NCBI GenBank assembly: GCA_046758445.1
Contig: JBHIAE010000041.1
Span: 1 to 25,469, forward strand
Direction of reading: 5' to 3'
DNA length: 25,469 nt
From: Candidatus Thorarchaeota archaeon
GTDB taxonomy: Archaea; Asgardarchaeota; Thorarchaeia; Thorarchaeales; Thorarchaeaceae
Both the position numbers and the translations under genes were made by a program. The notes beneath the pieces were generated by a model. It saw only the letters and a list, made by a program, of their open reading frames with translations, was not told the origin of the DNA and did not search any database. Position 1 is the first letter of the stretch. Every line of letters begins with the position of its first letter. Of the stretch, positions 1 through 25,469 are shown in pieces.

Positions 1-462
1 TCCATATATGCCATGAATCATTGCCTACAGAACCTGGGCGGGGCCATTCTCCTGAGTGGTGGACGGTTCATAAGACCCGGAGCGGTCCCAGAGAGGTCGA
101 CTTCTCAGAAGCTAAGGATACTTCTCAGCTCCATTGCCAGGCCTGGAAAGCCTGTGATTGAATATCGCCGGGAGGGAATGGTTGGACTTGATGATCCGCT
201 ATTCACCTTCATGTATACGCTACGTTTCATGAGAATAGTGAACTTCGAGGACGCTATTCTTCCTGAGAAGCTCGAATTTCCAGTGTTCGTTGGTGTCGGC
301 GACTCGGACGAGCTCTTCTCCATTGAATCAGCTAGAGCGCTGTTTGAGTCAATCCCCGCTGAGTCAAAGGAGTTCTTTGTAGCCAAAGGGGCGAAGCATG
401 CAGAGTTCCCGGAAGGGGGTTGGGAGCCTCTCTTCAGTTGGGTGGATAGCAACTTCGACTAG
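1..462 (+). CDS. Alpha/beta-fold hydrolase (lysophospholipase-like), C-terminal part; 5' end lies outside the window
   Basis: Frame is open from base 1 (SIYAMNH...). Has 'GAILLSG' strand, 'PVFVGVGDSDEL' (catalytic Asp region) and 'GAKHAEF' (catalytic His). The GxSxG nucleophile motif is not in the window. Confidence 0.75.
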   Translation, partial: SIYAMNHCLQNLGGAILLSGGRFIRPGAVPERSTSQKLRILLSSIARPGKPVIEYRREGMVGLDDPLFTFMYTLRFMRIVNFEDAILPEKLEFPVFVGVGDSDELFSIESARALFESIPAESKEFFVAKGAKHAEFPEGGWEPLFSWVDSNFD

Positions 463-467
463 GGCGG

Positions 468-1385
468 TCACATTGGACTAATCTTCTCCAGAATCTTCTC
501 TAGCCAGATGTCTCCTTGGCGGCGGAACTTTGCGTTCGAGTAGCTGACGTAAGTACTAGTCGACTTCACAAAGGAGGCTTCTCCCACGCTTTCAGATACT
601 CTTTCAGCATCTCTGAGAGTATCAGTTACGAAGTTGGCAAACACAACTGGCTCCGATGCCGACACATATGGTTCCCAGAACTCCATGGTGAATTCTTTCG
701 ACAACCAATCAACCACATCTTGTGCAGAGACTTCGGACTCTTCATAGTGGATTCTAACGAGGAATTGTGTCTGCTCGCCCGTGCTCATGTTCCACCTTGT
801 TCTGAATAGAAAGGCTCCACTCTCGACAAGTTCTGCTATCGCTCTCCGGGCCCTCCTTGTTGAGATTCCAGCATTCCTTGCTACTTCCTGACTTGCCGTA
901 CGAGGATCCTTCCTGAGTTGCTTCAGAACTCTCAAGTGCAACTTTTTCAATTCTAGACTGTTTCCCTTCTCCCATAGAAGATTATGAATCTCGACTCTCT
1001 CAACTCCATCAAGCCCTCGAATATGCTGGCCCACGTCCGAGAGTTGTTCTAGACCGACGTACCATCCAATTGCATAGTATGTGCCACCCTTTGTGCTCAC
1101 TATCTTGCTCACATGATGGAAGACTGGTGTATTCCCGATTTGACTCATGAGCTCAAGTGAGTCCTCTGAACCGTCACATTGGACTAGTGCGAATACTAGA
1201 TTGGCATTCATCATGGCGAGGGAGGGCAGGACTCGAAATCCAAGAATGACTCCGCCGTCGAACAGCTTTTGGACTCTCTTCTTGACAGCATTAGCTGAAA
1301 CGCCGAGGTTGGATCCCAAATCCTGATAGGTTGTTCTACAGTTTGTGTTCAGCATCTGGATAATCTTCTTGTCGAATATGTCCAA
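468..1385 (-). CDS. Lrp/AsnC-family transcriptional regulator with duplicated HTH+RAM modules
   Basis: N-terminal 'MDIFDKKIIQML..NCRTTYQDLG..LGVSANAVKKRV' AsnC HTH and a second HTH 'LRKDPRTASQEVARNAGISTRRARRAI'. TTG start with GAGG upstream. Confidence 0.85.
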   Translation of the reverse strand: MDIFDKKIIQMLNTNCRTTYQDLGSNLGVSANAVKKRVQKLFDGGVILGFRVLPSLAMMNANLVFALVQCDGSEDSLELMSQIGNTPVFHHVSKIVSTKGGTYYAIGWYVGLEQLSDVGQHIRGLDGVERVEIHNLLWEKGNSLELKKLHLRVLKQLRKDPRTASQEVARNAGISTRRARRAIAELVESGAFLFRTRWNMSTGEQTQFLVRIHYEESEVSAQDVVDWLSKEFTMEFWEPYVSASEPVVFANFVTDTLRDAERVSESVGEASFVKSTSTYVSYSNAKFRRQGDIWLEKILEKISPM

Positions 1386-1566
1386 TGCCAGTCCTCTCTT
1401 CTAGCTGCACACGCATGCCTGGATTCTCTCTTCTATGTTTCGAAATCAGTACACTCTTTGACTTCGCATCCTAGCTGAGAACAGGTATGTATGTGACACA
1501 TCATCCACAGTGCTTCATTGTTGCTGAATGATTCGAAGATAAGACTCTTTTGCGGAAGAGAGGTAT

Positions 1567-2490
1567 CTATGGCCACAGACCTTCTTTGGTCAACATTTCC
1601 TCAAGCCGGAGCTGCGTTAGAGGAGTGAGAATCGTAGCTGAATAGTAGATCAACGTGTTGAGCGCGGCCACACCAGAATACTCCCTCACTGCCCGAGTAA
1701 TCCCCTCAATCTCAAGCAGATGATCAACCATGAACACGCAAAACATCACCGGTTCAATCGCGGAAATATGCGAGTAGAAGTACTCCACTGGATATTCCTG
1801 GCGGAGTTTCTCCTCGATATAATCTGTTTTGGCCTCCTGAGAGTCTTACTCAATCTTCGCGATGAAGGCCATACTGTCCTCTGCATTTGGGTTCCAATAG
1901 AATGAGAAGTTGATAGATTCACTCTCAAGAAGATCATTGATGATTCTCCTGACCCTTCGTGTTGTCAGCCCCGAGTTTCTCGCGATGTCATTCACTGACA
2001 TCCTAGGGTCACGTAACAACCATGGCATCACGCGAAGTTGGAGGGAGCTCAATTCCATCTTTGAACCAAGATCGGCCATTGTAGGATGTATCTTCACGTC
2101 GATAACACCCTCAACCTTTCGAATGAAAGAACCAAGCTCAAGAAGCCTGCTAGCTCCAATGAAGTGAGCATGGAGGACGTAGTCGCCAGTTGTAAGTGGG
2201 AGTAGTACGTATATCATTGGATTGCCGCCCAGAATCTTAACCAACTGTCTATGATCTTGCCTGCCGTCAGTCTTCACCTCAATGAACGCAAACTGAGCGT
2301 CAATCATTGCAGGCATTATATCGAAAAGTCATCCCTGTATGGAACCGCTATCAACGAGCCTCTCAACTCGCTTCTTCGCCGCGTTTGCACTGACACCAAG
2401 TTTCTCACCTAGGTATTTGCAGGTGTTACGGCAGTTGGATCCGAGTTCCTGCCAGAGCTTCTTGTCAATCTCGTCCAACTTGATCTCCAC
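1567..2490 (-). pseudogene. Double-module Lrp/AsnC regulator interrupted by two in-frame stops (TGA 2331-2329, TAA 1848-1846)
   Basis: Manual translation from GTG 2490 gives MEIKLDEIDKKLWQELGSNCRNTCKYLGEKLGVSANAAKKRVERLVDSGSIQG*LFDIMPAMID...AKIE*DSQEAKTDYIEEKLRQEYPVEYF...WP*. All three pieces share one frame over 308 codons and are colinear with the 305- and 304-aa paralogs. Confidence 0.85.
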
Positions 2491-2555
2491 GTGAATCCAG
2501 CTTTCTCGACCGACACACTCGCTCCAACTAACAAGTGAGATGACTCTGAATCACA

Positions 2556-2570
2556 GAAACCTGAGGTTTC
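2556..2570. promoter_or_regulatory. 15-bp palindrome GAAACCT-G-AGGTTTC, candidate operator
   Basis: Perfect 7-1-7 inverted repeat in the divergent intergenic region between the Lrp pseudogene and the AbfD-like gene. Confidence 0.4.
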
Positions 2571-2632
2571 GGTACTTTCTTGACTCACGGTTCGGTGAAC
2601 ATCATGCAGGTGCACAAACGCAGGTCGTTCAA

Positions 2633-2640
2633 GTTAAGTA
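2633..2640 (+). promoter_or_regulatory. Candidate TATA box (GTTAAGTA) for a leaderless AbfD-like transcript
   Basis: Ends about 25 nt upstream of ATG 2665; no SD is visible. Confidence 0.4.
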
Positions 2641-2664
2641 CTCGTACTCCCTATCCACATTGAA

Positions 2665-4113
2665 ATGGTGAAACCCATGAGAACGGGAGAAGAGTATCGC
2701 CAGAAGCTATTCGGAATGAAGCCGAACATTTTCATTGATGGACAGAAGGTCGGGCGTGATGACCCCCGAATGCAGGGCGTCATCAAAACAATGTTTCAGA
2801 CACTCGACAGGGTTCAGGAACCTGAATTCAAGGAGCTGCTTACTGCGAAGTCTCATGTTCTTGATGTACCTGTCAATAGATTCACTCACATCCACCAGAG
2901 TGTAGATGATCTCCTTCGTAAACAGGAGCTAACCAGGAAGATATGCCAGTACGCTGGAGGTTGCATCTTTCGATGCATGGGAAATGACGCTATGAACGCG
3001 CTGTCAATCATAACTCATCGCACAGAGTCGATGACTGGCCGCCCTTACCATCAAAGGTTCTTGGAACATCTCAAATACTGGCAAGAGAACGACATTGTAG
3101 GTTGCTGTGCACAGACTGATGTGAAGGGGGACAGAGCACTACGCCCTCACCAACAGGCCGATCCGGATCTATACCTGCGAGTCGTGGAGCACCGAGAGGA
3201 CGGGATTGTTGTCCGAGGGGCAAAGAATCACATCACGGCGGCGGCTGTCGCAGAGGAGATTGTAGTACTTCCGACGCGATTTCTCACTGAAGAAGAAGAC
3301 CAGTATGCAGTCGCCTTCTCAATTCCTGGTGACTGGGATGGCGTCAAGCTAGTGACGCGTGCATCGAATTTCACACGAGAACGGTTTTCCGCTCCCTATG
3401 GAGAGGGTGGTGATGTTGAGAACTTCATCATTTTCGATGACGTCTTCATACCCAACGACCGGATCTTTCTGAGTGGGCTTGAAGGAGAACACGCGTTTGG
3501 AGGATGGGCAGCCTTGTTGTTTGCTCTCTTCCACCGTCACAGCTACACAGGCTGCAAACCTGCCTCCACAGACATCATCATTGGATTCAGTTCCCTAGTG
3601 AGTGAGTACAGTGGGATTGAGGACAAGAAGCACGTTCAATCAAAGCTTGCCAGCCTGATCAGTGTTGGGGAACTTGTTTACGCCGCTGGCATCGCCGCCG
3701 CCTACAAGGCGTCGAAGGACGACTCGGGCACAATGATTCCGGACCCAATCTTCTGCAATGTTGGGCGAAAGCACGCAGGAAAGAACTACTATCATGAACT
3801 TGAAACACTCGCTGATCTTGCGGGTGGACTGCCCGCTACGCTGCCTCTTGAAAAGGACTTCTTCGACGAGACTATAGGACCATTTCTACAAAAGTACATC
3901 AAGCGAAAGGAGGGTGTTGCTTCTGAGGACATCTACAAGCTCTTTCGGGCACTCTCGGACAAGCTATGTTCCCGCATTGGAGGCGTGATGGCAGTAGCAG
4001 GACTTCATGGAGGCGGAAGCCCTCAGATGGAAGACGTTGCTATCCTTAAACAGTATGACCTAGATGAGAGGAAGAAGATTGCCAAGTTCCTAGCAGGTAT
4101 CTCTGACAGCTAG
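2665..4113 (+). CDS. abfD: 4-hydroxybutyryl-CoA dehydratase-like FAD/[4Fe-4S] protein (AbfD/HpaB family)
   Basis: CIFRC and HRHSYTGCK supply the Cys3His cluster ligands. Also 'AQTDVKGDR', 'VVRGAKNHIT' and 'HGGGSP'. Confidence 0.8.
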   Translation: MVKPMRTGEEYRQKLFGMKPNIFIDGQKVGRDDPRMQGVIKTMFQTLDRVQEPEFKELLTAKSHVLDVPVNRFTHIHQSVDDLLRKQELTRKICQYAGGCIFRCMGNDAMNALSIITHRTESMTGRPYHQRFLEHLKYWQENDIVGCCAQTDVKGDRALRPHQQADPDLYLRVVEHREDGIVVRGAKNHITAAAVAEEIVVLPTRFLTEEEDQYAVAFSIPGDWDGVKLVTRASNFTRERFSAPYGEGGDVENFIIFDDVFIPNDRIFLSGLEGEHAFGGWAALLFALFHRHSYTGCKPASTDIIIGFSSLVSEYSGIEDKKHVQSKLASLISVGELVYAAGIAAAYKASKDDSGTMIPDPIFCNVGRKHAGKNYYHELETLADLAGGLPATLPLEKDFFDETIGPFLQKYIKRKEGVASEDIYKLFRALSDKLCSRIGGVMAVAGLHGGGSPQMEDVAILKQYDLDERKKIAKFLAGISDS

Positions 4114-4149
4114 AGGTCTTCTACTAGGATATTGAGTATTCACAATCTA

Positions 4150-4195
4150 GAATGAAATAAAGAGAATGACGGGCAAAACGCTTGGAATGCCCGTC
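4150..4195 (-). terminator. Hairpin (GACGGGCA/TGCCCGTC, 4168-4195) plus U-rich tract downstream of the SSB gene
   Basis: 8-bp perfect stem. The minus strand continues ATTCTCTTTATTTCATT. Confidence 0.5.
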
Positions 4196-4244
4196 TTCAC
4201 AACTGTTGCCAGTTGTTGGAAATGGTCAATGAAGTTGGTCAACA

Positions 4245-4775
4245 CTAGTATCTGCGTCGTCTGTCACGGCCACGATAGCCGCCACCGCCACGACGATCTC
4301 TGCCGCCATATCCGCCTCCTCTTCCGCCATAGCCACCGCTTCGTCCGCCGTAACCGCCACCATATCCGCCGCCACCGTAGTTTCTGCGACGACGTCGATG
4401 ATCCTCATGCTCTTCTGCAGACATGTCAACTTCCATGTTGACTTCTTCAATGGCTTCTTCAGCCTGAGCAAGCTCTCCGTACCTGCCTATGTTGAGTCGG
4501 AGGTTTCCTCTGAACAGACCAGTGTAGCCGTTCTTCAGTGTGTAGGTTGTTCCGGCAGACACTGAGTCAATCGTGTCATCCCATAGTGGTACCTGAACTG
4601 TCCCAGTTGAGTCGCCAACTACCGCATCTAATACTCTGTGGGTCGCCCCGTCGCTTCGTGACGAAACCTCACGTTCTTCACCCATCTCAATTACCTTGAA
4701 GGCAATTGTGACATTCTTCATTCTTGGCCGCAACTCGGCCACTGTAGCCTCAATAGGCTCTCTGTCGTAACTCAT
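4245..4775 (-). CDS. ssb: Single-OB-fold ssDNA-binding protein (crenarchaeal SSB/RPA-like) with Gly/Arg/Tyr-rich tail
   Basis: 'VAELRPRMKNVTIAFKV...VGDSTGTVQVPLWD...KNGYTGLFRGNLRLNIGRYG' is a typical OB fold. Start reassigned to ATG 4775 (MSYDREP). Confidence 0.85.
   Translation of the reverse strand: MSYDREPIEATVAELRPRMKNVTIAFKVIEMGEEREVSSRSDGATHRVLDAVVGDSTGTVQVPLWDDTIDSVSAGTTYTLKNGYTGLFRGNLRLNIGRYGELAQAEEAIEEVNMEVDMSAEEHEDHRRRRRNYGGGGYGGGYGGRSGGYGGRGGGYGGRDRRGGGGYRGRDRRRRY
4248..4400 (-). repeat. Low-complexity GGY/RGG coding repeats in the SSB tail
   Basis: YGGGGYGGGYGGRSGGYGGRGGGYGGRDRRGGGGYRGRDRRRRY. Confidence 0.9.
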
Positions 4776-4935
4776 CTTGTATTCTCTCGCTTCTGCGAAT
4801 TGCAGGTTGCTCAAAACTAGCGTGTTCCTCTGTTGGTGCTGCATTACGGGAATGACCCCTCACTGGACCACGTCTGGGAAGGCGCCTATTGCTTGTGTAC
4901 CTGCGGTCTTCTGTCGAAAACAGACGCTTAAGATA

Positions 4936-5577
4936 TTATGCATTTGAACGATTCGTGGCAGAATCAGACGTTTCACGTGCGTTTCGAAGCTCCAGTGTGT
5001 TGTAGGACAGAAGTCCAACGAACAAGAGAGCACCAAATACTGTGAACCACTCCACTATGGGTCCACCGACTGTAAACTGTAGACCTAGGCTCGAGAAATT
5101 GACCGCCAGGCCATAGAGTGCTATTGGCTTGATGAACCTGGGATGCAAGAGAAGAGCCAGATTGACAAGGATAAACACAAAGAAGTTCAGCAAGAAGAAC
5201 GTGGAAGATGCCGTCATATGGGAACTCCCTTGATCTTCAGAGAAGACGCCAATCATGATCAGTGCCACTGCCGAGGCAATGCCTATGATCTGTCCGCCAA
5301 TCATCAGGACTTTACCAAGCCTTCCTTCAGTATACCAAACATACATTCCAATGTAGAACGGAATGAGCGCAATTCCTGTGAGGATGCAGCCAATATTGTA
5401 GAAGTAGGCACCAAATGGGCTATAGTTGAAGTTGCCGAGTCTGCTTAGGTAGTGAGTGACAGGGCCAAAGGGCTCAGGGTAGAACGCCCAGGAGGTGAAC
5501 GTGAAGGCGCAATAGAGCAAGATCACCAGACCACCGCTTAGACCTGTCAGTGGCCATCTTGCGAGTCTTTCTTTCAT
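4936..5577 (-). CDS. Integral membrane protein, DUF998-like
   Basis: About 5-6 hydrophobic helices, with 'YLSRLG' loop motif, 'IGVFSED..SH' and 'EW'. Confidence 0.6.
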   Translation of the reverse strand: MKERLARWPLTGLSGGLVILLYCAFTFTSWAFYPEPFGPVTHYLSRLGNFNYSPFGAYFYNIGCILTGIALIPFYIGMYVWYTEGRLGKVLMIGGQIIGIASAVALIMIGVFSEDQGSSHMTASSTFFLLNFFVFILVNLALLLHPRFIKPIALYGLAVNFSSLGLQFTVGGPIVEWFTVFGALLFVGLLSYNTLELRNARETSDSATNRSNA

Positions 5578-5654
5578 GATTTCCTTCCCACAGTACCTAG
5601 TAGTGCAACCTACTCATAAGTCCAGAGTTGTTCATGCCCACTGGCCGGGCTTCA

Positions 5655-7451
5655 TTAGAATAATCGCGAGAAGGCGTCAGGCGCCTCCGTCGATTTCACC
5701 TTTTCATCCTTCTCGTCCCAAGCCACTGCCAAGGTTCGTCTTCGTTCTTTAAGCTCAGTGCCATCATCTGAATCGCCCATCACCCTCTCGATAATCTGCA
5801 ATGGATCGAACCACACGTCCAGCTCCACTATGTGGTCCGGGGTTCTTCTCTTGGAAATCGCATTCACTGCTATCTCATACTGTGCCACAGCGTCGTACAT
5901 TCTTCCCGCGTGTTCTTCTTCTTCAAAGAGTTCAAGGATAATCTCTCGAATAGACTCCATGAATGATACTCGGTCTGCCCGGACGGACTCAGCCGTTGGT
6001 GGTTCGAGACGACTGACACTGGCAACCAATTGTTTTGGTAGTTTGTCACCCAAATGGCTGAATGCCACGTTCAAACTGCAGGTCATTGCTGCCTGGATCA
6101 TCTCTCCTATAAAGACGAAAGTGAGCGCCTGTTTCCTTGATATTGATTTGGCAGGGATGTAGAAATACGCTGGAAAGATTAGTGGATGTTCTTGCATGAA
6201 CGATCTCAGATTTGTCCAGTTCGCGGGGATATCAGAGCTACCCGGACTTCCGTACTCGTCATAGACTAGCAGGTCTTTGAACTCCTCAAAGAGTCTTGAA
6301 CCCGGCTCAGGTGTCAACAGGTGGATTTGGATTCGGACTTTGTTTAGATCATGCGCCTTGCTCTTGAAGATCCAAGAGAAGAGTGCCTCAATGTCTTCCT
6401 CTCTTTCATCGGGCAGTCCTATGATGAATGAGAGTGTGCACCTCAAATCTAGCTCTACAATGGCACCTACGGTTTCTATCAGTCTACTTAGGTCGAGTCG
6501 TTTCCGTATTATCTTCTGCATCCGCTCTGTTCCGACCTCAATCCCTAGGAAGATTCCGAAGCATCCCGCGTCCCGCATCGTCCTCAGCAGAACTGCATCC
6601 ACAGTGTCTAATCGGCCGCTACATCCCCAACTCGCCCTCGGCTCATGTTGTCCAAGGGCTTCACAAATCCTTTCGACGTAGTCACGACTGAAAGTGAAGA
6701 GATCGTGAGAGAATGATATGTGCGACCGAGGAAGATGATTCTGAATGAGAGTCATTTCTTCTAGGACCCGGTCGACTGATTTGACTCTGAACTTCCTCTT
6801 GAAGTAGTTAGAAGTTGAACAGAATATGCAGTTATAGGGACAGCCCCTTCCCACCTCCAAGTGGACTGCGTTCTCTTCGTCATGAGGCTCAAGTTGACTC
6901 TTTTCATAGAGAGGAACCGGAAGACTATCCAAGTCTCTAATTGGCTCGGGCCATCCATTGTCTATTATCTGGTTTCCACCGCGAATCACCAATCCGGGAA
7001 TGATTGGAACCTTATCATCGACTCTCAGCGATTCTATGAAATCAGGAAATGCAACATCAGCCTCTCCGCGGATAATGGAGTCAAGATGATTGAAGGCCTC
7101 TAGAGTTTCTACCGCACAGAATGAAACGCCAGGGCCACCCATAATAATGTGCGTATCTGGAAGTCGCTCCTTGACGCGCCTTGACACCTCAATCGCAATG
7201 GCCAGGTTATTGGACATTGTGGAGAAGCCCAAGACATCGGGCTTTGAGGAAACAAAGATATCCACTATTCGCTCCAGTGCAGATTCTAGGTCGTGTTCGA
7301 CTAGCTTCCCGTGCTCAACGAGATCTAGAACCGAGCAATCAATACCTCGGCACTCAAGGGCTGCCGCGAGGGCAAGTACACCCAGGCACCGGTGTAACGG
7401 GACACGATGACCAACAGACATCTGATGTGTAGCGGCGAGAACCACTCTCAT
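5655..7451 (-). CDS. Cobalamin-binding radical SAM enzyme (class B methyltransferase-like) with C-terminal extension
   Basis: N-terminal B12 domain ('PDVLGFSTM', 'IIMGGP', 'RGEAD'), CxxxCxxC 'RGCPYNCIFC', 'GIEVG' and 'FIIGLPDE'. SD AGGAG upstream. Confidence 0.9.
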   Translation of the reverse strand: MRVVLAATHQMSVGHRVPLHRCLGVLALAAALECRGIDCSVLDLVEHGKLVEHDLESALERIVDIFVSSKPDVLGFSTMSNNLAIAIEVSRRVKERLPDTHIIMGGPGVSFCAVETLEAFNHLDSIIRGEADVAFPDFIESLRVDDKVPIIPGLVIRGGNQIIDNGWPEPIRDLDSLPVPLYEKSQLEPHDEENAVHLEVGRGCPYNCIFCSTSNYFKRKFRVKSVDRVLEEMTLIQNHLPRSHISFSHDLFTFSRDYVERICEALGQHEPRASWGCSGRLDTVDAVLLRTMRDAGCFGIFLGIEVGTERMQKIIRKRLDLSRLIETVGAIVELDLRCTLSFIIGLPDEREEDIEALFSWIFKSKAHDLNKVRIQIHLLTPEPGSRLFEEFKDLLVYDEYGSPGSSDIPANWTNLRSFMQEHPLIFPAYFYIPAKSISRKQALTFVFIGEMIQAAMTCSLNVAFSHLGDKLPKQLVASVSRLEPPTAESVRADRVSFMESIREIILELFEEEEHAGRMYDAVAQYEIAVNAISKRRTPDHIVELDVWFDPLQIIERVMGDSDDGTELKERRRTLAVAWDEKDEKVKSTEAPDAFSRLF

Positions 7452-7590
7452 TGAATCGACTCCTGAAGCAGCATCTTCATGGAGAGCGGCTTGACTTGGT
7501 AAACGGTCTCAAAGATGGCTTCAATAGCGCAACGTCATACTTTGTGACTCCTCTCAAATGTTTCTTGAGTTGACGATGATTGATGCGCTA

Positions 7591-7920
7591 CTATCTGTAG
7601 CCTGCGTCCTCTGGTCCAAAGTCTCTGACGAAATAATCGATTGCCTCATTGAATTCATCAAAGTACGCGTCCTTGAGCTCCGATACTTTGATGTCATCCA
7701 ACTTCGCCCCGACCACCTTGAGGACATTTTCCAGGGACGTTTTCTCCGCAGGCAGCAATCTGTAGTTGTACTCTGCGAGTGCCTTCTCATTGATTTCGCT
7801 GTGATTGATCAATACTTTCTGACGAAACTCAGAATCCAATATCAACCGATACGCCACAACTTGCTGTACATTCTTGAAGAGGCCGATTCTCTTCCTAATA
7901 GGTCTGGTAGGAACCTTCAT
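7591..7920 (-). CDS. Small protein with NHLP/Os1348-clan leader-like motif; putative RiPP precursor
   Basis: 'VQQVVAYRLILDSEFRQKVL...EKALAEYNYRLLPAE' resembles the NHLP pattern R...D.EFR..L...AL.E...L...E. Strong SD GGAGGT and a TATA box support a real gene. Confidence 0.55.
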   Translation of the reverse strand: MKVPTRPIRKRIGLFKNVQQVVAYRLILDSEFRQKVLINHSEINEKALAEYNYRLLPAEKTSLENVLKVVGAKLDDIKVSELKDAYFDEFNEAIDYFVRDFGPEDAGYR

Positions 7921-7973
7921 TTACCTCCAATCTCCCGAGTGATAACCTCGAATCAGATGAGTTACTGAGGTTC

Positions 7974-7982
7974 TATATAAAA
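7974..7982 (-). promoter_or_regulatory. TATA box (TTTTATATA) for the precursor/radical SAM cassette
   Basis: Consensus-like archaeal TATA about 54 nt upstream of ATG 7920, leaving room for a short SD-containing leader. Confidence 0.6.
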
Positions 7983-8162
7983 CCCGTCTATGAGGTTTGG
8001 CATTTGAACTATGGACGAGATTTCGACTTAACCTGTCAGCAAGGATAGATACCTCTAAGTAGACCTCCAGACTTCGAGTCTAACCTCCCCAACCACTACT
8101 TACAGAAGATTATTCTTGTGGATTGTACATCTCATATAGAAGAGCCCAAGCGTGTGGAGAAC

Positions 8163-9722
8163 ATGAAGCCACTAGGCACCGTCACGATGCACTATGACTT
8201 CGTAGATGGCCAGGAGAGAGAAGTCCTCATATCCATTATGAGTGAGGCTACAAACTACCAAGACTTTGTAGTTCGTTTGGGAAAGCACATTCAATTCAAA
8301 GATGCCACGCCAGTCCTCGCTCATATCGCGGCGTGGCACGCGTGGGAACTTCGTGAGTCAGAAGTGACCGAATCAATAGCAAAGGAGTTCGGAGACCATC
8401 CAATTGTGAGACCATGGACCTATCCCCTTCGAAGCAGAGGGGACAGGCTCTCAATTCAGGACGAGGTTGCGAGTGCTGTTGAGAGTGCGCTGGCGACAAA
8501 CCCTGCGAAATGGCTTAGAATGGAGCTCCTGATTCTGAAAGCGTATATTCTCATACTCACCCCACAAGGGAGTTCAGCTCTGGATGAAGCAAAGGCCTTG
8601 CTCGAAGAGAATCCTGAGCTTCGTTGCTATTTCCCTCATGTGTGTCATATAGATGCGAGGATAAAGTGGCAAGAAGCAGACCTCAATAATGCGCTAAGAA
8701 CATGCGACCAGGGCATTGACGCCGCGAGGGAACTAGACAATGTATATGAAACTGCACGGCTCGTTGCTTGGCGAGGAATTCTTACCTCTAGTTTCCAGCC
8801 CAGGGAGGCATTAGCATATCACGAAGAGGCCTACAATCTCGCAACCTCACTTGGCGATCAGTTTCTGATGGCTGCAGTCTTGATAGAAATGGGCTATGTG
8901 TCAGTAATCTTGGGCGAATTCGACCTGGCCCTGAAATACCTCCAGAAAGGCACGAGCGTATATACTCCTCAAGAGGGTCCGACTGACCAGCACGCAGTTG
9001 CTTTGTCTCTAATAGAATTTGATCTTGGTCACTTTGATGAGGCTCTCACTTGGGCCAACTGGGCTCTTGAAAAGCATCGTGATGTAGGATCCGAAGGGGA
9101 CGTGTGGACAGTATGCGCCATGACTCTAGCGCTTACTGCTTTAGGAAGGCTCGAAGAGGCCAGCTTGCGCCTTGACACCGCTCGCAAACTTGCTTTTGAG
9201 AGTGGGCAAGAACCTGATATGGCCTTCTACTACTATGCATCTGGTAACTACGAAGTAGGCTTGGGTAACCTGGAAACTGGGCTCCAGCTTGTGGAAGACG
9301 CTCTTGTCATATTCGAACGTCAGGGTGACCGAGCCTTTGTAAACCGATGTCTTCACACTCTTGCGCAACTTGAGTTGAAACTACTGAGGGAACGAAATGG
9401 CAAACCAATCGCACCACCATCCAGGTCGTGGATGAGGAGGCTTGAACTTCACGGTCGCGACAACAAGCTACCTGGATTCATCCTTCAACACGCTCTACTT
9501 CAAGCAGACTACTGGCTCATGGAGAAGGATCCGGAGGCGGCGAGGGAAACTCTTGTTCGTGCCCTTGACCACGGACACTCGCCAGGTGTCAAGTCGCTCA
9601 AAGATAAGATTGAAGAGAAGATTAAGCAGATTGACATGGAGAACGGAGAGGCAAGGTCGAATACGGTAACCAAGTTCGAAGATGTGGACAAGAAGAAAGG
9701 ACAACGAAGGCAAGGATTATGA
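8163..9722 (+). CDS. Tetratricopeptide-repeat (alpha-solenoid) protein
   Basis: Repeated helices such as 'MGYVSVILGEFDLALKYLQKG' and 'DLGHFDEALTWANWAL'. Start moved to ATG 8163 (MKPLGT) behind GTGGAG; the ORF track start is 8118. Confidence 0.75.
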   Translation: MKPLGTVTMHYDFVDGQEREVLISIMSEATNYQDFVVRLGKHIQFKDATPVLAHIAAWHAWELRESEVTESIAKEFGDHPIVRPWTYPLRSRGDRLSIQDEVASAVESALATNPAKWLRMELLILKAYILILTPQGSSALDEAKALLEENPELRCYFPHVCHIDARIKWQEADLNNALRTCDQGIDAARELDNVYETARLVAWRGILTSSFQPREALAYHEEAYNLATSLGDQFLMAAVLIEMGYVSVILGEFDLALKYLQKGTSVYTPQEGPTDQHAVALSLIEFDLGHFDEALTWANWALEKHRDVGSEGDVWTVCAMTLALTALGRLEEASLRLDTARKLAFESGQEPDMAFYYYASGNYEVGLGNLETGLQLVEDALVIFERQGDRAFVNRCLHTLAQLELKLLRERNGKPIAPPSRSWMRRLELHGRDNKLPGFILQHALLQADYWLMEKDPEAARETLVRALDHGHSPGVKSLKDKIEEKIKQIDMENGEARSNTVTKFEDVDKKKGQRRQGL

Positions 9723-9794
9723 GAGGAAGGTAGCAGAACACCTCCGTGATATCTCCAGCCTAGCGACAGAGACACCAATAGGAAAACGCCCATC

Positions 9795-10709
9795 ATGGAC
9801 GACCTGGACAAGCGCATCATCCTAGAATTAGATGCAAACTGCAGAGCATCGTACCAGTCATTGGCCCTCAAACTTGGCATGACTGCAAACGCCATCAAGA
9901 AGCGCGTCAACAGACTATTGGAAACGGGTCTAATCGAGAGGTTTGTTGTAGGACTCTCTCTAGAAATGAATGGCACGGACATGGTCATTGCGTTAGTTCG
10001 AACGGACGGATCGGAGTTCTCTAGGGAGTTCATCGATCAGATTGGTCATAGGCCTGAAGTGATGCAGGTAAGTCCTGTAGCTTGTGGTGTTGGAAGTCTA
10101 TACTTCGTCTTTGCAGAAGCTGTTGTTCCACGAGGACTCTCGGATCTCGGGAGATTCCTTCGAGGCCTAGAGTCCGTCAGCGATGTGGAGATTCATGTTC
10201 TGCTTTATCCGAGAGGGAAGAAAGTCGAGTTGACAAAGACCCACAAGAAGGTCTTGAGGGGTCTCTTGTACGATCCACGCATGACTGTCACCGAGATGAC
10301 GAAGAGAATAGGCCTGTCAGCAAGGAGAATCAGAAGGGCACTACAAGAGCTGCAGGATGGCGGTGGCGTGAATCTTGCCGTATGGTGGTACTTGGGTGCA
10401 GCTAGTCTAACTGAGGTCATTATTAGAATTGAATGGGATGATTCAAAGGTCACAGCTCATTCCGTTGTTGATTGGTTGAGAGAAGAGTATCCTCTCGAGT
10501 TTTGGTCGCCATTTGTCTCAGCTACCACGGCGACAGTCTTTGCGAGATTCGTGGTTGAAGACCTCGAGAAAGCCGAGATGATACTACGGAACATCAGGAA
10601 GGGCCCGTTCGTGGTATCCGTTGCTTCATTGGTCTTCTACTCTAGCCATGTCTATCCTTGGCCAGGTACTACCGCGTTGGAGAAACTTCTCGATGAAGCA
10701 GGTCTATAG
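9795..10709 (+). CDS. Double-module Lrp/AsnC-family regulator
   Basis: 'MDDLDKRIILELDANCRASYQSLA..LGMTANAIKKRV' and a second HTH 'YDPRMTVTEMTKRIGLSARRIRR'. Confidence 0.85.
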   Translation: MDDLDKRIILELDANCRASYQSLALKLGMTANAIKKRVNRLLETGLIERFVVGLSLEMNGTDMVIALVRTDGSEFSREFIDQIGHRPEVMQVSPVACGVGSLYFVFAEAVVPRGLSDLGRFLRGLESVSDVEIHVLLYPRGKKVELTKTHKKVLRGLLYDPRMTVTEMTKRIGLSARRIRRALQELQDGGGVNLAVWWYLGAASLTEVIIRIEWDDSKVTAHSVVDWLREEYPLEFWSPFVSATTATVFARFVVEDLEKAEMILRNIRKGPFVVSVASLVFYSSHVYPWPGTTALEKLLDEAGL

Positions 10710-10773
10710 AGGATTCAGTGAGAATTGACCCTGTTTATCTATAGAAAGCCCTACTCTCCTTTGTTTCGTAGAC

Positions 10774-10789
10774 GTGCACATATGTGCAC
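10774..10789. repeat. Perfect 16-bp palindrome GTGCACATATGTGCAC
   Basis: Read directly from the sequence; lies between two convergent genes. Confidence 0.85.
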
Positions 10790-10841
10790 CAATAATCTCC
10801 GACTGGCGCACCTGAAAACGACACGCCTCATAATGTGCCCT

Positions 10842-11846
10842 CTATCCAAGAAGACTTACTCTCTGTCCCAGACCCTTCTCCTTTGCAATCGAGTATACTA
10901 TGTTTGCTGCAGCGATGTCTTGCACAGACAGGCCAGTGGCATCAAAGAGGGTTATCTCGTCGTCGTCTTCACGTCCAACCTTGTCGCCGTTAAGAATCTC
11001 TCCTATCTCAGCGTGCACATCTTTCTCGTTGATGATACCTAGGGCGAATGCGTGCTGAAGCTCTCCAATATGCCTGCATTGAGCAAGGCTGTCCGCGACA
11101 ATCTTGGAAACCCGTTTCATAATCATTGGGTCAAGCTCTTGTTTGCCTGGTCCGTCCGCGCCTATCGCGTTAATGTGGAGACCTTCGCCAATAGAGTCTG
11201 CATTAATGAGCGCCTTTCTTGATGGAGTGACTGTGACGAGAATATCGGCGTCTGCAACTACATCCGGTGGAGAGTCAACAGTCTGGACATCAGCTCCAAG
11301 TTTCTGCCTCATCTCCTTCGCGTACTGTTTCGCTCTTGCGCTTTCGATGTCCCACACTTTGATTCTCTCTATGTTGAACAACTCGGCCAGAGCAAGTATC
11401 TGCATTCTACCCTGAGTCCCAGCACCCACTACGCCCACCTGAGAGGAATCCTTCCGGGCAAGAACATCTGCTGCCACTGCTCCAGCCGCACCAGTCCTGT
11501 ACGCTGTGATGTAGGTGCCGTCCATTATTGCCAAGGGCATGCTAGTCTTCAGGTCCATCAGCACAATGACGGCCACACCTGGGGGCAAGCCCAGATTCTC
11601 GTTGTCATAGAAGCCCGAGGCAATCTTTGTACCGATGAGTCCAAAGTCTTCGACGTAGCCTGACTTGATGTCTACCTCGCCTCTGTATTGATGTACATCC
11701 AAGTGCTGTACGGGTGGCATCTGTGTACGGCCTCTGGCGAATGCGGAATAGGCGGTTCGAACTGCTTCAATGGCTTTGCTCATAGGTAAGTGCTTCTGGA
11801 CCTCGCTCTGCGAGATTAGAATCACATCATCCAACGTTGACGTCAC
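10842..11846 (-). CDS. Ornithine cyclodeaminase/mu-crystallin family protein (archaeal alanine dehydrogenase or ketimine reductase-like)
   Basis: 'ITAYRTGAAGAVA', Rossmann 'GVVGAGTQG', 'HINAIGADGPGKQELD' and 'FDATGLSVQD'. Confidence 0.9.
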   Translation of the reverse strand: MTSTLDDVILISQSEVQKHLPMSKAIEAVRTAYSAFARGRTQMPPVQHLDVHQYRGEVDIKSGYVEDFGLIGTKIASGFYDNENLGLPPGVAVIVLMDLKTSMPLAIMDGTYITAYRTGAAGAVAADVLARKDSSQVGVVGAGTQGRMQILALAELFNIERIKVWDIESARAKQYAKEMRQKLGADVQTVDSPPDVVADADILVTVTPSRKALINADSIGEGLHINAIGADGPGKQELDPMIMKRVSKIVADSLAQCRHIGELQHAFALGIINEKDVHAEIGEILNGDKVGREDDDEITLFDATGLSVQDIAAANIVYSIAKEKGLGQRVSLLG

Positions 11847-11868
11847 CTCTTGTCAAACTCTCAACTCC

Positions 11869-12999
11869 CTACTTGATCGTCTGAAGCAGCTCGTCCAAAC
11901 GAGAAAGGCCGGCCTTGAGATGTTCTTCTTCATATCCAAAGCCGATCCGAATGTAGTTCTCCATTCCAAAGTGCTCACCAGGGATGATTAGCAGACTCTT
12001 TTCCTTCAACAGGCGGTCTACAAGCTCGAGCGAGCTAATTGGAAGGTTATGCTTTGGGAAACAGATGGACGCAGCCCTTGGAGCTACATAGTCGAAGATT
12101 TCGTTTCTCTCTTCCAGCCACCCTCTCATCACATTCCAATGACCCTTGACGATTCTGCTGGTTCTCTCTAGAATCTTCTCTCGCATCTCAGGCTGAAGCG
12201 CGATTGTTGCAAGCATGTCGCTCAGTTTTGTCGGACATATGGAAGTGTAGTCTGAATAGGACCAGAGGTCTGTCGCGTGAGGCTTCATGGACGTGACGAC
12301 CCAGCCGAGCCTCAAACCGGGCAGGCCATAGGCTTTGGACAGGCTGTTTGTGACCAGCACCTTTTCATAATAGTCAAACATAGTGGGCGTCCTCGGTCCT
12401 TCTAGCTCGGCCCCTTGGTATATCTCGTCAGATAGGATCCAGACACCAGCGTCAGCTGAAATGTCAGCGATTGTCTTGAGATGTTCCGAACCCAAGGTGG
12501 CCCCAGTTGGATTGTTAGGGTTGCAGATGGTTATCGCAGCCGTCTTCCTTGAAACAGCTTCCTTTAGTCCCTCCATATCCGGGACCCATTCATCCCTCTC
12601 CATCTTCAGATAGAAGGGAATCACCGACCCCCCGAGTCCCTTGGTAACTCCGTAGATCTGCATGTAGTTGGGGAGCATCATCACGATTTCTTTAGCCGTG
12701 TCATGTTCATGCAAAAGATTCCAGACAGTGATGAAATTCGCCTCAGCGCCTCCATTGGTGACTACCACGTTCTCTGCGTCTGCACCCTTGTACATGCTTG
12801 CTATGGCTTCTCTCAAGAGAATTGTTCCGTTTGTCTGTGAGTATGCAAGTTTGGTGTCAAGGATCTCTCTTCGCTCGTTCTCGTCTGGAATCAGATAGGA
12901 TACTGTAAGAGGCTCAACGCCACTCTCTGTGAGGTTGATATCTACGACATGTTCCCACTCGGACTGAATCCTCTCCAATTCAAAAGGCTCAAGCTTCAT
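11869..12999 (-). CDS. PLP-dependent class I/II aminotransferase
   Basis: 'CNPNNPTG', 'SDEIY' and PLP-lysine motif 'SLSKAYGLPGLRLGW'. Confidence 0.92.
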   Translation of the reverse strand: MKLEPFELERIQSEWEHVVDINLTESGVEPLTVSYLIPDENERREILDTKLAYSQTNGTILLREAIASMYKGADAENVVVTNGGAEANFITVWNLLHEHDTAKEIVMMLPNYMQIYGVTKGLGGSVIPFYLKMERDEWVPDMEGLKEAVSRKTAAITICNPNNPTGATLGSEHLKTIADISADAGVWILSDEIYQGAELEGPRTPTMFDYYEKVLVTNSLSKAYGLPGLRLGWVVTSMKPHATDLWSYSDYTSICPTKLSDMLATIALQPEMREKILERTSRIVKGHWNVMRGWLEERNEIFDYVAPRAASICFPKHNLPISSLELVDRLLKEKSLLIIPGEHFGMENYIRIGFGYEEEHLKAGLSRLDELLQTIK

Positions 13000-13131
13000 T
13001 TGTCACACCAACATTCCTCAGACACGGAACAATCGGATGTCTAACAGAATAGGGCAGTCCAGTTCCTAGCTAATTAAGACACCGGAATCTCGTCGACCTT
13101 GAGAATAGGAGATCGAACCGCACTCAACGTT

Positions 13132-15030
13132 CTAGTTGGAAGATTGACCTGGGTCATTCTCAAAACTAGTGGGAGGTATACAATCACCGTATCTTCCCTG
13201 AGCTTCAAGAAGCCTCTTCCGTTGGTCCTCCATGAGAGTATACAGCAGATCTGGCGCATCTGCCACACGTTCGCGATACTCTTTCTCGATTCGGTCTAAC
13301 TTCGCTAGAAGCTCCGGTACTCTTGTTGTGAACTGCTCATTGTACTGTTCAAGTGTACACTCCTTATTCAGATGCTCCTGAAACAGCTGAGCAAGGTCGT
13401 CATATCTCGGAATCAAACCGGTCGGAGTCGTGACGACTTCGGCCTCACAGTTGACTCTCAAGTCCATCCACTGAAGCCACACGCGTTTGTCTTCTTTCCC
13501 ATTCAGGTAGTCACCGTTTCTATCCTTCAGGAAGTAGTTTACGCTGAAGATCCGAGGTGTTCTATCAAGTGATTCACCGAAATCGAGATGGTTCTGGATG
13601 TACTTTCCTAGAGGAATTGAGATGAAGTCCATGTTTGAGAAAGCTTGGAACTTTCGGATACCGCTGGGGCCAAGGGTGGCTGCAGTGGACTCCGACTCTA
13701 GGCTCGCCCCCATTGTGATTACACCGTGCGCCCAGTCAAAGGACTCTTGGACGGGAACCCATGTGTCGGGGTCTCTTCCCCCATAGATGAAAGCGCTAAC
13801 GGCAACACCGTTTGGGTCTTCAAGTGTCTTGTCCACATTTGGAAGCCCCTCGAGACCTATCGTGTATCGTGCGTTCTTGTGAGCGTACGGAATCTCTTCA
13901 CCCTTAGCATCCTTCTTTCCTTTGAACCAATCACCCGAAAAGTTCACTCCGCTCGTTGGCGGTTCACGTCCATCGAAGAGCCAGAAGGGAACGCCTTCGT
14001 CATTCACCAAGACATTCGAAAATATGACGGGCTGATGCGAGTGCAGAACCTCCCAGATGATTGGGTCATCCTTCTCACTGACTGACCTGATTATGCCGAA
14101 TATCCCACGTTCTACGTTGACAGCTCGAGCTCTTCCATCCACGTTTCTAATGTAGGCTAAGTCATCCCCCACAATGCTCCCGCCAGGAATCATTGATGTG
14201 CTTGTCTTCCCGCAGCCTGAGGGATAGGCCCCTACTAGGTAGGTCTTTCGTTGGCCAGGACCATGAATGGCCATCAAGAACATATGCTCAGCTAGCCAAC
14301 CTTCTCGATCAGCCTTCCTTATCGCAAGGCGCAGAGCTAGCTTCTTGAGACCAATTGTGTTTCCCGCATACTGTGTGTTATAGCTATAAACGGTGTTCTC
14401 CTTGTAGTCTATGGAAACCCCCCGTCGTTTCCAGTTGGTACTCACAGAGTGCATGAGTTTCCCTGAGGAGTGAAGCATCCATAGTATCTCCGCATCTGGT
14501 GGGAGCCTCCGGAAGTAGTCGTAGCCACGTCGATAGAGAATATCCTCGCTATGAGCTACATAGAAGGAGTCTGTAATCTGAACGCATGGGATTGAGAACT
14601 CGGAGTCACGAGGACCAAGAGAGAAGAACCGGACAACCATCTTCTTGTTTTCCATGCTACCCTTGAGTCGTTGTTTGACTAGCTTGAGTCCTTCGTCGCG
14701 GTCCATCTGAAGTAGCTGATCTCCAAGTGATTCGCCTTTTGGAACGAGGTACATAGTCTTCTCTTTGTCTCGCGCTTGGTCGTGTAGTCCGTCAAAGTGG
14801 ACAGTATGTGTTGGAACTGCTAGTGTTGTTTCTTCCCCTCTTGCAATTGCCGTTCTTCGGATGTATTCCACATCCATCCTGCTGTCATCGCAGATGAAGA
14901 CCTTCATCGGCTCGCAGAGTTCAATTGCGTCTGCTACAAACTCATGTACGCGCTTGTTTGGAATGATGAGTAGCTTCCTTAGATTCGCATCAGTGAGGGT
15001 TGACTCCAGGATGGTCATGCAATGGTTCAA
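13132..15030 (-). CDS. pckG: Phosphoenolpyruvate carboxykinase (GTP)
   Basis: 'YAGNTIGLKK..LR', 'WLAEHM', P-loop 'PSGCGKTS', 'VGDDLA', 'HKNARY' and 'YGGR'. TTG start with GGGGTG SD; alternative ATG at 15018. Confidence 0.93.
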   Translation of the reverse strand: MNHCMTILESTLTDANLRKLLIIPNKRVHEFVADAIELCEPMKVFICDDSRMDVEYIRRTAIARGEETTLAVPTHTVHFDGLHDQARDKEKTMYLVPKGESLGDQLLQMDRDEGLKLVKQRLKGSMENKKMVVRFFSLGPRDSEFSIPCVQITDSFYVAHSEDILYRRGYDYFRRLPPDAEILWMLHSSGKLMHSVSTNWKRRGVSIDYKENTVYSYNTQYAGNTIGLKKLALRLAIRKADREGWLAEHMFLMAIHGPGQRKTYLVGAYPSGCGKTSTSMIPGGSIVGDDLAYIRNVDGRARAVNVERGIFGIIRSVSEKDDPIIWEVLHSHQPVIFSNVLVNDEGVPFWLFDGREPPTSGVNFSGDWFKGKKDAKGEEIPYAHKNARYTIGLEGLPNVDKTLEDPNGVAVSAFIYGGRDPDTWVPVQESFDWAHGVITMGASLESESTAATLGPSGIRKFQAFSNMDFISIPLGKYIQNHLDFGESLDRTPRIFSVNYFLKDRNGDYLNGKEDKRVWLQWMDLRVNCEAEVVTTPTGLIPRYDDLAQLFQEHLNKECTLEQYNEQFTTRVPELLAKLDRIEKEYRERVADAPDLLYTLMEDQRKRLLEAQGRYGDCIPPTSFENDPGQSSN

Positions 15031-15192
15031 GTGAACACCCCAACTTGAAACTTCGATTCAAGGTCGACGTGTGTTCGATGTCTTCTTGGACACCGTTCTA
15101 CGCGGCATGGCCCGAAGTTGATGTTGTTTTAACTCTTTGTGTGGGGTTTGCTTGATAGTCTGCTCTTCAGTGAAACCTAAGGCAACACTCAA

Positions 15193-17463
15193 ATGTCGGA
15201 TATTGGCGGACCCTTCGGAGAAGTCCTTTGGAACGGGCAAAGAGTCTGCACCAAAGAAGGGATGGAGAATGACCCGATGCTGAAAGAATTGGAGTACGAC
15301 GCACCTAAGATTGAGAGAGGCTATGCAAACCAGACTCTTCACATCAATCTGACAGATAACACAATTGAGATCAAGCCCGTTGACGAAAAGATGAAGGAGA
15401 CCTTCACGGGTGGAAAGGGCTTCGATCTTTGGCTTATGTGGAATACACTTCCAATGGATCGCATCGTTAAATGGGACGACGCTGAGAATGTATTATGCAT
15501 TGCAACCGGTCCATTGGGTGGTGTAACGCAGTATCCTGGTGCTGGCAAGTCAATTGTCACAACAATCTCACCGGAAACAGGCATCCCCATAGACAGTAAC
15601 GTGGGCGGGTACTTTGGACCGAATCTGAAGTTCTCTGGTTTTGATGCGCTCGAGATTCAGGGCAAGGCAGAGAATGATGTCTACGTGGTGATTGATGGAG
15701 ATATAGGTAAGATTGAGATTTACGATGCTTCAGACCTTCCTGATAGTGCTTACGAGATAACTCGGGTTTTGACAGAACGTCATAGCGCGAAAGAGGGGAA
15801 GGACATCTCCGTTGTCACAGCCGGTTCCGGTGCTGAGCATGCCTACATGGGCTGCCTGAACTTCTCATGGTGGGATATGCGAAGAGGACTCCCGCGATAC
15901 AAGCAAGCCGGGAGGGGTGGCACTGGAACGGTCTTCAGAAACAAGAAGGTCAAGGCGCTCGTCGCAAAGAAGGAGAAGATTACCCTTGAGATGAATGGAC
16001 CCTATGATATTGATGCCGTTAAGAAAGTGGGCCGGGAGCATTCCGATGAGATTAGAGAACTCGATCCAGTGCAAAACCAGATGAGAGTGACAGGCACAAC
16101 GCATCTTCCCTCCATCATGGATGAGTTCGACCTACTCCCAGTCAGGAACTTCAGAGCGGGTAGCGACCCAGAGGCCAAAAAGCTGTATGGAGAGGTTTGG
16201 GAGAAGACCTACACAAACACTGGCAAGGGATGGGATGGTTGTTGGCGTCCCTGTGCGATAAACTGTTCGCACTGTATCGAAGGGTTCGTGCCCGAAACAG
16301 GAGCCTTCAAGGGCAAGAAGGTCGTTGTGGATGGCCCGGAATATGAAACCGTTGCTGGATGTGGTTCTAACATTGGGGTCTTTGATCCGCACTGGGTTGC
16401 TGAGATCAACTTCTATGCAGACGCGTACGGCATAGATACCATCAGCCTAGGTACTACGATGGGCTTCGTGATGGAACTATTCCAGGAGGGCTACATCGAT
16501 GAGAAGGCAACAGGGGGTCACTCGCTCAATTGGGGTGCCGCTGAGGAGGTCCTTGAGGTTTTACATGAGATGGCAAGGGGTGAGGGCTTCGGAGGAGAGC
16601 ACTTCGGAAAAGGTGTTGCTTACCTGAAGAAACACTTTGGTAGTAACTTTGATGTTCCAGAAGACATCATGCAAGACATCGGGATGGAGCACAAGGGTCT
16701 AGAGTACTCCGAGTACATGACCAAGGAGAGTCTGGCCCAGCAGGGTGGTTATGGGCTCACACTGAAGGGACCACAGCACGATGAGGCCTGGCTGATATTC
16801 CTTGACCAGGTTCACAACTACATGCCAACATTTGAGGACAAAGCGGAGGCGCTGCATTACTTCCCCATGTGGAGGACATGGTTTGGACTGAATGGTCTCT
16901 GCAAACTACCCTGGAACGATGTTGTGCCGGCTGACAACGCGGATACAGACGAACCCGCGAAAGTTCCGGGACACGTTGCATTCTACGCCCGTTTCTTTAG
17001 CGCCATGACTGGCATAGAATGTACGGGCGATGACCTAGTTCGGATGAGCGAGCGAGTGTATAACTTTCAGAGGATATTCAACATCCGCCAGGGTAAGGGG
17101 CTCAGAATAGACGACTCGAATCCGCCATATCGAAGTGTTGGGCCTGTCACCAACTGGGAGTACGAGAGCCGTCAGGAGAGGTATGATACCTACCTTCAAG
17201 AGAAATGTGGTGTTGACTGCTCCAACATGACAACATCTGAGAAGGTGAGGAAGCTGCGGGAATACAGGGAAGAGCAGTACAAATGCCTTACAGATGCAGT
17301 TTACAAGAGAAGAGGTTGGACTCGCAATGGAGTTCCAACATCGGAGAAGATCAAGAACATCGGGATTGACTGGATTCCTGAGCTAGTTGAGATTGTCAGG
17401 AAGCATGAGGAATCAGACCCGCCAGAGGAAACACTGCCAGAGAGCGATGAGGCTTGGGCATAA
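15193..17463 (+). CDS. aor: Aldehyde:ferredoxin oxidoreductase family tungsto/molybdopterin enzyme
   Basis: 'SNVGGYFG..LKFSGFDALEIQGKA', 'QAGRGGTG', Cys cluster 'CWRPCAINC', 'GPEYET', 'DAYGIDTIS', 'GLCK' and 'YKRRGWT.NGVPT'. Confidence 0.9.
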   Translation: MSDIGGPFGEVLWNGQRVCTKEGMENDPMLKELEYDAPKIERGYANQTLHINLTDNTIEIKPVDEKMKETFTGGKGFDLWLMWNTLPMDRIVKWDDAENVLCIATGPLGGVTQYPGAGKSIVTTISPETGIPIDSNVGGYFGPNLKFSGFDALEIQGKAENDVYVVIDGDIGKIEIYDASDLPDSAYEITRVLTERHSAKEGKDISVVTAGSGAEHAYMGCLNFSWWDMRRGLPRYKQAGRGGTGTVFRNKKVKALVAKKEKITLEMNGPYDIDAVKKVGREHSDEIRELDPVQNQMRVTGTTHLPSIMDEFDLLPVRNFRAGSDPEAKKLYGEVWEKTYTNTGKGWDGCWRPCAINCSHCIEGFVPETGAFKGKKVVVDGPEYETVAGCGSNIGVFDPHWVAEINFYADAYGIDTISLGTTMGFVMELFQEGYIDEKATGGHSLNWGAAEEVLEVLHEMARGEGFGGEHFGKGVAYLKKHFGSNFDVPEDIMQDIGMEHKGLEYSEYMTKESLAQQGGYGLTLKGPQHDEAWLIFLDQVHNYMPTFEDKAEALHYFPMWRTWFGLNGLCKLPWNDVVPADNADTDEPAKVPGHVAFYARFFSAMTGIECTGDDLVRMSERVYNFQRIFNIRQGKGLRIDDSNPPYRSVGPVTNWEYESRQERYDTYLQEKCGVDCSNMTTSEKVRKLREYREEQYKCLTDAVYKRRGWTRNGVPTSEKIKNIGIDWIPELVEIVRKHEESDPPEETLPESDEAWA

Positions 17464-17540
17464 CACTCTGACAGGATTCTAATGAGTGAGCTTCGCGTCC
17501 TGCTTGAAAATGCATATTAGAACATCTGAAATGGAGGAAC

Positions 17541-18791
17541 ATGAGGAAAGTGGGGATCTACAAAGAGACAATCGATACACAATGGCTAGGCCGGGGCATC
17601 GTATTCCTCTTCTTCATTCTTGCAGTAGTAGCCACTTTCGTGCCCTCTGAGATGGGGTCCACTCTTTTCGGAGTTGTGGGCGTTTCTATCGTTATTCTTT
17701 CGCTGATATTCTGCCTCCAGTTCTGCGTGTCCCTGGAACCCTTTGAGGAGTTCAATGGACATGCAGCATCAATGACAGCCCGCAAGTTCGATGGATCACC
17801 AGAGGTGCGACGAAGTCTGTATCTGGAGTACGGACCAAAGTGGCAAGAGAGGATAAGTCAAAGAGAATCAGTTCGAGTCTATCGCGGAAGTGTCATGCCC
17901 ACAAGCAGGCCAATTCAACAACGACAACCTAGGCCGAAGATGTCGAAGGTGACTGATGGGATTTGGAATGTAGAACCCGTTGGCAGGGAAAGACAGGTAA
18001 GTGTCCTCCGGGGAGGTGAATTCTTGGGGAACAGACTGAGGTTCAAAGTCAAAGTTCTAAACGAAACTGAGTTCACTGTCACCGATGTCACAATCTGGCT
18101 TATCTCCTATCCAAAGAGGGCGATGACCTTGACCAGTGAAGACCATGTCCGGTTTCCCAAGATTGAACCGGAAGGCTTCAGGTCACCTCATTTCGACCTT
18201 CTTCCGACACAAGATTGTGTGAAGGGTGACATCGTTGCAGGTGTTTCCTATGTTGATGCGAGGGGGCACGCCCGCACCTTGACAACAATGCCCTACGCAA
18301 TTCGGGCGGTGTGCGATTTGCTCAGACCAGAGCGAATCACGCCCGACGAGTTCAAAGAGAGGCTTGTCACCTTGGATTGCAGCGAGGTCGTCATAAAGGT
18401 CGAAGAATGGACCGCTGAAGAAATGTTCGAAAAGGCTCTCAGGATACTGGACGATTCCAATTTCATGGAGGTTGACAGTGACTTTCAGGACCAAGAGGGC
18501 CTGGCTGAAGGTGACATCAAAGGGTGGGCCCGCGGTAAGTATACTAGGAAGAACTTGGCGGTCCAACTTCGAATATCCGGAAGGTCAGGGGAGAGGGGGG
18601 CTTCATGCAAGATATCAGTTTCCGGCGAAGATGAAGCTATGATTCTTCCAGCGATGGAGGAATTCAGGGACAAGTTGAGTACCTGGCTCTGCCCATTTTG
18701 TGCCAGCAAGCTCACTCCTGAAGATGTCAGGGAGCTTCAGAAGGGAGAGCCAATCTCGTGCGGCTTTTGTGGTTCAACCATAGTCCATTAG
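17541..18791 (+). CDS. Membrane-anchored protein: 2 N-terminal TM helices, Ig-like beta-sandwich, alpha/beta platform-like domain, C-terminal Zn ribbon
   Basis: Two hydrophobic segments in residues ~18-62, beta-rich 'LRFKVKVLNETEFTVTDVTI', and terminal CPFC...CGFC. Confidence 0.6.
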   Translation: MRKVGIYKETIDTQWLGRGIVFLFFILAVVATFVPSEMGSTLFGVVGVSIVILSLIFCLQFCVSLEPFEEFNGHAASMTARKFDGSPEVRRSLYLEYGPKWQERISQRESVRVYRGSVMPTSRPIQQRQPRPKMSKVTDGIWNVEPVGRERQVSVLRGGEFLGNRLRFKVKVLNETEFTVTDVTIWLISYPKRAMTLTSEDHVRFPKIEPEGFRSPHFDLLPTQDCVKGDIVAGVSYVDARGHARTLTTMPYAIRAVCDLLRPERITPDEFKERLVTLDCSEVVIKVEEWTAEEMFEKALRILDDSNFMEVDSDFQDQEGLAEGDIKGWARGKYTRKNLAVQLRISGRSGERGASCKISVSGEDEAMILPAMEEFRDKLSTWLCPFCASKLTPEDVRELQKGEPISCGFCGSTIVH

Positions 18792-18835
18792 ACGGGAAAT
18801 GTGAGTAGTGAACTATACAAAGACGCAGATTGATA

Positions 18836-18878
18836 CAAGAAGAAAGAGATAGGAAAAGGAGGATATACCTCCCTTTCC
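18836..18878 (-). terminator. Hairpin plus U-rich tract after the membrane protein gene
   Basis: Minus strand reads GGAAAGGGAGG-TATAT-CCTCCTTTTCC (11-bp stem with one G-U), then TATCTCTTTCTTCTT, about 21 nt after the stop. Confidence 0.6.
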
Positions 18879-18899
18879 GTTGCACTTGTCTATCAGGTT

Positions 18900-19724
18900 T
18901 CATTGAAACTTGTCGGTAATCCTCCACATACCGTAGATGTACAGTATGATCAAGAGGATTGCCCCGAGGTTTGATGCACCCATCGCAACCATGTTGGCGA
19001 AGAAGTCTATGGATGCTGAGAATGTACCTGCTGCCCATGGATTAGTGGCAGCTGCGATTGGCGCATAAGAACCGACGTTGTGGGTGATGCCAAGTAGGAA
19101 GACCAATACCATCAACATGTAGAAGATCTTCGCCAGCTGTCCGAAGTAGCCGCCAATGGTTTCGCCAAGGTACATCTTGAAGATGTTGAACAAACCATAC
19201 AACATGAGTACGACGCCGAATACTACGAATATTCCGCCACCCATGTAGAGAAACTGAGGCATAACATGGTTGATACTGGTAGCACCGATGAAGTTGTCAA
19301 GATTCCACGCAGCATGGAGGCCAGCTGCGAGGATGATGAGCAGGCCTTTGAGGAAATGGAACAGATTCCTAACTAGGTCCCAGTTCGGAACCCTTGGTTC
19401 AAGGAGTGGACCGAGGAAGAACAAGAGACCAACGATAAGGATTAGGGCTGCTGCAGCCGCCTGGGCTGGCTCTACAGCCATCCACAGGCCTCCGTTGATC
19501 AGAATTGAAAGGCCCAGTACGTACCAAGCCATGTTCTCTTCTCCAATTGCATAGTACAGTGGGAACAACAACCCTAGTACAAGCGTGAAGTAATAGATCC
19601 AAATCAAGCCCGGATCCAATGTGAAGAACGCTGATAGGGCGGTCCACGGCATATAGATCAAGAAGAATAGTACCAGTGCGATTGCAGATAGATACTGAAT
19701 TAGTGTCTTGAATTCAATCTCCAA
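18900..19724 (-). CDS. Polytopic membrane protein of unknown function
   Basis: About 8 hydrophobic helices. TTG start preceded by AAGGTG. Confidence 0.75.
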   Translation of the reverse strand: MEIEFKTLIQYLSAIALVLFFLIYMPWTALSAFFTLDPGLIWIYYFTLVLGLLFPLYYAIGEENMAWYVLGLSILINGGLWMAVEPAQAAAAALILIVGLLFFLGPLLEPRVPNWDLVRNLFHFLKGLLIILAAGLHAAWNLDNFIGATSINHVMPQFLYMGGGIFVVFGVVLMLYGLFNIFKMYLGETIGGYFGQLAKIFYMLMVLVFLLGITHNVGSYAPIAAATNPWAAGTFSASIDFFANMVAMGASNLGAILLIILYIYGMWRITDKFQ

Positions 19725-20062
19725 AACTCACACCTTCCGTGGCCCGAAGGCCATCATTAGTTATGAATAGGGCCTATACGGCCATATATGAATACCAATG
19801 CTGTCAAACGGAAGCTCGACAAAAGCCGAATCGATGGCGCCAAATGCACTCTAGCAACTTCATACCGATTCTATCATCTTTGCCTTCCAGCTTCTTCGCC
19901 TCGTGTTTCCCCTTCAGTTAGTCAAAAAGGGAAATATGAGGAATCAGCAGAATGAGCTGTTCACTTCTGGAGTAAAGATGATGAACTCACGAAGATTGTT
20001 AATATACTCAAGAACTCAGGAAACCGTGGGAGTTCTCTGTCATTCAAAGTGAGGACTATTCT

Positions 20063-22840
20063 ATGATGAAGACGTTCCCCGAAGATACTGAGTTCAAGTT
20101 CGCCTGGCGACCTTACCAGGCACGAGTTTTGGGAGAACTTAGTGATTATCTAGGAGACGATCGACTTCATATTGTGGCAGCCCCCGGTTCGGGAAAGACT
20201 GTCCTCGGACTGGAAGTTGTGCGAAGAATCAACCAACCGACACTGGTTCTTGCACCTACGCTTGCAATAAGAAACCAGTGGGTTCAGCGTTTAGTAGAGA
20301 TTTTCCTACCGGAAGAAGAAGATTCGCCGGACTGGATATCACAGGACCTAAGGTTTCCGAGATTCTTCACTGTAACGACCTATCAGGCACTGCATTCCGC
20401 CTATTCTGATAAGCCAGCAGAGCCTGCAGAGGACAGTGAATCTGAGGAGCAGGAACTGGAGAAAGAGGCTGAAGACACTGATGCTCAAGCCTTCATGTGG
20501 TTGGATGACTCAGGGTGCTACAATGTGAACCGACCGATTCCTTCAGTTGTAGAGTCTCTCAAGGCAGCGGGCATAAAGACAGTGGTTGTAGACGAGGCTC
20601 ATCATCTTCGGACAAACTGGTGGAGGTCCCTCACTTCTGTCTTAGAGGGCTTGGAACAGCCAAAGGTGTTGGCGCTTACAGCCACCCCGCCCTTTGATGT
20701 CCCGGCGCATGAGTGGGAAAGGTACGTTGAGCTCTGTGGACCTGTTGACGCACAAGTACCGGTCCCAGAGCTTGTCATTGCAGGCAACCTTTGCCCGCAT
20801 CAAGATCTTGTCGTCTTCTCTGTCCCGTCTGATGCAGAGAGTGAGGAAATCACAAAGTTCCGAAGAGAGGTCGCGAGAATCAAGCGGATACTAGAGAATA
20901 GCGAAGAATTCGCTAATCATCTCTTGGAGCATGATTGGATCAAAGACCCAGAATCGCACATCGAGAGCATTTTGGAGGAACCAGAACTCTTCTCAAGTAT
21001 CCTGGTCTTCTTGAATCACATTGGAGTCGAGGTCCCACTGAGGGTAGTAGAGATAGTGGCAGACTCACCCAGACTAATCCCAAATCTCAACGACGAGTGG
21101 CTGGAAACTCTGCTTACGGGAATTCTGTACCCTCCCGGTATTGAAACGCCTAAGCTTTCCTCATTTCTTGAGGAGATTCGTGACGAGCTGCGTAGGATTG
21201 GAGCTCTGGATAGACGTAGGATTGAGCTCCAAGATGCTAAGACTATAGAGAAAATACTCAAAAGAAGCATCTCGAAATTGTCAAAGATATCTGAGATAGC
21301 CGATTTGGAACTTGAGTCACTCGGCGATGATTTGCGAATGGTAATTCTGACCGACTTCATTCGGAAAGAGTTTCTTCCTAAGAACGATAAAAACGAGCAG
21401 CCTTTAACAAAGATAGGTGTTGTTCCAATCTTTGAAACGATAAGACGAAAGCACTCTCAGAAGGCGAAGATTGGAATCCTTAGCGGCTCGTTGGTGGTTT
21501 TGCCAGAAGCTTCCAGAACTCTACTGCAGAAAGTGCTGAGGGAGAACGACATCAGCCAAAAGGACATTTCTATAAAGCCGCTCGCAAACGACAAAGCATA
21601 TGTCAGATTCGAGATGAGAGGGTCACAAAAGCAGAAGATTGTTCGTGTCATGACCGACCTCTTTGCTGAAGGAGGAGTCAACATCTTGGTGGGCACAAAG
21701 TCCCTTCTTGGAGAAGGGTGGGATGCCCCATCCATCAATTCTCTTGTTATTGCGAGTTTTGTTGGTTCTTATATGTTGTCAAATCAGATGCGTGGACGCG
21801 CAATAAGAACACAAAGAGGAAAACCAGACAAAACATCGAATATCTGGCATCTTGTCTGTGTTGAACCCGATACAGACTACCCCGGAGAAGACTATGAAAC
21901 GATGGTAAGACGATTCAAAGCTTTCGTTGGAGTGTCTTTCGCCGAGCCAGTCATTGAGAATGGACTTGGCCGCCTTGATGTCGGCAAACCTCCGTTCTCC
22001 AAGAGAGATGTAAAGTCGATCAACAATGCCATGTATATCAGAGCTGAGAATAGGGAGTACATGAGGGGCCTGTGGGACGAAGCACTTGCCCGAGGCGAAG
22101 AAGGCATGAGGCTTGTCGAGGATATTCAAGCTCAAAAGATCTATCTCCCGCGGGGATTTGTGTTCAAGAACACGATTTCTGCATTGCTCTGGAATGCGAT
22201 TGCGTGGTCTGCCTACTTCCTTGCCGAATACATGCGGGGAATCGGTGAAGCAATCCAGGGGTTCCCTACACTAGAGGGCCTTCTTCTCATTGTTCTAGTT
22301 GGAGCTATCATTGCTGCGCTTATACTGCTGCCAGGACTTCTCAAGGCATTATGGTTACTCATCAGGAATGGTCCTGTCAAATCGAGCATGAAACAAGTAG
22401 GAACGGCACTTCTGAAGACATTATGTCACATAGGGGAGATCCGAACCAAGTATCATGAGTTGAGAATCGTTGTGGAGGAGCAGGAGTATGGTTTCGTCTA
22501 TTGCCACATCGAGGGAGGACGGAATAGAGAGAAGTCAGTCTACCTAGAGGCTCTACAGGAGATTCTAAACCCAATCGAGAATCCCCGATATCTCCTCGTT
22601 AGACGAACTTGGCTGAGGAGGAAGATTGCAAGAACTGACTATCACGCAGTACCCACAGTTATCGGAACGAAGAAGATGAATGCGGAGTGTTTTGCAGATA
22701 TGTGGAAAAAGCATGTGGGCAGGATGGATCTCGTATACACAAGAACTCGAAAGGGTCGTTCGATTCTTCTCAAAGCGAGAAGTAAATCGCTATCATCTGC
22801 CTTTAGACCCAAGTCCGAGCGAATCACTCGATGGAAATGA
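20063..22840 (+). CDS. SF2 (DEAH, ResIII-like) helicase/ATPase with C-terminal transmembrane hairpin
   Basis: Q motif 'WRPYQ', Walker A 'APGSGKT', 'DEAHH', 'LTATP', 'GEGWD' and 'QMRGRAIR'. SD GTGAGGA. Confidence 0.88.
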   Translation: MMKTFPEDTEFKFAWRPYQARVLGELSDYLGDDRLHIVAAPGSGKTVLGLEVVRRINQPTLVLAPTLAIRNQWVQRLVEIFLPEEEDSPDWISQDLRFPRFFTVTTYQALHSAYSDKPAEPAEDSESEEQELEKEAEDTDAQAFMWLDDSGCYNVNRPIPSVVESLKAAGIKTVVVDEAHHLRTNWWRSLTSVLEGLEQPKVLALTATPPFDVPAHEWERYVELCGPVDAQVPVPELVIAGNLCPHQDLVVFSVPSDAESEEITKFRREVARIKRILENSEEFANHLLEHDWIKDPESHIESILEEPELFSSILVFLNHIGVEVPLRVVEIVADSPRLIPNLNDEWLETLLTGILYPPGIETPKLSSFLEEIRDELRRIGALDRRRIELQDAKTIEKILKRSISKLSKISEIADLELESLGDDLRMVILTDFIRKEFLPKNDKNEQPLTKIGVVPIFETIRRKHSQKAKIGILSGSLVVLPEASRTLLQKVLRENDISQKDISIKPLANDKAYVRFEMRGSQKQKIVRVMTDLFAEGGVNILVGTKSLLGEGWDAPSINSLVIASFVGSYMLSNQMRGRAIRTQRGKPDKTSNIWHLVCVEPDTDYPGEDYETMVRRFKAFVGVSFAEPVIENGLGRLDVGKPPFSKRDVKSINNAMYIRAENREYMRGLWDEALARGEEGMRLVEDIQAQKIYLPRGFVFKNTISALLWNAIAWSAYFLAEYMRGIGEAIQGFPTLEGLLLIVLVGAIIAALILLPGLLKALWLLIRNGPVKSSMKQVGTALLKTLCHIGEIRTKYHELRIVVEEQEYGFVYCHIEGGRNREKSVYLEALQEILNPIENPRYLLVRRTWLRRKIARTDYHAVPTVIGTKKMNAECFADMWKKHVGRMDLVYTRTRKGRSILLKARSKSLSSAFRPKSERITRWK

Positions 22841-22906
22841 ACCAACATTGATACTTGAGGCAGGCGTTGATAGACAGCTTTTAGACGTATGTTGGCGAAA
22901 CATTGA

Positions 22907-24109
22907 GTGGTTACAACCATGGGTATTCGACGCGCGACAATGGATGACTTTCAGGCAATCTCGGACTTGGAAAAGTACGCGTATGATTTGCCGTCGGACT
23001 ACATGGAGATGGCCAAGGACCGATTCTCACTAAGCTACAATGAGCACTTCTTAGTAGAGGAAGAGGGAAGAGTAGTCGCCACGGTGCGCCTTGTTGAGTT
23101 AGAGCAGAATATTCGACAGACTTGGAAGAATATGGGTGGGGTGTCGATGGTTGCGACTGCTCCAGAAGCTCGTAGAAGAGGGCATTACCGTCGTCTGATG
23201 ATCCACATGAATGAGTACATGAACAACGAAGGCTACGCCACAAGCGTACTCTACCCTTTCAAGGACACGTTCTATGCCGCTTTCGGATATGTGAACTGTC
23301 CTCCGATGCTTCGCGTGGTAGCAAATCCCAAACATTTGAAGAGATGGAAGTTACCTCCCAACTACTCTGTCGAACGAATGGTCTATACTGATGCACTAGA
23401 CCACTACAAGGCCATCCAAACGAGGCTGGCAGAAACAACCCACGGTGCAACACGCAGGAGTTCGAGGAGGTGGGAGGAGCTCTCAATCGGCATGAAAGCA
23501 CAAGTGGCGGTTGTGTTCGGACCAGACGGAGGTCCAGAGGGCCTAATGATTCATCGGCATAAAGGTTACCTCGATTTGTATGGTGACGAAGACATGGGCA
23601 AGATGGAGGTCAGGGAATGGTACTGGACGAGCCAAGATGCCAGAAGTGCTCTACTGAATTATGTCTACCTCCACACAGACCAGATTCGCAGAGTAGAGAT
23701 TCCAGTGAATCCCTTCTCAGATGATTACTACCAGTGGATTGAAGGTCGCAATGTAATTGAACTCAAGACAGGGCTCTGTTTCATGGCCCGCTGCGTTAAC
23801 GTCAAAAGGTCTCTTGAGGGCCTACCTGCACCACAGACCGGCGAGGTTACAATTCGAGTCGAGGATTCCCTATGCAACTGGAACAATCAAACGTACCTTT
23901 TGAAGGCCAAGAAAGGCAGTCTTACGGTGAAACCCCTTGAGGAATCGAAGGCAGACACGACGTTGATGATTGAAGGAATCTCAGCGCTAGTATATGGCAC
24001 AATGACGATGGAGGAGCTCGCACCATTTGGATGGATTCAAGGTTACAAGCCAGAAATCCTTCTAGACTGGTTTCCACGGAAGTATACATGGATGTATGAG
24101 CAGTACTAG
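22907..24109 (+). CDS. Eis-like GNAT N-acetyltransferase (tandem GNAT plus SCP2-like domain)
   Basis: 'GGVSMVATAPEARRRG', 'SVLYPF...FYAAFGY', 'FMARCVNV', 'VEDSLCNWN' and 'SALVYG'. Alternative ATG at 22919. Confidence 0.85.
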   Translation: MVTTMGIRRATMDDFQAISDLEKYAYDLPSDYMEMAKDRFSLSYNEHFLVEEEGRVVATVRLVELEQNIRQTWKNMGGVSMVATAPEARRRGHYRRLMIHMNEYMNNEGYATSVLYPFKDTFYAAFGYVNCPPMLRVVANPKHLKRWKLPPNYSVERMVYTDALDHYKAIQTRLAETTHGATRRSSRRWEELSIGMKAQVAVVFGPDGGPEGLMIHRHKGYLDLYGDEDMGKMEVREWYWTSQDARSALLNYVYLHTDQIRRVEIPVNPFSDDYYQWIEGRNVIELKTGLCFMARCVNVKRSLEGLPAPQTGEVTIRVEDSLCNWNNQTYLLKAKKGSLTVKPLEESKADTTLMIEGISALVYGTMTMEELAPFGWIQGYKPEILLDWFPRKYTWMYEQY

Positions 24110-24205
24110 TGCTAAGACTTGAAACTCAACAGGTCAGTCTACGGCACATTCAGGAGGGAATCCGTGTGGAACCAAAAGGGCCCCACGATAGCTAGATTGC
24201 GAAGT

Positions 24206-24883
24206 CTACGCAAACCCACGGCCAGGAACAGAGCCCAACTTCAAGTGTTGATACCTTGGGTCGTCCTTCTTCTCCTTTCCTGTAAGCTCACGCTTGTATC
24301 TGTCGTATTCTGCCTGACAATTCGATTCAAGCTGGAACTTGCTCATCTTGAGCTTGATCTCATTCATCGAAACGGAATCAAGGTCCTTGGATGTCACCAG
24401 GAGGTCTATGTCAGGGATTATCCTAAGCTTCTCCATGGTTTCTTCAAAGAAGCCCCCACCGAGGACAAGCCACATCTCGCCTTCATCATCGAACCAGATA
24501 TCTATGACGTTCCCGACTTTGAAACCGTCCGTGTCAAACACCTTCGCTTTGGAGAGGTCTGACAACTTGACGTCACCAGCTTCAATAGACGTTTCATAAT
24601 GCTTGTCGCAGAGTGTTTCACCATCCACCTTCAGCCTGACTGCATCCTCCTCAACGACATCAATCTGCTCGATGTCAAATACAGGGTCCAAGTCGGGCTT
24701 GACCTTGATGGTCTCAAGAATCTCTTCCACTCTGCCTCCGCCGATTATCATTGATTTTGGGGTCAGATTGGTCCCATCAACACTGATTATGAAGTCTATC
24801 ACATTGCCGAGCGCCTCTCCTTTGGCGTCAATGACTTGCTTCTTTGTCAACCCAGTATACTTCAAGTCGTAACATCGTACCAT
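24206..24883 (-). CDS. Tandem PRC-barrel domain protein
   Basis: Two homologous halves: 'LTKKQVIDAKGEALGNVIDFII' and 'LSKAKVFDTDGFKVGNVIDIWF'. Confidence 0.85.
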   Translation of the reverse strand: MVRCYDLKYTGLTKKQVIDAKGEALGNVIDFIISVDGTNLTPKSMIIGGGRVEEILETIKVKPDLDPVFDIEQIDVVEEDAVRLKVDGETLCDKHYETSIEAGDVKLSDLSKAKVFDTDGFKVGNVIDIWFDDEGEMWLVLGGGFFEETMEKLRIIPDIDLLVTSKDLDSVSMNEIKLKMSKFQLESNCQAEYDRYKRELTGKEKKDDPRYQHLKLGSVPGRGFA

Positions 24884-24974
24884 ATGAGAACCCTCTGATA
24901 TTAACTATAGTGAAGGAATATAAGAGTTCCTACTGAACTGGACAGGCCCATCCGCCATAAAAGCCTTAGCTACA

Positions 24975-24990
24975 GGGAAAGAAAAGAAAA
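24975..24990 (-). terminator. Oligo-T archaeal-type terminator candidate
   Basis: Minus strand TTTTCTTTTCTTTCCC about 100 nt downstream of the stop at 25091. Confidence 0.35.
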
Positions 24991-25090
24991 CAGGGCCAGC
25001 TAGCCGCTTCTTCTTAGACCGCCTCGAAATCCTGCTATTCAGAAGTACTCTGAACAAGTCAGACAGTCATCGTCATCATGGTGCGTTGCT

Positions 25091-25393
25091 TCAGTAGACT
25101 TCACGGGGACTCTGAGTCAGCCTATCTGGAAGCTGGCCGCCCTCACCAAGAACTTCCAGCTCATGATCGCGACCGTATCTTCCACCGTCACTGATCAAGA
25201 AACCCGTCTTCTGGATGCCACGAGCTTGACGTTCGGCTGCCCTTCTAACAATCATGCCGATGTTGGTCGGAACGGACATCACGAGCTTCTTCTGAGCTTC
25301 GTCGATGACGAGAAGGATTGTGTCATCACTCGAGGTCCTTGATGTTTCATGAAACTGAGAATCGTTCTGATTGAACTCCAGGTAGTACGGCAT
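25091..25393 (-). CDS. 100-aa hypothetical protein, possibly single-domain gelsolin-like
   Basis: Start reassigned to ATG 25393 (MPYYLEF) because GGAGG lies upstream and a TATATATT box at ~25443-25450 abuts the longer ORF's ATG. The fold guess comes from the strand/helix pattern only. Confidence 0.5.
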   Translation of the reverse strand: MPYYLEFNQNDSQFHETSRTSSDDTILLVIDEAQKKLVMSVPTNIGMIVRRAAERQARGIQKTGFLISDGGRYGRDHELEVLGEGGQLPDRLTQSPREVY

Positions 25394-25469
25394 CTGGATA
25401 TCTTCCTCCAACAGGGAGTTTGACTCAGACTTCTCGATTTGTAATATATACATTGTTCGCGTAACTATC

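Follow-up and report, generated by a model that had tools for sequence, protein, structure and literature searches.

A putative RiPP-type module pairing a leader-bearing small protein with a B12-binding radical SAM enzyme in a Thorarchaeota archaeon

In the aminopyruvatide pathway of Burkholderia thailandensis, the RRE-containing, B12-dependent radical SAM enzyme ApyD adds a methyl group to the penultimate Tyr of its precursor, at the C-beta (PMC10635010). Ribosomal precursors of another kind make up the NHLP clan and its Os1348 family, which are represented by the models NF038399, PF14407 and TIGR04509 and by the structure PDB 6lk7 (Haft et al., 2010; PMC2887384). TglI and the DUF2063 proteins, finally, are each built of a helical and an RRE-type domain, and deletion of the C-terminal domain of TglI abolishes substrate binding (PMC10880893, PMC12452194). 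Here we describe a locus of a Thorarchaeota archaeon (an Asgard archaeon) that bears a resemblance to each of these systems.

The window, by which we mean the whole stretch of DNA that was analysed, is 25,469 nt long (GCA_046758445.1, contig JBHIAE010000041.1). It holds a gene for a 109-aa precursor (P0001; 7591..7920) and, separated from it by 139 nt, a co-oriented gene for a 598-aa B12-binding radical SAM enzyme (P0003; 5655..7451). A first-pass annotation had described this pair, and its coordinates agree with ours; we add that the pair is encoded on the minus strand, to which all coordinates given here refer except those of the TPR gene. A TATA-box-like TTTTATATA (7982-7974), recognised by consensus resemblance only, is found ~58 nt 5' of the precursor ATG, and a Shine-Dalgarno-like GGAGGT (7928-7923) stands 2 nt before that ATG at 7920; both elements, and the peptide strings quoted by the annotation, occur exactly in the sequence. 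The precursor comprises a putative NHLP/Os1348-clan leader and then a C-terminal core. Its leader recognition segment (residues 8-37; 7810..7899), with the YRLILDSEFRQKVL motif, can be aligned to both NF038399 and PF14407, and its predicted core or modified tail (residues 86-109; 7594..7665), which ends in DFGPEDAGYR, lies where the family has its hypervariable, aromatic-ended tails. The 139-nt spacer between the genes (7452..7590) shows no terminator-like site and no significant RNA fold (z -1.37), and it contains a GGAG (7463-7460) 8 nt before the ATG of the enzyme gene. Divergently transcribed from the pair is a gene for a 534-aa MalT-like TPR protein (8118..9722, plus strand). No peptidase or ABC exporter is encoded across the whole 25-kb window, nor is a second radical SAM gene; the paralogues of the enzyme in its own genome are on other contigs.

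The small ORF is a real gene: it has orthologues, a third-position bias and an excess of synonymous changes in residues 8-37 and 86-105. The orthologues, conserved in synteny, occur in two related MAGs at 66% and ~47% identity. An exhaustive profile search of ~1.8 billion representative proteins yielded two real relatives and no more (P0002 and P0123); a third match, P0124, a low-complexity repeat protein of 1,574 aa, was discounted as spurious. In its own genome the precursor is present in one copy. Differences from the nearer orthologue fall 19/21/43 over the three codon positions of the minus frame. Residues 8-37 differ from the orthologue in locus L001 by 8 synonymous and 3 non-synonymous changes, residues 86-105 show 5 synonymous versus 1 non-synonymous, and the middle stretch, residues 38-85, shows 8 synonymous versus 24 non-synonymous, a pattern in which leader and tail are constrained and the linker is free. 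IDYFVRDFGPE is invariant across the three orthologues, and the window precursor ends Gly-Tyr-Arg. It has no Cys, no Gly-Gly and no Cys-, Ser- or Thr-rich core, and its single GA is not kept in the orthologues. The annotation had remarked on the missing Gly-Gly site, Cys, protease and exporter; these absences are real and extend to the whole family.

That the precursor belongs to the NHLP clan was also proposed at first pass, and this proposal held at the level of profiles rather than of direct matches. The window precursor scores 16 bits against PF14407 (Frankia_peptide; E 0.015), where the gathering cutoff is 48 bits, and 15.3 bits against NF038399 (Os1348 family; E 0.016), where the curated cutoff is 40 bits. 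A profile of the window clade, by comparison, aligns to a profile of the other upstream ORFs with 91.5% probability (E 8.5e-7, hhalign). NF038399 matches 8 of the 15 upstream ORFs, and two family members reach its cutoff (L004 with 43.4 bits and L007 with 40.7 bits); PF14407 matches three of 15 family members (best E 7e-7), and Phe32 of the leader is invariant in all 15. The best PDB match of the leader profile is Os1348 itself (6lk7, E 0.15), and there are weak matches also to the small helical regulators Hha and YmoA. The Atlas leads for the precursor were an NHLP-related cluster and a Franean1_4349 cluster, and the Atlas model of the small protein is of low confidence (pLDDT 0.59). Judged by these profile comparisons, the window precursor carries a homologous N-terminal helical leader of the Os1348/NHLP clan.

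Wherever the upstream DNA is usable, at 14 of 14 loci, a leader-type small ORF lies co-oriented upstream of the enzyme, so that the co-occurrence looked for since the first pass is kept throughout. These loci are those of close enzyme homologues in Thorarchaeota and in four bacterial phyla (Lernaella, Leptospirales, Aminicenantes and Acidobacteria), and each has one or two upstream ORFs of 79-111 aa with the common leader. Locus L014 was left out of the count because its contig ends 326 nt upstream of the radical SAM gene and only a 5'-truncated ORF is visible there. An HMM of the full-length precursor gained a single member beyond its seeds (L017), and the search that worked was one with a leader-only HMM. 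This model matched nothing else in the 7,176 small ORFs of 92 loci, nor anything in eleven TPR-paralog stretches. It also found no leader beside the more distant radical SAM clades (Methanosarcina, Paenibacillus, Chlorobium and others; <=36% identity), so that the linkage is confined to this clade; in a tree, the leader-linked enzymes form a single clade with 100% support on a long stem. The bacterial loci have two or three paralogous enzymes per precursor. The tails differ between loci, and Trp is among the last two residues in 8 of 16 precursors, as against 1.8% of the large ORFs of the same loci (p ~1e-10, or 1e-7 once related pairs are merged); in 12 of the 16 the last five residues include an aromatic one. 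The tails of the window clade are conserved, unlike classic hypervariable cores, and have Tyr or Phe followed by one or two more residues, where precursors in the rest of the family commonly end in Trp. Among 87 Thorarchaeia species genomes the enzyme is present in eight, plus one more in which it is cut by a contig end, a patchy spread typical of accessory cassettes. Conserved adjacency of a leader ORF and a modifying enzyme across lineages, as seen here, fits a generic RiPP precursor-maturase pair.

The enzyme is a class B (cobalamin-binding) radical SAM protein, as follows from its B12-binding and Radical_SAM domains, its CxxxCxxC motif and its matching fold. The cobalamin-binding domain spans residues 23-138 (7038..7385; PF02310, 64.8 bits, cutoff 32.1) and the radical SAM core residues 199-361 (6369..6857; PF04055, 78.1 bits, cutoff 29.5); the three Cys of the motif, C204, C208 and C211 (6819-6842), are invariant in 18 homologues. 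The AF2 model (pLDDT 90.8) has MgmA as its top Foldseek match, and the nearest solved folds also include AprD4, TokK, CysS, OxsB and TsrM. Among NCBIfam families the best is ApyD (NF050148; 312.8 bits, E 4.4e-93), aligned over residues 17-519 to model positions 20-513 of 645, and with 313 bits against a 750-bit cutoff the enzyme is not an ApyD equivalog. Scores are lower for HpnJ (125 bits, cutoff 578), TIGR03975 (rSAM_ocin_1; 112 bits, cutoff 282), HpnR (101 bits, cutoff 650), TIGR04014 (93 bits, cutoff 360), the lipid ladder radical SAM family TIGR04072 (83 bits, cutoff 360) and MiaB/RimO (~20 bits). The enzyme does not match the lipid or tRNA families, a grouping that the first-pass annotation had named as refuting its RiPP reading.

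Residues 432-598 of the enzyme (5658..6158; 167 aa, model pLDDT 90.3) form a C-terminal domain whose top Foldseek match is TglI (8hi7/8hci; TM 0.58, probability 1.0). With VIA-align the domain gives Z 10.7 to TglI, with 154 of the 167 residues aligned, and Z 10.2 to the DUF2063 protein NGO1945 (3dee), both clear of the next unrelated fold (Z 6.0) by a wide margin; MbnC gives Z 6.0 and 5.5. The Pfam DUF2063 signature (PF09836) has no match on the whole enzyme up to E 0.1, and many structural relatives of DUF2063 likewise lack it (PMC12452194). The modelled domain shares the fold of the precursor-binding proteins TglI, DUF2063 and MbnC and is predicted to serve in precursor recognition. Models of the complex of enzyme and precursor, built from alignments and run without controls, gave ipSAE values of 0.00, 0.64 and 0.00, which weigh on neither side of the binding question.

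Taken together, the leader linkage, the ApyD family match and the TglI-like domain support the RiPP-like reading of the first-pass annotation, but its description of the system as minimal does not hold, because in Thorarchaeota the TPR gene is conserved as the third member of the module. Full-length TPR orthologues (E 1e-124 to 1e-143) adjoin the precursor in L002, L003, L005, L015, L016 and L017, and a weaker one in L021, while other flanking genes vary between the loci that keep TPR and precursor. The top TPR orthogroup is found in genomes carrying the radical SAM enzyme. Other TPR paralogues in Thorarchaeia have no precursor or radical SAM partner nearby; their neighbours are further TPR genes. 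The TPR protein of Thorarchaeota is a stand-alone one; at the bacterial loci a TPR module lies within ~1,750-aa kinase-STAND-TPR-GAF-PP2C proteins, divergent beside the same precursor-enzyme pair. A defence system has no support, PADLOC having given only a generic radical SAM match (PDC-M51A, E 3e-18) and a generic TPR match.

We suggest that the locus is, with good probability, a three-gene module of RiPP type in which the precursor leader is bound by the C-terminal domain of the enzyme and the tail is modified, the TPR protein being a member of the module. The NHLP/Os1348-clan leader, with its key motif around YRLILDSEFR, would probably be bound by enzyme residues 432-598, and the radical SAM enzyme would then most likely modify the conserved tail at residues ~86-109. 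Of the possible reactions, C-methylation at an unactivated carbon is the likeliest; on the model of ApyD and its beta-methylation of the penultimate Tyr in ApyA, it would be favoured at Tyr108, the aromatic residue just before the C-terminal Arg. As no protease or exporter is linked, the product may stay a modified small protein. The TPR protein could act as partner, regulator or receptor, and one may go further and propose that the tail-modified protein is a signal or ligand read by the linked MalT-like TPR sensor and not an exported antibiotic, an extension that we put forward tentatively and hold to be doubtful. If it were true, a RiPP-based signalling circuit acting through a C-terminal modified aromatic residue would be common to Asgard archaea and bacteria.

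Other explanations have to be set against tail methylation. The same precursor and enzyme could carry out another chemistry, such as an aromatic cross-link or cyclisation at the C-terminus, a ring contraction or some other B12-radical SAM reaction. Class B radical SAM enzymes do also carry out non-methylation reactions, and the non-methylases AprD4, BchE and HpnJ are among the sequence matches of this enzyme, as AprD4 and OxsB are among its structural neighbours. Its link to ApyD amounts to just 313 bits, a long stem leads to its clade, and the two or three paralogous enzymes per bacterial precursor could serve a multi-step pathway. We nevertheless consider a different chemistry unlikely, given that the best-scoring characterised relative is a C-methyltransferase and that most characterised class B enzymes acting on peptides are methyltransferases.

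More improbable still is a regulatory or accessory role for the small protein, as a helical protein, with the enzyme acting instead on a lipid, a small molecule or a different protein such as the TPR protein. A linkage kept at 14 of 14 loci in two domains of life while other neighbours change, the fusion of the enzyme to a TglI/DUF2063-like precursor-recognition fold, tails that are variable yet aromatic-ended, as is typical of cores, and low scores to lipid radical SAM families (83 bits to TIGR04072, cutoff 360) all speak for a precursor, although the sub-threshold NHLP matches of the window protein, the absent protease and exporter, the weak Hha and YmoA matches of the leader profile and the presence of the small-molecule enzymes TokK, CysS and AprD4 among the solved structural neighbours would be expected if it were none. 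That the adjacency is due to chance, or that the small ORF is a non-coding artefact of annotation, has a probability close to nil. A 136-aa ORF on the plus strand does overlap the small ORF, whose Atlas model has the low pLDDT already given, but the differences enriched at third codon positions of the minus frame, the orthologues in conserved synteny, the TATA-like and SD-like sequences in place and the family-wide linkage are all against it; the leader-HMM linkage, together with the codon-position and synonymous-change patterns, effectively refutes it.

The preferred reading, a leader-bound precursor methylated at its tail, makes the locus a compact and testable case of two or three genes, with a B12-radical SAM enzyme fused to a TglI-type domain, a leader-bearing precursor whose predicted target is a C-terminal aromatic residue, and a TPR protein linked to both. 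Its study could uncover new peptide chemistry, would carry the TglI/DUF2063 recognition fold beyond the MNIO systems, and could show whether modified proteins of this kind work inside the cell as signals or cofactors, as opposed to secreted antibiotics. In the incomplete literature covered, we met with no RiPP or RiPP-like pathway of Asgard archaea that had been characterised by experiment, and with no description of this module under Asgard or Thorarchaeota RiPPs, Franean1_4349, or NHLP with an archaeal B12-radical SAM enzyme.

As in the ApyD/ApyA system, a cobalamin-dependent radical SAM enzyme with a peptide-recognition domain is paired here with a ribosomal precursor, and the window precursor too has a penultimate Tyr. 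The window enzyme leaves the last ~130 positions of the ApyD model unmatched, however, and the MNIO (ApyH/I), P450 and ApyS methyltransferase of the ApyD context are absent from the window; the precursor is of NHLP type, unrelated to ApyA, and ends in GYR where ApyA-type precursors end in Asp, and the host is archaeal, with a linked TPR gene. With Os1348/NHLP precursors the locus shares the helical leader motif hydrophobic-x-R-hydrophobic-hydrophobic-x-D-x-x-F-R and a precursor that adjoins its maturase. Unlike the NHLP/Nif11 RiPPs of Haft et al. (2010), the window precursor lacks a cleavage site of Gly-Gly or Gly-Ala type, and the C39-peptidase ABC exporter is absent from the window and from related loci. 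The analogy to PoyB and PoyC drawn at first pass stands in so far as proteusins (PoyA, PoyB/PoyC, PoyD) also combine an NHLP-type leader with class B radical SAM tailoring; ApyD is the better analogue, and the window differs from proteusin loci in its short core and in lacking a PoyD-type radical SAM epimerase, a dehydratase and an N-methyltransferase. Like TglI, MbnC and DUF2063 (NGO1945), which are partner proteins of MNIOs, the C-terminal domain has a helical portion and, after it, a three-stranded RRE-type part, but here it is fused to a B12-radical SAM enzyme and is not a separate protein beside an MNIO, no similarity can be detected at the level of sequence (8-12% identity), and its leader binding is a prediction. 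MgmA (QCMT) and Mmp10 are likewise archaeal class B radical SAM enzymes that C-methylate a protein, methyl-coenzyme M reductase, although their substrate is a large folded enzyme and no leader-bearing precursor adjoins them. Leader-guided tailoring by radical SAM enzymes is an established principle, and the module in the window is a rare variant of it, not a new category.

The 109-aa small ORF (7591-7920, minus strand) lies 139 nt from the 598-aa ORF of the B12-binding radical SAM (rSAM) enzyme (5655-7451, minus strand). Read directly, it is preceded by the TATA-like TTTTATATA (7982-7974, minus strand) and by GGAGGT (7928-7923, minus strand), 2 bases 5' of its ATG, while a GGAG stands 8 nt ahead of the second gene. 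The spacing, the two signals and the peptide strings reported in the first-pass annotation were thus all recovered exactly, and the small protein, as stated there, contains neither Cys nor Gly-Gly. Comparative evidence shows the small ORF to be a genuine gene, whose two orthologues, P0002 (locus L001, 66% identity) and P0123 (locus L005, about 47%), both keep the gene order of the window. Nucleotide differences from the L001 copy number 19/21/43 by codon position. Codon changes (synonymous/non-synonymous) are 8/3 in residues 8-37 and 5/1 in residues 86-105, versus 8/24 in the middle (residues 38-85), a pattern indicative of bipartite constraint on the protein. In L001 itself (a 4697-nt contig of GCA_012974965.1), runs of N disrupt the TPR and rSAM reading frames; the split rSAM call (237 + 241 aa) is therefore an assembly artefact, and its reading as a pseudogene was rejected.

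Homologues that match the enzyme over its whole length, at 35-49% identity, come chiefly from Thorarchaeota, with the remainder from a small number of bacteria. The first-pass annotation had proposed checking whether they keep a small upstream ORF, and co-oriented ORFs of 79-111 aa, one or two per locus, do lie directly upstream of the enzyme gene wherever upstream DNA is available: the window and L001; L002 (= L022); L003; L004 (Lernaella); L005 (= L013); L006 (= L020, Leptospirales); L007; L015, L016 and L017; L018 (Aminicenantes); L019 (Acidobacteria); and L021. A later addition, genome G031 (locus L099), has a leader ORF ending in TDW followed by a B12-binding N-terminus truncated by the contig, and brings the tally to 14 of 14 loci; L014, whose upstream DNA ends after 326 nt, was left out of this count. 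Of the 7,176 small ORFs collected from 92 loci, an HMM of the leader region matched these upstream ORFs only, and none beside more distant rSAM clades. In a tree of 65 rSAMs from a quick IQ-TREE search, the leader-linked enzymes all fall into a single long-stemmed clade (100% support), within which all Thorarchaeota and Lernaella share one subclade (95% support).

The claim that the leader belongs to the nitrile-hydratase-like leader peptide (NHLP) clan held for the family but not for the window protein alone, which falls below threshold against PF14407 (E 0.015) and NF038399 (E 0.016). NF038399, the Os1348 family model, matches 8 of the 15 family ORFs, those of L004 (43.4 bits) and L007 (40.7 bits) reaching its 40-bit cutoff; PF14407 matches three, and TIGR04509 and the Nif11 leader model one each. 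Further, the window clade and the other twelve ORFs align profile to profile along the leader helices (91.5% probability, E 8.5e-7). In the PDB, the family profile ranks 6lk7 (Os1348, E 0.15) first, followed by nitrile hydratase alpha subunits (E 0.7-0.9), weak matches that are consistent with NHLP homology. Leads from the Atlas point the same way: one is a cluster named 'NHLP-related RiPP peptide' (0.88), the other, by structure, a Franean1_4349 cluster.

Pfam assigns the enzyme a B12-binding domain at 64.8 bits and a Radical_SAM domain at 78.1 bits. Among NCBIfam models, NF050148 ('RiPP biosynthesis radical SAM protein ApyD') outscores all others by a wide margin (E 4.4e-93, residues 17-519), at 312.8 bits against an equivalog cutoff of 750 bits; HpnJ follows with 125 bits, then BchE with 118 and rSAM_ocin_1 with 112. 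A grouping with lipid or tRNA enzymes, which the first-pass annotation had named as evidence against its reading, is not what we find, since the ApyD score lies far above those for the lipid 'ladder' rSAM (83 bits) and MiaB/RimO (about 20 bits) models. The solved structures nearest to an AlphaFold2 model built from an alignment of 18 homologues (pLDDT 90.8) are those of the class-B enzymes MgmA (a protein Gln C-methylase), AprD4, TokK, CysS, OxsB and TsrM. Cys204, Cys208 and Cys211 are invariant in the same alignment, and the enzyme is single-copy in its genome, where paralogues score at most 159 bits.

When residues 432-598 were modelled separately (pLDDT 90.3), the sole high-probability Foldseek matches were the TglHI chains of about 269 residues in 8hi7/8hci (TM 0.58, probability 1.0), followed by 3dee (NGO1945). 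We assign the match to the TglI chain, given that the DUF2063 protein NGO1945 co-matches and that the fold comprises a helical domain and three strands with no TIM barrel. An independent all-against-representatives search likewise returned TglI (Z 10.7, alignment over 154 of the 167 residues) and 3dee (Z 10.2), then dropped to Z 6.0, where MbnC (7dz9_C, 130 aligned; 7tcr_C, Z 5.5) stands amid unrelated helical proteins; TokK and CysS align too, through their C-terminal domains, but only at Z about 5. In TglI, a helical domain at the N-terminus is followed by a C-terminal RRE domain to which the substrate peptide binds, and removal of the RRE domain abolishes binding (PMC10880893); NGO1945 is the structural prototype for the DUF2063 + RRE proteins that partner MNIO enzymes (PMC12452194). 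The shared fold supports, at that level, a fused domain of the precursor-recognition type in the enzyme.

The C-terminal regions of the precursors are wholly different from locus to locus, as are RiPP cores. Trp nevertheless falls within the last two residues of 8 of 16 distinct precursors (DPQW, DPRW, ITDW, FTDW, PASW twice, VQCW and PAWI among them), versus a background of 1.8% for ORFs 200 aa or longer in the same loci (binomial p about 1e-10, or about 1e-7 with related pairs merged), and an aromatic residue within the last five positions of 12 of 16 (background 25%, p 4e-5). Tails of the window clade end in AGYR, ARYRE or DGFKG after an invariant IDYFVRDFGPE. As ApyD, an RRE-containing B12-rSAM, methylates C-beta of the penultimate Tyr of ApyA (PMC10635010), we infer by analogy that the enzyme targets an aromatic residue close to the C-terminus, which in the window precursor would be Tyr108.

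Divergent from the precursor gene is one for a 534-aa MalT-like TPR protein (8118-9722, plus strand), full-length orthologues of which (E 1e-124 to 1e-143) adjoin the precursor in other Thorarchaeota loci, while genes beyond the TPR-precursor-rSAM set vary. Its strongly expanded paralogue family (about 500 aa, MalT-like) occurs in 58 of 87 Thorarchaeial genomes in up to 14 copies, often in tandem arrays of three or four genes; further members lie at G044:C48 (L101 351-6350), G036:C9 (L104 808-5485) and G033:C33 (L100 5110-9805). In rSAM-bearing genomes only the top TPR orthogroup (at least 409 bits) adjoins the rSAM, except in G019 (L021), where the adjacent TPR protein is weaker (140 bits); no leader ORFs were found beside other TPR paralogues, whose neighbours are more TPR genes. 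In predicted structure, the TPR protein of the window resembles the sensor TPR modules found in signalling proteins of the AAA_16/STAND, cyclase and kinase types. At four bacterial loci, the gene divergent from the precursor encodes a signalling protein with kinase and AAA_16 domains: Pkinase-AAA_16-GAF-SpoIIE proteins of about 1,750 aa in L006 (1-1810), L007 (1-3850) and L019 (175-5460), with a TPR_CHK1 match in L006 and L019, and a Pkinase-AAA_16 ORF in L018 (1-3551) cut by the locus end after these two domains. Because such signalling-type neighbours recur, they suggest, though they do not prove, a regulatory or sensing partner. L007 also encodes a Guanylate_cyc-AAA_16-TPR protein (10449-14639).

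As the first-pass annotation had remarked, no peptidase or ABC exporter is encoded in the window, and none is evident in the related loci. The only protease-like neighbour in family loci is a divergent 464-aa protein upstream of the L021 precursor (4052-5446), with a weak Peptidase_C25 match just below cutoff (E 6e-5). Several Thorarchaeota loci encode, near the rSAM, small membrane-anchored proteins that are alike in their N-terminal transmembrane segments: L022 (8098-8424), L016 (8111-8599, with repeated DFRLDPGTVRS units) and L021 (2550-2849). The gene downstream of the enzyme in the window (4936-5577) instead encodes a polytopic membrane protein of 213 aa, with a weak Frag1/DRAM/Sfk1 match (E 0.01). 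The window further encodes an Ssb-like OB-fold protein (4245-4844, minus strand; PF21473, E 5e-13) whose C-terminal Gly/Arg/Tyr-rich low-complexity tail ends in RDRRRRY. The window also holds two paralogous AsnC-type HTH regulators of about 305 aa (9795-10709, plus strand, with a second HTH region at residues 143-192, and 468-1385, minus strand) and a third, shorter ORF with an HTH_24 match (1846-2316, minus strand); the gene at 9795-10709 adjoins the TPR gene in L005 too.

Of the 87 species-level genomes of the class, 8 contain the enzyme, spread over 3 of 17 genera, and G031 adds to these; relatives at about 40% identity are present in several bacterial phyla. On this distribution we regard the cassette as accessory and probably exchanged between lineages. 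Thorarchaeota have one B12-rSAM gene per precursor; the bacterial loci L006 (3120-8688), L007 (4260-9938) and L018 (4195-7866) have two or three tandem paralogues, which suggests multi-step tailoring in those bacteria. In Lernaella (L004 2330-5004), a gene for a 363-aa non-B12 radical SAM protein sits between precursor and B12-rSAM, and an FGE-sulfatase-like gene is divergent.

Taken together, the comparative and structural evidence bears out the RiPP-type interpretation of the pair, which would work as a leader-guided B12-rSAM tailoring system whose reaction type, modification site and product role we infer. The proteusin likeness first drawn (PoyA with PoyB/PoyC) did not extend to membership: on the features tested, the pair falls outside the proteusins, as it does outside ApyD and the classic GG-cleaved NHLP systems. 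It is best filed as distinct by its combination of a TglI-like domain fused to the enzyme, linkage to a TPR gene, the lack of a protease or exporter, and an archaeal host.
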